Origin: Verrucomicrobiia bacterium
Lineage (GTDB): Bacteria > Verrucomicrobiota > Verrucomicrobiia > Limisphaerales > UBA1319
Direction of reading: 5' to 3'
DNA: 64,000 nt
Assembly: GCA_963664225.1 (NCBI GenBank)
Contig: OY760937.1
Span: forward strand, 4,064,001-4,128,000
The position numbers were made by a program, and so were the translations under genes. The notes under the pieces are model-generated. The model did not search any database. It saw nothing but the letters and a program-made list of their open reading frames with translations, and was not told the origin of the DNA. Below, piece after piece: positions 1 to 64,000 of the stretch; position 1 is the first letter of the stretch; the number at the start of each line of letters is the position of its first letter.

Positions 1-1044
1 GACGGCGATTTCCTGCCGCAAATCCGGCACGCCGAGAAAACAATGACGGGGGGCTTTTCGAGGGATCGCTTTGATTAAGGGCTCGAAACTCTGCTCCGGC
101 ATCCGGGCGACCTGTTCCATGACCGTGCCCTCGGTCCACACTTTACCCGCAGGCCCCTTCCAGGTTGCGTGCGTGAGATTGAGGGAGGCGTCGCTGACGA
201 ATACGCCGATGTCGCGGACAAACAGCCCCCCCTCGCGCAGCACATCGTCCACGAAGACGGAGAAGTCATGCAGGCTGCCCGTGCGGAAAAGAACATGGCC
301 GCGGTCATTGCTCGTGCGTTCGGCCACATCGGCATATTCCACATCGACCAGCGTCGTGTTCTTCCCGCCGGAACTCGTCTTAAGAATGGTTCCATTGCGC
401 GCTTCAAATTGCGGGTCCCATGAGCCGGAAACGGTTGATTTGATGTTCCACTCGAAGCGCAGTCGGGCTTGTTTGACTGCGGCATTTGAATTAACAGCCA
501 GGCGCGTGAGGGTTGCGGGTTGGAGGCTCGAAATGCGCAATTTATAAGTTCGGCGGAAATCCGCGCCAGTCTTTTTGAGACCAGGCAACTCGTCGGTGTC
601 CAGCGGATTCATTACGAAGGTGAATCCGAAAGTTCCCGGCGCCCCCACGGTCTTGGCGGTGACCCATTGGCCGTTGAACGGATCGTCGAGTTTCATCCAG
701 CCTCCCGTGCCGTTATCCGGCCAGATGCGGTGCCACCATTCGATGACGATGTCCTCGGCTAGGATGGATTCGTTGGCGAAGCGCAATTGCACCACCCGCA
801 CGTCCCGCGGTTGCGTCCACTCGACAAGTACCGCCTTGGATGGGGTGAGTTGAACTTGCTCGCCCGCGGTAGCCAGTTTTGGAAGCTCGGTTCGGCGGCC
901 GGCCTGGCGTGAATCGGACACGCTCACGGTGCCATATTCCGCGATGTTCGCAGGCTTGAAGGCGCCGGATTGGGCGCTAACCGAGTGTGGCGCGAGTGCC
1001 ACAATTATTGCCAGCCAGAGAACGCCAAATTTACCGATACCCAT
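1..1044 (-). CDS. Large secreted hypothetical protein, N-terminal part (runs off the window); possibly carbohydrate-active
   Basis: Manually translated open frame from ATG at 1044 (MGIGKFGVLWLAIIVALAPHSVSAQSG..., signal peptide-like) with no stop to position 1; absent from the ORF track because it is truncated. Confidence 0.75.
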   Translation of the reverse strand, partial: MGIGKFGVLWLAIIVALAPHSVSAQSGAFKPANIAEYGTVSVSDSRQAGRRTELPKLATAGEQVQLTPSKAVLVEWTQPRDVRVVQLRFANESILAEDIVIEWWHRIWPDNGTGGWMKLDDPFNGQWVTAKTVGAPGTFGFTFVMNPLDTDELPGLKKTGADFRRTYKLRISSLQPATLTRLAVNSNAAVKQARLRFEWNIKSTVSGSWDPQFEARNGTILKTSSGGKNTTLVDVEYADVAERTSNDRGHVLFRTGSLHDFSVFVDDVLREGGLFVRDIGVFVSDASLNLTHATWKGPAGKVWTEGTVMEQVARMPEQSFEPLIKAIPRKAPRHCFLGVPDLRQEIAV

Positions 1045-1141
1045 ATATTTAACGAGGGTGATGCTTGCCGCCCATGGGGGCAAGCTCAAAGAGACCCTCT
1101 GGAGTTTGCACCCGGCAATAGACCTTAAACGTTGCCTGAAA

Positions 1142-2557
1142 TCAGACTTTCTTGAGTTTGGGGCCCTTGGTGGTGTCTTCGATTAACCACCCTTTGGCTT
1201 TGATTTCATCGCGCAACATATCCGCGCGCTTGAAATCCTTCGCCTTGCGGGCCGCTTGTCGATCCTCCAATAATTGCAGCATTTCAGCGGGGGCTTCCGT
1301 TTCAGCGGCCGTGCCGATTCCCAACACCGTGTCCGCCTGGTTCCAGGCCGCAAGCGCGTCCGCAGCCTGGACAGGCGTGAGCGTGTTTTCAGCCATCGCC
1401 CTGTTTTGCTCTCGCACCCATTCGAACACCACGCCCCACGCGGCCGACATGTTCAGGTCATCGTCGAGCGCATCCGAGAATCGGGCCAGCCATGGGGGCG
1501 TGGTTGCCGAGGGGGTGTTGCCCGCCAGAGCGCGGAGTTTGGCCAGGCATTCGTCAATGCGCCCCAGCGCCGTGCGCGAGCCTTGCAGGCCTTCCAGTGT
1601 GAAATTAAAGGATTCCCGGTAATGCGCCGTGAGCATCAGGTGACGGATTTCACGACCGGTGAAGCCCTTGGTCATCAGATCGCGCAGGGTGTAAAAGTTG
1701 CCCAGGGATTTGCTCATCTTTTTGCCTTCGACGAGCAGATGGGCGCCATGCACCCAGTATTTGACGAATCGATGACCGCATTCCTGCACCCCCGCGCCTT
1801 CGCTCTGGGCGATCTCGTCCTCGTGATGGGGAAAAGCGAGGTCCTCACCGCCCAGGTGCAGATCGAAACTTGTCCCCAGCAATTTCATGCTCATCGCGCT
1901 GCATTCGATGTGCCATCCGGGCCGGCCTTCACCCCAGGGGCTGGGCCAGAACACCGCGCCATCCTCGGGCACTCGCGCCTTCCATAACGCGAAATCCGCC
2001 ACGGATTCCTTCGCGTAATCATCGCTGCGCACGCGTTCTCCGGCTCGCATGTTCTCGAAATCCAGTTTCACCAACTGGCCATAACGGCCTCCTGTGGCCC
2101 GGTACTTTTCGATGCTGAAATAGACCGAACCGTCGCTGGCTTTGTAGGCGACACCCCGGTTCACCAGTTTCCCGATCAAGGCCACCATTTCGGGTATGAA
2201 CTGCGTGGCGTGCGGTATTTCGTGGGGCTTGCGGCAACTCAAGGCCTGGAGATCGGCGAAAAAGGCCTCCTCATATTGGGCCGTGTATTGCGTCAGGGAC
2301 GTTCCAGCCTCGCGCACCCGGGCGATGATTTTGTCCTCCACATCCGTCACGTTCATGACGTGCCGCACATTGTAGCCCTTGAATTCAAGATGGCGCCGGA
2401 CCAGGTCCGCAAAGACGAAAGTGCGGAAATTGCCAATGTGCGCCAGGTCATAAACGGTCGGCCCGCAGCAATACAGGCCCACATTTTTCCCGGCGGGATC
2501 CAGCGGCACAAATTGCTCCAGGGAGCGCGATAGTGTGTTAAATAGTTGTAAAGCCAT
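1142..2557 (-). CDS. cysS: Cysteine--tRNA ligase
   Basis: CGPTVY, HIGN, GRPGWHIEC, DLAFPHHEDE and KMSKS motifs; 471 aa. Confidence 0.98.
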   Translation of the reverse strand: MALQLFNTLSRSLEQFVPLDPAGKNVGLYCCGPTVYDLAHIGNFRTFVFADLVRRHLEFKGYNVRHVMNVTDVEDKIIARVREAGTSLTQYTAQYEEAFFADLQALSCRKPHEIPHATQFIPEMVALIGKLVNRGVAYKASDGSVYFSIEKYRATGGRYGQLVKLDFENMRAGERVRSDDYAKESVADFALWKARVPEDGAVFWPSPWGEGRPGWHIECSAMSMKLLGTSFDLHLGGEDLAFPHHEDEIAQSEGAGVQECGHRFVKYWVHGAHLLVEGKKMSKSLGNFYTLRDLMTKGFTGREIRHLMLTAHYRESFNFTLEGLQGSRTALGRIDECLAKLRALAGNTPSATTPPWLARFSDALDDDLNMSAAWGVVFEWVREQNRAMAENTLTPVQAADALAAWNQADTVLGIGTAAETEAPAEMLQLLEDRQAARKAKDFKRADMLRDEIKAKGWLIEDTTKGPKLKKV

Positions 2558-2670
2558 ACGCCAAACTGCCTGCCAGACTAATCAGAGGCCGGTGAAAGTC
2601 AAACGCTGCGGAAGGATGGATCGCTGCGATCAGGGATTGCGGATTCAGCGCGCTCGATTAAAAGTGGGGC

Positions 2671-5148
2671 ATGATCATCAGGAGAACCGTGTGGCACCCA
2701 ATGTCACTTATTGTATTGGCGGGTTGGTTTCTGGCCGGCGTGGCGCTCTCGCATGCCGCACCCCAAATCACGCCATTGACAGAGGCCCATATCGGCCAGC
2801 GCACCGCCTTCCGGCTCGACCAGGTGCCTGATTCGTCCAATCCATTTGACCCGGATCTCATCCGCGTCGATGCCACATTCACCGCTCCATCGGGTCGCGC
2901 CTACAGGGTCCCCGCATTCTGGTTTCAGGACTATCAAAGGACGCTTCAAAATGGGGCGGAGAAGTTGAACGCATCGGGAACACCCTTCTGGCAAATCCGA
3001 TTCACACCCGCTGAGGTGGGCGAGCACACTCTGAGCGTTGTGGTGGCCACAAATGGCGTGTTTGCGGGTGAAGCGTCGATTTTTCACTTTACGGTCGCAT
3101 CCAATCTGGCCCCGGCCGTAACAGGCTTTGTGCGCGTGGCTGCAGACCATCAATATTTCGAGACGCGGGACGGACAGCCGCTCCCTCTCAATGGAGCCTG
3201 TGTTTGCTGGCATGGTCCGCGGGGGACGCGGGATTATGACGACTGGTTTGGCGCGATGAGCGGGGTGGGGGAGAATTACGCCCGCCTGTGGATGTGGCCC
3301 TATGCCTTTGGCATCGAGGCCGAGCCATATACGCTTCTGCATTACCGGTTGGATCGCGCATGGCAGTTGGACTATGTGTTCGACCTGGCGCAGCGGGATG
3401 GGATTTATCTGCTGCTTTGCCTGGATTACCACGGCATGTTCCAAACCCAGCCGGATATGTGGGGCGCCAATAATCTGTGGACGAACAATCCCTATTGCTC
3501 ACTTCAGGGCGGACCCTGCGCCACACCCAACGATTTCTTCACCAACGCGACCGCCCGCAAAATCTACGAGAAACGGCTACGCTACCTGATCGGACGCTAC
3601 GGGGCCTGCCCCAATTTGCTGGCCTGGGAATTTTTCAACGAAATCGACAATGTCTATTCTGTCCTCAAGCCGGCGGACGTGGCCGCATGGCACGCGGATC
3701 TGGGTGCCTGGCTTCACGCCCAGGACCCCTTTGGTCACATGGTCACCACGAGTTTGACCGGCAGCTCGGACCGCGCCGAAATCTGGAATCTGCCCCAGCT
3801 CGATTTCACGTCGTACCACAGCTACGGGGAGGCGAACCCGGCGGTCCGACTGGACACCGTGGCTCAGTCGTTTCTGACCCGATACAAAAAGCCCGTCATG
3901 ATCGGTGAATACGGGGTCAATGCCGCCGGATGGTCGCGGCCGCAGGATCCGTATTTGCGTGGATGGCGCCAGAGCCTTTGGGGCGGGGCCTTGAGTGGTT
4001 CGGTGGGCACGGGCATGTCCTGGTGGTGGGAGGAACTGCATGCCGCCAACACCTACACCTTTAATCGCTCGCTCAAAAATATTTTGAGTCCTGCGGCTTG
4101 GGGACGCGGAGCCTGGACCGCCATCCAATTTAAAACTTCTGGTTCGCCTCCCATCACGGTCACCACCCAGACGCCTGCAGCCGACGCGGCGCTCTTCGAC
4201 ATCACCCTGACTCCGGGTTCGGCCTGGGGCGGAAGCGCCTCCGGCCAGCTTGCCATTCCTAATCCCGATGCGGGAAGCTACGCCGCCACGACGTTCAACG
4301 CCTTCGTTCACGGCCAGGCGCACGCGGAGTTGCGCCGGCCGTTTATTGTGAGCGCCTGGTTCGGTTTGGGAGCCCGATTGGTCGCCCATGTCAATTCCGT
4401 TTCAACCGGCGCGATTCTTGCCGTGCGTGTGGACGGCGTCGAAAGTTACCGGATGAATCTGCCCAACCTCGATGGGGGCTACGCGGTCAACAATGAATAC
4501 AACAAGGATTTTGGAATTTCATTGCCCGGGGGAAGGCATTTGGTTGAATTGTATAATCCGGGCAGCGACTGGCTTTATGTGGATTGGGTGAGACTCGAGC
4601 GGGTGCAGCCATCCGCCTATGTCACTCCGTGGGAACCCTCGCCCACGGCCATCGGGCTTCGGCAAAACCAATCGGCGCTGATCTATGCGATCGCGCCAAA
4701 CGCGGCCTATCCCGCAGGCGCCACGAACGCCGTCCTGCCAGCTCAGAGCGGCAAATCCGTCACGCTCACCCAGTGGCCCGAAGGAGTCTTCGACGTTCAG
4801 TGGCTGGACCCCGCCACGGGAACAGCGCGGGGTCGCTCCAGTGCCACCGCACAAAACGGAATGCTCCAACTGGCACTGCCCGCATTCAGCGAGGACCTTG
4901 CGGGTCGGGTCTTGCGAAAACCGGAACTGGGTGTTTCTGAAAATGAAACCAATGGCATGCATCAACTCGTCATGAGCGCCGACCCCGGCGCGGTGTGCAT
5001 GGTGGAAACTTCCACGAATCTGGCCGCCTGGACGGATTGGAGACTCCTCACCAATTCAAGCAACACGGTGTCCGTGAAATTGCAGGCTGGCCCATTGCCG
5101 GCAATGCAGTTCTTCCGCGCGCATCGTGCGGATTCCCATGGCGAATAG
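2671..5148 (+). CDS. Secreted glycoside hydrolase (DUF5060-like N-terminus, GH5-like TIM barrel) with Verrucomicrobia-type C-terminal domain
   Basis: Signal peptide; NPFDP..VDATFTAPSG..WQIRFTP; WEFFNE acid/base and IGEYG nucleophile motifs; C-terminal VETSTNLAAW...FFRA. Confidence 0.8.
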   Translation: MIIRRTVWHPMSLIVLAGWFLAGVALSHAAPQITPLTEAHIGQRTAFRLDQVPDSSNPFDPDLIRVDATFTAPSGRAYRVPAFWFQDYQRTLQNGAEKLNASGTPFWQIRFTPAEVGEHTLSVVVATNGVFAGEASIFHFTVASNLAPAVTGFVRVAADHQYFETRDGQPLPLNGACVCWHGPRGTRDYDDWFGAMSGVGENYARLWMWPYAFGIEAEPYTLLHYRLDRAWQLDYVFDLAQRDGIYLLLCLDYHGMFQTQPDMWGANNLWTNNPYCSLQGGPCATPNDFFTNATARKIYEKRLRYLIGRYGACPNLLAWEFFNEIDNVYSVLKPADVAAWHADLGAWLHAQDPFGHMVTTSLTGSSDRAEIWNLPQLDFTSYHSYGEANPAVRLDTVAQSFLTRYKKPVMIGEYGVNAAGWSRPQDPYLRGWRQSLWGGALSGSVGTGMSWWWEELHAANTYTFNRSLKNILSPAAWGRGAWTAIQFKTSGSPPITVTTQTPAADAALFDITLTPGSAWGGSASGQLAIPNPDAGSYAATTFNAFVHGQAHAELRRPFIVSAWFGLGARLVAHVNSVSTGAILAVRVDGVESYRMNLPNLDGGYAVNNEYNKDFGISLPGGRHLVELYNPGSDWLYVDWVRLERVQPSAYVTPWEPSPTAIGLRQNQSALIYAIAPNAAYPAGATNAVLPAQSGKSVTLTQWPEGVFDVQWLDPATGTARGRSSATAQNGMLQLALPAFSEDLAGRVLRKPELGVSENETNGMHQLVMSADPGAVCMVETSTNLAAWTDWRLLTNSSNTVSVKLQAGPLPAMQFFRAHRADSHGE

Positions 5149-5625
5149 AGTGGTATGTAAACGAAGAGCCGCAAAAGAATTTGAGAATAACGGTATCGTG
5201 TGTTAAAGTTAAAAAAGATGGAGCAAATTGGCCGCAACAAATTCGACGTTATCATCTTTTTGATAATGTGAATGGCCGGGCCATGGACTCATCAAGAACG
5301 AAGCGTTTCATGCGCATGCATTTAAATGGCATGCCTGTGAAAATGGTGATTGAGTAATGCGCTTTGGTGCGGTGGATTTTATTCAGTCAAAGGGGCTGCA
5401 TTCACAAGTGCGGCATTAGGCGGCTGAGGAATTCCGGAGTCTTGGTTTTCATTGGGAAAGGCTCTGTCTGATGGACAGTTTTGGCATGATCGACAAGGGT
5501 TTCCCTGCCGGTCTTAAGGTTGGTCGTAAATTGTTCAAAAAATTAGAGAAATTGGTCCGATTAAAAAATTATTGGGAACTAATTTTGTTCTAACAACTTA
5601 CAAACTACAAATCACTAGAGGTACT

Positions 5626-7239
5626 ATGATTCAACTGCACGTTAAACCGCTTGCCATGATATGCGTCATCGCGGCTTTGCTCTCCGCCGGGTGCTCAGTT
5701 TTCCGTGAACACCAGGTCACCGAAGTCACCAGTCCCACTCCTCCAAGCACGGATTTGACTTCCAAAGGTTATGATACGGTGGGTCGTCGTTGGGGTGAAG
5801 CCCCGGAAAAACCCGCCCCGGTGGTCACGCCTGTCGCCACTCCGGCTCCCGCAGCCGCGCCTGCCGTGGCCAAAACGGTCGATTACTCCGCCTTCGATAT
5901 CAAGGGCGGATTGGTCACCCTCACCAAGAGGGTTCCTGCCTCGGTTTCGCTCGGAGAGGAGTATGCCTACGATTTGACGGCTACAGCCAACGAGCAGGCC
6001 GGCTTTGTGGTTGTAACCGACCAGATTCCCGAAGGCGCGACTTACATCAAGAGCGAGCCTCCCGCCCAGGTGGATGGCAACCTGCTGACCTGGAAATTCC
6101 CCTCCATGGACAAGGGGGAGGTCAAGAACATCAAGGTGTGGCTCAAGGCGGACAAGGAAGGTGAGCTCCAAAGCTGCGCCACCATCACTGCGGTCCCCCG
6201 CCAATGCACCACCACGTTTGTGGGCAAGGCGGCGATCTCGATTGAAAAGACCGGTCCTGAAACGGCCAAACTGGGTTCCGACGTGACCTACACCATCGTG
6301 GTCAGCAACAAGGGAACTCTCGCGGCCAAGGATGTCGTGGTTACGGATCCGGTTCCCGAAGGGTTCAGCAATGCGGACAACTCGAAGGAGCTTAGCTTCA
6401 AGGTGGGCGATCTGGCCCCCAACCAGTCCAAGAGCATTCCCGTTACCTTCAAGGCGAACCAACGCGGCAAGATTTGCAACGTCGCCACCGTCACCACGTC
6501 CAACGCCGGCACAGCCAAAGCGGAAGCTTGCACCGTCATCATGCAGCCCGGGTTGAAGGTGAGCAAGGTTGCCCGAGAAAAACAACTCCTCATCAACCGC
6601 GTGGCGACATACGACATCGTGGTCGAGAACACGGGCGACACCAAGTTGACCGGCGTGGTTGTGTCCGACAGCGCGGCTCCTGAAACCAAGGTGGTCGAGG
6701 CGGTCGATGGCAAGGTCGATGGAAACGTGGCCACATGGAATGTCGGCGATATGGATGCGGGCTCCAAGAAGGCCCTCGTCGTCAAAATCATGTCCGCCTC
6801 GCCCGGCAACTTCTGCAACAACGTCACAGCTTCCTCCGCTGACGGTTTGAAGGAAACCAGCCAGGCCTGCTCCGAATGGATTGGCGTCTCCGGCGTCCTG
6901 ATTGAAATGGTCGATGATCCCGATCCAATTCAGGTCGGCGAAACCACGACTTACACGATTCGTGTCACCAACCAGGGCACAACGAGCAGCATCGAAGACG
7001 TGAACATCGTGGCCAGCTTCGCGGATGAAATCGATCCCACCACCGCTTCGGGTGGCGGCGTCATCAGTGGCAAGAAGGTGACCTTCCCCACAGTGGCCAG
7101 CATCGCTCCCAAGCAGGCTGTCTCCTACACCATCGTCGGCAAGAGCGTCAAGGCGGGGGATCATCGCATGCAAATCGATGTGACCACCAAGGATCGCACC
7201 AAGCCGATCAGCAAGTATGAGAGCACGACGGTTTATTAA
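5626..7239 (+). CDS. DUF11-repeat lipoprotein, homolog of chlamydial cysteine-rich OmcB
   Basis: Lipobox LLSAGC; repeated YTIVVSNKG..VVVTD modules; C-terminal WIGVSG..DDPDPIQVGETTTYTIRVTNQG; GAGG RBS before ATG 5626. Confidence 0.85.
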   Translation: MIQLHVKPLAMICVIAALLSAGCSVFREHQVTEVTSPTPPSTDLTSKGYDTVGRRWGEAPEKPAPVVTPVATPAPAAAPAVAKTVDYSAFDIKGGLVTLTKRVPASVSLGEEYAYDLTATANEQAGFVVVTDQIPEGATYIKSEPPAQVDGNLLTWKFPSMDKGEVKNIKVWLKADKEGELQSCATITAVPRQCTTTFVGKAAISIEKTGPETAKLGSDVTYTIVVSNKGTLAAKDVVVTDPVPEGFSNADNSKELSFKVGDLAPNQSKSIPVTFKANQRGKICNVATVTTSNAGTAKAEACTVIMQPGLKVSKVAREKQLLINRVATYDIVVENTGDTKLTGVVVSDSAAPETKVVEAVDGKVDGNVATWNVGDMDAGSKKALVVKIMSASPGNFCNNVTASSADGLKETSQACSEWIGVSGVLIEMVDDPDPIQVGETTTYTIRVTNQGTTSSIEDVNIVASFADEIDPTTASGGGVISGKKVTFPTVASIAPKQAVSYTIVGKSVKAGDHRMQIDVTTKDRTKPISKYESTTVY

Positions 7240-7270
7240 GTCGTGATTCAAACATACCTCTAAAAGTTCG

Positions 7271-7301
7271 AGGGCTGGCAGTTTCAAATTGCCAGCCCTT
7301 T
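7271..7301 (+). terminator. Rho-independent terminator
   Basis: AGGGCTGGCA-loop-TGCCAGCCCT stem followed by Ts, just after the DUF11 gene. Confidence 0.8.
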
Positions 7302-7405
7302 CCTTGTACGCCGGGAACTCTTAACATTCCTGATTCGCCCGGCGATTCATTGGAACGTGGCTTGTCGTGACGGACTCTTTCTGATATCTTCGCCTGGTAC
7401 CGATC

Positions 7406-9280
7406 ATGCGCTCAACACTGAGAGAAATACTAAGGGACATTGGAGACAAGAATAAGCTCTCGACGCATCTGGACGATCACCCGCTGTTGTTGGTCCTGCT
7501 CTACTCGACCTGGTTTCGCGTCGTGTTCATTCTTTTCGTCGTCGGCTTCTTATCCTTGCCAGCCGTGATGTTGCGGCTCTGGCGAACCACGCCGGCAGGA
7601 TTTGTGCCCATCGTGCGTGTTTCAGGGATCGATCTGGCCCAATCCTGGTCGTTGCGGCGGACGGCGCGAGCACAAGCCGGGGCGGGCCGATGGGACGATG
7701 CCTTGTTTTCATTGCGGGCGGCTGTGGCCAACAATGCAGCCAATGTGGATACGGTGCGTGAGTTGCTCCTCACCAGCCTGAATGTCGAGGACAAACCCAA
7801 AAACATCGGCATGGTGGTCGGGCAGGCCTTTTGGTTGATGCGTCTCACCGCCACCAACCGCGTCGATACCGAGCTGTGTGTCCGGGCTTTCGACCATTTT
7901 CAATGTTATGAGCTTGTGGAAGACGCTGTCGCCCCTTTCGACAGGGAACTTTCGCCCCCCATTCAAGCATTAAGGCTCAAAGCTCATTTCGAACTGGGCC
8001 ACGTGGATGCTTTTCAGCGGCTTTGGGGCAAAATCGGGTCCGAATTACCTGCCGATCCCGAACTCGCCCTTTACACCGCCGCCTATCAGGCCGGTTGGGG
8101 AACTCCGGCCCAGGCCGCACAGGCGCGGCAAAAACTCGAAGCCGCCGCCGCCGACCTCCATTCGCGTCTTTTGGCCAACCGACTGCTCCTAAAGGTGAGT
8201 CGCAAACTCCTCGATGAGCCGGGATATCGCTCCGCCCTCGATCAATTGGACCAATTGCGCGCCAGTTCAGGCCTCGACCATGTCGGCTACTGGCGCCTCT
8301 TGCTCGCGCTCGGACGAAAGCCTGACGCGCTGGAATTGGCGAAAAATTACCCCTATCCGCCTAAAACACCCTTGGAGGTCGTTCAACTCTGCGATATCTT
8401 CTCCGAACTCGGTTTAAAAGACCAGACCGGCTCCATGCTCAAATCCTACGTTCCCCGTTTTCGGGGTTCGGACGCTTTGTGGCTCTATTACGCGAGTTTC
8501 CTCCTGGACAACCAACAGTGGGAGGAAGTCCGAACTCTCGCGGTCAACATCCGTAGGGATGTTTCCGTCCGGGACGATCTGGCCGCCTTCAGCTATTTTC
8601 TGGAGGGACGCGCCGAATTGGCCCTGGACCGGCGCCCGCCAGCCGAGGCTGCATTTCACAAATGCCTCGATTTCGATTTTCGCCAGCCCAAGGTGGCCTT
8701 GTTCGTGGCCAATAATTTCAACCGCCTGGGATATCCTGAAATTGCCGCGCCGATCCTGATAAAACTCCAAAAACAGTACACCGACAGCATTGGCTATTGG
8801 CAAATGGTCTTCATCTCGGCCAATGAAATGAAACAGGCCGACCTGCTCCTCACGGCCGCGAGCAACGGATTTCGCCTTCAACCGACCTCCACCGTGGCGG
8901 CTCACAATTACGCCGCCGCGCTGCTCGTCAGCCATCAGCGTCCGGAAGAAGCTGTCCGCCTGACCATGGATGTGCTGTCGAGCCGCCCCGGCTTTTACCC
9001 CGCCATCATCAACCACTCCCTGGCCCTCATTGCCAATCACCGCCTCGACGACGCCGAAAAACTGCTTCAGACCATTCCCGCCGACCGACTCGGCCCCGAA
9101 GAAGCGAGTTCCTATTACCTGGCATCGCTTGAACTGCAGACGGGGCGTCATCAGACCGCTCAACTCCAGGAGACCGCCCGCCGGATTAATCTGAGCCATC
9201 TTTTCCCCGGAGAACGCGAATTTGTCACCGCCACCATGAAAACCAACACAGCCCTCGAGGCGGTTCCCGCAAAACCGTAA
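7406..9280 (+). CDS. Membrane-anchored TPR-like helical repeat protein, next to the PEP-CTERM locus
   Basis: N-terminal transmembrane segment, then Ala/Leu-rich helical repeats (e.g. AHNYAAALL, AIINHSLALI); 624 aa. Confidence 0.7.
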   Translation: MRSTLREILRDIGDKNKLSTHLDDHPLLLVLLYSTWFRVVFILFVVGFLSLPAVMLRLWRTTPAGFVPIVRVSGIDLAQSWSLRRTARAQAGAGRWDDALFSLRAAVANNAANVDTVRELLLTSLNVEDKPKNIGMVVGQAFWLMRLTATNRVDTELCVRAFDHFQCYELVEDAVAPFDRELSPPIQALRLKAHFELGHVDAFQRLWGKIGSELPADPELALYTAAYQAGWGTPAQAAQARQKLEAAAADLHSRLLANRLLLKVSRKLLDEPGYRSALDQLDQLRASSGLDHVGYWRLLLALGRKPDALELAKNYPYPPKTPLEVVQLCDIFSELGLKDQTGSMLKSYVPRFRGSDALWLYYASFLLDNQQWEEVRTLAVNIRRDVSVRDDLAAFSYFLEGRAELALDRRPPAEAAFHKCLDFDFRQPKVALFVANNFNRLGYPEIAAPILIKLQKQYTDSIGYWQMVFISANEMKQADLLLTAASNGFRLQPTSTVAAHNYAAALLVSHQRPEEAVRLTMDVLSSRPGFYPAIINHSLALIANHRLDDAEKLLQTIPADRLGPEEASSYYLASLELQTGRHQTAQLQETARRINLSHLFPGEREFVTATMKTNTALEAVPAKP

Positions 9281-9612
9281 GCGGGGCACTGGGAAGCCCG
9301 AGGATGTTTTTGGACGCGAAAGTTGGAAACTGGGAAAAATATTTTGCAAGAGGCGGCAAGGATGAGGTTTGCGTGAATTAGCGATGGTATGGCGGGGGAA
9401 GAGGAATTACGGAGGGATTATTGTATTGCAAAGCGTTAATTATGAATTTGTTATAAATAATTAAATGCTCGGCAGAATGGAATTTGCAGCAGGTTCCGGG
9501 AGACGGTGGGAATCGGCGACATGAGAGAGGTAAAAAAGGTTCAAAAAATGTTTGACTCGATAGCTCGAATCTGAGAGATTTGAGCCACACACGGAAATAA
9601 AGGATAAAACAA

Positions 9613-10260
9613 ATGAGAACAAAGACACTGTTATTAACGGCTGCATTGAGCGCGGTTAGCGCCGCTGCCGCCATGGCGCAGACGGTTTACTCCGTCAACG
9701 CGGTTGGCTATGTCAACAAGACCATCACCAAAGGTGCTTGGACGTTGATTGCGAATCCGCTCGTAAATGGTGACAATCTGTTGGTCACCATTTTGACAGA
9801 CGCTCCTGCGAACACCGAAGTCCAGAAATGGAACGGTACGACGTTCATCAGCGCTAAGAAGCTTGGTACTGCTTGGACAGGTGCGGCAGGTGCCGTTGCT
9901 TTCAAGCCGAGCGAAGGTTTCTTCATCAAGATTCCCGGAACGGGCACACAAACGCTGACTTTTGTTGGTGAAGTGGCTCAAAACGCGGATTCGAATATCT
10001 CCTTCAATACTGGTTATAACTTGTTGGGTTCGGTGGTTCCTCAATCTGGCAAAATCCAGACGGATCTGCAATTCCCGGCCAAGGCCAATGATGAAGTCTT
10101 GACACTGAAGGCCGATGGTAGTGGTTATAATTCGGTCAAGAAACTTGGTACCGCTTGGGTTGGTACCGGTGGTGAACCCACAATCGACGTGGCTCAAGGT
10201 TTCTGGCTTAAGACAGCGGCCGCCGGAACTTGGACGCGTAATTTTAGCGTAAATCAGTAA
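9613..10260 (+). CDS. Secreted protein of the Verrucomicrobia VYSVNAVGYVN family, with two internal repeats
   Basis: MRTKTLLLTAA signal peptide; AAGGA RBS; duplicated KKLGTAWxG and xGFxxK motifs; T-ending codon bias. Confidence 0.85.
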   Translation: MRTKTLLLTAALSAVSAAAAMAQTVYSVNAVGYVNKTITKGAWTLIANPLVNGDNLLVTILTDAPANTEVQKWNGTTFISAKKLGTAWTGAAGAVAFKPSEGFFIKIPGTGTQTLTFVGEVAQNADSNISFNTGYNLLGSVVPQSGKIQTDLQFPAKANDEVLTLKADGSGYNSVKKLGTAWVGTGGEPTIDVAQGFWLKTAAAGTWTRNFSVNQ

Positions 10261-10283
10261 AACAGACCAAATAATAAACAAAT

Positions 10284-10847
10284 ATGAAGAAAGAAATTGT
10301 CTTCTTAGCGTCGCTTGTCGCAGTTGCGGCAGGTGCACAGACGTTCCCTGCGGGAACAGTCTCTGCAGACACCAGCGGTCCTGATGTTCCCATATACTAT
10401 TTGGCGCCGGGCACCAAGGCACCGTCCACAGTGTATGCAGAACTTTTGGTAAGCGCACCTGGTGCGAATTCATTCACCACAGTTGATTTGATGAGCGATA
10501 CAGCCGGAAGCGTCATCTATTTCGACAACGGTTTCGGTAAAGGTGAAGCCTATTACTTTTATGATGGCAATCAAGTAGTTCCTGGAATTACTCCTGGAGC
10601 CTCTGCTGACTTCAAAGTTCGCGCTTGGACAGGTGCTGCAACCTATGATGCCGCAACGGCCAGAGTTGAATCGGCTGTCTTCACGCAAAACACGGCTATT
10701 TGGAATGGGCCACCGACGACAGCCACTGACAACCCCTTGACTCTGGCGGGATCGTTGACGATGACCACGACGATCGTTCCTGAACCTGCCACGATCGCGT
10801 TGCTCGCGCTCGGTGGTGCGGCTCTGTTCTTCCGCCGCCGTCAATAG
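10284..10847 (+). CDS. PEP-CTERM sorting domain protein (copy 1)
   Basis: Signal peptide; C-terminal VPEPATIALLALGGAALFFRRRQ. Confidence 0.95.
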   Translation: MKKEIVFLASLVAVAAGAQTFPAGTVSADTSGPDVPIYYLAPGTKAPSTVYAELLVSAPGANSFTTVDLMSDTAGSVIYFDNGFGKGEAYYFYDGNQVVPGITPGASADFKVRAWTGAATYDAATARVESAVFTQNTAIWNGPPTTATDNPLTLAGSLTMTTTIVPEPATIALLALGGAALFFRRRQ

Positions 10848-10873
10848 TCTTAAGTAAGACTCTAATCTTTCAC

Positions 10874-10898
10874 AGCCGCCCTTTTGGGCGGCTTTTTT
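10874..10898 (+). terminator. Rho-independent terminator
   Basis: AGCCGCCC-TTTT-GGGCGGCT followed by a T run. Confidence 0.9.
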
Positions 10899-11294
10899 GC
10901 GTACATTTGCCACGACTGACATGATCGCTTGGCTTGGCGAAGACCACGAAACATTGTGTTGTTCGGGGCAGTCTCACTCTGGTTATTTCGATGGATTGAA
11001 CGGCTTCAGCCCAGCATTTACGATGATTGAGTTGCCCCAGGCAATTGCCCTCCTTGAGTGTCCACAGCGAAGGATCATTGTGCGGTGAAAGTCGCACCGC
11101 CTCGAAAAGGCGTCACGAACCGTATAGGAGTTTCTCCGGTCGTCAATGACGGTGATCAAGCCATAGGTGGTTATTACACAAAAAATAACGTTTGCTTAAT
11201 GTCGTAATTGTGCAACAGGTGGCTATGGGGAAACCGTTGTTGCAACCGTGAGTCTATGATCTCGTCAATAATGGGAACCCAACTCCCGGAAAAT

Positions 11295-11876
11295 ATGAAG
11301 ACAGGTATTGTGCTCCTCTCTTGTGTTGCTGCAGTTGCGGCCTGGGCGCAGACGTTTCCCCAGGCGATGGTGGTATTGGACAGCTCTGTTGGAGTTGTGC
11401 CCATTTACTATATTTCACCGGGAACCCGGGCGCCAGGCGATGTCTTTGTCGAGGTTTTGGCCAGTAAGCCAGGCGAGAACAATTTCATAAGCATCGATGT
11501 GATGAGCGAGACCAAGAACACGGTGCGGTATTTGGATTTGGGTCGGGGTCTCGGTTCTGCATATTATTTCTTTGATGGATCCGTGGATGTTAAAGGTATT
11601 CCAGCTATTCCTGGTGCATATGCCGATTTTGTGGTGCGCGCCTGGACCGGTGCGGCCTCTTATGATACGGCAACATTCAGGGCTGAATCCGCTGTAACAA
11701 CTCAAGTTACGATGCCTTGGAACGGGCCGCCGGACCTTCCTCCTGAGAATCTGCTGGCCTTCAGTCAGGGCATGACCATGGAGTCAATTGTACCTGAGCC
11801 GGGCACAATTGCGTTGATTGCAATGGGCGGGGCGGCTTTGTTCTTAAGACTTCGATTGGTTCGTCACAGCTTATAA
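11295..11876 (+). CDS. PEP-CTERM sorting domain protein (copy 2, paralog of 10284)
   Basis: MKTGIVLL...AQTFP start; VRAWTG motif shared with copy 1; VPEPGTIALIAMGGAALF. Confidence 0.9.
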   Translation: MKTGIVLLSCVAAVAAWAQTFPQAMVVLDSSVGVVPIYYISPGTRAPGDVFVEVLASKPGENNFISIDVMSETKNTVRYLDLGRGLGSAYYFFDGSVDVKGIPAIPGAYADFVVRAWTGAASYDTATFRAESAVTTQVTMPWNGPPDLPPENLLAFSQGMTMESIVPEPGTIALIAMGGAALFLRLRLVRHSL

Positions 11877-12263
11877 TCCATCAGCGCCTGGTTCAGTCGT
11901 GCTGACGCGGGTCTCCAACCACATCTCGCTTCAACTTCTTCGGCGAACAGATGGCTGATAAATAAAAAGGCTTGCGTTCTTGTGGGTATCGGGCGTAAAT
12001 GATGATCAAATCATACGACGCGTGGAGGTGTGATTTTGCGGGATCATCCATTAAACAAACCAATCGTTGGGAAAATATGAAGACTGGAATTGTCCTCTTT
12101 TCTTGGCTTACTGCAGTCGCAGCCTGGGCGCAGACGTTTCCACAAGGAATGGTTACGTTGGACAGTATCGCTGAAGATGTGCCCATCTACTATTTTATAG
12201 CGGGAGTCCAGTCGCCATCCTATGTCTTTGTTGAGGTTCTGGCCAGTGTTCCGGACAAGAATG

Positions 12264-13908
12264 CAGCAATTCTCATTTTGACTTCAGGCCCGAAAATTGG
12301 CGGGGTTGGTGAGATGCTGGTTGCGGAAACGTGGATGGCTGTCACATCATCGTTGCAATTGTCACTCAATTGTAACTTGTACCTTGGCGCTGGTACTGGC
12401 ATTTCTTTAGCCCGTGAATGCGCGCACTTTCGATCACCTCATCCAACGGTTGCGCATTGTCGCCGCCGGGCTGCCTGATCGGCGCACGGGCGACAATACG
12501 ATCTTCTCCATGGCTGACATCACCATGGCGGCTTTCAGCGTCTTTTTCACTCAATGCCCTTCATTTCTGAGCTACCAGCAGGCTATGGAACAGTCCCGGG
12601 GACGCAACAACGCCCGGTCCCTTTTCCAAATTCAGCGTATTCCCAGCGACAACCACATCCGCCAGACGCTCGATCCGGTGGAACCGAGCCATCTCTTCGG
12701 TCTTTTCGACGATCTACACCAGGCCTTCGATAAAACGGGCGTGCTTGAGGCCATGCGCGCGGTTGGGGGCACACGTCTGATCGCGCTGGACGCCACCTGG
12801 TATTTCAGTTCTTCCTCCAGGAACATTCACTGCCCCAATTGCTCGCAGATTGAGCATGCCAACGGACAACGGACTCATTACCACAGTGCCATCACTCCGG
12901 TCATTGTCAGTCCCGGCCATGCCCAGGTCGTGCCGCTGCGGCCCGAATTCATCACTCCGCAGGACGGGCATGAGAAGCAGGACTGCGAAATCGCGGCCGC
13001 CAAACGCTGGCTCCAGGCCCACGCCCGGCGTTACTCCACCGGCAACGACACCTTGCTGGGCGACGACCTTTACGCTCATCAACCCTTCTGCCGCCAAGTG
13101 CTGCTGCACAACTTTCACTTTTTCTTCACCTGCAAACCCACCTCTCATCCCCATCTGTCCAAGTGGGTGGAAGCCTTGGAAGCAGGCCGCGATCTGCACA
13201 TCCTCAAGGCGCGGGTCAAAGGCAAATCCAACCGCTGGGAACACCACCACTATCAGTGGGCCAATGGCGTGCCTCTGACTGAGGGAGCCGACGCCTTGAA
13301 GGTCAACTGGTGCCAGTTGACCGTCACAGAGGCCGATGGCGCGGTGCTTTACCGCAACAGCTACATTACCGACCGGGTTATCAACGCCGACAACGTGGCT
13401 GGGTGGGTGGCTGCCGGACGGGCGCGCTGGAAGATTGAAAACGAAAACAACAACGTGCTCAAGAACCGGGGATATCATTTGGAACATAACTTCGGCCACG
13501 GCAAGAAACATCTGGCCTCCCTGCTGATGACAATGAACCTGCTGGCCTTTGGCCTGCACACCTTGCTCGAACTGGCCGATGCAAACTACCGATTGATCCG
13601 CGCCACCGTGGGAGCCCGGCGCAGATTCTTTCAGCACCTCGAAGCCCTGACCACCTATCTGCATTTCGAGAGTTGGGAGCGGCTGATGGATTTCATGATG
13701 CAGGGACTGGAAACAGGTCCCTACGCCACGCAAAAAAGCTGAAACCACCCGGTCGGCAGGAATACACGCCAGAAGCGCGTGAGGGCTGCGCATGCCCTGA
13801 TCGGGCGCAACCGCTCAGGCCCACCATCCTTCACCGCATGCCCTTCCATATTTCCCAGTCCGCTTCCGCAGTTGCTCTCTTCCCACCAAGTCAAAATGAG
13901 AATTGCTG
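12264..13908 (+). mobile_element. ISNCY-type insertion sequence
   Basis: Perfect 21-bp TIR CAGCAATTCTCATTTTGACTT / AAGTCAAAATGAGAATTGCTG; 9-bp target duplication ACAAGAATG / GCAAGAATG (1 mismatch). Confidence 0.93.
12414..13742 (+). CDS. DDE transposase (ISNCY family)
   Basis: LDATWYFSS..CPNC, LGDDLY, GRARWKIENENNNVLKNRGYHLEHNFGHG. Confidence 0.92.
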   Translation: MNARTFDHLIQRLRIVAAGLPDRRTGDNTIFSMADITMAAFSVFFTQCPSFLSYQQAMEQSRGRNNARSLFQIQRIPSDNHIRQTLDPVEPSHLFGLFDDLHQAFDKTGVLEAMRAVGGTRLIALDATWYFSSSSRNIHCPNCSQIEHANGQRTHYHSAITPVIVSPGHAQVVPLRPEFITPQDGHEKQDCEIAAAKRWLQAHARRYSTGNDTLLGDDLYAHQPFCRQVLLHNFHFFFTCKPTSHPHLSKWVEALEAGRDLHILKARVKGKSNRWEHHHYQWANGVPLTEGADALKVNWCQLTVTEADGAVLYRNSYITDRVINADNVAGWVAAGRARWKIENENNNVLKNRGYHLEHNFGHGKKHLASLLMTMNLLAFGLHTLLELADANYRLIRATVGARRRFFQHLEALTTYLHFESWERLMDFMMQGLETGPYATQKS

Positions 13909-14302
13909 GCAAGAATGATTTCAGAAGCATCGATGTGATGTTCGAGGCCGAGAACACGGTACGGTATTTGGATTTGGGCGGGGGCCATGGTGCTGGATAT
14001 TATTTTTATGATGGTGCTGTGAACGTTCCGTTCGTCACCCCTGATACCTATGCTGAATTCAAGGTGCGCGCCTGGACCGGTTCGATAACTTATGATACGG
14101 CAGCATTTAGGGCTGAATCCGCTGTTACAACTCAAATAACGATGCCTTGGAATGGCCCACCGGACTTTCCTCCGGAGAATCTGCTGGCGTTCAGTCAGAG
14201 CATGACCATGGGAATCTTGCCTGAGCCGGGCACTATTGCGTTGATTGTGCTCGGTGGTGCGGCACTGTTCTTTGGTCGACGCCGTTAACAGCAGGATAAC
14301 CA

Positions 14303-15553
14303 ATGCATCTGAAAAACATGATGAGCCCTTCACAACATACGCATTATCGCTGTCTCTGGGCTGTGCTCCTGCTGCTTGGCGGACTGTTTCTTTCAGGACC
14401 GGTATGCGCGCAGAATAAACCTGCTGGCACACCCTGGGATATGATCAAGCTGGCGGAGGCACCCAAGTGGACGGCGCTGGAACGCCCCAAGGGTGATGAT
14501 GTGAAGGCGATCAGTTTTCCCGGGGTTCCGTTACATGGCAAACCGACGCGGGTATTCGCCTGGCTGGGTGTGCCGAAAGTGAAGGCTGGCGCGCAAGTGC
14601 CCGCCATGGTGCTTATTCACGGCGGGGGCGGCACGGCGTTCGAGGAGTGGGTGCGGCTGTGGGTGAGCCGTGGATATGCCGCCATTGCGATGGACACCTG
14701 CGGCCAGGTGCCGGTAGGCAATTATGGTCAATGGTTCCACGACGACCAGGGCGGGCCTGCGGGGTGGGGCGGCTTCGATCAGATAAACGGTCCACGGCAA
14801 GATCAATGGACGTATCACGCGGTGGCTGACGCGATCCTGGCGCATTCCCTGATTCGTTCTCTGCCTGAGGTGGATCCCGAACGCACCGGCGTGACTGGCA
14901 TATCCTGGGGTGGTTATCTGACGTGCATTGTGGCCGGGGTGGATCATCGTTTCAAACTGGCTGTGCCGGTTTACGGCTGCGGTTTCTATCGGGATACGGT
15001 GTTTGAGGGAGAATTGAAAAAACTGAAGCCGGAGGAGGCGGACCAATGGATGGCGTGGTGGGATCCCTCGGTTTATCTGGGCGATGCGTCGATGCCCATG
15101 CTGTGGGTCACCGGGAGCAACGATTTCGCCTATACCATGAACGCGCTGCAGGCTTCCTATCGGCTTCCCAAAGGACCGCGCTCTCTGTGCATCCGGCTGC
15201 GGATGCCGCACGGACACGGTGGCGCGGGAGAAAACCCCGAGGAAATCCGGGTGTTCGCCGACGGTATTTTGAAGGGCGGGGCAGGGCTTCCCGACATCAC
15301 AGGCACGGGACGCGAAGGGACCCAGGTCTGGGCCGCTTACACAGGATCCGTGGCCAAAGCGGAACTGAATTACACGCGGGATACGGGTCGATGGCAGGAC
15401 CGAAAATGGGAGGCGGTGGCCGCGGAAAAGTCAGATAATCGCATCACGGCCCGGCTTCCCGCGGGCACGCGCGTTTATTACTTCAATCTCATCGACGAGC
15501 GCGAGTGTGTGGTGAGCACGGAGCATGCGGAATGTGATGTGAAGGAGCAGTGA
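14303..15553 (+). CDS. Secreted alpha/beta hydrolase (acetyl xylan esterase-like)
   Basis: Signal peptide; LIHGGGG; GISWGG nucleophile elbow; later Asp/His. Confidence 0.8.
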   Translation: MHLKNMMSPSQHTHYRCLWAVLLLLGGLFLSGPVCAQNKPAGTPWDMIKLAEAPKWTALERPKGDDVKAISFPGVPLHGKPTRVFAWLGVPKVKAGAQVPAMVLIHGGGGTAFEEWVRLWVSRGYAAIAMDTCGQVPVGNYGQWFHDDQGGPAGWGGFDQINGPRQDQWTYHAVADAILAHSLIRSLPEVDPERTGVTGISWGGYLTCIVAGVDHRFKLAVPVYGCGFYRDTVFEGELKKLKPEEADQWMAWWDPSVYLGDASMPMLWVTGSNDFAYTMNALQASYRLPKGPRSLCIRLRMPHGHGGAGENPEEIRVFADGILKGGAGLPDITGTGREGTQVWAAYTGSVAKAELNYTRDTGRWQDRKWEAVAAEKSDNRITARLPAGTRVYYFNLIDERECVVSTEHAECDVKEQ

Positions 15554-15720
15554 GGAAAAAAGGCAATCAGGCTGACCCCCCTGACTAAGGCGAGGAGACA
15601 ATATTTTCCGCGTGGGACAGTGCGAAACAGTGTGATTTGTGAAGGTCGACGAACAGGCTCCGAGCGATTCCACCCGTTCCGGGATGCCGAATCGGACGGA
15701 TGCACCAGGGAGGATGGTCG

Positions 15721-15800
15721 ATAAGCATGCCGCTCCGCTGGAGCTTGGGAATTCCATGGGGATGCCGCATGCTATAAACATGCCGCGCCTCCGGCGCTGG
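15721..15800 (+). repeat. REP-like doublet (TAA[A/G]CATGCC plus 5-bp hairpin)
   Basis: GCTCC-GCT-GGAGC and GCGCC-TCC-GGCGC hairpins; same family as 59202-59586. Confidence 0.75.
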
Positions 15801-16138
15801 GAATGGGCGTGATTGAGCATTGATTGGCAGTATTGTAAATGGAAGAATAAATAATTGACGATGGACAATGTGTGAAATAAATTATAATGGGCAAATGATG
15901 GACCACAGGTTGAAGTGGGTGGTTTGGAGGGTGCCGCCGCGGGGGATTGGCGAAAGAAGGAATGAAAACGCCAAGATAATGGAAAGTGGGAATAGAGTTT
16001 AACGGCACGAAATACGCGAAAGGGAGGTTTTTTTTAGGTGTTCATTATGAAGCTTGTCATGTTTTGATGATACTCCCAAAATGGAAGCATCCATGAGCAA
16101 TGAATTTCCGTCGCGATGACTTATTCACGATCACACTT

Positions 16139-17167
16139 ATGAAAAGAACATTGAGCCAGATTTTAAAGACTGCGGCATGCATTGGCATGATCGCCGCCAG
16201 TTTCGTTTTGACCGAAACAAGGGCCAGGGGAGTCGATGCATTTGAACAGAACAAACGTCTTGGGCGAGGTGTGAATATCATCGGCTGGGATTCGATCTGG
16301 CAGAATCGGGAGCGGGGTAATTTCAAGGATGCTCATTTTAAGCTGATTCATGAGGCGGGTTTCAATCATGTGCGCATCAATCTGCATCCGCTTCGGGATG
16401 GCAAGCCCGACGCGAATGGCAAAATGCGGGATGAGTTTTTCAGCACGCTCGACTGGGCCATCGATGGCGCGCTGGCCAACAAGCTGCTGGTGATCCTCGA
16501 TTATCACGATGACCTGGCCATTTCGCCGGATCCCGCCGGCAAGAAAAAGGATTTCCTAGCGACATGGACGGCCATTGCGGAACATTGCCGGGATCGTTCT
16601 TCGGATGTGATGTTCGAGATTTTGAATGAGCCGGCGGGAAAGTTCACCAAGGAATCCTGGGATGAATACTGGCACGATGCGCTGGCGATCATTCGCAAGT
16701 CAAATCCAGACAGGACGGTCATCATCGGTCCCGCCTCGTGGAACAATTTCAAGCAGATCGGGACGCTCGAGTTCCCTGAAAACGACAAGAACATCATCGC
16801 CACAGTACACTATTACGATCCGTTTCCTTTCACGCACCAGGGCACGCCGTGGACCGGTCAGAAGGACAAGACGGGCGTTGTCTGGGAGGGGACCGAGAAA
16901 GAACGCCAGGCGGTGAAGGATGATTTTGCAGGGGTTCAAGCGTGGGCGAAGAAGAGCAACCGTCCGGTGTATCTCGGCGAGTTCGGGAGCTATGAAAAGG
17001 CGGACATGGCGTCGCGGATCCGGTGGGCGGCATTTGTGTCGCGCGAGATTGAAAAGCAGGGCTGGAGCTGGGGTGTGTGGCAGTTTGCGAATGATTTCAT
17101 GCTGTTCGATATGAAAACGCAGAAGTGGGTGGAACCGCTTCGTGACGCATTGATTCCCGCCAAATAA
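16139..17167 (+). CDS. Glycoside hydrolase family 5 (endoglucanase-like)
   Basis: LGRGVNI, HVRI, FEILNEP, VHYYDPFPFTHQG, YLGEFG. Confidence 0.93.
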   Translation: MKRTLSQILKTAACIGMIAASFVLTETRARGVDAFEQNKRLGRGVNIIGWDSIWQNRERGNFKDAHFKLIHEAGFNHVRINLHPLRDGKPDANGKMRDEFFSTLDWAIDGALANKLLVILDYHDDLAISPDPAGKKKDFLATWTAIAEHCRDRSSDVMFEILNEPAGKFTKESWDEYWHDALAIIRKSNPDRTVIIGPASWNNFKQIGTLEFPENDKNIIATVHYYDPFPFTHQGTPWTGQKDKTGVVWEGTEKERQAVKDDFAGVQAWAKKSNRPVYLGEFGSYEKADMASRIRWAAFVSREIEKQGWSWGVWQFANDFMLFDMKTQKWVEPLRDALIPAK

Positions 17168-17178
17168 AAGGATTACGC

Positions 17179-19602
17179 ATGCGCAAAGTCATTCTGGCAG
17201 CCTTCGCTGTCTGTGTCGTCATTGCAGGTGGTCCTGCTTTCGCCAAACCGGTGGATATCACTTTGGACAGCGGCGATGTGCTGCGCGTGGAGCCGGTGGC
17301 CGATAAAATCATCCGGGTCCGACTCAGCGCGGATGGCAAGTTCGAGCCGTCGCTGATGGAACGGTATGGAATCGTCCGCACCAACTGGTCGGCCTGCGAG
17401 TTCAAAGTGAGCGAGGAAAACGGGATCACACGCATTGCCGGTGCGAGCGGTTCAGTGACGGTTCGGAAGCAGGACGGACGCATGCAATTGCTCGATGCGA
17501 ATGGCAAGAGTATTTGCGATCAAATCATTCCACAACGAACGCATTGGAACGACACGGACCTCGACGCATTCAAAAAGCGGCAGCAATCCGTGGAGGAATA
17601 TTTCAAAGGCGAAAAACGAAAAGAAGGCCAGACGCAGGTTATCGGAAGCAACACGCAGGACAAGACGGCTTACTCGGAGAGCATGCATGAGTTTTTCCTG
17701 CCGACAAACTCGTTTGGGGCCACGTTTAATTTGGGAAGTGGGGATCGGTTTTATGGATTGGGGACTGCGTCGTCGCGGAGACTGGAGTTGCGCGGGTATG
17801 CATACAGGCTTTGGACCCAATACCGGGGTAATTTTGGGTTCAAGGCGGACGGTGGCTGGGACCAAACCGAGGGGCCCATCCCGCTGCTGATTGGAACGGG
17901 AGGCTGGGGTGTATTCGTCAACACCACATGGGTTCACTATTATGACATTGGCCGGTATCAGTCGGACAAGGCGTTCTTCTGGGGACCCGGAGGCCAGCTC
18001 GATTTCTATCTGCTACTGAGCGATTCCATGCCGGAACAGATTGCGCTTTATACGGATATTACCGGGAAGCCGCGACTCCTGCCGCAGTTCGCCTACGGCC
18101 TGACGTATGTCAGCCAGATCACGCAGAACGAGCACGAAATTCTCAACGATTCCCGGCTTTTCCGCGAGAAAGGCATTCCGTGCGACATCATGGGAATTGA
18201 GCCGCAATGGATGAAGAAGAATTACGATACCTCGCACGAGAAACAGTGGAATCCGGAGAAGTTTTATATTCCCGATTGGATGGGGCCGGATTCGAAAAGC
18301 GGGACTTTCATCGGGGGACTCGACCGGACCGGATACAAGCTTTCGCTCTGGCTGGTTTGCAACGATGACATGACCATGGAAGAGGAACGTCAGGTGGCCA
18401 TTCAGCAAGGCAACGGTAAAGACTTTCCAGCGGAACCGGACGCGTGGTTCAACCATCTCAAGACCTTTGTGAGAAATGGAGCGCGCTGCTTCAAGATGGA
18501 TCCTGAAAATTTGATTCAGGAACATCCGGGCCGGAAATATTTCAACGGCCGGACCGATCTGGAAAACCATAATCTGACCGAGGTTCTCTATCACAAACAG
18601 ATGTGCCTGGGTTACGAGGAGTTTGCCAAGCAACGGGCGATGACCCACTACTGCGCCGCCTATGCGGGCGTTCAGCACTGGGGCGCGACGACCATGGGCG
18701 ATAACGGCGGAGGGGAGAAGGCGTTGATCTGGATGCTGAGCTACAGCATGAGCGGTCATATGAACACCTCATGCGACATGGAAGCGCAGGGGCTGGGGCT
18801 GCATTTTGGTTTTCTGCAACCCTGGAGCCAGCACAACAACTGGGCTTCTGCCGGGCAACCGTGGTTCCTGGGAAAAAAGCAGGAGGCGATGTTTCGCGAC
18901 TATGCACGGCTGCGGTATTCGCTGATCCCGTATATCTATTCCGCCGCGCATGTGGGCCACCTGACCAGCATGCCCATTTTACGGGCGATGCCGCTGGCTT
19001 ATCCGAACGATCTGAAGCTGGCCAACTGCGTCACCGAATACATGCTGGGCGAGAGCCTTTTAGTAACGGCGTTTACGGATAAAGTCTATTTGCCTGCCGG
19101 AAAATGGATCGACTACTGGACCGGCGAGGAGCATGTCGGGCCCAAAGAAATGGCCTGCAAATGGCCGCAGAATCGGGCGGGCGGTTTATTCATAAAAGCG
19201 GGAGCCATTTTGCCCTATTGGCCTGACATGGATTTCGTGGGCGAATTGCCCGTAGATAAACTTAAACTGCACGTCTATCCCGAAGGGCAAAGCGAATTCA
19301 CCCTGTATGAAGACGATGGGAATTCATTCGAATACATCAAAGACGCGGTGGCCAAAACGAAGATTACCTGTCAGACCAGCGAAAGCGAAGCGACACTCAC
19401 CATCGCGCCTCGCATGGGTGCGTATCGAGGCATGCCATCCAAGCGCAGTTATGAAGTCTGGATGCACAGGGATCAGCCCAAAAGTGTAATGGTCAATGGA
19501 ACCGCCGCAGACTGGACCTACGACACGGCGGCCAAAGCGGTGAAAATCAGCGTCACCGAAGACCCGGCGCGCAAAACGCCAGTCATCGTCGAGTGCAAGT
19601 AA
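17179..19602 (+). CDS. Glycoside hydrolase family 31
   Basis: YTDITGKPRLLP, IPCD, FKMDP nucleophile, MGDN, RYSLIPYIYS, PILRAM, LYEDDG. Confidence 0.9.
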   Translation: MRKVILAAFAVCVVIAGGPAFAKPVDITLDSGDVLRVEPVADKIIRVRLSADGKFEPSLMERYGIVRTNWSACEFKVSEENGITRIAGASGSVTVRKQDGRMQLLDANGKSICDQIIPQRTHWNDTDLDAFKKRQQSVEEYFKGEKRKEGQTQVIGSNTQDKTAYSESMHEFFLPTNSFGATFNLGSGDRFYGLGTASSRRLELRGYAYRLWTQYRGNFGFKADGGWDQTEGPIPLLIGTGGWGVFVNTTWVHYYDIGRYQSDKAFFWGPGGQLDFYLLLSDSMPEQIALYTDITGKPRLLPQFAYGLTYVSQITQNEHEILNDSRLFREKGIPCDIMGIEPQWMKKNYDTSHEKQWNPEKFYIPDWMGPDSKSGTFIGGLDRTGYKLSLWLVCNDDMTMEEERQVAIQQGNGKDFPAEPDAWFNHLKTFVRNGARCFKMDPENLIQEHPGRKYFNGRTDLENHNLTEVLYHKQMCLGYEEFAKQRAMTHYCAAYAGVQHWGATTMGDNGGGEKALIWMLSYSMSGHMNTSCDMEAQGLGLHFGFLQPWSQHNNWASAGQPWFLGKKQEAMFRDYARLRYSLIPYIYSAAHVGHLTSMPILRAMPLAYPNDLKLANCVTEYMLGESLLVTAFTDKVYLPAGKWIDYWTGEEHVGPKEMACKWPQNRAGGLFIKAGAILPYWPDMDFVGELPVDKLKLHVYPEGQSEFTLYEDDGNSFEYIKDAVAKTKITCQTSESEATLTIAPRMGAYRGMPSKRSYEVWMHRDQPKSVMVNGTAADWTYDTAAKAVKISVTEDPARKTPVIVECK

Positions 19603-19669
19603 AGTCGATGCTGGAAGGCGTATGATTCGCTCTTCAGCATCAACAGTTCGTTGCGGAGATGGGTTTCGA

Positions 19670-22600
19670 TTACACCGTTGGATTGGCCGTTTTCAAGTCT
19701 GGCAGGTTTATTTGCGAAACGGCGCGGGCTTTGCGACGGAAGGTTGTGTAGAGAGTCGGGAGCACCAGCAGTGTCAGGACCGTATTGGTCACAATGCCGC
19801 CGATCACGACCGTGGCCAGCGGGCGCTGCACCTCTCCACCCACGCCGACATTCACGGCCATTGGTATGAAGCCGACCGCAGCCACCAGGGCGGTCATCAG
19901 CACCGGCCGCAAACGCACCAGGCAACCTTCACGCACGGCGGCCTCCAGAGGCGTGCCCGCATCGAGCCGTTGCTTGATGAAAGTCACCAATACCAGGCCG
20001 TTGAGAATGGCCACGCCGCTCAAGGCGATGAAGCCAATGGCCGCGCTCACCGTAAAGGGCATCCCGCGGAGCCACAGTGCGAGCACGCCGCCGACCGCGC
20101 CGAGCGGAATGCCCGTGGCAACGATGAACACATCCCGAAGGGATTTAAGACTGAAGAAGAGCAACACAAAGATCAGGCCCAGGGCCATCGGCACCACGAA
20201 TCGCAGCCTGGCGTTGGCGCGCTCCATGTTTTCGAACTGCCCGCCCCATTCGATGCTGTAGCCTTCGGGAAGATTGACCTGTTCGGCGATCTTCTTTTGT
20301 GCCTCAGCCACGAAGCTGGCGACATCGCGATCGCGCACATTGGATTGCACGGTGATCCGGCGTCGGCCCCATTCGCGATTGATGGTGGCGGGGCCTTCCG
20401 TTTCCACCACCTTCGCGACCTGGTTCAATGGCAGAACCGAGCCAGTGGCCGTGGGAATGAGCGTGGCGGCCAGCGCATCGGGATCCGTGCGCAGCCGGTC
20501 GGGCATTCGCACCACCAGGGGGAAGCGCCGCTGGCCCTCGCGGATTTCGCCGACTTTACGGGTGCCCACGGCCTCCACCACGCGGAGCACATTGCGGGTG
20601 GGCACGCCGAGACGCGCCATGGCCTTGGGATCCATCTTAACCTGCAGGATGAGCTGTCCGGTGAGTTGCTCGCCAGTCACCTCGCCAACGCCTTTGATGG
20701 AGCCAAGCACCTGTTGGACCTGGTCGGAGAGCACTCGCAATTGCTCGAGATCGTCGCCGTAAATCTTGATGGCAACGTCAGACCGCACACCGGCAATCAT
20801 TTCGTTCAGACGCATCTCAATGGGCTGGCTGAAAGACACGGTCATGCCGGGGAATTTGGCGAAGAGTTCCCGCATCTTCTCCACCAGCTCTGATTGGGTT
20901 CGCGCCTTCTTCCATTCCGCGCGGGGTTTGAGCGCGAGAAAGAAATCTGAAAGCTCGATGCCCATCGGATCGGTGGCGATTTCCGCGCTGCCCAGACGCG
21001 TCCAAATGTTGGTGATTTCGTTTGGGAATTCTGCAAGGAGAAGTTTCTCGATGCGGTCGTTGTAAGCGACGGCTTCCTCCACCGAAATTCCAGCAAGACG
21101 GACGGTTGTGCCGACGATGGCGCCTTCCCCCAGCTTCGGCAGGAATTCACCGCCCATACGCGAGGCGAGAACCGCCACGCCCACCAGCAGCGCCAATGCG
21201 CCCAGAAGTGTGAAAGCCCGAAAGCGCATCGCCAGGCCCAGCATTGGGGCGTAAAGGCGATGGGTCATCCGCACGAGCCAGGGCTCAGATTCTTTGGCGT
21301 GTTTGGGCAGGAACAAACTGGCCAGGACCGGAGTGAGCGTGAGCGCCAGAATCAATGAACCGGCCAGGGCGAAAATCATCGTCAGCGCCATCGGCTTGAA
21401 GAGTTTTCCCTCGACACCTTCCAGAGCGAGGATCGGCAGGAAAACAATGAGAATGATGCCCACGCCGAAGGCGACGGGGCGGGCCACCTCCAAGGGAGCA
21501 CTGATCAGCGTCTCCTCCCGTTCCTCGCTGGTCAAAGGCCGTCCCAGCTCATGCTGCCGGAGCGTGAGACGGCGCATGGCATTTTCCACCATCACGACCG
21601 AGCCATCCACGATGAGACCGAAGTCCACCGCGCCCAGGCTGAGCAAACTGGCCGAAATTCCGGTCTGCAACATCAGGTCGCCGGCGAACATCATCGAAAG
21701 AGGGATCGCGGCGGCCACCACGAGGCCCGCACGCAGATTGCCGAGGAAGGCGAAGAGAATTGCAATCACCAGTAAGGCGCCCGCCATCAGATTATGTTTG
21801 ACCGTCTCAATGACGTTATTGACCAGTTCGGTGCGGTCATAGAGCACCTCCACCTTCACATCCCTGGGCAGCGTTTTCTGCACCTCGGCCAGCTTATCCT
21901 TCAACCCACGGGTGACCACAGCGCTATTCTCGCCCATGAGCATGAAGCCCAGGCCCAGCACGATTTCGCCTTTGCCCGCGCCTGTGACAGCGCCGCGGCG
22001 GATTTCGTGGTCCACCTTTACCTCGGCGACGTCGCCAACGCGCACCGGCACGCCATCATAAGCCGTGATGACGATGTTGGCGATTTCCTGAACATTGGTG
22101 GTGAGACCCAGGCCATGCACGAGCAGGGATTCCCCAGCGCGAACGACCTGTCCACCGCCGACGTTCTGGTTATTGGCTTCGAGCGCCTCGACCAGTTGTT
22201 CCAGAGTGAGGCCGTATTTTACAAGGTGCTGCGGTTCAGTGACGACGTGGAACTGTTTTTCAAAACCACCCCAGGTGTTGACTTCGGCGACGCCGCGCAC
22301 CTTGCGCAACTGCGGCTTCACGATCCAATCCTGAATTTCACGGAGTTCCATGAGAGTCCGATTGGTGTTGTCCGAACGGACCACATAATGGAACACCTCG
22401 CCCAGTCCTGTGGAAATGGGGCCAAGCTGGGGCCGGGCGATGCCTGCGGGCAGTTCGACGGTTTGCAGGCGCTCGGTGATGAGCTGGCGCGCGCGAAAGA
22501 TGCTCGTGTCATCATCGAACGTGGCCACCACCTGCGAGAGGCCGAATTTCGAAACGGAGCGGATGTTGTTCAGGCCGGGCAGGCCGCTGACGGCAAGTTC

Positions 22601-22807
22601 GACAGGGAGGGTGATTTGCGCCTCGGCTTCCTCGGCATTCAGAGAGGGCACCGTGGTGTTGATTTGCACCTGCACCGGCGTGGTATCCGGGAAAGCGTCA
22701 ATGGGGAGGTTCGTGAGCGAACGTCCGCCCACAAGGATTAGCACCACGGCCAGGATGGCGATGAGCAGGCGGTTCTTGAGCGAAGTAGTGATGATCCAGT
22801 CAAGCAT
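19670..22807 (-). CDS. czcA: Heavy-metal efflux RND transporter, CzcA/CusA family
   Basis: LPIDAFPD, GPISTGLGEV, SLGAVDFGLIVDG, RLRPVLMTA, GEVQRPLATVVIGG; 1045 aa. Confidence 0.95.
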   Translation of the reverse strand: MLDWIITTSLKNRLLIAILAVVLILVGGRSLTNLPIDAFPDTTPVQVQINTTVPSLNAEEAEAQITLPVELAVSGLPGLNNIRSVSKFGLSQVVATFDDDTSIFRARQLITERLQTVELPAGIARPQLGPISTGLGEVFHYVVRSDNTNRTLMELREIQDWIVKPQLRKVRGVAEVNTWGGFEKQFHVVTEPQHLVKYGLTLEQLVEALEANNQNVGGGQVVRAGESLLVHGLGLTTNVQEIANIVITAYDGVPVRVGDVAEVKVDHEIRRGAVTGAGKGEIVLGLGFMLMGENSAVVTRGLKDKLAEVQKTLPRDVKVEVLYDRTELVNNVIETVKHNLMAGALLVIAILFAFLGNLRAGLVVAAAIPLSMMFAGDLMLQTGISASLLSLGAVDFGLIVDGSVVMVENAMRRLTLRQHELGRPLTSEEREETLISAPLEVARPVAFGVGIILIVFLPILALEGVEGKLFKPMALTMIFALAGSLILALTLTPVLASLFLPKHAKESEPWLVRMTHRLYAPMLGLAMRFRAFTLLGALALLVGVAVLASRMGGEFLPKLGEGAIVGTTVRLAGISVEEAVAYNDRIEKLLLAEFPNEITNIWTRLGSAEIATDPMGIELSDFFLALKPRAEWKKARTQSELVEKMRELFAKFPGMTVSFSQPIEMRLNEMIAGVRSDVAIKIYGDDLEQLRVLSDQVQQVLGSIKGVGEVTGEQLTGQLILQVKMDPKAMARLGVPTRNVLRVVEAVGTRKVGEIREGQRRFPLVVRMPDRLRTDPDALAATLIPTATGSVLPLNQVAKVVETEGPATINREWGRRRITVQSNVRDRDVASFVAEAQKKIAEQVNLPEGYSIEWGGQFENMERANARLRFVVPMALGLIFVLLFFSLKSLRDVFIVATGIPLGAVGGVLALWLRGMPFTVSAAIGFIALSGVAILNGLVLVTFIKQRLDAGTPLEAAVREGCLVRLRPVLMTALVAAVGFIPMAVNVGVGGEVQRPLATVVIGGIVTNTVLTLLVLPTLYTTFRRKARAVSQINLPDLKTANPTV

Positions 22808-22858
22808 GGGATAAGTCTTTCAAGTGATGGCTATGATGGTTGCAATGGTTGTAATGGA

Positions 22859-24133
22859 TCAGTCATCGGCACAACCCGCGCCCAGACGCGAAATGAGGAA
22901 CGCGGATTTGAGCGGATAGGCATGGTTTATCGCCACCACTTCCCGCGACTTCAAGCCCTCGATTATTTCGACGTTTCCCTCGGACCTGGCTCCGAGACGA
23001 ACCACGCGGGCGTCAAACAAATCATCCGCCAGTTTCACGAAGACAAAATCCTTGCCGACGATGCGTTGAATGGCCGAGGTGGGCAGCAAGAGCGCGCCTT
23101 CCGCACTGCGCGTCAGGATGCGGGCCTGGGCGAACATTCTGGCTTTGAGCAAGCCATCCGCATTGGCGACTTCGGCGCGTCCACGCGCCATGCGACTTCT
23201 GTCGTCTACTTCCGCGGCAATCCATGTCAACTTGCCGGTGAAGGTCTGGCCCGGCAGCGATTCCACGCGTAATTCGACCGTCTGGCCGACTTTCACGCGG
23301 GCCAGCGCCGACTCCGGGATGTTCAGCATGGCCCACATCACCGAACGGTCCGCCACCATGAAGAGCGGCTTGCCCGCCTCCACCAGCGCGCCATGCACGG
23401 CCGTCCTCTCGATGATTTCGCCCGCGAAGGGGGCGCGCACCTCCAGAAACACGGGGTCGTTTGGTTTGGAGCCCATGCGGTCGATGTCCTCCTCGCTTAA
23501 GCCAAGCGTGCGGGCTTGCTGGCAGGCGGCGCGATGCTCGGCCTCGGCCTGCTGCAAATCCTTTTCCGAAGTCACGCGCTCCGCGCGCAACTTGCGTTCA
23601 CGGTCCAGCGTCTGATGGGTCAGAACCGCCCTGGCCACGGCTTCCGCGATGGCTGCCGACCAGAGGGTCGCAACGCACTGCCTGTCCTCAACCTTGCTGC
23701 CGAGGTCGGCTTCCACGGACTGAACTATGCCACCCACCGGTGCGGCAATCTGAGCCAGTTTGTTTTGGTTGAAGGCCAGTTCGGCGTAGCAATCCACAGC
23801 GTCGGCAATCGTCCCGATCGTTGGGGTTGCGGTTTGCACTCCCGCAATGGCGGCGGAGTCATTGGCGGCGAGACGGACCTTGAGGCCTTCCCCGGTTTTC
23901 AATTGTTCCGCGAATAGCGGTTTGCAGATGCCACACTCGTTAAGCGGGACGTTGTGCTCCGCGCATATTTTAATGCCCGCAGGCACAGGGGTTTCGCCGG
24001 TCGTTTTTTCGTGATTATGGCCGTCGCTGTCGTTTTGGACGGCAGCAGCGCCCTGTCTGGAGCAGGCGGTCAGAAGCGCCACGGCGGCGAGCAGGGCCAG
24101 GAGGTTCAATCTGAAGATCATTTTCGTGTGCAT
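22859..24133 (-). CDS. czcB: RND membrane fusion protein (CzcB-like) with N-terminal Cys/His motif
   Basis: Lipobox LLTAC; CAEHNVPLNECGICKP; APFAGEIIER barrel-sandwich; operon position. Confidence 0.88.
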   Translation of the reverse strand: MHTKMIFRLNLLALLAAVALLTACSRQGAAAVQNDSDGHNHEKTTGETPVPAGIKICAEHNVPLNECGICKPLFAEQLKTGEGLKVRLAANDSAAIAGVQTATPTIGTIADAVDCYAELAFNQNKLAQIAAPVGGIVQSVEADLGSKVEDRQCVATLWSAAIAEAVARAVLTHQTLDRERKLRAERVTSEKDLQQAEAEHRAACQQARTLGLSEEDIDRMGSKPNDPVFLEVRAPFAGEIIERTAVHGALVEAGKPLFMVADRSVMWAMLNIPESALARVKVGQTVELRVESLPGQTFTGKLTWIAAEVDDRSRMARGRAEVANADGLLKARMFAQARILTRSAEGALLLPTSAIQRIVGKDFVFVKLADDLFDARVVRLGARSEGNVEIIEGLKSREVVAINHAYPLKSAFLISRLGAGCADD

Positions 24134-24151
24134 AAGGATAAATCGTTAATG

Positions 24152-25495
24152 TTACTTTGTGGGCTGGCTGGATGATGCGGATGTGGGATCGACTTGCGTT
24201 CGACCAAGCAAGGCTTCGAGTTCGGCTTGTGCGATGTTTAATTCGAGCAGCTTTTGCAGGTAGGCCAGCCGTGCCTCCGCCGCCGTGCGCTGGGTGTCCA
24301 GCAGGTCGATGAAGCCGAATTTCCCCTGCTCGAAGCCGCGTTGCACCAAGCGCAGGGCTTCGTTCGACTTGGGAAGAATACGCTCGCGGTAGCTGGCCAC
24401 TTGCTCGTTGGCGGTGCGAAGCCGGTAGCTGGCGGTTCCCCAGGCCCGCAGCAGGCGTTGCTCAATGGCCGCCGAATCGGCTTCCGCGATGGCCACGTTG
24501 GCGCGGGCTTCCTGCTTCCTTCCCTTCGAGCGGTCGATGATCGGCAGTGGCAACGAAATGCCAAACTGCACGATGGATCCCTCTCGTCCGGCCTCTTCGC
24601 CGGCAGAGACGCCAAACTTCACGTCGGGATAGGGTTCGAGCCGGGCACGACGCAACTCCAACGCAGCCCTTTCACGGCTGGTTCGGGCGGCGACCACGCT
24701 GGGATGCGTGGGCAACCATTGCGACGGCCCCTGATCCAGCAATGCCAGATTCGCGGTTTCCGAAAGCGTCCCGGACACCAACGCGTCCTCGATGTCGGCA
24801 CGTCCGAGCAGCATCGTGAGCGTTTGCCGGGCTGCGACGCGTTCGCGCTGGAACCCCGCGAGCTCAGTCCTGGCTTGCTCCAAGGGGATTTCCGCACGCA
24901 ACTGCTCCTGGTCAGGGGCGGCACCGGCGGCCACGCGTTTGCGCGCCGTGTCCGCTGACGACTCGGCCACTTTCACCAGTTCGCCTGATACCTCCACAAG
25001 GCGTTCCGCTGCGAGGACCTGGAAGAACGTTGCCTTCACGTCGCGCACCAATTCCAAACGGCGCAGGTCGTAATCCATTTCCGTAACGCGCATTCCCGCC
25101 GAGGCAATCCGGCTGTCCAATTTCTTTTTGCCGGGAAATGGGACGGATTGCGTCACGCCAACGAGCTTTTTGGCGTTGGAGAAACCCCCGCCTCCCATCG
25201 GCAAATCCTCCGCGCTCAGGGCCAGCTCGGGGTTGGACCACAGTTTCGACTGGTAAGCCCGGCCTGCGGCGGCATCGACGCGTCCGGTGGCGGCGCGCAA
25301 ATCGGGATTGTTTTCCAGCGCCAGCCGGATCGAATCGTTCAGAGTAAGGACATGGGTCGAAACCGCTGACGATGATCGCGGGGCGGGGGAGTCAGCACTT
25401 TTGGCGGCGAATCCCTGGACGCAGAGGCCGCCGCAAACCAGCGACACCGCCAACATACGAAAATGGATCGGAAATAGTTTCTGTTTCATAAACAT
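24152..25495 (-). CDS. czcC: TolC-family outer membrane factor (CzcC-like)
   Basis: ALENNPDL, SLPLP, GKFGFIDLLDTQR motifs; first gene of the CBA operon. Confidence 0.88.
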   Translation of the reverse strand: MFMKQKLFPIHFRMLAVSLVCGGLCVQGFAAKSADSPAPRSSSAVSTHVLTLNDSIRLALENNPDLRAATGRVDAAAGRAYQSKLWSNPELALSAEDLPMGGGGFSNAKKLVGVTQSVPFPGKKKLDSRIASAGMRVTEMDYDLRRLELVRDVKATFFQVLAAERLVEVSGELVKVAESSADTARKRVAAGAAPDQEQLRAEIPLEQARTELAGFQRERVAARQTLTMLLGRADIEDALVSGTLSETANLALLDQGPSQWLPTHPSVVAARTSRERAALELRRARLEPYPDVKFGVSAGEEAGREGSIVQFGISLPLPIIDRSKGRKQEARANVAIAEADSAAIEQRLLRAWGTASYRLRTANEQVASYRERILPKSNEALRLVQRGFEQGKFGFIDLLDTQRTAAEARLAYLQKLLELNIAQAELEALLGRTQVDPTSASSSQPTK

Positions 25496-25598
25496 CGGGC
25501 ACTACGCAAAACACGGGCACAAAACGGTTAAAGATTGAATACGGAATTAGGCGGTGTGAGGTCACACCACGTGGAAGGGAAGCCCCGAATGGGACTGC

Positions 25599-25988
25599 TT
25601 ATGAAACGAGGGAAGGAGCGCGGACAGGGATCGCCGCGCGGATAAAGAACTGCCAGGGTCTAGGAATATCAGGAGGCGCCGCGGTAAGAACACCCACCCA
25701 GACCTCGGATGGAAGACTGTGCTCGAACTCCATCAGCGGAATACACGATACTACCACCAGAAGGCTGGGGCCTATCGACATCTCGTTTTGCGGCAATTGA
25801 TACTGGCCGGTTTCCGCAGAGCAACAGCCGGAATCAGCGCAGTGGGAAGCGGGATCGGAAGCAACCGCGCTGCCAAAATCGCATTGCAGGATGGCCAACT
25901 CAGTCACCGTCTCCAATTGACAATGCATCGACAGCGGCGCCCAACCGAGCGCCATCAGCAGAATCAGCAATGTCTTTGCAAGCCGCAC
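25599..25988 (-). CDS. Cys/His-rich membrane-anchored leader protein upstream of czcCBA (DUF2946-like)
   Basis: Hydrophobic N-terminus; HC, HCxxxGCC; C-terminal VRAPS; GTG start inferred. Confidence 0.65.
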   Translation of the reverse strand: MRLAKTLLILLMALGWAPLSMHCQLETVTELAILQCDFGSAVASDPASHCADSGCCSAETGQYQLPQNEMSIGPSLLVVVSCIPLMEFEHSLPSEVWVGVLTAAPPDIPRPWQFFIRAAIPVRAPSLVS

Positions 25989-26069
25989 GAATACACAGGT
26001 AACTTCTAAACTGAAAATGTTCAATCCTGAATGTGGTTTTGTCATGCACCCCCCCCCAAAAAAAAGTTT

Positions 26070-26087
26070 GCATGACTTATGGCACAT
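26070..26087 (+). promoter_or_regulatory. Putative response-regulator operator GCATGAC-N3-TGGCACAT
   Basis: Matches 30279-30296 except in the central 3 nt. Confidence 0.55.
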
Positions 26088-26121
26088 GGTGTTTTTCGGG
26101 GTTTGTGTTTACGATGGGTCC

Positions 26122-27447
26122 ATGAAGGGATCGATCATTCACTGGCTTGCGGGGACGCGGGCCGGAGATTTGCTCGCGACACTCTGGCCGGCCAGTGTGG
26201 CGGGGGATTCGGAATTTCAGCGGCGCAGAAAGATCGCGGTCCGCAGCGCACAACTTGCCGCCCTTGCGTTGGTTGTCGTGGCCATCATTGGGGCGATTGC
26301 GAACAATTTCGATAACTTGTCTGGAGCGCGGCTGGCGGGGTTGGTCGTTTTTGGGTTCGCCTATACGGCGTGGAATATCATCGGCACCCGGGATATTGTT
26401 CGCGTGCTTCTGTGGGAACCGGACAGCACGCCACCGGTGGAGTTGTTGCAGGATGGAAAGGGCAGGGTCATTTTCTATTTTGCGGTTCAGCTCGGACTGG
26501 CGGGCCTGATCTATTCCTGCGTCGAGCCGAGCCTCAAACTGGGGCTGCTGTGGCTGGTGCTTCTGCCGCCCGTGGCGCACGGCGTCATACTGTTGCGCGC
26601 GCCGGGCATCGGCATCGTTGCCTCGGTGACCATGGGGATCTTTGGATTCTTCTTTGTGCGCTGGCACGGGTGGGAGTTGCTGCCCAACGCCCTGCTGGCC
26701 TTTGGATTTGCGGTGTTATTCACGCTGATTTTCACACTGCTAGCGGTCAGCTCTGAAACGGCGCGGGGGGAGGTGCAGCGGCTGGCGTGCGAGCTTTCGG
26801 ACGCCAATGGCAAGCTCCGTGAGTATGCCGTGCAGGCCGAGGAACTGGCGGTGACGCGCGAACGCAACCGGCTGGCGCGGGAAATTCACGATACGCTCGG
26901 CCATTACCTGACCGTGGTGAATGTGCAGATCGAGGCCGCGCGGGCCATGCTGGACCGCGATCCCGACAAGGTGCGCGACTCCCTCCAAAAGGCCCAGTCG
27001 CTCACCCAGGAAGGGCTGCAGGACATCCGGCGTTCGGTATCGTCGTTGCGGGCATCGCCATTGGATAACAAGAATCTGGTGGATGCGCTGAGGCAGGCTG
27101 TTGAGGCCGTGCGCACCAGTGGATTAAGTGCTGAATTGGAGTTAATTGGAAAATGCCGGACATTGTCGCGACCCGCGGAATTGACCCTGTATCGCGCCGC
27201 GCAGGAAGGACTGACCAATGTTCAGAAACATGCCCAGGCTGCGAGCGTGCGGCTGGTGTTGGATTTCAGCGACACGACGAGAACACGATTAACGGTAACG
27301 GACAATGGTGTGGGAAGTGTTGAAAAAACGGGGCATGGGTTTGGTCTGCTCGGACTGCGGGAACGGGCACACCTGGTGGGAGGCGCGTTGAAGATTCGCA
27401 CCGCTCCATCGGCGGGATTTGCGCTGGAAGTGGAGGTGCCGGGATGA
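26122..27447 (+). CDS. Membrane sensor histidine kinase (HisKA_3, DesK/NarX-like)
   Basis: Multiple TM helices; ERNRLAREIHDTLGH; QEGLTNVQKHA; DNGVG, GFGLLGLRER. Confidence 0.95.
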   Translation: MKGSIIHWLAGTRAGDLLATLWPASVAGDSEFQRRRKIAVRSAQLAALALVVVAIIGAIANNFDNLSGARLAGLVVFGFAYTAWNIIGTRDIVRVLLWEPDSTPPVELLQDGKGRVIFYFAVQLGLAGLIYSCVEPSLKLGLLWLVLLPPVAHGVILLRAPGIGIVASVTMGIFGFFFVRWHGWELLPNALLAFGFAVLFTLIFTLLAVSSETARGEVQRLACELSDANGKLREYAVQAEELAVTRERNRLAREIHDTLGHYLTVVNVQIEAARAMLDRDPDKVRDSLQKAQSLTQEGLQDIRRSVSSLRASPLDNKNLVDALRQAVEAVRTSGLSAELELIGKCRTLSRPAELTLYRAAQEGLTNVQKHAQAASVRLVLDFSDTTRTRLTVTDNGVGSVEKTGHGFGLLGLRERAHLVGGALKIRTAPSAGFALEVEVPG

Positions 27448-28097
27448 AGCCCATACGTGTCTTGCTAGTCGATGACCAAGTCTTGTTTCGGGAGGGGTTG
27501 AGAACACTGCTGTCGATTCATCCAGACATCCAAGTGGTGGGTGAGGCGGCCAATGGCGAGGAGGCTGTGCAAAGTGTAAAGGCGCTGCAGCCGAGGGTGG
27601 TATTGATGGATTTGCGGATGCCGGTGATGGGCGGGGTCGAGGCCACCCGGCGCGTTCGAGCCGTCGATGCCCATTGCCAAATCATCGTGCTGACCACGTT
27701 TGACGATGACGAGGATGTGTTCGATGCGTTGCGGGCCGGAGCGGCCGGATATTTGCTCAAGGACGGGCCGTCCGGAAAGCTGGTGGAAGCGATTCGGGCC
27801 ACGGCGCGGGGTGAATCGTTTTTGGAGCCGTCGATCACGGCCAAAGTGGTGGCGGAGTTCAACCGTCTTTCCAATAACCGGCGACCCGCGATCGCGCCGC
27901 TGGTGGAACCACTTTCGGAGCGCGAATGCGAGGTGCTGAGTCACCTTGCGCAAGGCAGGAGCAACAAGGAAATTGCGGTGGCTCTGGGATTGGCGGAGGG
28001 CACGGTCAAGAATCACATGACCAACATTCTGGGCAAGCTTGGGGTGCTGGACCGGACGCAGGCGGCGCTCAAGGCCAGGGAGTACGGACTTATTTAA
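27444..28097 (+). CDS. NarL/LuxR-family response regulator
   Basis: VDDQ..LMDLRMP receiver; LSERECEVL..SNKEIA..TVKNH HTH; ATGA overlap with the kinase. Confidence 0.96.
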   Translation: MKPIRVLLVDDQVLFREGLRTLLSIHPDIQVVGEAANGEEAVQSVKALQPRVVLMDLRMPVMGGVEATRRVRAVDAHCQIIVLTTFDDDEDVFDALRAGAAGYLLKDGPSGKLVEAIRATARGESFLEPSITAKVVAEFNRLSNNRRPAIAPLVEPLSERECEVLSHLAQGRSNKEIAVALGLAEGTVKNHMTNILGKLGVLDRTQAALKAREYGLI

Positions 28098-28259
28098 CCC
28101 GAAATCCGAAATAGGAACGGCCCATCTGACGCAACCATTTGGCCATCCATGGTTTGAAACCGGCTGTGGATTATTGATTTAATACACCCTCGCCGATTGC
28201 AAATCATGGCTGCCTCAAAGCATTGCATCATCTTGACCCTTCTTATTTCGGATTTCGGG
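28098..28259. mobile_element. 162-bp MITE (non-autonomous IS derivative)
   Basis: 20-bp TIR CCCGAAATCCGAAATAGGAA / TTCTTATTTCGGATTTCGGG (1 mismatch); 5-bp TSD TTTAA at 28093-28097 and, after removing the intron, 28260+30236-30239. Confidence 0.85.
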
Positions 28260-28260
28260 T

Positions 28261-30235
28261 GTGCGCCAGTGAAATTGGTAGCCTCGTGGGTGAAAGTCCC
28301 GCCGGTCGAATTAGACGGTTCACGACCGAAATGCAGCGTCCGGGACGAGGCCGTGAGGCCGAACCACAAGCGGGACGCTGAAAGAACTGTCGGGTCGTAA
28401 CGAAAGTAAACCTCATCAAATGAGCTCCGAAACCGAAATAACCGGTAAGCCGAGCCGCTACCCGAACGGCGAAGGCAGAAACGCGGCGTCATCAAATCGT
28501 CAAATGGGCGCTGTTGATTCCGGCGGAGTCAGCGAGGGCGACACGACAGGAAGGGAAACCAAGGTAAGCTGGGAGATCTCTGGAGGCGGGGCGATAAAGC
28601 CTCAACCGCCGGTGCAAGGAGGAACACCCTCCGAGGCCGCACGGGCAGCCAGAGAAGTCGGAGTCTTCCATAGTAGCGAAGAAGCTGGGGCGACCAAAAC
28701 CCCGGCGGAGCCAAGGGAAGGCACTTGGATCGAAGCGAATCAAAACAGCGAGGGACAGGGAGATGGCCTTGAGGGAGTGGAAACACTTTTTCAACGGATA
28801 ACAACCCCGATAAAAGTTCAAAAGCTGCAGCGAGCGCTATATTGCAAAGCCAAGGCTGAGCCGAAGTATCGGTTTTACAGCCTCTACGGAGAACTGCTGC
28901 GGAAGGACGTGCTGGAAACGGCAATGGCCTCCGTGGCGCACAACAATGGCGCGGCTGGGATCGACGGGCAGACATGCGACGTCTATCTTGCCAGCGACGA
29001 AGCCTGGGACCAATGGCGGAACCAACTGCTGGAGGAGTTACGCACGAAGAAGTATCGGCCAAGCCCGGTGAAGCGTGTGTATATACCAAAAGGAGACGGG
29101 AAGCTGCGACCCCTGGGCATCCCGACAGTGAAAGACCGGGTGGTGCAGACAGCGGTGGTGATTGTATTGCTGCCGATTCTGGAAGCCGATAGTCATCCGA
29201 ACAGTTACGCCTATCATCCCAAACGCAATGCCCACCAAGCAATGGAGGCGATCAAGAAGGCTACGCTGACAGGACGCGTCGAAGTTATAGACGCGGACTT
29301 AAGCGGGTATTTTGACAGCATTCCCCACAGGCGTTTGTTGCGCATAGTGGCCAAGCGGGTCAGCGATGGAACAATTCTCAAGCTGATCGCAGGATGGCTG
29401 CGCGCGCCCGTGAATGAACCGCAAAGCGACACAGGGAAAGGCGGGACAAAGGGGGGGCAAGGTCAGAATCGACGGGGGACTCCGCAAGGCGGGGTTGTAT
29501 CGCCGATTTTAGCCAATGCATACCTCAACCAGTTGGATTGGGAAGTCAACGAACGCTGCGAACTCAAACCCGTGATGGTGAGATACGCGGATGATTTCGT
29601 GATACTCGGACAGCCGGGGCAGGGACGGGAACTGATGGAACGACTGGAACGATGGCTGAAGCAACGCGAGTTAGTGCTCAACGAGAAGAAGACCCGCTTG
29701 GTGGACCTCCGCCAGGATGGCATCAAATTCTTGGGATTCGCGCTAACAATGCGACAGGGGAAGGGGAAATGGAAATATCCGCATGTGGAACCCCATCCCA
29801 AGAGCCAGAAGAAGTTTCGAGACGGGATTCGGGAGAAACTCAACCGAAGCACGCTATGGCGTGATATCGGAGAGGTGATTCCCGAGCTCAACAAGAAACT
29901 CAAAGGTTGGAAGGGTTACTTTCACTACGGGAACAGCACCAAGGTGATGGGCCAGATGAACGAATACGTCAGCAGCAAGTTACAACGATGGTTGTGGCGC
30001 AAACACGGATGTAGTCGGGCGCAATGGTCCACATACCCCAAGGAGGATCTCTATGAGCGTTATGGTTTATACCAAATGCCGGAATATGCGGCATGGAAAC
30101 GATGACGTCGAAGCGATGCAACGTATGATCCCCGGAGAGCCGGATGCGGGAAAACCGCCTGTCCGGTTCGATGAGGGGCGAAATGCGACGGTCATTGGCC
30201 ACGGCCATTCAATCCGTCCATTTCGCCTACTCTAC
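28261..30235 (+). mobile_element. Group II intron (complete ribozyme plus intron-encoded protein)
   Basis: 5' GTGCG; domain V GAGAGCCGGATGCGGGAAAACCGCCTGTCCGGTTC near 30135-30169; domain VI ending CCTACTCTAC; EBS1 ACCCGAA at 28460-28466 pairs with the 5' exon. Confidence 0.95.
28777..30105 (+). CDS. ltrA: Group II intron reverse transcriptase/maturase (RT-X, no endonuclease domain)
   Basis: GAAGIDG, RPLGIPTVKDR, DADLSGYFD, GTPQGGVVSP, RYADDF, GWKGYF; start codon inferred (GTG). Confidence 0.93.
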   Translation: METLFQRITTPIKVQKLQRALYCKAKAEPKYRFYSLYGELLRKDVLETAMASVAHNNGAAGIDGQTCDVYLASDEAWDQWRNQLLEELRTKKYRPSPVKRVYIPKGDGKLRPLGIPTVKDRVVQTAVVIVLLPILEADSHPNSYAYHPKRNAHQAMEAIKKATLTGRVEVIDADLSGYFDSIPHRRLLRIVAKRVSDGTILKLIAGWLRAPVNEPQSDTGKGGTKGGQGQNRRGTPQGGVVSPILANAYLNQLDWEVNERCELKPVMVRYADDFVILGQPGQGRELMERLERWLKQRELVLNEKKTRLVDLRQDGIKFLGFALTMRQGKGKWKYPHVEPHPKSQKKFRDGIREKLNRSTLWRDIGEVIPELNKKLKGWKGYFHYGNSTKVMGQMNEYVSSKLQRWLWRKHGCSRAQWSTYPKEDLYERYGLYQMPEYAAWKR

Positions 30236-30278
30236 TTAACGGAGGTTGCCGAGGTCATGGGATGCACATGACCACAAG

Positions 30279-30296
30279 GCATGACCTCTGGCACAT
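30279..30296 (+). promoter_or_regulatory. Putative response-regulator operator GCATGAC-N3-TGGCACAT
   Basis: Second copy of the motif at 26070; extra GTCATG/CATGAC hexamers at 30254 and 30267. Confidence 0.55.
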
Positions 30297-30336
30297 CACA
30301 AGCTTCCATTAAACTGACACACTGTGCCTATAAATT

Positions 30337-30885
30337 ATGGCGGAAGAGCATCAAAAAAAGAGAAAGAGCAGGCTCAAGATCTTCGGTTGGATTTGCGCGA
30401 TGGGCTTTGTGGTGTTTGTTGTGGCGGGGTTGGTCGTGCTGAATCGCCTGCACAACTATCCCCCCAAGGAAGCCATGCTGGATATCAAGGCGGGTCTGGC
30501 CGTGCGGCATGGACCCAGGCAGGTGGAACGATTTCTCGAGGCGCGCTATGGATCGATGACCAATGCCGCCAATCGCGAGAAAGCGTTTTTGGATTTTTTC
30601 AACGTCGATCATATCAAGGGGCTTAACTTTCTGGTCAGCCACATGCCTGCGGAGCGACGGGGTTCAAACATAACGGCGATGGCGGAGTGGGTTGCAAACT
30701 ATCGAGAGACCATGACGGCGGAAGAGAAAATGTATCTGGGCGAGCAACTAAACTCGCCGGAGGGAGTGGCCCAAGTCCGAAAGGCGACGTCGCAATACCT
30801 GCAGCAGGATGTCCGCTATCGGGCCGCCAACGCAATGGTGATCTCGGAATTGCTGACCACACTGACCACCCTCAAGAACCCTTGA
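30337..30885 (+). CDS. Hypothetical single-pass membrane protein
   Basis: Basic N-terminus, one TM helix, then a helical domain; first gene of a probable three-gene operon. Confidence 0.75.
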
Positions 30886-30895
30886 TTTGAACGCT

Positions 30896-31501
30896 ATGAA
30901 CCCCTGCAATGAGGAGTCGCACTGCGCTGATCTGCAGCACAGAATGGATTCGAAAATGGATTCAAAATCCGGGCATGCCTTCACATTGATCGAACTGCTG
31001 GTGGTCATCAGCATCATTGGCATCCTGGCCGGGATGCTGTTGCCGGCATTGAGCGGGGCAAAACGGAGCGCGCATTCGACGGCCTGCATCAGCAACCTTC
31101 ACCAACTCGGCCTGGCACTTCATCTCTATGTGGAAGACAACCAAGGGCGTCTGCCTTTTTGCTCGATGCTGCCCAGCCAGTTTACCAACCTGGCGCCCAT
31201 CACCACCACGCTTTACCACTATGCGCCCGCAAAGACAGTGTTTAAGTGTCCGGCAGACAAGGTGTTTTTCGATGTCGAGAAGACCAGCTACGAATGGAAC
31301 TTTTTTCTCAATGGGGCGTCCTATGATCGTCCCGAAGAATGGTCCAAAATCACCAAAGCCCTCGTGGGAACGATTTTCGGTGCAAGACAAGACACGCCCT
31401 TGATGGGGGATGCGGGTCCGTGCCATATCGCCAAGGGAACCTTGAGCGGCAAGAATGCGCTGTACTTCGATGGGCGCGTTCAAAGGGCGAAAAACAATTA
31501 G
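30896..31501 (+). CDS. Prepilin-type N-terminal cleavage/methylation protein (PVC pseudopilin-like)
   Basis: [41 protein letters not shown]-terminal NALYFDG. Confidence 0.9.
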
Positions 31502-31543
31502 AGGCGCAAAAATTCATCCCCGGATGCCCGGGGAATCACAACC

Positions 31544-32803
31544 ATGAAAACCATACAACTATTGCAGTGTCGCCAGTTGTTTCTGGCGCTTGTCGTATTA
31601 TTCCATGCCTGCGCGACCAGGGGCGAGTATGCGATTCGCAACGGGGATACGGTCGTGTTTTTGGGGGACAGCATTACCGCGGCGCGCGAGTACAGCAAAA
31701 TCATTGAGAATTACACGCTGCTGCGTTTTCCCGAGCGCAAGGTCAGATTCATCAACGCCGGACGCGGAGGCGAGACGGCCCGGCAGAGTCTTGCGCGATT
31801 GGACAAGGATGTTTTTGGGGCAGGCGCCACGGTGCTGACGGTGGCCTACGGAATCAACGACATTGGCTGGGGCGTCAAGGCCGACGCGGCGCACCGCAAA
31901 GAGTATCTGGATGCCATCGGGGAAATTGTGGATCGCTGCAAGGCGCATGGGGTTCGCGTTTTTATCTGCTCGGCTGCGATCACCGCGGAAGATCCGGACA
32001 AGGCCGAACAGGGTTTTCTCAAGAAGATGTGCGATGACGGGCTCGCACTTGCCCGGAGCAAGGGGGCGGGAACCATCGATGTTCAGTCAGCGATGCGGGA
32101 GGTTCAGCGCAAGGTGCTGGCCGCGGGTGTCAGCGAGCCCGATAAAACGAAACAATCGCGAATGCACGCGCCGGACGGCGTTCACCTGAACGACCTGGGT
32201 CAGATGGCGATGGCGTTTGCCATCCTCAAGGGGTTGGGCGCTCCTGCGAACGTCTCGAGCGCGACCATCGACGCCCAGGCGCCAAAGGTTGTTTCGGCGG
32301 ATGACTGTCAAATCACGAAGCTAAGGAAACTCGACCAGGGAGTCGCTTTTACCAGATTGGATGAACGGCTGCCGCTGAATCTCGCGCCGCTGTGGCTCCT
32401 GAGCGGATTTTATATTCCGATCCAGGACGAGTTGAATCGCTATCTCCTGACGGTGACAAACCTGCCCCAGGGCGAGTATGCGCTGATCGCATCCGGGAAA
32501 GAGGTGGGGACCTGGAGCGCGGAAACGCTTGGCGCGGGGTTGAACATTTCCTCGGTGACCACGAACGGATGGGAGCCGGGCGGGCTTTGGGATGCGCAGG
32601 GGCATACGCTGAAAGTCCTGACCGACATGCGGGATGCCCTGGCCAATACGCGACGCGGCATGGATGCCACGCTCAAGGCGCATCCGAGGCTGGAATCCCT
32701 GGAAGGAAAAGCGAAGGCATTGGAGAAATCGATTGTTGAACTTCAGCGCGAGATGGCGCGTCCAGTGCCGATGGCGTTTGAGATTCGACGGGCTGCGAAG
32801 TAG
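31544..32803 (+). CDS. SGNH/GDSL hydrolase
   Basis: FLGDSIT, NAGRGG, YGIND, DGVH blocks. Confidence 0.9.
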   Translation: MKTIQLLQCRQLFLALVVLFHACATRGEYAIRNGDTVVFLGDSITAAREYSKIIENYTLLRFPERKVRFINAGRGGETARQSLARLDKDVFGAGATVLTVAYGINDIGWGVKADAAHRKEYLDAIGEIVDRCKAHGVRVFICSAAITAEDPDKAEQGFLKKMCDDGLALARSKGAGTIDVQSAMREVQRKVLAAGVSEPDKTKQSRMHAPDGVHLNDLGQMAMAFAILKGLGAPANVSSATIDAQAPKVVSADDCQITKLRKLDQGVAFTRLDERLPLNLAPLWLLSGFYIPIQDELNRYLLTVTNLPQGEYALIASGKEVGTWSAETLGAGLNISSVTTNGWEPGGLWDAQGHTLKVLTDMRDALANTRRGMDATLKAHPRLESLEGKAKALEKSIVELQREMARPVPMAFEIRRAAK

Positions 32804-32920
32804 GGAGGCGGTCGATGTCGTTCATGCCGACGTTGGAAATCAGTTGCGTGTCCGGTTGCAGACATTGCAGCAGAGCATGACCGGTACTTTCGCCAGCACG
32901 CTCGCCACCGTCGGCAACTG

Positions 32921-33988
32921 CTAGAAACGACGACGAAACCAGAATGCGACATGGACGAGACCGATCAGTGCCGGCACCTCGATCAATGGGCCCACGACGG
33001 CGGCGAAGGCGACGTCTGACTTGATTCCAAAGACGGCGATGGCCACGGCGATGGCGAGCTCGAAGTTGTTCCCCGCCGAGGTGAATGCGAGAGTGGCGGA
33101 GCGCGGATAATCGGCGCCCAGCCGCTTTGCCATCACGAAACTCACCAGAAACATGATCGCGAAATAGAGCACGAGCGGGATTGCGATGCGCAGGACGTCC
33201 AGCGGCAGCCGCACAATGGCGTCGCCCTTGAACATGAACATCACAACGATGGTGAAGAGGAGCGCGGTGAGCGTGAGGGGGGAGATGCGCGGGATGAATA
33301 CGCGCTCATACCATTCCTCCCCCTTGAGCGGCACGAGAATCACCCGGCTCAAAATCCCGGCGGTGAATGGGATGCCAAGGTAGATCATCACACTCCAAAA
33401 AATGTCACTCATGTGGACCGGCACCACGGCGCCCTTCAAGCCAAAGTAAGGCGGAAGCACGGTGATGAAGATCCATGCGTAGAAACTGTAGAACAGGATT
33501 TGGGCGATGCTGTTAAGGGCCACCAACCCGGCGGCATACTCGCTGCTTCCTTTGGCAAGTTGGTTCCACACCAGAACCATCGCGATGCAGCGGGCGATGC
33601 CCACGAGGATCAGCCCCACCATGTAGTCCGGGTGATCGCGCAGCAGCAACACCGCGAGCAGGAACATCAGCGCCGGTCCAACGATCCAATTCTGGACAAG
33701 GGATAGCGTGAGGATGCGCGCATCGGCGAAGACTTTTGGCAGTTGGGAGAATTTCACCTTCGCCAGCGGCGGATACATCATGAGGATCAGGCCGATGGCG
33801 ATGGGCAGGTTCGTTGTGCCCACGGTCATGGGGTCGAAGAACCCCTCGGGATCGGCGATCACGAAATGGCCCAGCAGCACGCCAATGCCCATGGCGGCGA
33901 AGATCCAAACCGTGAGATAGCGATCCAGAAAGGACAAGTTCCTGGCCACATCGACGGGATTGGCGGCAGTAATCGATTTATCCATCAC
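32921..33988 (-). CDS. acr3: ACR3-family arsenite efflux transporter
   Basis: [43 protein letters not shown]. Confidence 0.97.
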
Positions 33989-34012
33989 GAAAGATTTGTG
34001 TCCGGGCTCTGG

Positions 34013-35191
34013 TCAGCAGCAGCGACTTTCGGGTTTGGCGTTTGTGGCTGGCCCGGGGCAGCAATCGCTCTCTGGCTTTGGTGCAAACTCTCCATGCAGG
34101 AAGCGGTCAGCCAGTTTGAGAATCGCCTGGGCCGGGGCCTGTTTGACAGAGTGCGCGGTATTCACCGCAGCCGTCATGTCCTCCACAGAAACGCCCAGTT
34201 TACGCGCCTTATCGTAGTGGTATTTGAAACACGGTTCGCAATTGGCGGAGATGGCCGCGCCGATGGCGATCAATTCCGTCACAGCAGGGGAATAGAGCGA
34301 CCCGTGATCAGCTTCCGAATCCTTGCAGGCGCACGCACAAGTGTGGGCTGGTTTGCGGGCTGTGACCTCGAGACTGGTGATGTATTCCGAGGGTTTGGAA
34401 CCGGCAGGCAAGTGCTGGATGATTTTCTGATACAGCGGATCCTTCCATTCGGACATGCCATCAATGTAAGCCGATTTCGGATTGAGCACGATGTCCGTCA
34501 ATCCGGCCTCGGTGGCCATGCGCTCCGTTTCTGAAACCAGCACCGCGCCCGCGACGCAACCGACCAGAGCCTCAACCATTTCGAGGACGGCGGGGGGCAT
34601 GGGTTTGAGCATGGCAAGATCGGAAACGGCAACGCGACCGCCGGGCTTGAGCACGCGCGCCATTTCGCGCCACACCTGCGGCTTGTCCGGCGAGAGGTTG
34701 ATGACGCAATTGGAAATGATCGCGTTCACACTGGCGTCGGCGATGGGCAGATGCTCGATTTCACCGAGACGAAACTCGACGTTGTCCAGGCCCGACCGTT
34801 CGCGATATGGAGCGATGTTTTTACGCGCCTTCGACAACATTTCCGGTGTCATGTCCACACCGATGGCGCGTCCATCCGCTCCCACTTTACGCCCGGCAAT
34901 GAAAACATCGAACCCGCCTCCCGAGCCCAAGTCCAGAACCACCTCGCCCGGTTGGAGCGCGGCGAGGGCATTGGGATTGCCGCAGGAAAGGCCCATGTTC
35001 GCACCCTCGGGCAGGGCGGCCAGTTCCTCGGTGCTGTAACCGACATACTGGGCCAACTGCGTCGAATCTTCAGCGCTCGAACCGCAGCAGCTCACGCCGG
35101 AACAGCAGGATTGGTTCTTTTCCGCAATCCTGCCGTAACCTTCGCGGACGGTTTGCCGGATGTTTTCGGGATCGACATTATTTGGTTTCAT
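34013..35191 (-). CDS. arsM: Arsenite S-adenosylmethionine methyltransferase fused to a C-terminal CMD/AhpD-like domain
   Basis: GLSCGNP, LDLGSGGGFD, ISNCVINL, GCVAGA; then ELIAIGAAISANCEPCFKYH..ARKLG. Confidence 0.92.
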   Translation of the reverse strand: MKPNNVDPENIRQTVREGYGRIAEKNQSCCSGVSCCGSSAEDSTQLAQYVGYSTEELAALPEGANMGLSCGNPNALAALQPGEVVLDLGSGGGFDVFIAGRKVGADGRAIGVDMTPEMLSKARKNIAPYRERSGLDNVEFRLGEIEHLPIADASVNAIISNCVINLSPDKPQVWREMARVLKPGGRVAVSDLAMLKPMPPAVLEMVEALVGCVAGAVLVSETERMATEAGLTDIVLNPKSAYIDGMSEWKDPLYQKIIQHLPAGSKPSEYITSLEVTARKPAHTCACACKDSEADHGSLYSPAVTELIAIGAAISANCEPCFKYHYDKARKLGVSVEDMTAAVNTAHSVKQAPAQAILKLADRFLHGEFAPKPESDCCPGPATNAKPESRCC

Positions 35192-35196
35192 TTTTC

Positions 35197-35988
35197 TTAA
35201 GGATGTACTTTGACATCAGGGAAATGACAGCCGGTGCAGGATTTGGTCGAGACATCGGCTAATACACCATCTTTACCATGGCAGGACAAACAACCGGTGG
35301 TCTTATCGCCCAGATTCACTGGTTTGGTCGCTGTTCCGGCAAAGCTGGCGTTTAGCAACTCGACGGTCTTATGGGCCATGTCCGCCGACAAACGGCGGCA
35401 CCGTTCTTTGCGCTCGTCGCTGTAAGCGGTTACCTTGGCCTGCTTGACCCAGACACTGACGGATGGATGGCATAAAACGGAACCGGGTTTGACCGCAGGA
35501 AGGTTCATTTTGGACGCCGGGTTCCTGGGGGCATATTGAGGCAGTTTTGTGTCCTGATAATAGGAAAACAACGCATCGATGAGCGCATTGCGCTCGGTTC
35601 CATTGCGCACCAGGAGCGATATCGCCGCGGCTCCGCCATTGAGCGTTCCGCACAAAGTGCCCCATTCGGCGACGCCTCCTTTGCCATAATACATCATTTC
35701 ACAGGGAAATGACTTGTAAGGCTCTCCCACCTTCTCCGCCAGTTGTGTGACAATACTGGCAAAAACGCCATACATGCATCCGGTTGCCGCAGTATGCATC
35801 TGATAGGAGAGCTCGGACGTCTGATCCGCATCCAACGTGACATAACGCCATGGTTGCGATGTGTTTTGCGTGGTTCCTTTTTCCGGCGGATTCTTCTCGG
35901 CCCCCAGCGCACCCAGCGCATAAGAACCCGAGGCCATGACCAGCGTTTGCAGCAAATGTCTTCGATTCAGTGTTTTCATTATTTCCAT
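35197..35988 (-). CDS. Tat-exported C_GCAxxG_C_C domain diheme protein (split-Soret cytochrome c-like)
   Basis: NRRHLL Tat-like motif; GCMYGVF, WGTLCGTLNG, SVLCH, KERC; two C-terminal CxxCH (CLSCH, CTGCH). Confidence 0.85.
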   Translation of the reverse strand: MEIMKTLNRRHLLQTLVMASGSYALGALGAEKNPPEKGTTQNTSQPWRYVTLDADQTSELSYQMHTAATGCMYGVFASIVTQLAEKVGEPYKSFPCEMMYYGKGGVAEWGTLCGTLNGGAAAISLLVRNGTERNALIDALFSYYQDTKLPQYAPRNPASKMNLPAVKPGSVLCHPSVSVWVKQAKVTAYSDERKERCRRLSADMAHKTVELLNASFAGTATKPVNLGDKTTGCLSCHGKDGVLADVSTKSCTGCHFPDVKVHP

Positions 35989-36039
35989 TATTCCGACAAG
36001 TTAATTTGTTCTGGTTTGTTAGTATCGTCCCGGCACTCG

Positions 36040-36501
36040 TCAACTTTTCACCTGATCCGAGGCAACGAGTTCCTCAACGTTCTCCACCACGGTTTGAACA
36101 CAGCCGACACAAATATTGTGAAGCAGGTCCCGCTCTTTGAAACGCGCCTGTCCTTCCGCGGTTCTCAAATCACACCCATGGAGCAGGTCGTGACACAGGC
36201 AGGAACCATGCCGCTTCTCAAACCGTGACATTAGTTCGAGCGTTTTCTGGTAGGTTTGATCGGTTGCCGAGCGGTCCTGGCGGGCACCGCGGCCGTATTT
36301 GAGGCCCAGCACCATGACACCGCCCGAGACGGCGCCGCAGACTTCGCCGTGACGGCCAATGCCCGCGCCAAAACCGGTGGAGACCTTCAGCGCAATCTCC
36401 GGATCCAAGCCCAGTTCCGGGGCAAAGGCGAAGAGGACCGACTGGGCGCAATTGTAACCGGATAGGAACTTTTCTGAGGCAATTTCGCTTTTCGTTTTCA
36501 T
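36040..36501 (-). CDS. C_GCAxxG_C_C family putative redox protein
   Basis: GYNCAQSV, GFGAGIG..VCGAVSG, GSCLC, ICVGCV. Confidence 0.92.
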   Translation of the reverse strand: MKTKSEIASEKFLSGYNCAQSVLFAFAPELGLDPEIALKVSTGFGAGIGRHGEVCGAVSGGVMVLGLKYGRGARQDRSATDQTYQKTLELMSRFEKRHGSCLCHDLLHGCDLRTAEGQARFKERDLLHNICVGCVQTVVENVEELVASDQVKS

Positions 36502-36513
36502 GATTTTAGCACC

Positions 36514-36969
36514 TTATTTTGTGCCAATATTTGACGCCTGCAACAAGGCCATGGAGCCGGGCAGCGTTTCGACGAATTTACGAATCTCATCCCGCACCCG
36601 CCGATACACGGCCAACTTTTCCTCGCCGTCCGGCATGTTCTTCGTGAGCTTCGGCGGGTCCTCAAATCCGACATGCACCACCTTTGCCTTGCCGGGGAAA
36701 ATGGGGCAATTCTCGTTGGCATGGCCACAGACGGTGACCACGTAATCGAACACGACGCCAATTTCCTGGGGTGTCTTGGAATAGTGTTTCGAGATGTCCA
36801 CGCCCGCCTCGGCCATGACTTTTACGGCGTGTGGATTCATTCCGTGTTTTTCGATTCCCGCAGAATAGGGATCCATGACATCGCTTTTGAGGTGGCGCGC
36901 CCAGCCTTCGGCCATCTGGCTGCGACAGGAATTGCCGGTGCAGAGAAAAAGGACTTTCAGCTTCGACAT
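36514..36969 (-). CDS. arsC: Arsenate reductase, thioredoxin-type (LMW-PTP fold)
   Basis: CTGNSCRSQMAEG P-loop; VC..ANENCP; FEDP..RVRDEI. Confidence 0.95.
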   Translation of the reverse strand: MSKLKVLFLCTGNSCRSQMAEGWARHLKSDVMDPYSAGIEKHGMNPHAVKVMAEAGVDISKHYSKTPQEIGVVFDYVVTVCGHANENCPIFPGKAKVVHVGFEDPPKLTKNMPDGEEKLAVYRRVRDEIRKFVETLPGSMALLQASNIGTK

Positions 36970-37322
36970 TGGCGTTTGCATATTTCAACGGGATCCAGTT
37001 TGAGAATCTTGCGCAGGTTGGCGGTGTCCTCGGTAATGCGCGGATCGTCGGTGAGCGATTTTTCGACCCATTTGAGCGCCTCCCGGGCGGCGGTGGATGC
37101 ATTTTTTCCGGGAAGGGCATAGTAAATCCAGCGGCCTTCCTTGCGTGAATCTACCAATCCAGCCTGCCTCAAGAGGTAGAAATGCTTCGACATGGTGGAC
37201 TGGGCCAGGCCGAAAAGCTCGGTGATCTGACAGGCGCAGAGCTCCTGCTGACGCAACGCCAGAAGAACGCGGATGCGGGTGGCATCGCCGAGGGCCTTTG
37301 TGATGTTCATGAAATCGCGCAT
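36957..37322 (-). CDS. arsR: ArsR/SmtB transcriptional repressor
   Basis: KALGDATRIR, ELCACQI, STMSKH, RKEGRWIYY; C-terminal CKRQC. Confidence 0.95.
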   Translation of the reverse strand: MRDFMNITKALGDATRIRVLLALRQQELCACQITELFGLAQSTMSKHFYLLRQAGLVDSRKEGRWIYYALPGKNASTAAREALKWVEKSLTDDPRITEDTANLRKILKLDPVEICKRQCRS

Positions 37323-37334
37323 GATGATTCTACG

Positions 37335-37386
37335 TCATTTCGCCATAAAACGAAATGAAGATGCCTTTAATGTGGGTGGCTGTCAA
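37335..37386 (-). promoter_or_regulatory. ars promoter with ArsR operator
   Basis: Palindrome TCATTTCG-N8-CGAAATGA (37335-37358), just downstream of minus-strand TTGACA-N17-CATCTT. Confidence 0.75.
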
Positions 37387-37482
37387 CTGCCGTGTTGAGG
37401 AGGATGGCATTCAGATTTTCTGCCGGATTCCTTCCGGCTGCCGACGGCAGGCTTCGGACCTCGCGGCCATCTCCGCAGTATT

Positions 37483-37920
37483 TCACTTTTTCACCAGGGG
37501 ATTGCGCACCTTAAGTTGCGGAAATGCAGAGAAGTCGCGATCCGCCGACCAGAGTTCGCTTATGCCGTGATGGAGACAGAGTGCGGCGATGCGCGCATCG
37601 TGGATGCGGGGGCCTTTGAGTCTCGCGGCGGTCGCGACGGCGCGCAGTTTCTCGAAATAACCGGGACCTTCGGCAAGGAACTCCGCGTTGGCACCCGCCC
37701 GCCAGGCGTCCACGGCTGCCAATGCCGCGCTGAGCGTCGTGGCCGGTCGGTATATGTTTGGGTGGGTGACGATGCTGATGAATTCATGCACGCAAGGCCA
37801 GGGAATGGCCCACGGCGCGGATTGATGCCGCAAGCGGTCAATCAACTCCTTCGCGGTAACATGGAACTCGCTGTCTCCGCGGTGCGAATAGACCAGCAGA
37901 TTGGTGTCCACGGCGATCAT
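37483..37920 (-). CDS. vapC: VapC-family PIN toxin
   Basis: IAVDTNLLVY, HEF, HDARIAA, SADRDF acidic residues. Confidence 0.93.
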   Translation of the reverse strand: MIAVDTNLLVYSHRGDSEFHVTAKELIDRLRHQSAPWAIPWPCVHEFISIVTHPNIYRPATTLSAALAAVDAWRAGANAEFLAEGPGYFEKLRAVATAARLKGPRIHDARIAALCLHHGISELWSADRDFSAFPQLKVRNPLVKK

Positions 37921-38162
37921 GCGCCATGGCCCCTGTAAATTTCGTTGCGAATTCTGTCCCAGGAGGCGTTTTTGAACTCCTCTGTCAGGCCGCTGCCGCG
38001 CACCGTGACCAAAGGCGGGAGTTTCCGGGGACGATCCTGCTTTTCCTGCAGAACCAGTCGCAGGCCTTGTTCCGTCAGGGAACGAAAAGTCGTCTTCTTC
38101 CTTCGGGCCAGGAGTTGGGCGCGTTCGAAAAGGTCGTCGGCGATTTCAATAGTTGTCTTCAT
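37917..38162 (-). CDS. vapB: VapB-like ribbon-helix-helix antitoxin
   Basis: MKTTIEIADDLFERA..TFRSLTEQGLR; ATGA overlap with the PIN gene. Confidence 0.88.
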   Translation of the reverse strand: MKTTIEIADDLFERAQLLARRKKTTFRSLTEQGLRLVLQEKQDRPRKLPPLVTVRGSGLTEEFKNASWDRIRNEIYRGHGA

Positions 38163-38164
38163 TG

Positions 38165-38204
38165 TATGGTAAGCCATATTCACATATATGGGCACCCATA
38201 TCAA
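38165..38204 (-). promoter_or_regulatory. TA autoregulatory operators overlapping the promoter
   Basis: Two palindromes of consensus TATGG-N4-CCATA (38165-38178, 38187-38200) next to minus-strand TTGATA. Confidence 0.7.
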
Positions 38205-38269
38205 GTGGCATTTCAGAGAGACGCGCCGATTTCTCTCCAAGCCTTCGGTGCGTGCCGGTCACACGCAAA

Positions 38270-38345
38270 ATGCGCGCCTTGAGTTGCGGAAATGCGGAGA
38301 AGGGGCGATCCGTCGAGCGGTGCAGGTGTGCTGTGATGCCGATAT
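38270..38345 (-). pseudogene. Relic 3' end of a second PIN toxin gene
   Basis: Translates DRPFSAFPQLKAR versus DRDFSAFPQLKVR in the intact VapC; DNA similar to 37502-37550. Confidence 0.7.
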
Positions 38346-38546
38346 CGCGTAACAGCCTGAATTGAAAGTTGGCATGCGGCGGTTGAATGATGTTATCATT
38401 GCGACAGTGAAGTCAGCAAAGGCGACAGCGTTTTTCAGCGCGATACGAATTGGCCATGTGGTGAAAGCCTTGTGGCGAAGGTTTGTGCCGCTGCCTCGTG
38501 TATCATCGGATGCCCCAGACATTCACTCCCGAACTACCTCACTCCA

Positions 38547-40772
38547 ATGATTGAATTAGAACAAAAAGTCACAGGTCTGATCTTGGGTAAGAATTACATA
38601 CCATTGAACGTGCCGGAATTGTTGCGGGCGCTTCGGTTGCCGCCGAATCGCCAGCAGGAGTTGCAGAGTGTATTGCGTCAACTGGAGCAGACAGGAGCCA
38701 TCGCCCGCATCAAGGGCAACCGGTATATCCAGCCACGGGAGGCAGACTTGATTCCCGGCCGGATTCGGATGAACCGTCAGGGTAAGGGTTTTCTACAACC
38801 GGACGATCCGGAGATGAAGGAAATCGCGATCCCGGAGGGGGCCACATCGACGGCGTTGCATGAGGATCGTGTATTGGTGCGTCGCGACATGCAGAGCAAG
38901 GGGCTGCGGTCGGGTGCGGCCGTCCCGGCCACTGGCACGGTGGTGCGCATCCTGGAGCGGCGACGCACACAGATTGTTGGAACATTGGAGCGGAGCCGGC
39001 AGTTTCTCTACATTATCCCGGACGATCCGCGCATACCGCACGATATTTATGTGCCGCCGCCCCGCGATGTGGGGCGGGCTGCGCAAGTGGGCGACAAGGT
39101 CGTGGTGGAATTGCGGGAATGGACATCGCGCAATACGAATCCCGAGGGTGAAATCATCGAGGTGCTCGGCGCCCCGGATGCCGAAGGCGTGGACATGCTT
39201 TCCGTATTGCGCCAATACAATCTGGCGCTGCATTTTTCCAAACCCGTCCTGCAGGAGGCGCGATCGTTTGGGACGACCGTTGAGCCCCGGGATTTCGAAG
39301 GCCGTGTGGATTGCCGCAGACATCAGGTGGTCACCATCGATCCCGACGATGCGAAGGATTTCGACGACGGCTTCTGCCTGGAGCGATCCGGACCGGACCA
39401 GTGGCGCCTGTGGGTGCATATCGCGGATGTGTCGCATTATGTCCAGCCCGGAAGCGCGCTCGATGTCGAGGCCTGCAAGCGCGGGAATTCAACCTATCTT
39501 GTGGACCGGGTGATTCCGATGCTGCCGGAGGCGTTGAGCAATGAACTATGCTCGCTCAAGCCGGGAGTCGATCGTCTGACCAAATGTGTCGAGTTTCACC
39601 TGTCGAGCGACGGGCGCATATTGAATACAAAGTTCTATTCCGCGGTGATTCATTCGCAACGGCGGCTCAGCTATCAGGAGGCCCTTGCCATTATTCAGGC
39701 CAGGCCCGCTGGTCCGATTGAAGAGATGCTCCATGCCGCGAACAACCTGGCGCAGCGGATTCGTCGCACGCGTTTCAAGGCAGGATCGCTGGCGCTGGAT
39801 TTCCCGGAAATGAAGATCCGGCTGGATGCGCATGGACGGGTGGAGCGCATTGAAAAAGTCGAGACCGATGAGTCGCACCAGTTGATCGAGGAATTCATGC
39901 TGATGGCCAATGAGGCGGTTGCCACGCGGTTGATGAACCTGCACCGGCCCGCGATTTATCGCGTTCATGAGGCTCCAAATGAAACGCGATTGCAGGAATA
40001 TCGGGAAGACGTGCTGGGTCACAATGTGCCCTGCGGCAATCTGCGCCAGCGCACGGAGGTTCAGCGGCTTCTAAACAGGCTCGACACCCTGCCCATCGGT
40101 TCGGCGCTCAAGATTGGTTTTCTCAAATCGCTCATGCGCGCCCGTTACGCGGTGGAACCCCTTGGTCATTACGGTCTGGCCAAACAGAAATACACGCATT
40201 TCACCTCGCCCATCCGTCGCTATGCCGACCTCGTGGTTCATCGCGCCCTGTTTGAGAAGATTTCCAGTTCAGCGGCCAAGCTGAGGGAAACCGCAGACCA
40301 TATCTCCGTCACGGAACGCAACTCCGCCGACGCCGAGCGCGACAGCAAGGACGTGAAGTTGTATGCGTTTCTGAATAAGCAATTGAAAGACAGCCAGCCG
40401 AGGCTCTATCCCGCGCTGGTCACCGATGTTCGCAATTTCGGTTTCTTCGTGGACGTGCCGGGGTTGGCCATGAGCGGGTTGGTCCCTTTATCGGCAGTGG
40501 AAGACGACTTCTACATGTTCGACGCCGCGCGCAATCACCTTGTCGGACGGCGGTCGCGGCGGATCATCAGTCTGGGCGATCGCGTGACCGTGCAGGTTGC
40601 CAGGGTGGACACCTTCAAGAAACAGGTGGATTTCCGGCTCGCGCAGGATTATCGACAGGCACCCCGCCGTCCGGACCGGCAGCAAAAATTGAAACCCGGA
40701 ATTGCGAAACGCCTTGCGCGTGGCGGCGGCAGGCCGAAACCCGCCGCAACGGCGAAACGTCAAGTGAGGTGA
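38547..40772 (+). CDS. rnr: Ribonuclease R
   Basis: Cold-shock domains; TIDPDDAKDFDD; YTHFTSPIRRYADL; C-terminal S1 domain and basic tail. Confidence 0.95.
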   Translation: MIELEQKVTGLILGKNYIPLNVPELLRALRLPPNRQQELQSVLRQLEQTGAIARIKGNRYIQPREADLIPGRIRMNRQGKGFLQPDDPEMKEIAIPEGATSTALHEDRVLVRRDMQSKGLRSGAAVPATGTVVRILERRRTQIVGTLERSRQFLYIIPDDPRIPHDIYVPPPRDVGRAAQVGDKVVVELREWTSRNTNPEGEIIEVLGAPDAEGVDMLSVLRQYNLALHFSKPVLQEARSFGTTVEPRDFEGRVDCRRHQVVTIDPDDAKDFDDGFCLERSGPDQWRLWVHIADVSHYVQPGSALDVEACKRGNSTYLVDRVIPMLPEALSNELCSLKPGVDRLTKCVEFHLSSDGRILNTKFYSAVIHSQRRLSYQEALAIIQARPAGPIEEMLHAANNLAQRIRRTRFKAGSLALDFPEMKIRLDAHGRVERIEKVETDESHQLIEEFMLMANEAVATRLMNLHRPAIYRVHEAPNETRLQEYREDVLGHNVPCGNLRQRTEVQRLLNRLDTLPIGSALKIGFLKSLMRARYAVEPLGHYGLAKQKYTHFTSPIRRYADLVVHRALFEKISSSAAKLRETADHISVTERNSADAERDSKDVKLYAFLNKQLKDSQPRLYPALVTDVRNFGFFVDVPGLAMSGLVPLSAVEDDFYMFDAARNHLVGRRSRRIISLGDRVTVQVARVDTFKKQVDFRLAQDYRQAPRRPDRQQKLKPGIAKRLARGGGRPKPAATAKRQVR

Positions 40773-40850
40773 TGCATTCATAAGATAACGCATTGAGTGC
40801 GTGGTTTTGCGTGGTCCCCGGGCGGGCCGTGGACGCGCCGGATGCCACCC

Positions 40851-43007
40851 TTATTTCGATGCGCTTACTTTGACAGTCCCTTTTGAACGAATGTCGGCGG
40901 AGGAACTTCCCACCATGAGATCGAACGTTCCAGGCTCAACCCGGAATTGGTGAATCTTTTCGTCGTAGAACGCCAGCTTTTCGCCTTTTAGCGTAAAACC
41001 AACCGTCTGCTTTTCGCCCGGATTCAGGTGGATTCGTTTGAAGCCGCGTAATTCCCTGACTGGCCGTTTTACGCTGGATTGCCTGTCGTGGGTATAAAGC
41101 TGGACCACTTCGTCGCCAGCGCGTTGGCCCGTATTTTTGACATCCACACTGACGGTCAATTGTCCATTGGCCCGGATTTCTTTTTGCCCCACGCTCAAGC
41201 GACCATAACTGAACCTGGTGTAACTCAATCCATGGCCAAAAGGAAACAGGGGCGCGCCCTTGAGATACATGTAGGTGAAGCCCTTGGTCACGTCGTATTC
41301 GTCCTGAGGCGGCACCTGCTTTTCAGACGCATAAACGGTGTAAGGCAAACGACCGGCGGGGTTGAAATCGCCAAACAGGACATCGGCAATTGCGTTGCCG
41401 CCTTCCTCGCCATCCCACCAGGCTTCAAGAACGGCGGGTGCATGGCTCGCCACCCAGGGGATGGTCAACGGTCCGGCATTGAGGAGAACGACCACTGTGC
41501 GGGGATTGACTGCGAGCACGGCCTTGACCAATTCCTCCTGGTCGCCCGGCAGACCCAGCGAGGTCCGGTCGCGGCCCTCCTCTTCGATCTTTAAAGTGGT
41601 GCCGACATAGACGAGGGCAACGTCCGCTCCTTTTGCGGCTTCGACGGCTTTTTTGAAACCCTCCTCTTTGGAGAATTTTGAGGATGGAAGAATCTCGCAG
41701 CCTTTTGCGAACCGGACTTCCGTTCCCTGCGGAACGCGGTTTTGGATTCCCTGGAGTGGGTTTACAGAAATCTTTGCGATGCCGCTGTAGCCGCCTGCGG
41801 TGAACAGGTCCGCATGCGGCCCGATCACGGCGATGCTCTTCACCTTGCTTTTATCCAGCGGGAGAAGTTGGTTCTTGTTGACCAGCAAAACGATGGCCTC
41901 CCGGGCCGCCTTGAGCGACAGTGCGCGATGTTCGGGACTGCAAATCACGTTGGTCGAGATCGTGCTGAACGGCACCATGGATGCAGGATCGAATTCGCCC
42001 AGGCGGAAGCGATCCCGCAGCACGCGATGGAGGGCATCGTTCAGGCGCGACTCGGGAAGAAACCCCTTGCGGACCGCTCCCGGAATATTCTCCATGAATT
42101 CGCGGTCCGAAAAATCACAACCCGCGTTGAGCGATTGCGCCACGGCGTCCTCGTAGGTCATTTGCTTTTTGGTGTGGCCTTCCACCATCGTGTGAACACC
42201 CCCGAGATCAGAAACGACGAAGCCCTTGAAGCCCCATTGGTTTTTGAGAATATCCGTCAGGAGCGCCTTGTTGATGTTGTTTGGAACACCATTAATGGCG
42301 TTGTAGGAGGCCATGATGGATTGGGCCTGGCCCTCGACAATGCAATCGCGGAAATGCGGCAGCCAATACTCATGCAGCATGCGTTCGCTGACATTGACGG
42401 ATAATTCCTGGCGGCGGTTTTCCACGTTGTTCACGGCAAAATGTTTGAGCGTGGAGACCAGTTTCAAATACTTCGGATCGCTGCCCTGCAAGCCTGTGAC
42501 AAACGAAACACCGATGCGGCCGGTCAGGAAAGGGTCTTCGCCGTAGCACTCATTGATCCGGCCCCAGTAGGGGTTGCGGCTGATATTGATGACGGGGGCG
42601 CGATAAATGAGGCCCTTTTTCTCGCCGGGAAAATTCGGGTCCTGGTGCCATCCGTTGTAAATAGCGCGCGCCTCGTCGGAAATGGTGTTCGCCACTTCGT
42701 GAACCAGGTTGGTATCCCAGGTCGCGGCCAGGGCAATCGAGACGGGAAACATGGTCGTCGGGCGATTCCACCAAACTCCGTGGAGGCACTGGTTCCATTT
42801 ATCGGCTCGAATTCCAAAGCGTTTGACGTCCGGGCCGTTGTGGTTCAGCAGCGTCGCTTTCTCTTCGAGTGTGAGCTTGGAAATCAGGTCCTGAACCCGG
42901 TCCTCCACGGGGAGCGATGCATCGAGATAAACCGGGGTTGGTTCCGCCTTTGCGATGCCCAGGGCAAGCCCCAGGGCCGTGATGGTTGCGAACAGAACAG
43001 TTTTCAT
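40851..43007 (-). CDS. Glycoside hydrolase family 3 (beta-glucosidase/xylosidase) with Fn3-like domain
   Basis: WGRINECYGEDP, LKHF, MASYN, GFVVSD, PFGHGLSYT, EVVQLY. Confidence 0.95.
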   Translation of the reverse strand: MKTVLFATITALGLALGIAKAEPTPVYLDASLPVEDRVQDLISKLTLEEKATLLNHNGPDVKRFGIRADKWNQCLHGVWWNRPTTMFPVSIALAATWDTNLVHEVANTISDEARAIYNGWHQDPNFPGEKKGLIYRAPVINISRNPYWGRINECYGEDPFLTGRIGVSFVTGLQGSDPKYLKLVSTLKHFAVNNVENRRQELSVNVSERMLHEYWLPHFRDCIVEGQAQSIMASYNAINGVPNNINKALLTDILKNQWGFKGFVVSDLGGVHTMVEGHTKKQMTYEDAVAQSLNAGCDFSDREFMENIPGAVRKGFLPESRLNDALHRVLRDRFRLGEFDPASMVPFSTISTNVICSPEHRALSLKAAREAIVLLVNKNQLLPLDKSKVKSIAVIGPHADLFTAGGYSGIAKISVNPLQGIQNRVPQGTEVRFAKGCEILPSSKFSKEEGFKKAVEAAKGADVALVYVGTTLKIEEEGRDRTSLGLPGDQEELVKAVLAVNPRTVVVLLNAGPLTIPWVASHAPAVLEAWWDGEEGGNAIADVLFGDFNPAGRLPYTVYASEKQVPPQDEYDVTKGFTYMYLKGAPLFPFGHGLSYTRFSYGRLSVGQKEIRANGQLTVSVDVKNTGQRAGDEVVQLYTHDRQSSVKRPVRELRGFKRIHLNPGEKQTVGFTLKGEKLAFYDEKIHQFRVEPGTFDLMVGSSSADIRSKGTVKVSASK

Positions 43008-43161
43008 CGGGTTTTGGTTATGAAACGCATTTAATGAACGATATATTCTGATGGCCCATTGCTAGATCAAAATCAATTGGCTGACGAGGCTGAAATAGGG
43101 GTTGGTTTGGAGGCAAATGCATGACAAGAATCCTCTGCAAGAAAACAAGCTCTCACAAATT

Positions 43162-43188
43162 GAACCTTTTGACGGCTTTTGCATTCTA
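43162..43188 (+). promoter_or_regulatory. Putative ECF autoregulatory promoter
   Basis: GAACCT-N16-TTCTA, a few nt upstream of the in-frame GTG at 43193 (probably leaderless). Confidence 0.55.
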
Positions 43189-43192
43189 CCAA

Positions 43193-43750
43193 GTGGCAAT
43201 GCTCGTGGAAACCGCAGAACAAAAACTGCCAGTGAGCGAGGCGAGGGCGGGGGACGCCCGAGCCTGGGAGGTTCTGCTTGCCCGTTACCGATTGCCGCTT
43301 TACGCGTATGTATTTGAGCTCGTCCATCAGGAACAAACCAGCCTCGACATTGTCCAGGAGGCCTTCATCAATGCGGCCGCGCACATCCACAGCCTGCAGC
43401 ACGATGAGAAGTTCGGGTCCTGGCTCTTCAACATCGCACATCAAAAATGCATCCAGCATTGGCGTAAACGACGCCCCAATGAGATTTCCGTCGATCCCCA
43501 GGACGAGGCTTACCCTGATGACTCGCCTGATCCGCAGGAATTGCTCATCCGCCGGGAACAGGAGGAGGCGTTCATGAAATTGCTGGATCAACTGCCCCTG
43601 CCGCAGCGTTCGGTCGTGCTGTTGCACTTCATCGAGGAATTCCCGCTTGAAGACATCGCGCGCATTACTGAGACGCGAATCGGCACCGTGAAATCGCGAC
43701 TGCATTACGCACGAAAAGCTTTGCGAAAACTGATTGAGGAGGAGACATGA
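43193..43750 (+). CDS. ECF RNA polymerase sigma factor
   Basis: DIVQEAF, FGSWLFNIA region 2; EDIA..IGTVKSRLHYAR region 4. Confidence 0.93.
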   Translation: MAMLVETAEQKLPVSEARAGDARAWEVLLARYRLPLYAYVFELVHQEQTSLDIVQEAFINAAAHIHSLQHDEKFGSWLFNIAHQKCIQHWRKRRPNEISVDPQDEAYPDDSPDPQELLIRREQEEAFMKLLDQLPLPQRSVVLLHFIEEFPLEDIARITETRIGTVKSRLHYARKALRKLIEEET

Positions 43751-44187
43751 AAACTCCGCGGGAATTGATTTTGGAACGACATCGGGCCATTGAGTCCAGG
43801 CTGGATCGAATCCGCCCGGAGGAGCTTGCGGCTCAGGCACGGGCGGCGTTGGCGTCAACGGCCCATCCCAGTCCCACGAGGCAAGAAACCGGGCTTTGGG
43901 CGGTTGCCCGTGAATTTTGGATGGAATCGATCCGGCCCTGGCGCCGGGCCTGGATTGGCATGGCGGCGGCCTGGATCGTGATACTTGTGGCATTCGCGGC
44001 CACGCATGACACGCCCCAGATGGCGCGGGTCAAAGTGAGCCCACCCAGTCCTGAATTGATGGCCGCATTGCGCGAGCAACGGCAGATGATGCTGCAACTG
44101 TTCGAGCCTGCGGCTTCGGTGCGACCTGTGGAATCCAAGATTCCGGGCCCGCGCAGCGAGCAACGGATCGTCGCGTACTTCACCTGA
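43747..44187 (+). CDS. Putative anti-sigma factor (single TM)
   Basis: ATGA overlap with the sigma gene; one TM helix. Confidence 0.65.
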   Translation: MKTPRELILERHRAIESRLDRIRPEELAAQARAALASTAHPSPTRQETGLWAVAREFWMESIRPWRRAWIGMAAAWIVILVAFAATHDTPQMARVKVSPPSPELMAALREQRQMMLQLFEPAASVRPVESKIPGPRSEQRIVAYFT

Positions 44188-44196
44188 TTCGAATTT

Positions 44197-45795
44197 ATGA
44201 CAAACTCAAATTCAGCGCCAAATGTGTCGCGATTTCCCACGTTCGTGCGTTTGTTTCATTGGCTCGTGAGTTGGCGAATGCTGGGGCGCGTGATGGTGGT
44301 TGTGGGCGCGCTGGCCACGCTCGTGGTTCTGTTTTATGCGGAGGAAAATGTGCGCGGCAAACACGCGTGGAATCAATACCGGCAACAACTCGAGGCCAAG
44401 GGTGAGAAGCTGGATTTTTGGGCCTTTGTGCCACCGCCGGTGCCGGACGATCAGAACTTTACCATGACCCCTTTTCTCGCACCGCTATTTGATTTTAATC
44501 CTAAACCCTTGGAATCGGGTCAATCGCTTTGGCGCGATACCAATGGTTTTCAACGGGCCAATGAATTTGCAAAAGAGTTAAATTCCGTAAGATCTCCTGC
44601 GTGGGCAAGAGGCCAATTCACGGACTTCCAAGCCTCGATCATGAAGCCCAAGGGAATCACCTCCTCAACGAAAACCGCATCCACCAGGGCGGAATCCGCC
44701 GAGGAAGTTCTGCAAATCCTGAAGAAATACGATGCCGTGTTCGATGAGTTGCGGACCGCCAGCCAACGTCCCCATGCGCGTTTTAATGTCAAATACACGA
44801 ATGAATTTGCTCCATCTACTCTGCTGCCGCACCTCAATTTCGTGGGACACGCAGTCGCAGCGTTTCAATTGCGGGCGTCGGCTGAGCTGGCTCTCATTCA
44901 GCCTGACGCGGCATGGTCGGATACCAGAATGTCCCTTTACATGGCAGACACCCTTAAGGACGAGCCATTCATTATCTCTGAGCTGGTTCGGAGCGGGTTG
45001 GTGCAGCGATCGATTCAACCCATCTGGGAAGGCCTGGCCGAGCACAAATGGTCGGAAGCCCAACTCCGGGAAATGGAACAGCGCCTTGGGCAAATTGCGA
45101 TTCTGACGCCAACGGCCATGCGGGGAGAATTGGCCTATACGGTTTTAACCATCGATCAAATGCGTACCCAAGCAGAGAATGAATGGCGCATGTGGACGTT
45201 GCCTTTCGCAAAGACCGAAATCCCCCATTTTCTGATCCCTGACGGTTGGTTTTACCAGAACCAACTGGCAATCATACGATCCTATGTAGAGCTGGTGTTA
45301 CCAGTGATCGATGAACCAAACAGAGTGTTTCCCGCCAAAGCCGTCGCAAACGAGGAGATTATAAAAAAGGAGTATGACGGTGGTTTTTCTCCCTATCGGT
45401 TCCTGATCAAACCATTCTTACTTGGCGAGGAGATGGATATGGCCCTGTTTGAAGCAGAACGCAAAATTGCTCTGGGTCAAACTCGGGTGAACGAAGCGAT
45501 TGTGGCCTGCGCGCTCGAACGGTATCGTCTCGCCAATGGGCAGTTTCCAGAAACGTTGAATGCGATCAGCCCGCAATTTCTTGAAAAAATGCCGTTGGAT
45601 GTGATCACGGGTGAGCCACTCAAGTATCGCCGCACCACGGATGGACAATTCGTTCTCTACTCAGTGGGTTGGAATGCCAAAGACGATGTTGGCACGTTGG
45701 CATGGGGTCGCGGAAAACTCCACACGAATCATGACAATTCGCCAACGGAAGATACCAAACTTGGCGATTGGGTGTGGCAGTATCCCGCGAAATAA
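44197..45795 (+). CDS. Hypothetical membrane-anchored protein with pseudopilin-like C-terminal motif
   Basis: N-terminal TM; ACALERYRLANGQFPETL..LYSVGWN..DD..DWVW. Confidence 0.75.
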   Translation: MTNSNSAPNVSRFPTFVRLFHWLVSWRMLGRVMVVVGALATLVVLFYAEENVRGKHAWNQYRQQLEAKGEKLDFWAFVPPPVPDDQNFTMTPFLAPLFDFNPKPLESGQSLWRDTNGFQRANEFAKELNSVRSPAWARGQFTDFQASIMKPKGITSSTKTASTRAESAEEVLQILKKYDAVFDELRTASQRPHARFNVKYTNEFAPSTLLPHLNFVGHAVAAFQLRASAELALIQPDAAWSDTRMSLYMADTLKDEPFIISELVRSGLVQRSIQPIWEGLAEHKWSEAQLREMEQRLGQIAILTPTAMRGELAYTVLTIDQMRTQAENEWRMWTLPFAKTEIPHFLIPDGWFYQNQLAIIRSYVELVLPVIDEPNRVFPAKAVANEEIIKKEYDGGFSPYRFLIKPFLLGEEMDMALFEAERKIALGQTRVNEAIVACALERYRLANGQFPETLNAISPQFLEKMPLDVITGEPLKYRRTTDGQFVLYSVGWNAKDDVGTLAWGRGKLHTNHDNSPTEDTKLGDWVWQYPAK

Positions 45796-45842
45796 TAATT
45801 CTTCGCAGTGGTTTGGCGCATCGAGGAGTTGGCCGAAAAGAC

Positions 45843-48116
45843 TTAATCCGCGCGCGGTTCCACAGGTCCGCGCCAGACGCTTCCGCCGAAGGTGGTGACA
45901 TGCATCGCGGTGTCGTCCGAAGGATCAAAGGCGACGCGCTGGATATTTGAGAACGGCAGATCTTTGAATGGGTTCCAGGTTTTTCCATTGTCCTTGGACA
46001 GCCACAAACCCGCGCCGGGGGCTCCTTCCGTGAGTGTCATGTAAATCCAACCGTTCCGTTTGGGATGGAAATATCCGCCGAAAGTCTGCGGGCCTTCGCG
46101 GCCAATTCGCTCCCAGGTCTTGCCGCCGTCTTTCGTCAGATAGAGCCCGCCAGACTGGTCAGCGCCACCCGAATTGCATGCGCCGATGAGAATTTTGCTG
46201 CTGTCATGGGGATCAACCGAAAAGTCCTTGGGATAGAGCAACGGCTGCGAGTTCTTGATTTTTTCCCACGTTTCCGCGCCGTCCTTGGACCGATACAAAC
46301 CGACGCCCTCGCTCGATAGAGGTTTCCCAGCGCCCGGTCGCATGGCGCAGATCATGGCAAAGAGAGTGCCATCCGGGTGAAGGATCACACGGGAGACGCG
46401 CATGTTTTGAGGGGCACCCAGACCGGATTTTTTAAGCGTCCAGGTTTTGCCGTCGTCAGTGGATTTATAGACGCCCTCCATGAAGACCCCGGCGTAGAGC
46501 GTACGCGAGTCCTTCGGGCTCTTGGGATCGAGCACGATACTCGTGACCGCACGGGCGGGAATGCCTTTGGCCTCGGGTTTCCACGAGGCACCGAAGTCTC
46601 TTGAAATGCAGACACCGCCGGGAAGGTTATGGCCGTGACGCTCTGAGATGATGTTGTCGTTGGGAATGTCATGCACATCCGAGAACGCGCCCCAGATTTT
46701 GCCGGGCGTTTCGGGATCAAAGGCCATTTCGTAACAAGTGTTGCGCCAGGGCGCCCAGGATTTCTGGTCCCACCAAATCCAGGTATGGCCCGCGTCGAGC
46801 GAGCGCCCCATTCCGATGTCGGTATAACAGATGTAATGGCGATTCGATTCGAAGGGATCGATGTAGTAGTTCCAAGTGGTGGTCACCACGAGACCGTTGC
46901 AGATCCAGGGGATGCCAGGTTTGGGCTTCTGGCCGGGAGCAGGGTAGGTGCTGCCATTGAACCAGTTTGTTCCGCCGTCGTGGGTGATGTGAGCCTCGTT
47001 CATGACGAGCATGACACGCTCAGGATCTGAATTGCAGATGGACACGCCAAACGGAGTGTCGCCGCCCTTGAACGATTGCCCAGTGGAGGCAATGACATAA
47101 TCGGGCGCGACGTTGCATTGGGCAAATCGCGGGTCCTGGAAATAAGTGGCGCGCCAGGTGTCGCCACCGTCATCGCTTCGATAGACGGTTTCGTGATGCG
47201 GTGGATGAAACCCCGTGCTCGTATTGAAGGCATAAACCGTGAGCGGTCTGGCATCGGTGGCGAGCAGTTGATGGTATTGCGCAACCGCTCCGGCGGCCCA
47301 TTCGTCTGCCTTGGTGGTCTCCTTGTTAATCCCTTGGCCCATCGCCGGTTGCCAGGTTTCGCCTCGATCCTTCGAGCGATATACGCCTCCCTTAATTGCG
47401 CCGTTCTCTGCCTGACTGCGGACAGTGCAGTAGAGCATTGCCACGCTGCTCGCTGCATCGGAGCCTCCCGCGAATCCCTCGACCTCTTTCCATGGCAGAC
47501 CGTTATTCTTTTCCGCCCATGTGCGGCCTTCATCGTCGGAACGCCAGATGCCGTTCGCTGTGGCCGCAAACATCACGCGGCCTTTCGTTGTGCGATCAAA
47601 ATGAAGTCCGATCAACCGGCCTGCGGACGCATGGCACGCATTCCACGTCACCCCGGCATCGCGCGACAAGTGCCACTGGCCATTACGCGTGCCTGCCAAC
47701 ATAAGGTCCGGGTTGGAGGGGTTAATGGAAATTTCGCACGAGAGCGAATCCTTGAGATTGCCGATGGGAGCGAAGGTCCTGCCCCGGTCCCGGCTGACGC
47801 GAAGCTGGCCGCCCGAGGAAGCGTATAGGATGTCCCGGTTGGCAGGATGAAAACCGGGGCGACATTGGGTGTCGCTGCGCAGTTGCGCCTGGTGAATCAT
47901 GCGCCAATTCCGGCCGCCATCTTCGGAAATGTAGGCGGCGCCCATGTCGCAATTAATCATCATCAGGTTCGGATCGGCTGCGGAGATCGCGGGCGAGAAC
48001 ATTCCGCCACCGCCGGAAAAGCCGACGGGATCCCAGGACGTTGCAGCGATGGCTGGGGTGCAATGGGAAATTCCCAATGCCACCATGGCGACAAGGGACA
48101 ATAAAATACGTTTCAT
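45843..48116 (-). CDS. Secreted BNR/Asp-box beta-propeller protein (GH74/sialidase-like)
   Basis: Signal peptide; more than 10 SxDxGxTW-type repeats. Confidence 0.85.
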   Translation of the reverse strand: MKRILLSLVAMVALGISHCTPAIAATSWDPVGFSGGGGMFSPAISAADPNLMMINCDMGAAYISEDGGRNWRMIHQAQLRSDTQCRPGFHPANRDILYASSGGQLRVSRDRGRTFAPIGNLKDSLSCEISINPSNPDLMLAGTRNGQWHLSRDAGVTWNACHASAGRLIGLHFDRTTKGRVMFAATANGIWRSDDEGRTWAEKNNGLPWKEVEGFAGGSDAASSVAMLYCTVRSQAENGAIKGGVYRSKDRGETWQPAMGQGINKETTKADEWAAGAVAQYHQLLATDARPLTVYAFNTSTGFHPPHHETVYRSDDGGDTWRATYFQDPRFAQCNVAPDYVIASTGQSFKGGDTPFGVSICNSDPERVMLVMNEAHITHDGGTNWFNGSTYPAPGQKPKPGIPWICNGLVVTTTWNYYIDPFESNRHYICYTDIGMGRSLDAGHTWIWWDQKSWAPWRNTCYEMAFDPETPGKIWGAFSDVHDIPNDNIISERHGHNLPGGVCISRDFGASWKPEAKGIPARAVTSIVLDPKSPKDSRTLYAGVFMEGVYKSTDDGKTWTLKKSGLGAPQNMRVSRVILHPDGTLFAMICAMRPGAGKPLSSEGVGLYRSKDGAETWEKIKNSQPLLYPKDFSVDPHDSSKILIGACNSGGADQSGGLYLTKDGGKTWERIGREGPQTFGGYFHPKRNGWIYMTLTEGAPGAGLWLSKDNGKTWNPFKDLPFSNIQRVAFDPSDDTAMHVTTFGGSVWRGPVEPRAD

Positions 48117-48143
48117 GATCTGCTGGATTAATTGAGAAGCCGT

Positions 48144-49370
48144 TTAATGATCTTTGGCCAGAAACCACGGGGTTGAAATCATCCCACCCCAACTATCCGG
48201 CTTGTGATTGGCGATGAAAATCCTGCGCAATGTTTCGTCATGCGTCACCAGCGAGGTCCAGAGCAGTCCCGGCGCATTTTTCCAACGCTCGTCCGGTTCC
48301 CCTCCATCGATGCGCTGGAATTTTGCGTTCTCGATTTTCTGGTTCCACATAAAGTCGCGATTGGTGGCGATGAGTCGATCGAGGTCGGTCTTTGTGAAAA
48401 CCAGCCCGTGTTCGAACGCGCAAGTGATGGCCTCAACGTCGATTCCGTAATAACCGCCGTTGGGATGCACGCCTACCCAATGGGCCGTTGCGCCATTGGG
48501 CTTGTAGTCCCAGGGCCCGGCTGGTTCCCAATAATTCCAGACGAAATACTTTCCGTTCACGCGGGTTTTCATGCGCGATTTCATCAATGCAAACCACTTC
48601 TCCGCCCGCTCCCGATAGGCCGCATTTCCGGTCACGTCATGCATCGCCACAAGCCACAGTGCGATATGATTGAGTTTGTTGTCGGGATTGGTGAATCCGG
48701 TTGATTTGCGATCGGTGTAGCCCGATGACCATTGGCCTGTCTGAAGGTTGATTCCAAAGGCGGGCACGACCCAAACGCCTCCGCCGTTGACCTCGCGCCA
48801 GCAATCGCGGGAGTCCCATTTTTTGAAGGTTTCCACTGCGAGGTTGATGTAGCTTTGCGCCTTCAGACCCCATTTTTCCTTCAATGCGGGAGACTTCAGA
48901 ATCTCGTCCGCCATCAGAACGATGGGCCGGAACATCATGGCCTCACCCAGCAGACTGTCCGCCATGAACTCCTTCGACTCGTCGCCGCCGCCGTTGCCCT
49001 TGGGCCAGCCGATGAAGCCATCCGGTTCCTTCACACCGCGCCGGATGCAGGCGTCGGTCCAATCAATAAATTGTTCCACCCACTTGGGATCGTGTGTGGC
49101 CAGGTAGCCATAATAGTAAGCGTTTAGAAAAGGGCTTACGTGCCAGCCCAATTCCTCGCCCATTTCCTTGTCGCAGTAGCGGTTGCGTGAGTCGCCGAGA
49201 ATGCTTTTCTCCCAGCGGGAGAGCCAGTCCCTGCCTTGGGAAGTGCTGAGGAATGGCGGTCTTGTCGAAACATCGGTGGCCAGCAGGGTGTGATTAAGGA
49301 GAAGGTTCGAGGCCGAAGTCAAAAGAACGGTTTCCACGGAAACGCGTTTAAGGAATGAGCGGCGGTTCAT
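48144..49370 (-). CDS. Tat-exported hypothetical protein (Trp-rich, probably alpha/alpha barrel)
   Basis: MNRRSFLK twin-arginine motif; co-oriented with the BNR gene. Confidence 0.75.
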   Translation of the reverse strand: MNRRSFLKRVSVETVLLTSASNLLLNHTLLATDVSTRPPFLSTSQGRDWLSRWEKSILGDSRNRYCDKEMGEELGWHVSPFLNAYYYGYLATHDPKWVEQFIDWTDACIRRGVKEPDGFIGWPKGNGGGDESKEFMADSLLGEAMMFRPIVLMADEILKSPALKEKWGLKAQSYINLAVETFKKWDSRDCWREVNGGGVWVVPAFGINLQTGQWSSGYTDRKSTGFTNPDNKLNHIALWLVAMHDVTGNAAYRERAEKWFALMKSRMKTRVNGKYFVWNYWEPAGPWDYKPNGATAHWVGVHPNGGYYGIDVEAITCAFEHGLVFTKTDLDRLIATNRDFMWNQKIENAKFQRIDGGEPDERWKNAPGLLWTSLVTHDETLRRIFIANHKPDSWGGMISTPWFLAKDH

Positions 49371-49725
49371 GAAGCAGGAGATTACACCTCGGGCCGATTT
49401 ACTGCCAAGCTTTCCCTTGGGGCCAGCGACGGAGAGATTTGGGAACAGGATGACAGCAACGGGCCATTTTAATGTTCCTGGAAGCGGTCTTTTTCGGGTT
49501 TTTGATCCGCTTTTTGAATGGAAGCTTTGGGAACATGAGATTTTGGTTTCAAGAGAGTGTTGTTTGCGCTTGCCTGAAAAAATATTTTCCGCATATTAGG
49601 TGTCGTTGACGCAAGGTCGCCGGGCATGCTTCCAACCATGCGCGGTTGAACGGGGTGACAAAAGAGGTTGCCAAACGTTCCGGCTTTCGCGGAAACGGTT
49701 TGAAAGTGTTGATGATGAGTGGGAT

Positions 49726-49801
49726 GGGGTCGTAGCTCAGTTGGTAGAGCGTCTCGTTCGCAATGAGAAGGTCGCAGGTTCGATTCCTGTCGGCTCCACC
49801 A
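49726..49801 (+). tRNA. tRNA-Ala (anticodon CGC)
   Basis: 76-nt cloverleaf; G3:U70 pair; TCTCG-TTCGCAA-TGAGA anticodon arm; GGTTCGATTCC; encoded CCA. Confidence 0.97.
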
Positions 49802-49891
49802 TCTTCGGTTTCGTGTCCTTCCGTCTTGCCCTGCAGGGCTTCGATGGATAGAACTGCTTTTGTGATTCCTAATTTTCTGGCGAACGCAGCA

Positions 49892-50629
49892 ATGCGGGCG
49901 CGCATTCCCCGGATATTCGTCGTTTTTCTCGCGAGTTGGATGGTAGTCGTCACCGGCCTGGTTCTGGCGGTTTCCTGGAAAAATCACCCCCAACGGGCCG
50001 TACTCCTCATGGCGTGGGGATTAATCCTGCTCTGGATCGCGGGATGCGGGCTGGCGATGTTTCACTGGCGCGATTTCTGGTGTCGGCTCTCGAACAAGGT
50101 GCGATTGCCCTGGGGAGTCAAATTTGTTCTGGGCTGCACGTTCCTGGCGTGCCTGGAAGAATCCATCACCACGCTCATGACGAATTGCGCACCGCTCTTC
50201 GGGGTGAAAATCGGCCAGGCCTACATCACCGCCTCGGCCAATTATTTCGACGTCATTCTTTACCACAGCGTCGTCGTGTTTGTGCCGTTCTTCGTCGGTT
50301 GGGCGGTCATGCTGCGCTATTGGAAATTCTCGCCGTTCGCGGTGTTTGTTCTGTTCGGAATCACGGGGTTGTTTTGTGAAACGATTTCCTTCGGTCTGCA
50401 AAATCTCGGCAGCTTTGGTTTCTGGATGCTCGTTTACGGGCTGATGATCTGGCTGCCCGCACATTGGGCGCCTGTAGACCGTCCCGCGCGCGAGCCCCGC
50501 TGGTGGGCCTATCCGCTGGCCGTCTTCATCCCTTATCTTTTCATGCCGCTGATGCCGGTTCTCGCGCCGTGGATTTTGTTCACGGCAAAACATCCGTCGA
50601 TTCATTTTCCGCCCATTGGAGGAGGGTGA
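49892..50629 (+). CDS. Hypothetical polytopic membrane protein
   Basis: About 7 hydrophobic segments; LEE and E-containing helices; start uncertain (49844 or 49892). Confidence 0.75.
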   Translation: MRARIPRIFVVFLASWMVVVTGLVLAVSWKNHPQRAVLLMAWGLILLWIAGCGLAMFHWRDFWCRLSNKVRLPWGVKFVLGCTFLACLEESITTLMTNCAPLFGVKIGQAYITASANYFDVILYHSVVVFVPFFVGWAVMLRYWKFSPFAVFVLFGITGLFCETISFGLQNLGSFGFWMLVYGLMIWLPAHWAPVDRPAREPRWWAYPLAVFIPYLFMPLMPVLAPWILFTAKHPSIHFPPIGGG

Positions 50630-50819
50630 AACAAGCCACCTCACCCCGGCCCCCCCCAAAGGCGGAGAGGGAGGACTTTTTCGCGTTTGCTGAACCATTG
50701 GATGATTGGAAAGGTGCGACTGCGCTGGATTTACGGGCGAGGAATGAGGGGGAGATAGCGCTCTGGAAAATTACTTTGCGAGGGGCCTCGGGTGTATTAG
50801 GCTCATGCACATCAAATCC

Positions 50820-51833
50820 ATGAAAACGAATCTCTTCAAACTGTGGGGCGTGATCTCTTTGCTCGCCGCCTTGAATTTACATGTGCAAGCGGCTCCCGGC
50901 GTTGTGTATGAAGGCAAGGCAGGCCCGGGCCTGGGCAAGCACATCGTCTTCCTGGCAGGTGACGAGGAATACCGGTCCGAGGAGGGCCTGCCCCAGATGG
51001 CCCAAATTCTGGCCAAACGCCACGGTTTCAAATGCACTGTTCTTTTCTCCATCGACCCCACCAACGGGACCATTGCGCCCACGGCTCAAAGGAACATTCC
51101 CGGACTGGAGATTCTGCCCACGGCGGACATGGTGGTGATGCTGCTGCGCTTTCGCGAGTTGCCCGATGATCGCATGAAGTATTTCGTGGATTACCTCAAT
51201 TCCGGGAAACCCATTCTGGCTCTGCGCACTTCCACGCATGCCTTTGCCTACGAGGCCAATAAACAGAGTCCCTACGCGAAGTTCGATTACCGCAGCAAGG
51301 AATGGCCCGGCGGTTTTGGACAGCAGGTGCTCGGGGAAACGTGGGTCGATCACCATGGTTCGCATGCCAAGGAAAGCACCCGGGGCATTCTCGCCGAGGC
51401 CTTCAAAACCCATCCCATTCTCAAGGGCGTCGATGACATCTGGGGTCCCACGGATGTCTATACGGTGACGCATCTGCCCAAGACCGCGCAGGTACTTGTT
51501 TATGGCCAGGTGCTTGCAGGGATGAAGCCGACCGACAAACCGGTGTCCGGCCCCAAGAACGATCCCATGATGCCGGTTGTCTGGATGCGCGAGTATCGGG
51601 GGGATTCGGGTAAAACCGCTCAGATCATCACCACCACCATGGGCGCCGCCAACGATCTCGAAAGCGCGGGTCTGCGCCGATTGCTGGTCAACGCCTGTTA
51701 CTGGGCCACCGGTTTGTCGAACCAGATTCCAGCCAGCGCGAATGTCGATCTTGTTGGGGAGTATCACCCGACCAATTTCGGATTCGACAAAGGCATCAAA
51801 GGCGTCAAGCCCGAGGATCTGGCCTGGAAATAA
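50820..51833 (+). CDS. ThuA-like (class I glutamine amidotransferase-like) secreted protein
   Basis: Signal peptide; AGDEEYRSEE, LRTSTHAF, TTMG, LLVNACYWA. Confidence 0.85.
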   Translation: MKTNLFKLWGVISLLAALNLHVQAAPGVVYEGKAGPGLGKHIVFLAGDEEYRSEEGLPQMAQILAKRHGFKCTVLFSIDPTNGTIAPTAQRNIPGLEILPTADMVVMLLRFRELPDDRMKYFVDYLNSGKPILALRTSTHAFAYEANKQSPYAKFDYRSKEWPGGFGQQVLGETWVDHHGSHAKESTRGILAEAFKTHPILKGVDDIWGPTDVYTVTHLPKTAQVLVYGQVLAGMKPTDKPVSGPKNDPMMPVVWMREYRGDSGKTAQIITTTMGAANDLESAGLRRLLVNACYWATGLSNQIPASANVDLVGEYHPTNFGFDKGIKGVKPEDLAWK

Positions 51834-51866
51834 AGGAAACGAGATTAGCGTTCCGGTCCCGGTTTG

Positions 51867-51980
51867 GGTTGACCGCTGGGGTGGTTTTCGGTTGACCGCA
51901 GGGGGTGAGACTGGGTTGACCGCACCGGTTGACCGTTGGGTTGATTTTGGGTTGATCGCTGGTCAACCGGGTTGATTGCT
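51867..51980 (+). repeat. Array of GGTTGA(CCG) motifs (7 direct, 1 inverted)
   Basis: Copies at 51867, 51890, 51914, 51927, 51939, 51950, 51970; TCAACC at 51963. Confidence 0.8.
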
Positions 51981-52005
51981 GGAAACTTTGGCGGAGAGCG
52001 GAAAC

Positions 52006-52206
52006 CAGAGGTCTGAGATCAGCGGTCAGAGGTCAGTGGAAGAAAGCGGAGGCCGAAATTAACAGGAATGGGCAGGATGGGGGGGATTAACCACAAAGAA
52101 CACATAGATCCCAAAGAACCGCCAATGAACGGGAAAAAAAACCACAGGGGCACAGAGGCACGGAGAAGGAAAATTCACATGGATGGGCAGGATTAACAGG
52201 ATGGGG
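52006..52206 (+). repeat. Mosaic of 7-, 8- and 9-bp imperfect tandem repeats
   Basis: (CAGAGGT)-like x5; CACAAAGAA-like x3; CACAGAGG-like x3; CAGGAT 9-mer x3. Confidence 0.7.
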
Positions 52207-52258
52207 ACCGGACTGCTGGGAGGTTCTGAGAAAAAGAGGTCGTGAGGAAGTTCAAATG

Positions 52259-52353
52259 TTTGAATGAAGAAACCTGAGCCGCCGCTGACTCGCGGGACGC
52301 GTGGATTGCAACCGGAGCGCGATGGCCGGGTCCGCCGCAGCGCATGGTTCTGC
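52259..52353 (-). other. Degenerate attC site 7 (distal end of the array)
   Basis: GCAGAAC just after the metallophosphoesterase stop; imperfect palindrome; R' decayed to ATTCAAA. Confidence 0.6.
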
Positions 52354-52361
52354 ATTGCTGG

Positions 52362-53201
52362 TCATGCTCGATCCAAGTGAAACAAGGTGATCTCAGGCCG
52401 CGCGTTGAACCGCACGCGCAACAGGTGCCCAACACCGCGATTAATGTACATCCTGCGTCCTCCAGAAAGCGTGAACTCTCCTGAGGTGTACCGCTTGTTT
52501 CGAACCGGCAACAGTGGAGGCGGGAGAAATGGAGGCTTGCACTGACCCCCGTGGGTGTGCCCGGCCAGAATCCATCCTCCGTATTCCCCCCAACCCGGTT
52601 TATCGACTGTGTCAGGATTGTGGCTCAACACGAGGGAGGCTTGTTGCGGATCGAGGGTTGCCAGCGTTCGTTCCGGGTCGAAGCGACGCGCCCACAAATC
52701 ATCCATTCCGGCAACCTGTAGGCCTTCGACGGCGGCAATCTCATTCCGCAGCACTCTCACCCCGGCGGACAGCGCCAATGCCGCAATCGCGTCCGCGACC
52801 TCAGGATGTGCCCATCCGGGGCCATAGTCGTGGTTCCCCAGGATGCCCAAGGTGGCCAGGTTACCCAACGGCAACTGGGCAAAAACGCGACCGGCATGTG
52901 CGAGGATGTTGCTGTCATAGCTGGTCAAATCGCCGGTATAAACCACGATCTCGGGGGCGAGGTCCCTGACCCGCTTAAAGATCTGCATGAGATAGGCATC
53001 CTCAACGCGTGGGCCGATGTGAAGGTCGCTCAACTGCACCAAACGTGCATCTTTCAGCCGGTCCGGAAGGTGCGCCACCGGGAGTCGGTGTTCGACGACC
53101 TCCACCCAGTGAGGCTCCCAGCGCCAGGTGTACACGCCCACGCCCAGCCCGAGACCGGATGCGACTGCCGTGGCTCGCAGGAATTGACGACGGGTGATCA
53201 T
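52362..53201 (-). CDS. Metallophosphoesterase (YkuE-like), gene cassette
   Basis: SDLH, TGD, GNHD, SHNP, GHTHGGQ motifs; TRRQFL N-terminus. Confidence 0.92.
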   Translation of the reverse strand: MITRRQFLRATAVASGLGLGVGVYTWRWEPHWVEVVEHRLPVAHLPDRLKDARLVQLSDLHIGPRVEDAYLMQIFKRVRDLAPEIVVYTGDLTSYDSNILAHAGRVFAQLPLGNLATLGILGNHDYGPGWAHPEVADAIAALALSAGVRVLRNEIAAVEGLQVAGMDDLWARRFDPERTLATLDPQQASLVLSHNPDTVDKPGWGEYGGWILAGHTHGGQCKPPFLPPPLLPVRNKRYTSGEFTLSGGRRMYINRGVGHLLRVRFNARPEITLFHLDRA

Positions 53202-53227
53202 GCAGACAGGGGCTTTGTGGGCATCAT

Positions 53228-53336
53228 GCGGAACGGAGAAAGGGGAGCCACGCGGAAACCATGGCGTGGTAAAGCTGAAAACTCAGGCGCGGAACGGCCA
53301 GCGTCAATGAAGGCTGGCTTCCGCGATTTATCAGGT
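53228..53336 (-). other. Degenerate attC site 6
   Basis: Ends in GTTCCGC before the phosphoesterase gene; R'' decayed (ACCTGAT); internal GGAAGCC/GGCTCCC arms. Confidence 0.55.
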
Positions 53337-53384
53337 GGTGTCATTTTGGTATCCATTGATATTCAATGCCTGATGCTTCGATTA

Positions 53385-53452
53385 TCCAGCGATGCCCGAA
53401 TTGTGACCGGCCTGAACGGCTGGCTCCCGTACACTCCACGCTCTGGTTCAGC
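53385..53452 (-). other. Truncated attC site 5
   Basis: GCTGAAC 10 nt after the stop; left arm only (GGGAGCCAGCCG); right arm missing. Confidence 0.55.
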
Positions 53453-53462
53453 ATTTTGGGGG

Positions 53463-54050
53463 TTATCGTTGAAAGGGTTGGGTAACTGCCACAGCCAACT
53501 CATGAGGCACGGCGGGATGAGCATTGCAAATGTCGTCGGCTGTGACGTGGGGCAGCGACGGCTGATGCTGGCGAATGGTGCGGATAATGCCGGAGTCTAG
53601 AGCCAAGAGCTGTTCAGTGAGACAACACGCGGAACGATAGCTCTCAACGTCAGCGTACCAGTCTGAATAGAGATGCTCACGCATGTAGCGAATCGAGAAA
53701 TGTGTGGCCAAGCCTTCGTCCAAGACTATGGTTCTCTGTTCGCCAGACGGTGACAGAAGGTGGACGGCCTCGTGCGCCATCTGAAAACACGCACGCTCCA
53801 TGTCGGTCGCGCATGCTGGACTAATCTGAACGACAACGTGGCCGCAATTTCCTGGATACCAAATCTGTGGAATGTTCCCGCCGAACTCAACACCCAAAAG
53901 TGTGTAGTTCCGGACACATGGGCCGTAGAGTTCCTGAGCAATGCCGAGGATGTGACCGAGACGAGAAGCAAGAGTCCACGTCCAGCCAGTGCCACTGGGG
54001 AGGGGTCTAGCATACAAAAGGTCGGTCTCAAATTGGACGTTTGCGATCAC
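53463..54050 (-). CDS. HExxH zinc metallopeptidase-like cassette protein
   Basis: MAHEAVHLL followed by LDEGLATHF; GTG start inferred just inside the cassette boundary. Confidence 0.75.
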   Translation of the reverse strand: MIANVQFETDLLYARPLPSGTGWTWTLASRLGHILGIAQELYGPCVRNYTLLGVEFGGNIPQIWYPGNCGHVVVQISPACATDMERACFQMAHEAVHLLSPSGEQRTIVLDEGLATHFSIRYMREHLYSDWYADVESYRSACCLTEQLLALDSGIIRTIRQHQPSLPHVTADDICNAHPAVPHELAVAVTQPFQR

Positions 54051-54064
54051 GGGTTCAAATAAAT

Positions 54065-54190
54065 CCCGAAAGGAAAAAGTTGAGCCACAGGCATCGTGAG
54101 CCAGCACAACCAATAAAAGAAAACATAATGAAAAAGCAAAACTCGAAACAGCAAGGCGCAATGCCCGTTGGCTCCCGCGTCTTGTTAGGC
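54065..54190 (-). other. attC site 4 (R' mutated)
   Basis: GCCTAAC ... GAGCCA..GGGCAT / ATGCCT..TGGCTC arms ... TTTCGGG. Confidence 0.7.
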
Positions 54191-54265
54191 CACAGGGTCA
54201 TCGCCGCACCATCCAAACAAGAATAGAACCGGGCGGCGCGTGAGGACTCCAAGGCGCTGGAATCT

Positions 54266-54550
54266 CTACCCACAAGTAAGCTCCTTGTTGAGGTTTCGAA
54301 TGGCGTCATTCCAGCTAAACGTCCTAAAAAAGGGAAGCCAATTCGGCGGCGCAATAAAGCGATGACCGCTACCCTCCCTCCAAATCGGAACAACCGTGCC
54401 GGCAAGACCGGCGGAACTGGCGCAAGCCTGTAACCTGGATATGCTGTCATGCTGGTCACTCTCGGACTTGTATCCGAACGATGAATCGAGCGGGATGACT
54501 ATGAGGTCAATACCCTGCTCCCTGATGTGTGCGATTTTGTATTGCGACAT
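54266..54550 (-). CDS. Small hypothetical cassette protein (94 aa)
   Basis: Fills the space between two attC sites; MSQYKIAHIREQGIDLIVIP. Confidence 0.8.
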   Translation of the reverse strand: MSQYKIAHIREQGIDLIVIPLDSSFGYKSESDQHDSISRLQACASSAGLAGTVVPIWREGSGHRFIAPPNWLPFFRTFSWNDAIRNLNKELTCG

Positions 54551-54571
54551 AAAATATAAATGCGCTTTGTG

Positions 54572-54670
54572 GCCTAGCGCCGGAACTCACACGCGCTGGG
54601 CCAATGATGTGAACCGCGAAATCGGTACTGAGTGCGCCATCCGGCGCTGGCTGTAGTGATCCCGTTCGGC
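54572..54670 (-). other. attC site 3 (GTT mutated to GCT)
   Basis: GCCGAAC ... GCTAGGC; 99-bp imperfect palindrome. Confidence 0.75.
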
Positions 54671-54688
54671 TGCAAATTCGTCATACTC

Positions 54689-54856
54689 TCACTTCTCGCT
54701 CTCGCGCATCTTGCGCACAGCCTGCTCAGCGGCAGCGGCAAGACGCTCATGTGCACTCATCGCTCGCCAGCCAACAACCATCCAGAAGATCGCTGAAAAT
54801 ATCGCGGCGAGAATCGCAAACATTGCGAGCGCGCCACCTGATGCGTTTATGTTCAT
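54689..54856 (-). CDS. Small single-TM cassette protein (55 aa)
   Basis: MNINASGG...IFWMVVGWRAMSAHERLA, between attC2 and attC3. Confidence 0.75.
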   Translation of the reverse strand: MNINASGGALAMFAILAAIFSAIFWMVVGWRAMSAHERLAAAAEQAVRKMRESEK

Positions 54857-54886
54857 AATGTAAAAATGGACTCGATGTGACTTGCG

Positions 54887-55012
54887 GCCGAACGACCGAG
54901 CTCGCGCACCACCAGGTGAGCGCCGACAACGAAAATGAAGGGAGCAGCCGAAAAACCAGAAGCGACAAAACTGAGGCGTCCACGGTTGATGCGTGCAACG
55001 ACCTGGTTGGGC
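54887..55012 (-). other. attC site 2
   Basis: GCCCAAC ... GTTCGGC; 126 bp. Confidence 0.82.
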
Positions 55013-55025
55013 CACATAGCTCGTT

Positions 55026-55328
55026 TCATTGGTGCATCAAAATCGTCATAGCGATATATCCCAAAAGGAACTGAAGTGCAAAAATGGCGATAGCAATCAA
55101 TGCCAGCTTACTCTGACGAACCCCAAAAAGAATTAGCGAGATAACCGTGCAAATAATCGTGACAGGCAAAGTGCAGACCACCACCGCAAATGCCGAAATG
55201 CTCGGATGATGACCTGTGAATATCTGGCAAAGCGCGATGGCCATCGTCACAAAACTGATGCTGGCGCAAACAAACGCGACCAAATTCGCACTTGCCGCGA
55301 ACGACTGACTCTTGGAACTCGATGTCAT
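55026..55328 (-). CDS. Three-TM membrane cassette protein (100 aa)
   Basis: Hydrophobic, lower-GC ORF between attC1 and attC2. Confidence 0.75.
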   Translation of the reverse strand: MTSSSKSQSFAASANLVAFVCASISFVTMAIALCQIFTGHHPSISAFAVVVCTLPVTIICTVISLILFGVRQSKLALIAIAIFALQFLLGYIAMTILMHQ

Positions 55329-55348
55329 ACGTTTTGTGGTGTCATGTG

Positions 55349-55441
55349 GCCGAACGACCCGGCTCAGGCAGGCAGGGCCAATGGTGTTCAATTGCCATCC
55401 GAGATGCGAACCCGGCCTTGCCTGCAGTCGGCTGGTTCGGC
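55349..55441 (-). other. attC site 1
   Basis: GCCGAAC-CAGCCG..CAGGCAAGG / CCTGCCTG..CCGGGTC-GTTCGGC; 93 bp. Confidence 0.85.
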
Positions 55442-55460
55442 CACATTGTGACGGCCGATT

Positions 55461-55646
55461 TCATGTGTAGTTGATGTTGCCAAAACCAAGGAATGAGCGG
55501 CAGTGAGGACACAAGAGAAACTGCTTCCGTTCAATGAACCCGATTCCCTTGGATTTTACCCAGATGAACTTCAGTTCTTTCTTGCAGTGGGGGCAGATAG
55601 GCCAGACGTCATCTGGCGCTTCCTGAATATCGAGCTTCTTAGGCAT
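55461..55646 (-). CDS. Zinc-ribbon cassette protein (2x CPHC, 61 aa), first cassette
   Basis: AAAGGAG RBS directly after the GTTCGGC core; two CxxC pairs. Confidence 0.8.
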   Translation of the reverse strand: MPKKLDIQEAPDDVWPICPHCKKELKFIWVKSKGIGFIERKQFLLCPHCRSFLGFGNINYT

Positions 55647-55660
55647 ACATTGTCTCCTTT

Positions 55661-55680
55661 GCCGAACTTTGGTTATACGA
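55661..55680 (-). other. attI-like site heading the cassette array
   Basis: GTATAACCAAAGTTCGGC; core not preceded by a long attC palindrome; resembles the attI1 core TAAAACAAAGTT. Confidence 0.6.
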
Positions 55681-56016
55681 CGGTCGGTTCATTGATCCCA
55701 GCCGAAGAATCTGTCGTCCTTTTATTCGCAAGCTATTCATTAGCAATTGCTCGTTTCCTTGATATAGGACCTCCGGTTCGTTTATTGCAAGTCGGATCAC
55801 GTCATTGGCACGCATTTCTCCGTGCATAATTGCAGGGTGTGCTTCGATGGGAAAGCCGTCAAGCGGTTAGTGGAAGAATAATGATCAGGGGAGGCGGCAT
55901 TCAAGCGCTTTCCGTCAAAAGTTTAAAGATGCAGGGAAAATGTATTCGCAAGAAAGAAAGGCGGTGACATTCAGGACGACGATTTTCAGAATCCGGGGTT
56001 GTGAGTATTGCATCTG

Positions 56017-56224
56017 ATTCAACTCCTTCGGAGTAGGTTTGGTGTGTTGGGGGCGATTACCCCGGGTAGGCCTCGGCGGGCAACCCGGGGCTGAATGATT
56101 GCAACCCGTTCCGGGTTGCCGGGAGGATGGGGAAGAACAGCGATGAAAAAAGAATTAACATGGATGTGCAGGATGAACAGGATGGGGGGGGAAGAGGAAT
56201 GGATAATGGACAATGGAAAATTAG
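56017..56224 (+). repeat. REP-like palindromes plus 9-bp and 7-bp tandem motifs
   Basis: ACTCC-TTC-GGAGT; CCCCGGGT..ACCCGGGG; GCAACCCG..CGGGTTGC; CAGGATG nonamers; AATGGAY heptamers. Confidence 0.65.
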
Positions 56225-56231
56225 GGTCCCG

Positions 56232-57723
56232 GGTCCCGTCCTAAAATAGGTTGTCCCTAATGAGACAACAAAACAGTGTTCGAAGGGTGGGGATACGGTA
56301 CAGTGAGTCGTTTAAAATGGCTGTGGTTCGGGAGCTGGAAGAGGGCGAAATGTCCTTTGAGGCGATGCGGCGAAAGTACGGCATAAAGGGCACGGGCACC
56401 GTCCAAAAGTGGGCTCGCAAGTACGGCAGGGGCGATTTAGGAAAGGTCATACGCGTGGAAACACCTAAAGAATTCAATGAACGGGATCAAATGAAGAAGC
56501 GAATCAAGGCTTTGGAGAAAGCGTTGGCCGATGCGCACATCGATCTGGCGATCGAGCGTGCCACCATCCAAGTGGCCTGCGAACGGGCGGGGATTAAGGA
56601 TGTGGCGGAGTTCAAAAAAAAAGTGGCTGGGAAATAGCCCATTGTGCGGTCAGGGGAGGTTCGGCGGATCAGGAGGTGCCGGTCAAAGGGGTGTGTCGCC
56701 GACTGGGGATGAGCCGCCAGAACTTCTATGCGGGGCGCACGCGGCGGATGCGCAAGAAAGTGGAGGGCGACCTTGTGGCGGATTTAGTGCGTCAGGAGCG
56801 CAGGAAGCATCCGCGGATCGGGGCGCGAAAGCTCCACAGGACGATCAAGCCAGCCCTGGAAAAGGCCGGAGTAAAAATGGGGCGGGACCGCCTGTTTGAA
56901 GAGTTGCGAGAGCGGGATTTGCTGGTGCCGCCGCTGCCCCGGCAATGGCCCCAGACAACCCATTACAATCCCAGTTTGCCGGTGTTTCACAATGAGATCA
57001 AGGAACGGGAGGTGAAGCGGGCCAATGAGGTTTGGGTGGCGGATATGACCTATGTGCGGACCGACGAGGGTTTTTTATATGTGTCGCTGATCACGGATAA
57101 GTATTCGCGCAAGATCGTGGGTTTCCATGCCGATGAGACGCTGGAAACCAGGGGGACGCTTGAGGCGTTGGAGATGGCGCTGGCGGCACTGCCCAGGGGA
57201 TTCAATCCGATCCATCATTCGGATCGTGGCTGTCAGTATGCCAGTCATGAGTATGTGGATCGGTTGAAGTTGGGCGGCCTGTCCATCAGCATGACGGAGG
57301 AGGATCATTGCGCGGAGAATGCGATGGCCGAACGGGTCAACGGCATCCTAAAGCAGGAGTATGGCATAGGGTATGGATTTAAGACCAAGGCGCTGGCGCG
57401 CAAAGTAATCAGTCAGGCTGTCAATCTCTACAATACGCGCCGATTGCATACGGCATTGAATTACCAGGTGCCCGAGGCCGTTCACATCCGGGGAACCGTC
57501 GAGTATAACTAAGAAGCCATACCGGCCTGAGAGGGGAGGGTCCGCGCCACAGTGCCCCTTCGGGTCCACTACGGCATTGGCACTTCGTGCCAAAGCCTCC
57601 GTTCCCCCGAAGGGGCACTGCTCTCCTCCTGAAGGTGTGGGACAGTAGGAAGATTCCCTCCGACCGGAAACCGAAAGAAATAAGACTCAGGAAAAAGTGA
57701 CAAATTTAAACCAGGACTTGACC
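56232..57723 (+). mobile_element. IS3-family insertion sequence, copy 1 (full length, 1492 bp)
   Basis: Imperfect TIRs GGTCCCGTCCTAAAATAGGTTGTCCC / GTGACAAATTTAAACCAGGACTTGACC; orfA plus orfB. Confidence 0.92.
56260..57512 (+). CDS. IS3 transposase OrfAB (orfA 56260-56637; -1 frameshift at A9G 56614-56623; DDE orfB)
   Basis: HTH orfA; WVADMTY, HHSDRGCQY, ENAMAERVNGILKQE; the -1 frame is open from the slippery site. Confidence 0.92.
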
Positions 57724-59201
57724 ATAGGTTGTCCCTAATGAGACAACAAAACAGTGTTCGAAGGGTGGGGATACGGTACAGTGAGTCGTTTAAAATGGCT
57801 GTGGTTCGGGAGCTGGAAGAGGGCGAAATGTCCTTTGAGGCGATGCGGCGAAAGTACGGCATAAAGGGCACGGGCACCGTCCAAAAGTGGGCTCGCAAGT
57901 ACGGCAGGGGCGATTTAGGAAAGGTCATACGCGTGGAAACACCTAAAGAATTCAATGAACGGGATCAAATGAAGAAGCGAATCAAGGCTTTGGAGAAAGC
58001 GTTGGCCGATGCGCACATCGATCTGGCGATCGAGCGTGCCACCATCCAAGTGGCCTGCGAACGGGCGGGGATTAAGGATGTGGCGGAGTTCAAAAAAAAA
58101 GTGGCTGGGAAATAGCCCATTGTGCGGTCAGGGGAGGTTCGGCGGATCAGGAGGTGCCGGTCAAAGGGGTGTGTCGCCGACTGGGGATGAGCCGCCAGAA
58201 CTTCTATGCGGGGCGCACGCGGCGGATGCGCAAGAAAGTGGAGGGCGACCTTGTGGCGGATTTAGTGCGTCAGGAGCGCAGGAAGCATCCGCGGATCGGG
58301 GCGCGAAAGCTCCACAGGACGATCAAGCCAGCCCTGGAAAAGGCCGGAGTAAAAATGGGGCGGGACCGCCTGTTTGAAGAGTTGCGAGAGCGGGATTTGC
58401 TGGTGCCGCCGCTGCCCCGGCAATGGCCCCAGACAACCCATTACAATCCCAGTTTGCCGGTGTTTCACAATGAGATCAAGGAACGGGAGGTGAAGCGGGC
58501 CAATGAGGTTTGGGTGGCGGATATGACCTATGTGCGGACCGACGAGGGTTTTTTATATGTGTCGCTGATCACGGATAAGTATTCGCGCAAGATCGTGGGT
58601 TTCCATGCCGATGAGACGCTGGAAACCAGGGGGACGCTTGAGGCGTTGGAGATGGCGCTGGCGGCACTGCCCAGGGGATTCAATCCGATCCATCATTCGG
58701 ATCGTGGCTGTCAGTATGCCAGTCATGAGTATGTGGATCGGTTGAAGTTGGGCGGCCTGTCCATCAGCATGACGGAGGAGGATCATTGCGCGGAGAATGC
58801 GATGGCCGAACGGGTCAACGGCATCCTAAAGCAGGAGTATGGCATAGGGTATGGATTTAAGACCAAGGCGCTGGCGCGCAAAGTAATCAGTCAGGCTGTC
58901 AATCTCTACAATACGCGCCGATTGCATACGGCATTGAATTACCAGGTGCCCGAGGCCGTTCACATCCGGGGAAGCGTCGAGTATAACTAAGAAGCCATAC
59001 CGGCCTGAGAGGGGAGGGTCCGCGCCACAGTGCCCCTTCGGGTCCACTACGGCATTGGCACTTCGTGCCAAAGCCTCCGTTCCCCCGAAGGGGCACTGCT
59101 CTCCTCTTGAAGGTGTGGGACAGTAGGAAGATTCCCTCCGACCGGAAACCGAAAGAAATAAGACTCAGGAAAAAGTGACAAATTTAAACCAGGACTTGAC
59201 C
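57724..59201 (+). mobile_element. IS3-family insertion sequence, copy 2 (lacks the outer 14 bp of IRL)
   Basis: Direct repeat of 56246-57723 at offset 1478, with at least 2 substitutions. Confidence 0.92.
57738..58990 (+). CDS. IS3 transposase OrfAB, copy 2
   Basis: Identical to copy 1 except T>S near the C-terminus. Confidence 0.92.
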
Positions 59202-59586
59202 GGAAGGTAGATAAACATGCCGCTCCGCTGGAGCTTGGATTTCGTTGTTTGTTGGATATCTATAAACATGCCACTCCTACGGAGTTTCTGATTGCGGTCC
59301 GCCGGGCGGGGACGCCCGGAACATCTGCAGACGAGGACGCCCGCGATGCAAGGGGATGCCGCGAGAAAGGGTCCGACCATAGGATGGTGCGGTTATGGGT
59401 TCAGATGGACGATGAAAAGGGTGGGTGAATGCGGTCTTGAATGGACAATGGAGAATTGACAATTGACCGGCGGTTTGGAAGGTAGATAAACATGCCGCTC
59501 CGCTGGAGCTTGGGTTTTGTCGTTGTTCGATTTCTATAAACATGCCACTCCTACGGAGTTTCTGATTGCGGTCCGCCGGGCGGGGG
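59202..59586 (+). repeat. Two ~110-bp direct repeats (59202-59311, 59477-59586), each a REP-like doublet
   Basis: GGAAGGTAGATAAACATGCC-GCTCCGCTGGAGC ... TATAAACATGCC-ACTCCTACGGAGT-TTCTGATTGCGGTCCGCCGGGCGGGG. Confidence 0.9.
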
Positions 59587-59801
59587 AAAGACTTAACCAC
59601 AAAGAACTCAGAGAACGCAAAAAGAACGCAAAAAATACAAAGTAGATAACCACGAAATAAGGAAATACGCGAAAAAGGGGGGAAGGGAGAACCGCTAATT
59701 AACGGTAATGGTCGCTAATAATTGCGGGGATGGTTGGTGAGTTTTTTAAATTCGAGGCTTTTCACGGGGCGGGAAATGGGTTTTATTGTCCGGCACGTTT
59801 T

Positions 59802-60734
59802 ATGACGAAGACGGCACTTTTATTTGCAGGACAGGGCGCTCAGGCGGTCGGTATGGGGCGCGACCTGGCGGAGAATTTCCCGGGGGCGCGGGCGTTGTTC
59901 GATCGCGCGAACGCGGTGCTGGGGTATGATCTGGCGAGGGTTTGTTTTGAGGGGCCGGAGGGGCTGTTGACGAATACGGGGAATGCGCAGCCGGGGATTT
60001 ATCTGGTGAGCTGGGTGGCGATGCAGTTGCTCCAGGAGCAGGCGCCGGGGCTGCGTTTTGAGGCGACGGCGGGGTTGTCGCTGGGTGAGTTTACGGCGCT
60101 GGCGGCGGGCGGGGCGTTGAGTTTCGAGGATGGATTGAAGCTGGTGCGTCAACGTGGGTTGCTGATGCAGGAGGCGTGCGAGGCGACGCAGGGGGGGATG
60201 GCGGCGATCATTAATCTGGATGAGGCGGCGACGCTGGGGGTTTGCGCGGAGGCGGGGGTGGAGCTGGCGAATTTGAATTGTCCGGGGCAACTGGTGATTT
60301 CGGGGGCGAGCGCGGGGATTGCGGCGGCATGCGAGCTGGCGAAGGCGCGGGGGGCGAAGAGGGCGCTGCCTTTGACGGTGGCGGGGGCGTATCATTCGCG
60401 TTTGATGGCGGGCGCGCAGCCGGGGTTGGAGGCGGCGCTGGAACCGGTGGCGGTGGCGCGGCCGAGGGTGACGGTGGTGTCCAATGTGACGGCGCAGCCG
60501 CATGAGGGTTCGCAGGAGATCAAGAAATTGCTGGTGGCGCAGGTGACTTCCCCGGTACGGTGGGAGGCTTCGATGCGGTATTTGCTGGCGCAGGGTTTCA
60601 CGCGGTTCATCGAGTTGGGGCCGGGAAAGGCGCTGAGCGGGTTTATGAAACGGATTGACGGCGGCGCGCAAATGTTCAATGTGGCCGATGCGGCGAGTCT
60701 GGCGGCGACGGTGGAAGCGCTGAGCCGGGATTGA
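59802..60734 (+). CDS. fabD: Malonyl-CoA-ACP transacylase
   Basis: FAGQGAQ, GLSLGE, NCPGQ, GAYHS, ELGPG. Confidence 0.96.
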   Translation: MTKTALLFAGQGAQAVGMGRDLAENFPGARALFDRANAVLGYDLARVCFEGPEGLLTNTGNAQPGIYLVSWVAMQLLQEQAPGLRFEATAGLSLGEFTALAAGGALSFEDGLKLVRQRGLLMQEACEATQGGMAAIINLDEAATLGVCAEAGVELANLNCPGQLVISGASAGIAAACELAKARGAKRALPLTVAGAYHSRLMAGAQPGLEAALEPVAVARPRVTVVSNVTAQPHEGSQEIKKLLVAQVTSPVRWEASMRYLLAQGFTRFIELGPGKALSGFMKRIDGGAQMFNVADAASLAATVEALSRD

Positions 60735-60790
60735 ACCGTATTGATGGCGCGGACCGTGGGGTTCGCGGTTTTTTCAACATTTTTGCATAT

Positions 60791-61534
60791 ATGAGCAGTT
60801 TAGCGAATCAAGTGGCGGTGGTGACGGGCGCAGGGCGAGGCATTGGCCGGGCGATTGCGTTGAAGTTCGCCGCTGAGGGGGCGGATGTGGCCTGTATTTC
60901 GCGCACGCCGGAAAATGCGGAGAAAGCGGCGGCGGAGGTGCGGGCGCTGGGTCGCAAGGCGTGGGCGGTCGCGCTGGATGTGGCGGATTCGGCGGCGGTG
61001 ACGGCTGCGTGCGAGAAGCTGGTGGCGGAGACGGGGCGTGTGGATATTCTGGTCAATAATGCGGGGGTGACGCGGGACACGCTGTTGATGCGGATGAGCG
61101 AGGCGGATTGGGATACGGTGCTGGATACGAATTTGAAAGGGGCCTTTTTGTTGACCAAGGCACTGATACGCTGTTTTATTAAGCAACGATCGGGTCGGAT
61201 CATTAATATTAGTTCAGTGATCGGCTTGATTGGAAACGCCGGACAGTGTAATTATGCGGCGAGCAAGGCGGGTTTGATCGGGTTTTCCAAGTCGGTGGCG
61301 CGCGAGGTGGCGTCCCGGGGAGTGACGGTGAATGCGATAGCGCCGGGGTTCGTGGAAACGGACATGACGGCTGTGCTGAAGGACGATACCAAGGCGCTGG
61401 TGCTCAAGCAAATTCCGCTGAATAGCTTCGGACAACCGGAGGATATTGCGCTGGCGGCGCTGTTTCTGGCCGGGCCGGGCGGTCGTTACATCACGGGGCA
61501 GGTGTTGGCGGTGGATGGCGGGATGGTGATGTGA
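60791..61534 (+). CDS. fabG: 3-oxoacyl-ACP reductase
   Basis: TGAGRGIG, NNAG, NYAASKAG, APGFVETDMT. Confidence 0.97.
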   Translation: MSSLANQVAVVTGAGRGIGRAIALKFAAEGADVACISRTPENAEKAAAEVRALGRKAWAVALDVADSAAVTAACEKLVAETGRVDILVNNAGVTRDTLLMRMSEADWDTVLDTNLKGAFLLTKALIRCFIKQRSGRIINISSVIGLIGNAGQCNYAASKAGLIGFSKSVAREVASRGVTVNAIAPGFVETDMTAVLKDDTKALVLKQIPLNSFGQPEDIALAALFLAGPGGRYITGQVLAVDGGMVM

Positions 61535-61642
61535 AAAGTGAAATTCAGGCTGGACGCGATGGCGGCCAACCGATAGAGAGAGTTAAAAGAGAGACTGAAA
61601 AACAATTTAGCGTCCTGAAAGGGGAAAAGTCCGAATAGGGGC

Positions 61643-61671
61643 TTGACGCCTTTTCGGGCGTCGTTTAGACA
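61643..61671 (+). promoter_or_regulatory. Sigma70-type promoter of acpP
   Basis: TTGACG-N17-TAGACA; overlapping GACGCC/GGCGTC inverted repeat. Confidence 0.55.
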
Positions 61672-61707
61672 CGCTGGAACAATCGAAATCACAAAACGGA
61701 GAAAGTC

Positions 61708-61953
61708 ATGGCTGCTGAAAAATCGACAGAACAACGCATTAAGGACATCATCGTTGAGCAATTGGGCGTCAACGCGGATCAAGTGACCAGCGAAGCCAAG
61801 TTCATTGAGGACTTGGGCGCGGATTCGCTGGACACCGTGGAATTGATCATGGCCCTGGAAGAAGAATTTGGCATCGAAGTGCCGGACGAAGAGGCCGAGA
61901 AGCTCCAGTCCGTGGGCGATGTCATCAAGTATATTGAAGAAAACCAAAAGTAA
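61708..61953 (+). CDS. acpP: Acyl carrier protein
   Basis: [20 protein letters not shown]. Confidence 0.98.
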
Positions 61954-61973
61954 GTCAGATTTGAATCAAGTCG

Positions 61974-62013
61974 GGCAGCGGCGGCACTAAGCAAGGCGAA
62001 CGCTGCCTTTTTT
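61974..62013 (+). terminator. Probable leaky terminator between acpP and fabF
   Basis: GGCAGCG...CGCTGCC stem followed by T6. Confidence 0.5.
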
Positions 62014-62015
62014 GT

Positions 62016-63275
62016 ATGGGTCAAAATTGGACAGAGCGCAGGGTCGTGATCACAGGCCTGGGTCTTGTATCCCCGTTGGGAAACAACGTGGAGACGGCCT
62101 GGAAGAATTTGATCGCCGGCCAATGCGGTGTGGATCGGATCAGCTCGTTCGATCCTTCGGCGTTCGATTGCCAAATTGCCGCCGAGGTCAGGAATTTTGA
62201 TCCATTGCCCGCGTTTCCCTCCCCGAAGGAAGCGCGACGGACGGACCGGTTCACGCAGTTTGCGGTGGTCGCCGGTCTGGAGGCGTTGAAGGATTCAGGT
62301 CTGGATTTGGAGAAGGAGAATCGGGACGAGATCGGGGTGTTCATCGGTTCGGGCATTGGGGGTCTTTACACGACGGCGGAGCAGCATCAGATCCTGTTGC
62401 AGAAAGGGCCGCGGCGGCTTTCGCCCTTCATGATACCGATGTTGATACTCAACATGGCATCGGGAATTTTTTCGATGTATCACCGGCTGCGGGGTCCGAA
62501 TGTGGCGACGTGCTCGGCTTGCGCGACGGCGACGCATGCGATGGGCGAAGCGTGGCGCACCATTAAGATGGGGGATGCGCAGGTGATGGTGGCCGGCGGC
62601 ACGGAAGCGACGATCATTCCATTGGGTATCGGCGGGTTCTGCGCGATGAGAGCGATGAGCACGCGCAATGAGGATCCCAAACACGCATCGCGTCCATTCG
62701 ACGCGCAGCGCGATGGATTTGTGATGGGGGAAGGCTCGGGGATCGTGATTTTGGAGGAGCTGGAGCACGCGAAGGCGCGCGGCGCACGCATTTATTGCGA
62801 GGTGGCGGGTTACGGGAACACTGCCGATGCGAGCCACATGACCGCTCCCGCGCCCGAAGGGGAAGGCGGCGCACGGTGCATGAAGATGGCGTTGCGTTCC
62901 GCGGGATTGAATCCCGGGGATATCGATTACATCAATGCGCACGGGACTTCGACTCCCGCCGGGGATGTTTGCGAAACCCAGGGAATCAAGAGTGTTTTTG
63001 GAGAATATGCGCGCCAATTGATGGTCAGTTCCACCAAAGGCGCGACCGGGCACATGCTCGGGGCGGCGGGTGCCGCGGAGATGGCTTTTTGCGCGAAAGC
63101 GATTCAGACTGGGATTGTTCCGCCCACGATTAATTACGAGCATAAGGATCCCGAGTGCGATCTGGACTATGTGCCGAATACGGCCCGCGAGGCGCGCATT
63201 GAGGCGATCGTGAACAATTCGTTCGGATTTGGCGGGCACAATGCTTCCATTGCAGCCAGGAAATTCGTTGGTTGA
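62016..63275 (+). CDS. fabF: Beta-ketoacyl-ACP synthase II
   Basis: SACAT, INAHGTST, STKGATGHMLGAAG, NSFGFGG. Confidence 0.97.
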   Translation: MGQNWTERRVVITGLGLVSPLGNNVETAWKNLIAGQCGVDRISSFDPSAFDCQIAAEVRNFDPLPAFPSPKEARRTDRFTQFAVVAGLEALKDSGLDLEKENRDEIGVFIGSGIGGLYTTAEQHQILLQKGPRRLSPFMIPMLILNMASGIFSMYHRLRGPNVATCSACATATHAMGEAWRTIKMGDAQVMVAGGTEATIIPLGIGGFCAMRAMSTRNEDPKHASRPFDAQRDGFVMGEGSGIVILEELEHAKARGARIYCEVAGYGNTADASHMTAPAPEGEGGARCMKMALRSAGLNPGDIDYINAHGTSTPAGDVCETQGIKSVFGEYARQLMVSSTKGATGHMLGAAGAAEMAFCAKAIQTGIVPPTINYEHKDPECDLDYVPNTAREARIEAIVNNSFGFGGHNASIAARKFVG

Positions 63276-63733
63276 TTTGAATTTGCGGCGGTTATCATTG
63301 GTTTTGGCGCCGTTCAGATTTTCAGCAAGACCAGGAGCGGATTGTGAGGATGCCGCGCTGGCGGCGACCTCAAATGAGAGTGAAAAAATTCACTTTGCGA
63401 AAAATACGCCCACTTACGATGCGTGCGTTTCAGGCCGTATTCATTGGAGTTTATATGGTTTCACACCCTCAAAACAGCGTTGAAAAATAATCCCGCACGC
63501 AGATTTCTCGGTCAAAATTAAAAAAAATTCGAAAATTTGCGCAAAAATTTTTGGAGTTGCGTCGAAAACGGATTGTGAGTAACTTCTGAAATTGAAGTGA
63601 ATAAAAAGTAAGATTAGCAGCGGATACAGTTCATAATAAGTAATATAGTGCGATTCGGGTGACTCACAAAAAGTGTGAATAACCCGCAGCGGTTTTCTGA
63701 GGAATATTTGATCCCCGGTTTTAGCAAAATGAG

Positions 63734-63797
63734 TTGACGTTGGGTGGTGGTGGGGTAAAGTGGGGCGCGAAACAAGTGATGTGGGGCAAAAAGTGGT
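63734..63797 (+). promoter_or_regulatory. mraZ/dcw promoter with MraZ-binding GTGG(G) repeats
   Basis: TTGACG-N16-TAAAGT; GTGG repeats at 63750, 63760, 63781, 63793. Confidence 0.75.
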
Positions 63798-63818
63798 AAT
63801 GTCCCATTGAAAATCAAT

Positions 63819-64000
63819 ATGTCAACCGCCGCGGTCAACCAACCGATTTTTTACAGTTCGCTCTTCAGGCACGGAGTGGACGAAAAGCGACGGTTGCAGA
63901 TTCCGGCCAAATGGCGGCCGACTTCGGACGATTTCCAATTTTCTCTCTTTCTCTGGCCCAATGGCGCAGAGGTTGGTCCCTGCTTGATGGCGTTGCCGCC
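63819..64000 (+). CDS. mraZ: MraZ transcriptional regulator, 5' part (runs off the window)
   Basis: Manual translation MSTAAVNQPIFYSSLFRHGVDEKRRLQIPAKWR with the DxKxRxxIP motif. Confidence 0.9.
   Translation, partial: MSTAAVNQPIFYSSLFRHGVDEKRRLQIPAKWRPTSDDFQFSLFLWPNGAEVGPCLMALP

Follow-up and report, generated by a model that had tools for sequence, protein, structure and literature searches.

A multicopy group II intron located at the junction between IS1380-family inverted repeats and their target duplications

A group II intron in the window (the whole stretch of 64,000 nucleotides analysed here) lies one base outside the terminal inverted repeat (TIR) of a MITE, within the target-site duplication, and is present in the genome as 19 copies that blastn and exact string matches showed to be 100% identical. 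This arrangement, together with the pairing and the strand pattern described below, very probably reflects an active or very recently active intron whose protein has no endonuclease domain and that homes by RNA-DNA pairing to the junction between the TIR and the target duplication of IS1380-family elements.

The features of the locus are collected in Table 1. The left MITE TIR reads CCCGAAATCCGAAATAGGAA, and the reverse complement of the right TIR, CCCGAAATCCGAAATAAGAA, matches it at 19 of 20 positions. The stop codon (TAA, 28095-28097) of the LuxR-type response regulator gene falls within the left target duplication. The right duplication is split by the intron into T (28260) and TTAA (30236-30239), with the T at 30236 presumed to be IBS3. 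A sequence-only reading of this DNA had proposed that removal of the intron restores a 162-bp MITE with 20-bp TIRs between TTTAA duplications; all of its coordinates were verified, and the sequence agrees with its placement of the intron exactly 1 nt outside the right TIR, a layout that recurs in 19/19 copies.

Table 1. Coordinates of the intron, its host element and the predicted pairing segments in the window.
Feature	Position	Strand	Basis or remark
LuxR-type response regulator gene	27444..28097	+	Pfam Response_reg plus GerE; context only
Left target-site duplication, 5 bp, TTTAA	28093..28097		sequence
MITE, 162 bp, 20-bp TIRs at 28098-28117 and 28240-28259	28098..28259		18 full-length genome copies
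IBS2 TTATTTCGG, within right TIR	28243..28251	+	perfect complement of 28433-28441
IBS1 TTCGGGT	28254..28260	+	six TIR bases and a final T, the first base of the target duplication
Group II intron, 1975 nt	28261..30235	+	Rfam RF02005 and RF00029; blastn, exact string matches
EBS2 CCGAAAUAA, unpaired stretch of domain I	28433..28441	+	Rfam alignment
EBS1 ACCCGAA, domain I hairpin loop	28460..28466	+	Rfam alignment, energy fold, co-variation
Intron-encoded protein (IEP), 442 aa, RT and maturase (X)	28777..30105	+	Pfam, TIGR04416
Domain V with AGC triad, followed by domain VI to the 3' end	30137..30169 (domain V)	+	Rfam RF00029 alignment
Rest of right target duplication, TTAA	30236..30239		sequence

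Two Rfam models matched the ribozyme, RF02005 at 28293-28538 (54.9 bits; gathering threshold 49) and RF00029 at 30135-30235 (49.3 bits; gathering threshold 40). The intron begins with GTGCG at 28261 and ends with CTAC at 30235, in agreement with the GUGYG and AY consensus ends, and on these grounds we annotate the interval as a complete group II intron of the mobile type. Domain V is 33-34 nt long, near full length, and carries the AGC triad; class C (IIC) introns have a shortened domain V, and the sequence-only reading had separated the intron from them on this feature, a distinction that holds and to which the presence of EBS2 can be added. The IEP scored 356 bits against TIGR04416 (cut-off 300) and contains YADD and the Pfam domains RVT_1 and GIIM; its GTG start at 28777 is a proposed one in a reading frame that is open from 28420. 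No endonuclease domain was detected among Pfam matches with E <= 0.001, which comprised RVT_1 and GIIM only, and the C-terminus lies ~25 aa past the GIIM match. This C-terminus reads ...YERYGLYQMPEYAAWKR, and a regular-expression search of the IEP did not find LX3AX3PXLF[V/A]HW, given in PMC4615759 as the class D C-terminal motif, and for this reason we do not place the intron in class D. The best named plasmid matches in tblastn are ~40% identical, and the Pfam and NCBIfam names gave no class. A promoter scan of the MITE found no σ70-like promoter able to drive the intron.

The 18 full-length MITE copies in the genome are 91-100% identical to one another and have 5-bp TTWAA target duplications. 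When the intron was removed in silico, a matching 5-bp direct repeat was restored in 17 of the 18; the remaining MITE lies between ATTAA and TTAAA. The intron inserted after the element, since it interrupts the 5-bp duplication and a matching repeat reappears when it is taken out. The T at -1 derives from the duplication and not from the element, as elements whose duplication is TTTAT or TTGAG have A or C as the next base outward at one end. The genome also contains a 1532-bp IS with one 473-aa ORF, ends reading CCCGAACTCCGA and duplications of TTTAA or TTAAA. Members of the IS1380 family are ~1.5-2 kb long and have a single ORF, inverted repeats starting with CC and a 4-5 bp duplication (ISfinder), a description that the IS fits in size, ORF count, ends and duplication length. 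Its predicted product scored 227 bits against NCBIfam NF033539 (cut-off 180) and 95.7 bits against PF13701, which assigns the IS by sequence to the IS1380 family with a putative IS1380-type DDE transposase. An IS1380-like origin had been guessed from CC ends and a 5-bp duplication, and the CCC ends of this IS agree with that guess. Eleven of the first 12 bases of the MITE TIR match the IS ends, and the 162-bp element is best classified, as a short, non-coding, multicopy sequence with like TIRs and duplication, as a MITE of that IS family. The search for an autonomous partner that the earlier reading had recommended thus yielded an IS of the family, but none in this genome with exactly the TIR of the MITE. 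TIRs were counted with strict patterns; a search allowing 3 mismatches returned 850 matches, mostly spurious.

All 19 introns lie one base outside a TIR or a TIR-like sequence ending ...CGGA[T/G]TTCGGG, and the target duplication is split as T|T(T/A)AA. The 5' exon ends in CGGA[T/G]TTCGGGT and the 3' exon begins with T in every copy, with IBS1 invariant throughout. No copy was found at an unrelated site, and a flank type shared by all 19 is far beyond chance. Thirteen copies adjoin ends of the 162-bp MITE and four adjoin ends of the 1532-bp IS, which bears out the suggestion that the intron parasitises the ends of an IS/MITE family; the other two are at isolated TIR-like stretches. The intron occupies either end of the MITE and either end of the IS, and no element in the genome has an intron at both ends. 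One MITE::IS composite is present in opposite genome orientations with introns at opposite IS ends, and both of these introns are on the plus strand.

Both predicted pairings between the intron and its 5' exon are perfect at this locus, EBS1 complementing IBS1 over 7 bp and CCGAAATAA complementing IBS2 over 9 bp. The RF02005 alignment places ACCCGAA in a hairpin loop of domain I and leaves the EBS2 segment unpaired between two helices, the positions expected for EBS1 and EBS2; the domain I hairpin is the one that had been noted from the sequence alone. An energy-only fold also shows the ACCCGAA hairpin loop, but it is no better than shuffled sequences (z = -0.69) and adds little. Across 10 related introns, EBS1 and IBS1 are paired in 97.4% of cells, with five of the seven pairs changed on both sides, and EBS2-IBS2 co-variation extends over the proximal 4 pairs only. 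The EBS2 segment is hypervariable among close relatives, whereas its flanks are conserved. For the two helices together, none of 500 shuffles reached the observed score, and slid controls gave 31-42% pairing compared with 75% observed. These comparisons support the predicted positions of EBS1 and of proximal EBS2, both co-varying with the 5' exon, where the earlier reading had put them; the distal half of the 9-bp EBS2 pairing, which it had also included, is unsupported in relatives and contains mismatches at the IS ends and at two other occupied sites.

The strand of the 19 introns changes along the genome in blocks, plus at 0.045-0.95 Mb, minus at 1.66-2.19 Mb and plus at 2.99-5.61 Mb, and the six minus copies would be contiguous by chance with a probability of 7e-4. 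Among 52 scorable matching sites, 19/27 on the lagging-strand template and 0/25 on the leading-strand template are occupied (p = 3e-8) if origin and terminus are placed by skew, dnaA and DnaA boxes only; the other eight lagging-template sites, though matching, carry no intron. This count applies to an origin placement that leaves every copy on the expected strand; with the origin at dnaA or just upstream of it the counts become 18/27 and 1/25, one copy (2,986,270) then being on the 'wrong' strand. Three landmarks are in or beside the intervals where the strand switches: a change in skew sign near 1.3 Mb, dnaA at 2.99 Mb and a cluster of DnaA boxes at 2.89 Mb. This cluster was chosen after the intron pattern had been seen, and one at 0.78 Mb is equally strong. 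The blocks agree with insertion confined to the lagging-strand template. The left TIR of the MITE in the window, noted earlier as an unoccupied matching site, is probably empty because of this strand rule rather than by chance, with 0/25 or 1/25 leading-template sites filled for an origin that is itself inferred.

The constant association with element ends would also arise if the intron were carried passively within a composite moved by the IS1380 transposase, for example through one-ended transposition that captures flanking DNA, and IS1380-family elements such as ISEcp1 do mobilise adjacent DNA. The 5-bp duplications, however, surround only the element and are interrupted by the intron, and in 0/19 copies do they enclose element plus intron; for the same reason, co-mobilisation of the IS and the intron as one unit was rejected. 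Identical introns adjoin MITEs that are up to 8.6% different from one another; either end of the MITE or the IS may be occupied, two occupied sites have no full element, and carriage would leave the EBS-IBS complementarity and its co-variation unexplained. We give passive carriage almost no credence. Recognition of DNA shape is very unlikely as well, although it has a structural basis: the MITE is an almost full-length palindrome whose DNA folds as a hairpin (z = -5.97), the intron lies one base past its 3' arm, and palindromic elements precede the intron in two relatives (L107 and L028) and partly in a third (L104), so that the intron might recognise the single-stranded MITE hairpin and insert just 3' of the stem in the manner of class C introns at terminators and attC sites. 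Against this, four of the five copies of the 1.5-kb IS carry the intron though their ends are far apart, the two isolated occupied sites consist of only 12-16 TIR bases with no partner arm, and the partner arm is missing in three of the six relatives with at least 150 bases of flank. The co-varying 7-bp EBS1 and EBS2 and the near full-length domain V with its AGC triad also speak against it.

The strand blocks could have another cause, such as transcription direction, selection on orientation or a strand-biased burst followed by a large inversion. Between 1.7 and 3.6 Mb both GC skew and octamer skew are flat; neither locates the origin, whose position is not firm. In addition, the 4 copies of a second intron family in this genome show no block pattern. 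Gene-strand bias is nevertheless weak (the plus-strand fraction of long ORFs is ~0.3-0.7 per 100 kb) and cannot give 19/19 copies in three clean blocks. One switch interval holds the skew sign change at ~1.3 Mb, and the other stops 4 kb from dnaA and includes the DnaA-box cluster. A bias towards the lagging-strand template is, moreover, reported in PMC4615759 as experimentally shown for RmInt1 and RmInt2, which lack an endonuclease. We regard these other causes as unlikely.

For homing by RNA-DNA pairing, the reading that we prefer, EBS1 would pair with the last six TIR bases and the first T of the duplication, EBS2 would pair with TIR bases -10 to -18, and the T at +1 would be the next base of the duplication. 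The transposase appears to favour TTWAA targets, a preference through which each element end, reading ...GGG-T|T outward, would offer one site per DNA strand. Of the two, the one on the lagging-strand template would alone be used, and nascent strands at the replication fork may, by analogy with RmInt1 and RmInt2, prime the cDNA. Because it lies outside the TIR, the intron leaves the host element with both TIRs and its transposase gene intact in sequence, and element ends could constitute for it what the earlier reading called a 'self-renewing supply of neutral target sites'. As the introns are identical and the MITEs have diverged, the burst would have exploited a repeat family that was already dispersed. 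The target site would be built jointly by a transposon end and its duplication. With 19 identical insertions and 52 scorable sites, the genome provides a natural experiment on group II intron targeting, in which the strand rule has no exception if the origin is placed one way and one exception if it is placed the other way; where skew is poor, as in this genome, the orientation of the copies is also an independent clue to the direction of replication. Practical gains are modest, but targetrons without an endonuclease might be designed with the short, defined target and the tolerated EBS2 mismatches in mind.

Related introns are found elsewhere at similar CC...GG ends that match IS1380-family TIRs from the same bacterial order. 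One metagenome contig bears the intron itself with 7 differences in 1911 nt; in the contigs of four sequencing runs no joint spanned the intron. We lean towards the view that introns with IEPs 67-84% identical, abundant on metagenome contigs of ~2 kb, form an environmental clade without endonuclease, specialised on the TIR/duplication junction of IS1380-family elements and MITEs, in which EBS1 is re-tuned to the terminal bases of each TIR and the T's at -1 and +1 come from a TTNAA target preference. If so, the homing site would arise only after transposition and the TIRs and transposase gene of the element would be spared, and the orientation of recent copies would record replication direction and could map the origin where skew is uninformative.

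Class C introns are reported to insert after hairpins of terminators or attC sites (Zimmerly and Semper 2015, PMC4424553), and the intron resembles them, as described there, in having no endonuclease domain and in inserting just 3' of hairpin-capable sequence. According to PMC3753933, IIC introns lack EBS2 and part of EBS1; the intron here has EBS1 and EBS2, its domain V is near full length and its targets are sequence-specific and usable without a partner arm, and class C membership was rejected on EBS2, on the 33-34-nt domain V with its AGC triad and on the armless targets. RmInt1 of S. meliloti has its homing site in ISRm2011-2 (IS630 family). According to PMC5894124 it has no endonuclease domain, uses a multicopy IS as natural homing site and recognises its target through EBS1/2/3, features that the intron here has or is predicted to have, and it is biased to the lagging-strand template, a bias apparent here too; its site, however, is inside ISRm2011-2, where insertion is reported to block the spread of that IS (PMC5894124), whereas the intron here is outside the element. 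The closest parallel is RmInt2 of Sinorhizobium meliloti GR4, a class D, IIB intron without an endonuclease whose homing sites are in the inverted repeats of ISRm17 (Martinez-Rodriguez et al. 2014, PMC4615759), so the idea itself is already known. As reported there, RmInt2 likewise has identical copies, all at IS inverted repeats, two repeats that give one site per replication strand, a lagging-strand-template bias, apparent here too, and tolerance of EBS2 mismatches. The literature searches turned up no published intron at the junction of an IS1380 TIR and its duplication. Compared by motif and length, the IEP here is without the class D C-terminal motif and has 442 aa against 419 for RmInt2 (PMC4615759), the host is an IS1380-family IS together with its MITEs, and 19 copies are present against 7 of RmInt2 (PMC4615759). 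RmInt2 is placed 'within' the inverted repeats in PMC4615759, and the intron here lies one base outside, in the target duplication, with the element ends intact. The strategy of RmInt2 at ISRm17 is thereby extended to a different intron lineage and a different IS family.

Group II intron, element and pairing segments in the window
Feature	Position	Strand	Basis
Group II intron	28261 (GTGCG) to 30235 (...CTAC)	+	sequence
Intron 5′ part, RF02005	28293-28538		Rfam, 54.9 bits (gathering 49)
Domains V/VI, RF00029	30135-30235		Rfam, 49.3 bits (gathering 40)
Open frame with RVT_1 and GIIM	28420-30105		Pfam
EBS1, ACCCGAA	28460-28466		exact complement of exon 28254-28260
EBS2, CCGAAATAA	28433-28441		exact complement of exon 28243-28251
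MITE, 162 bp	28098-28259		intron excised in silico

On checking, the sequence-only description of the intron, the element beside it, the duplications and the complementary segments all matched the sequence. The open frame of the intron, which holds no Pfam domain beyond RVT_1 and GIIM, scores 356 bits on TIGR04416 (cut-off 300), and we propose the GTG at 28777 as the start of a 442-residue intron-encoded protein (IEP). Assignment to class C is ruled out by the presence of EBS2 and a near full-length domain V, and filing under class D was rejected because the C-terminal class D motif quoted in PMC4615759 is absent from the IEP.

The host genome is a single 5.78-Mb contig that contains the window at 4,064,001-4,128,000. 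Blastn identified 19 genomic copies of the 1975-nt intron, each 100% identical, and exact string matching agreed on this number (13 plus, 6 minus). The 5′ exon ends in CGGA[T/G]TTCGGGT in all 19, and the 3′ exon starts with TTAA or TAAA. The MITE in the window has 20-bp terminal inverted repeats (TIRs) matching at 19 of 20 positions, with TTTAA on one side and T|TTAA on the other. Among the 18 full-length MITEs in the genome, 13 carry the intron, none at both ends. Once the introns are excised in silico, 17 of the 18 are flanked by 5-bp direct repeats that match, mostly TTAAA or TTTAA; the exception, at 5,610,956, is flanked by ATTAA and TTAAA. The outward base at one end is A or C in elements with the duplication TTTAT or TTGAG, and the T at position −1 (the last 5′ exon base) is, as read from the sequence, part of the duplication and not of the element. 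Thirteen distinct sequences are represented among the 18 MITEs, with pairwise identities of 91.4-100% (median 96.9%), a divergence that, by sequence comparison, places their dispersal far before the much younger intron burst. Two further introns occupy isolated TIR-like stretches of 12 bases (2,065,438) and 15-16 bases (3,974,267), and no recognisable element was found at either site. In the window, the stop codon of a response regulator gene (28095-28097) lies inside the MITE target duplication, so that the MITE and intron stand directly 3′ of the gene on the same strand; the intron could be transcribed by read-through from the response regulator operon.

The upstream context of three introns is one end of a 1532-bp insertion sequence (IS), and a fourth intron lies at the opposite end. 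Of five identical copies of this IS, four have an intron, and insertions occur at either kind of IS end. Its single ORF (473 aa) scores 227 bits on the IS1380-family model NF033539 (cut-off 180) and also matches PF13701. The IS ends, CCCGAACTCCGA..., share 11 of their first 12 bases with the MITE TIR; the sole mismatch, at exon position −8, is in the linker that separates IBS1 from IBS2. No IS with the exact MITE TIR was found in the host genome. At two loci of opposite genome orientation, 828,002-831,675 and 2,984,655-2,988,328, the IS is inserted at the same internal TTTAA of a MITE, and the introns sit at opposite IS ends, both on the plus strand. Movement of the IS and intron together as one unit is unsupported, because duplications flank the IS alone. 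Another MITE copy (264,554-266,580) is split by a ~1.86 kb insertion that is neither the IS nor the intron.

In the RF02005 alignment, ACCCGAA forms a hairpin loop and CCGAAAUAA is an unpaired stretch between two domain I helices. We aligned the window with ten related introns and their 5′ flanks, drawn from same-order genomes, genome contigs and metagenome contigs; their IEPs, where present, are 67-84% identical, and L006, a ~700-nt relative, lacks an ORF. Pairing at the seven EBS1-IBS1 positions holds in 97.4% of cells, and at five of them both sides have changed (for example, ACCTGAA/TTCAGGT, CCACGGA/TCCGTGG, GCGTCAA/TTGACGC and GCCGTAA/TTACGGC). The joint co-variation score of the EBS1 and EBS2 helices was reached by 0 of 500 shuffles, and sliding the partner by 1-3 columns reduced pairing across both helices from 75% to 31-42%. 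The four EBS2 pairs proximal to the splice site are mostly retained in relatives, and the distal pairs, perfect in the window, are unconserved. Occupied sites in the host genome carry four to seven EBS2 pairs, a mismatch tolerance in agreement with that reported for RmInt2, a group II intron of S. meliloti. The main interpretation of the sequence-only reading, that the intron targets a transposon TIR, is correct and now rests on genome-wide counts and co-variation.

Intron strands follow blocks along the genome: plus at 0.045-0.95 Mb (n = 5), minus at 1.66-2.19 Mb (n = 6) and plus at 2.99-5.61 Mb (n = 8); the six minus copies would form one uninterrupted run on the circle with a chance of 7e-4. 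Between 3.7 Mb and 1.3 Mb, passing through coordinate 0, both GC skew and skewed octamers are positive; the sign changes at ~1.3 Mb, and both are flat at ~1.7-3.6 Mb. The dnaA gene lies at 2.9906-2.9911 Mb (minus strand), and the two strongest DnaA-box clusters are at 2,892,523 and 783,097. This unusual skew and the position of dnaA imply very unequal replichores or recent rearrangements. The leading strand is usually G-rich, which would make the target strand the lagging-strand template. Taking 1.3 Mb as the terminus, we counted CGGA[TG]TTCGGG sites with T at −1 and +1 (the first 3′ exon base). An origin at 2.89 Mb gives an occupancy of 19/27 at lagging-template versus 0/25 at leading-template sites (p = 3e-8); placing it immediately upstream of dnaA gives 18/27 versus 1/25 (p = 2e-6), and the latter is the conservative count because the 2.89-Mb cluster was picked after the intron pattern was known. 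Such a strand rule would account for the unoccupied left TIR in the window. The genome also holds a second group II intron family (~1970 nt, four copies, at 1,677,061, 2,330,929, 5,161,940 and 5,605,569), whose IEP is ~42% identical to that in the window, whose flanks, sharing ...TCTTTGAG.TCT, are unrelated and whose strands do not fit the blocks of the first; a fifth reverse transcriptase match, more distant, lies at 2,134,896.

Homologous IEPs (68-96% identical) are numerous in metagenomes, mainly on ~2 kb contigs; short MAG contigs carry unreliable taxonomic labels. Among the ten relatives with flanks, GG stands at −3/−2 in eight and at −2/−1 in one (L028), the 3′ exon starts with T in 6/6 where known, and seven of the ten share the exon motif AACYGC..TTTYMAGGT (reverse complement ACCTGAAAAC.GCAGTT). 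The intron directly follows a short palindromic element resembling a MITE in L107 and L028 and partly in L104; no partner arm was found within the available flank of L027, L112 or L109. IS1380 transposase elements were found in 26 of 120 additional same-order genomes, and three matching ends, CCTAGAAACGGCAGTT (L206, duplication TTCAC), CCTGAAAAATGCA (L201, duplication TTGAA) and CCTGAATTATGCACA (L203), agree with the relatives' exon motif and their T|TGAA and T|TCAA flanks. This match is supporting evidence, short of proof, that the entire intron clade targets IS1380-family ends; no intron was seen at those three copies.

Several of these contigs have further features. The ORF-less L006 (1308-2002, from another genome of the survey, G034, contig C102), a derivative of a related intron, has ribozyme parts 71-84% identical, an EBS1 (GCCGTAA) that matches its own exon TTACGGC, and an adjoining long palindromic sequence. 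Palindromic repeats (~70 nt) of tandem CACGGATG units occur in different metagenomes, empty in L112 (127-197) and with an intron exactly at the end in L028 (1906-1980). In L103 (114/115 and 2082/2083) and L105 (1473/1474), the intron 3′ end (...CTACTCTAC) abuts the 5′ end GTGCGCC head to tail, which may reflect an assembly cycle through a repeat, tandem insertion or an intron circle.

That the intron lies outside the TIR suggests that its insertion would be neutral for the host element and the supply of sites 'self-renewing', as the earlier reading proposed. The concept of an intron homing to IS inverted repeats is already published. Passages of PMC4615759 describe RmInt2 of S. meliloti GR4 as a class D intron that lacks an endonuclease domain, with seven identical copies, all within the inverted repeats of ISRm17, and report an experimentally shown lagging-strand-template bias for RmInt1 and RmInt2. 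According to passages there and in PMC5894124, the ISRm17 repeats offer sites on opposite replication strands, one of which is always on the lagging-strand template, and RmInt2 tolerates EBS2 mismatches. Our literature searches found no report of an intron inserted where an IS1380 TIR meets its duplication. Beside RmInt2, the present intron is an unusually clean case of IS-end targeting with a modest twist, its place in the duplication immediately outside the TIR; a clade-wide habit of such targeting is probably a second.

Follow-up and report, generated by a model that had tools for sequence, protein, structure and literature searches.

The window analysed here, meaning the whole 64,000-nucleotide stretch of DNA from a Verrucomicrobiia bacterium, carries on its minus strand one tight six-gene operon comprising arsR, arsC, CGCA, SSC, arsM(AhpD) and acr3, where CGCA denotes a cytoplasmic C_GCAxxG_C_C protein and SSC a Tat-signal split-Soret-type dihaem cytochrome. 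The leading gene, arsR (36957..37322), encodes an ArsR/SmtB regulator (HTH_5 PF01022, E 6.8e-14; NF033788, 89.6 bits against a cut-off of 55). Its translation contains an ELCAC (CxC) motif and, by analogy with R773 ArsR, which carries a CxC-type As(III)-sensing motif, the protein may sense As(III). The product of arsC (36514..36981) is an arsenate reductase of the LMW-PTP type, thioredoxin-coupled class (LMWPc PF01451, E 6e-20); its best NCBIfam match was the thioredoxin-type arsC model TIGR02691 with 147.9 bits, under the cut-off of 174.3, and C14, C19, C85 and C92 were invariant among 27 aligned homologues. CGCA (36040..36501, 153 aa) and SSC (35197..35988, 263 aa) follow. The next gene, arsM (34013..35191; NF008823, 328.1 bits against a cut-off of 263), is fused to a C-terminal AhpD/CMD CxxC domain (PF02627, residues 301–356) with a Cys-rich tail. 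It is the single ArsM above the cut-off in the genome, and its cysteines C35/C36, C70, C162 and C212 were conserved in 20 homologues. The last gene, acr3 (32921..33988), encodes an arsenite efflux permease (TIGR00832, 432.6 bits against a cut-off of 282.8).

The spacing of these genes is close throughout. arsR overlaps the start of arsC, and the following gaps are 12 nt (arsC/CGCA), 51 nt (CGCA/SSC), 5 nt (SSC/arsM) and 24 nt (arsM/acr3). Terminator-like sites showed no excess over shuffled sequence (6 versus a mean of 5.8). An operator-like perfect inverted repeat, TCATTTCG-N8-CGAAATGA, lies on the minus strand at 37335..37358, 13 nt upstream of arsR, and in 10 related loci (L001–L003, L093, L102–L104, L106, L111 and L118) its core, ATTTCG-N8-CGAAAT, precedes arsR by 7–33 nt, suggesting that ArsR may bind it. 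CGCA and SSC thus share strand and tight spacing with the ars genes, behind an ArsR-type regulator and a palindrome. Sequencing data were available as four runs stored as contigs, one of them on record as RNA and holding 7% of the sampled words. A contig from this one metatranscriptome library, ~93% identical and from a relative, bridged the SSC/arsM junction at 35123–35511, which is a weak hint of expression of SSC and arsM and not proof of transcription. The CGCA/SSC junction was bridged by no contig among those listed for the four runs.

CGCA has no signal peptide and matched the C_GCAxxG_C_C family PF09719 with an E value of 4e-34 (117.7 bits, cut-off 27), the one family reported for it in the Pfam scan, as well as TIGR01909 (89 bits, cut-off 47.4). 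When 27 homologues were aligned, C18, C55, C101, C103, C110, C131 and C134 were invariant. The four family cysteines among these, C18, C55 (in VCGAVSG, its GCAxxG-type motif), C103 and C131, were present in 94 of 94 CGCA homologues. The AF2 model of CGCA (pLDDT 85.8) had as its top structural match chain A of PDB 1h21, the Ssc of Desulfovibrio desulfuricans ATCC 27774, with Z 12.3 over 137 of 153 residues, the next match scoring 6.4. The part of 1h21 that was matched is N-terminal (chain residues 27–194), and the model therefore indicates that CGCA is folded like the iron-centre domain at the N-terminus of the split-Soret cytochrome. This match surfaced with the wide VIA-align search only; Foldseek of the same model against the PDB gave no match at E ≤0.001. 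In addition, an ESM Atlas search returned generic PF09719 clusters alone, and a plasmid collection held seven matches to CGCA, all below 60% identity (best 46.2%). Complex prediction with ArsC, ArsM(1–290) and CGCA as partners scored 0.00, which is no answer and evidence neither way.

SSC also passed the PF09719 cut-off (42.4 bits against 27) and scored 20.8 bits with TIGR01909, under the cut-off of 47.4. With NF047622, the NCBIfam model for split-Soret cytochrome c, it aligned over model positions 2–261 of 275 at 197.9 bits; because the equivalog cut-off is 400, SSC is to be read as a split-Soret homologue and not as an equivalog. Residues 46–256 aligned to 1h21 at E 9e-38, and Foldseek matched the predicted model (mean pLDDT 75.7) to 1h21_A with E 3.7e-11, TM 0.70/0.76 and 35% identity over 227 columns. 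Two CxxCH motifs, C233/C236/H237 and C251/C254/H255, were invariant in 31 sequences and present in 75 of 76. C71, C113, C173, H174, C197 and H262 were also invariant in the 31 aligned homologues, and the four cysteines in this set align with 1h21 cysteines that we take to ligate the non-haem iron centre. The N-terminus has the twin-arginine sequence NRRHLL, R9 and R10 being shared by ≥90% of the 31 homologues, and translation likely starts at the second ATG (MKTLNRR...), as in homologues. SSC is accordingly modelled as a C_GCAxxG_C_C fold that is predicted to be Tat-exported and extended by two c-type haems, and the two CcsA-type cytochrome c assembly genes of the genome point to host competence for these haems.

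Like Ssc of D. desulfuricans, SSC has the fold, the four cysteines of the N-terminal domain, the two CxxCH motifs and the histidines conserved in the family; unlike it, SSC comes from a verrucomicrobium and not from a sulfate reducer, and resides in an ars operon. CGCA differs from Ssc in having neither the haem tail nor a signal peptide. Comparing the CGCA and SSC alignments with hhalign gave 31 columns around the GCAxxG motif at a probability of 28%, and we base the relation between them on their common match to PF09719 and on the fold. The first-pass annotation of this locus had placed a cytoplasmic C_GCAxxG_C_C protein and a Tat-exported split-Soret-like protein in an ArsR-headed operon. 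In all of this it was borne out: both open reading frames lie on the minus strand at the positions given above, the Pfam, NCBIfam and 1h21 matches agree with the proposed identities, the predicted topologies are opposite, and the tight gaps, the arsR/arsC overlap and the conserved palindrome place both genes inside the operon.

We found that CGCA is tied to ars genes well beyond this genome. A metagenome scan with CGCA recovered at least 568 relatives. We examined the 80 best loci, calling neighbours by tblastn with the ars proteins of the window. Among these best 80 of at least 568, ArsC was found at 35, ArsM at 33, ArsR at 27 and ACR3 at 16. At identities of 63% or more, again within the best 80, an ars gene lay within 1.5 kb of CGCA at 37 of 41 loci; arsC or arsR was upstream in 29 of 33 informative flanks and arsM or acr3 downstream in 25 of 30, many of the metagenome contigs being just 1–2 kb long. 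The commonest order in this set was arsC|CGCA|arsM (21 of the 41 loci), and the usual arrangement around CGCA homologues was arsR-arsC-CGCA-arsM-acr3. The linkage survives rearrangement, as in L091 (arsR-CGCA-acr3-arsC) and L117 (arsM-CGCA-acr3). Below 63% identity, ars neighbours were present at only 8 of 39 loci of the best 80. Cases at lower identity include L171, where a 53% identical CGCA accompanies an ArsM match of 324 bits, L173, with the order acr3-AhpD-CGCA, and L138 and L148, where an ArsM-like methyltransferase (235–238 bits) is directly upstream. CGCA is a member of a distinct, well-conserved cytoplasmic C_GCAxxG_C_C subfamily that is normally encoded in the interval from arsC to arsM.

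The linkage of SSC is narrower. At the four closest genome loci (L001–L004, all Verrucomicrobia, 59–70% identity) the order was arsR-arsC-SSC-arsM in four of four; acr3 then follows in three, and L001 ends without it. In a quick tree with SH-aLRT support only, the window and these four loci formed one clade with 100% support. A separate Bacteroidota clade (L011, L035, L053, L048 and L066; 97% support) has SSC directly behind an ArsP_1-family permease or a thioredoxin-like gene, in clusters of the ArsE/ArsF/ArsG type, and its one full ars operon, at L048, reads arsR-arsE-arsF-arsG-permease-SSC-arsC-arsM-acr3. A paper on a Bacteroides vulgatus ars operon reportedly describes thioredoxin and 'cytochrome c biogenesis' genes inside that operon. 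There are essentially two independent associations of SSC with ars genes. Only 6 of the best 80 SSC genome loci encoded at least two of ArsC, ArsM and ACR3 in the flanking sequence that was fetched; at most of the remainder the neighbours were unrelated (glycosidases and regulators, for example), and at three spirochaete loci SSC lay beside ResB/CcsA. Clustering the neighbours of 75 SSC loci revealed no universal partner, ArsC being the most widely shared family with seven loci. For CGCA and SSC alike, the locus counts overstate independence, because related loci share ancestry and the same sequence may recur among the metagenome contigs.

The two proteins proved not to be an obligate pair. 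By tblastn, SSC was found at 0 of the best 80 of at least 568 CGCA loci, and the four closest SSC loci have no CGCA. As each is found at position X of arsC|X|arsM, the two appear to be alternative modules that share one fold, and the window is unusual in holding both. Pairs elsewhere are suggested by three sets of homologues whose longest contigs match in size (P0122/P0002, 39560; P0123/P0001, 83476; P0134/P0004, 3776). The proposal of the first-pass annotation that the genes form a redox pair on both sides of the membrane consequently finds no echo at these other loci, while the co-occurrence with ars genes in other genomes that it called for was seen for CGCA and for SSC, separately. It was also right that a cytoplasmic protein is present, but not in giving it second rank, as the link of CGCA to ars operons is both stronger and wider than that of SSC. 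Its further suggestion, a periplasmic arsenic or methylarsenic oxidation step, found no support: the SSC proteins of ars operons carry no cysteine or motif that distinguishes them from other family members (C96, for instance, occurs in 5 of 5 Verrucomicrobia, 0 of 5 members of the Bacteroidota ars clade and 10 of 66 others), and no arsenite oxidase large subunit was found in the genome (top score 18.9 bits, cut-off 359). An arsenite oxidase as partner of SSC was rejected on the same ground, there being no AioA in the genome. The haems of Desulfovibrio split-Soret cytochrome have low potentials and are thereby better suited to reduction than to As(III) oxidation.

Both families have been orphans with respect to function. 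We know of no function for split-Soret cytochrome c, an orphan since the 1990s, and the PF09719/TIGR01909 annotation reads 'putative redox-active protein' and nothing further. CGCA and SSC resemble that family in passing the PF09719 cut-off, and an ArsM-like SAM methyltransferase recurs beside CGCA. NCBIfam has one family for C-GCAxxG-C-C proteins of the DVU_1555 type and another for DVU_1556 methyltransferases, to which the CGCA and ArsM of the window match weakly; judging by their names, DVU_1555 and DVU_1556 would be adjacent genes. The scores with the DVU_1555 family NF045669 were 50.3 bits for CGCA and 18.1 for SSC, under the cut-off of 103, and CGCA differs from that family in belonging to a separate subfamily, in its three added conserved cysteines and in its ars-operon residence. 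Accessory ars genes already described include ArsD, ArsH, ArsO, ArsE/F/G, ArsP and others, and in its available text the list contains neither PF09719 proteins nor split-Soret cytochromes (PMC9144182). Our literature search on both families found nothing linking either to arsenic. CGCA and SSC are like the known accessory genes in being extra genes of ArsR-controlled operons, and unlike the named accessory Ars proteins in showing no sequence similarity to any of them in Pfam and NCBIfam scans.

Since relatives of CGCA and SSC recur in the ars operons of other bacteria, both are probably unrecognised parts of arsenic detoxification. The reading that we favour, with a confidence somewhat above even, is that of an ArsR-controlled operon in which both are genuine accessory members and not chance neighbours of the ars genes, CGCA being a thiol/Fe-S redox partner and SSC its periplasmic counterpart. 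CGCA, with three cysteines on top of the four of the family, would be a redox protein of the Fe-S/thiol kind that provides ArsC and ArsM, both of which cycle through disulfides, with reducing equivalents, or hands them As(III). Ferredoxin:thioredoxin reductase-type enzymes use CxC motifs to place an Fe-S cluster beside a redox-active disulfide. The arrangement in CGCA of C101-x-C103 and C131-x-x-C134, each a presumed cluster ligand beside an extra cysteine, may be analogous, and we take this as a lead only; Pfam, NCBIfam, Foldseek and VIA-align revealed no sequence or fold relation between CGCA and these reductases. SSC, for its part, would be a small electron-transfer protein that acts on, or protects against, arsenicals already pumped out.

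An alternative that we consider unlikely is that CGCA is no electron carrier but an ArsD-like As(III) metallochaperone or buffer, in which C101, C110 and C134 would form a putative three-sulfur site passing As(III) to ArsM or Acr3. ArsR, ArsD and ArsM each bind As(III) through three thiolates, and the three extra cysteines were near-invariant in ars-linked CGCA (C101 in 45, C110 in 44 and C134 in 46 of 48 loci). However, about two-thirds of the homologues without an ars neighbour have them as well (29, 31 and 34 of 46, respectively), a smaller share than among the ars-linked loci. The CGCA-type operons, in the window and among the relatives examined, lack arsD and arsA, and L002, which has SSC and no CGCA, carries an ArsD–AhpD fusion instead. 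Against this, the modelled fold of CGCA is that of an iron-centre domain, and neither CGCA nor SSC matched any ArsD model in Pfam or NCBIfam at E ≤0.01, although the same scans detected ArsD in L002.

It is likewise improbable, in our judgement, that SSC, and possibly CGCA, is a general electron carrier or a passenger whose role is not specific to arsenic, having come with a transferred ars block or being induced only to stand in for arsenite-sensitive periplasmic redox proteins. Most members of the SSC family are in unrelated contexts, and SSC bears no ars-specific sequence signature. Its distribution is sporadic, at 3 of 401 sampled genomes of the phylum with that of the window included, so its presence here could reflect transfer of a block. 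Because spirochaete SSC travels with the maturation genes ResB/CcsA, some of the redox genes beside SSC, the DsbD-like ArsG for example, might be there for its biogenesis only. In Desulfovibrio alaskensis G20, mutants in the split-Soret cytochrome showed no phenotype under 12 energetic conditions; those described in the available part of that work do not include arsenic (PMC4215793). What speaks against a passenger is that the position of SSC within the operon is kept at 59–70% protein identity in five organisms, that a second, phylogenetically separate clade occurs in a different ars/organoarsenical context, and that SSC, with only 5 and 51 nt separating it from its neighbours, is suggested to be co-translated with arsM. 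A passenger would not be expected to show a linkage nearly as consistent as that of CGCA, which holds at 37 of the 41 loci of at least 63% identity among the best 80 of at least 568.

The reading to which we give least credence generalises the idea of the first-pass annotation, making the C_GCAxxG_C_C domain a catalytic arsenical oxidoreductase: in the periplasm, SSC would be responsible for oxidation of MAs(III) or As(III), or else for reduction of trimethylarsine oxide or pentavalent methylarsenicals, and CGCA would do the same in the cytoplasm. One fold occupies the same operon slot in forms for both compartments, and it is associated with organoarsenical genes (ArsM, the ArsP_1-family permease and ArsE/F/G); but SSC has no arsenic-specific residue pattern, the haems of Desulfovibrio Ssc have low potentials, which speaks against As(III) oxidation, and the greater part of the family has no arsenic genes around it. 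Selenocysteine forms of the C_GCAxxG_C_C family, described in the available parts of PMC9312934 and PMC13188914, suggest a reactive rather than purely structural cysteine. Put at its broadest, and just as doubtfully, the C_GCAxxG_C_C fold would be a hitherto unrecognised arsenic-dedicated redox module whose cytoplasmic and Tat-exported dihaem forms catalyse, on either side of the membrane, a missing organoarsenical step, which might be reduction of pentavalent methylarsenicals or, alternatively, Fe-S-driven recycling of ArsM/ArsC disulfides without thioredoxin. The ars-type cytoplasmic CGCA would then be a candidate new ars gene.

Returning to CGCA and SSC as accessory redox members of the operon, what is new is that each of them is tied to ars genes in other organisms, separately. 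In soils, rice paddies and wetlands, methylation by ArsM governs how toxic and how mobile arsenic is, and the roster of accessory ars genes is still growing. In dozens of uncultured organisms a whole CGCA subfamily of a 'putative redox-active' family occupies the arsC–arsM interval, and in others a periplasmic cytochrome of related structure does, so that two orphan families gain a concrete arsenic hypothesis open to standard assays. Should CGCA and SSC prove dispensable, they would show that tightly conserved operon membership can mislead. As it stands, their linkage points to an unrecognised redox requirement in arsenic detoxification, and an arsenic-dedicated redox module, if true, would account for arsenic methylation by anaerobes and microaerophiles in peat and wetland-type communities.

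The minus strand of the window carries six open reading frames in tandem: arsR (37322-36957), which heads the operon, an LMW-PTP class arsC (36981-36514), a gene for a cytoplasmic C_GCAxxG_C_C protein of 153 aa (CGCA, 36501-36040), a gene for a Tat-signal, split-Soret-type dihaem cytochrome of 263 aa (SSC, 35988-35197), arsM with a fused AhpD/CMD domain (35191-34013) and the arsenite efflux permease gene acr3 (33988-32921). Families were assigned by Pfam and NCBIfam scans. CGCA matched PF09719 with 117.7 bits and TIGR01909 with 89 bits, while SSC matched PF09719 with 42.4 bits and, over its whole length, the NCBIfam split-Soret cytochrome c model with 197.9 bits, short of the 400 bits required for an equivalog. 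ArsM (328 bits, cut-off 263) and Acr3 (432.6 bits, cut-off 282.8) were above their thresholds, and ArsC scored 147.9 bits against a thioredoxin-type model with a cut-off of 174.3. The operon is compact: arsR and arsC overlap, the remaining gaps are 12, 51, 5 and 24 nt, and terminator-like sites within it showed no excess over shuffled sequence. The operon is preceded by a perfect 8-N8-8 palindrome, 13 nt before arsR. The core of this palindrome is also present in 10 related loci of other organisms, 7-33 nt ahead of arsR. The first-pass annotation had placed CGCA and SSC within an ars operon, and the family matches, coordinates, compact layout and conserved palindrome confirmed this.

Two small ORFs (145 and 107 aa) that overlap each other lie directly upstream of the operon (37483-38240, minus strand) and resemble, by eye, a PIN-domain toxin and antitoxin. 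Elsewhere the window carries a reverse-transcriptase/maturase-like ORF of 561 aa (28420-30105, plus strand) and an ORF (30887-31501, plus strand) whose N-terminus has a prepilin-type methylation motif, of a kind abundant in Verrucomicrobia and Planctomycetes; this fits the phylum to which the closest loci belong. The window ArsM has its own AhpD-type CxxC domain and a Cys-rich C-terminal tail (…DCCPG…SRCC). This AhpD/CMD domain is mobile among ars clusters, being fused to the ArsM C-terminus both in the window (34013-35191, minus strand) and in the related loci L003, L106 and L118, to ArsD in L002:4482-5135, and apparently free-standing in L173:1154-1348, with acr3 on one side and CGCA on the other.

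The only solved relative of SSC is the split-Soret cytochrome c (Ssc) of Desulfovibrio desulfuricans ATCC 27774 (PDB 1h21), which it matched with E 9e-38. SSC begins with a twin-arginine N-terminus and contains two CxxCH motifs as well as four other cysteines that were invariant in an alignment of 31 homologues; its model (pLDDT 75.7) matched 1h21_A with E 3.7e-11 and TM 0.70/0.76. CGCA has no signal peptide, and seven cysteines were invariant among 27 aligned homologues. Its all-helical model (mean pLDDT 85.8) gave no PDB match by Foldseek; exhaustive VIA-align placed 1h21_A on top (Z 12.3, 137 residues aligned, rmsd 4.0; runner-up 6.4), the match covering the N-terminal, non-haem portion of the cytochrome. 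Since both models match 1h21_A, CGCA and SSC are predicted to have one fold in common, to which SSC adds the Tat signal and the dihaem tail. The analysis showed that an ArsR-headed operon has two proteins of this same fold, a cytoplasmic one and a haem-bearing exported one, placed between an arsenate reductase of the thiol-cascade type and a methyltransferase that depends on thiols.

We found that C18, C55, C103 and C131 were universal in 94 near-full-length CGCA homologues. Three more cysteines were commoner in ars-linked loci than in others (C101, 45/48 versus 29/46; C110, 44/48 versus 31/46; C134, 46/48 versus 34/46), and two of them are only one or two residues away from a universal cysteine. 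No cysteine or motif set ars-linked SSC proteins apart from other SSC proteins.

CGCA had more than 1100 homologues at E < 1e-10, the best 120 of them all 65-97% identical. A metagenome scan yielded at least 568 relatives, of which the best 80 loci were fetched, many on contigs of just 1-2 kb. When these 80 were searched by tblastn with the window's ars proteins, ArsC was found in 35, ArsM in 33, ArsR in 27 and Acr3 in 16; SSC was found in none. Sequence identity divided the loci with a clear contrast, an ars gene lying within 1.5 kb in 37 of the 41 that were at least 63% identical and any nearby ars gene in only 8 of the 39 below that level. In the closer group, arsC or arsR was upstream in 29 of 33 loci with an informative upstream flank, and, where the downstream flank was informative, arsM or acr3 lay there in 25 of 30. 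The most frequent order was arsC-CGCA-arsM (21/41), with arsC-CGCA-acr3 found four times and rearranged forms also present. Some distant homologues from sampled Verrucomicrobia still lie near ars genes, as in L171 (ArsM, 324 bits) and L173 (acr3-AhpD-CGCA), and L138 and L148 have ArsM-like methyltransferases (235-238 bits, slightly below the cut-off) immediately upstream of CGCA. Homologues without ars neighbours occur in mixed contexts, several with other SAM methyltransferases. PF09719-type homologues were common among the sampled Verrucomicrobia genomes (63 of 401 at E ≤ 1e-20), close ones being rare. The genome to which the window belongs encodes a third, weak PF09719 paralogue (G000:C1:1374597-1377866; L083). 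It has an MrpORP-type Fe-S cluster carrier on one side (503.7 bits, cut-off 450) and, on the other, a class I SAM methyltransferase, making a further C_GCAxxG_C_C protein/methyltransferase pairing.

SSC is rare in the phylum (3/401 sampled genomes, the window's own counted). A scan of one genome per species, with the 31-homologue alignment as query, gave 319 relatives; tblastn searches with the six window proteins were run on the best 80 loci. The four closest (L001-L004, Verrucomicrobia, 59-70% identity) all read arsR-arsC-SSC-arsM, followed by acr3 in L002-L004, L001 ending before that point; none contained a CGCA gene by tblastn. At least two of ArsC, ArsM and Acr3 were present in 6 of these best 80, namely L001-L004 and two Bacteroidota loci: L011, where SSC is accompanied by acr3 and arsC, and L048 (Mariniphaga sediminis), where the full order is arsR-arsE-arsF-arsG-permease-SSC-arsC-arsM-acr3. 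The Bacteroidota module comprises ArsE/ArsF/ArsG-type genes by NCBIfam, with ArsG above cut-off in L011, L066 and L035; Chen, Zhang and Rosen reportedly described ArsEFG in 2019 as a roxarsone and nitarsone detoxification system. The proteins named by NCBIfam as ArsG aromatic aminobenzylarsenical efflux permeases (L048:4783-5484, L011:4832-5545, L066:5118-5816, L035:232-933) are classed by Pfam as membrane proteins of the DsbD_2/CcdA 'cytochrome c biogenesis' type, and they match DsbD weakly. Together with the adjoining thioredoxin-like ArsE they look like a transmembrane thiol-electron conduit, which may bear on the role of the neighbouring SSC.

The SSC gene was called in 75 of the 80 loci (L021, L033, L060, L061 and L070 were left out), and neighbour clustering of these revealed no universal partner, the most widely shared family being ArsC (7 loci). 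Pfam scans of neighbours at ±1 (147 proteins) and ±2 (140 proteins) showed mainly unrelated functions. An ArsP_1-family permease was immediately upstream in L011, L036, L048 and L066 and two genes upstream in L035, Thioredoxin_3 was immediately upstream in L035 and L053, and ArsR-type regulators adjoined SSC in L038 and L039. Three spirochaete loci (L059, L063 and L072, Treponema/Leptospira-labelled MAGs) form a 100%-supported clade in which SSC is directly followed by the cytochrome c assembly genes ResB and CcsA, an arrangement that looks like a self-contained cytochrome-plus-maturation cassette. Archaeal homologues in L057 and L069 (Bathyarchaeota-labelled MAGs) adjoin runs of Mrp/NADH-dehydrogenase antiporter-like subunits (Proton_antipo_M) and an AsnC/Lrp regulator.

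In a quick maximum-likelihood tree of 76 proteins, the window SSC and L001-L004 formed one clade (100% support) and the five ArsEFG-linked Bacteroidota proteins a second (97% support). Planctomycetota clades without ars neighbours separate the two, so arsenic gene clusters have taken up SSC on at least two occasions. The family overall is not arsenic-specific. The linkage of CGCA to arsenic genes is the stronger result. Co-occurrence with ars genes elsewhere, which had been proposed as a check, was found for CGCA at 63% identity or more and for SSC in L001-L004 and the Bacteroidota clade. The two genes never occurred together in 84 other informative loci and are therefore not an obligate pair, which leaves the redox pair of the earlier reading unsupported.

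The four universal cysteines of CGCA probably hold an iron centre, since the title of 1h21 implies one for the homologous domain. The extra cysteines would serve thiol-disulfide chemistry, re-reducing ArsC and ArsM; alternatively, they could bind As(III) and hand it over. SSC would carry out related redox work on exported arsenicals in the periplasm. Its companions are methylating (ArsM), organoarsenical-exporting (ArsP_1 family) and organoarsenical-reducing (ArsE/F/G) genes, and these neighbours point to organoarsenicals rather than inorganic arsenite as its substrate. The periplasmic arsenic oxidation suggested by the first-pass annotation is not favoured for As(III), because the window's genome has no arsenite oxidase and the haems of known Ssc are low-potential.

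In a paper holding the terms split-Soret and arsenic, both stood only in the reference list; no paper found to mention GCAxxG was about arsenic as judged by title or abstract start, and 'putative redox-active protein' was not found alongside arsM in the arsM papers searched. Excerpts of three papers present split-Soret cytochrome as an electron carrier of the periplasm whose role is unknown (PMC5701242, PMC4215793, PMC8359318). C_GCAxxG_C_C is named in excerpts of two others only as a family that includes selenoproteins and whose function is unknown (PMC9312934, PMC13188914), and the part of PMC9144182 that catalogues named ars genes includes neither family. Collectively, the original observation is real, and broader than it first appeared. 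The window operon is best described as a new ars operon variant with two uncharacterised accessory redox genes, in which CGCA is a strong candidate for a new, widespread ars gene and SSC is a rarer, twice-recruited addition to arsenic clusters.
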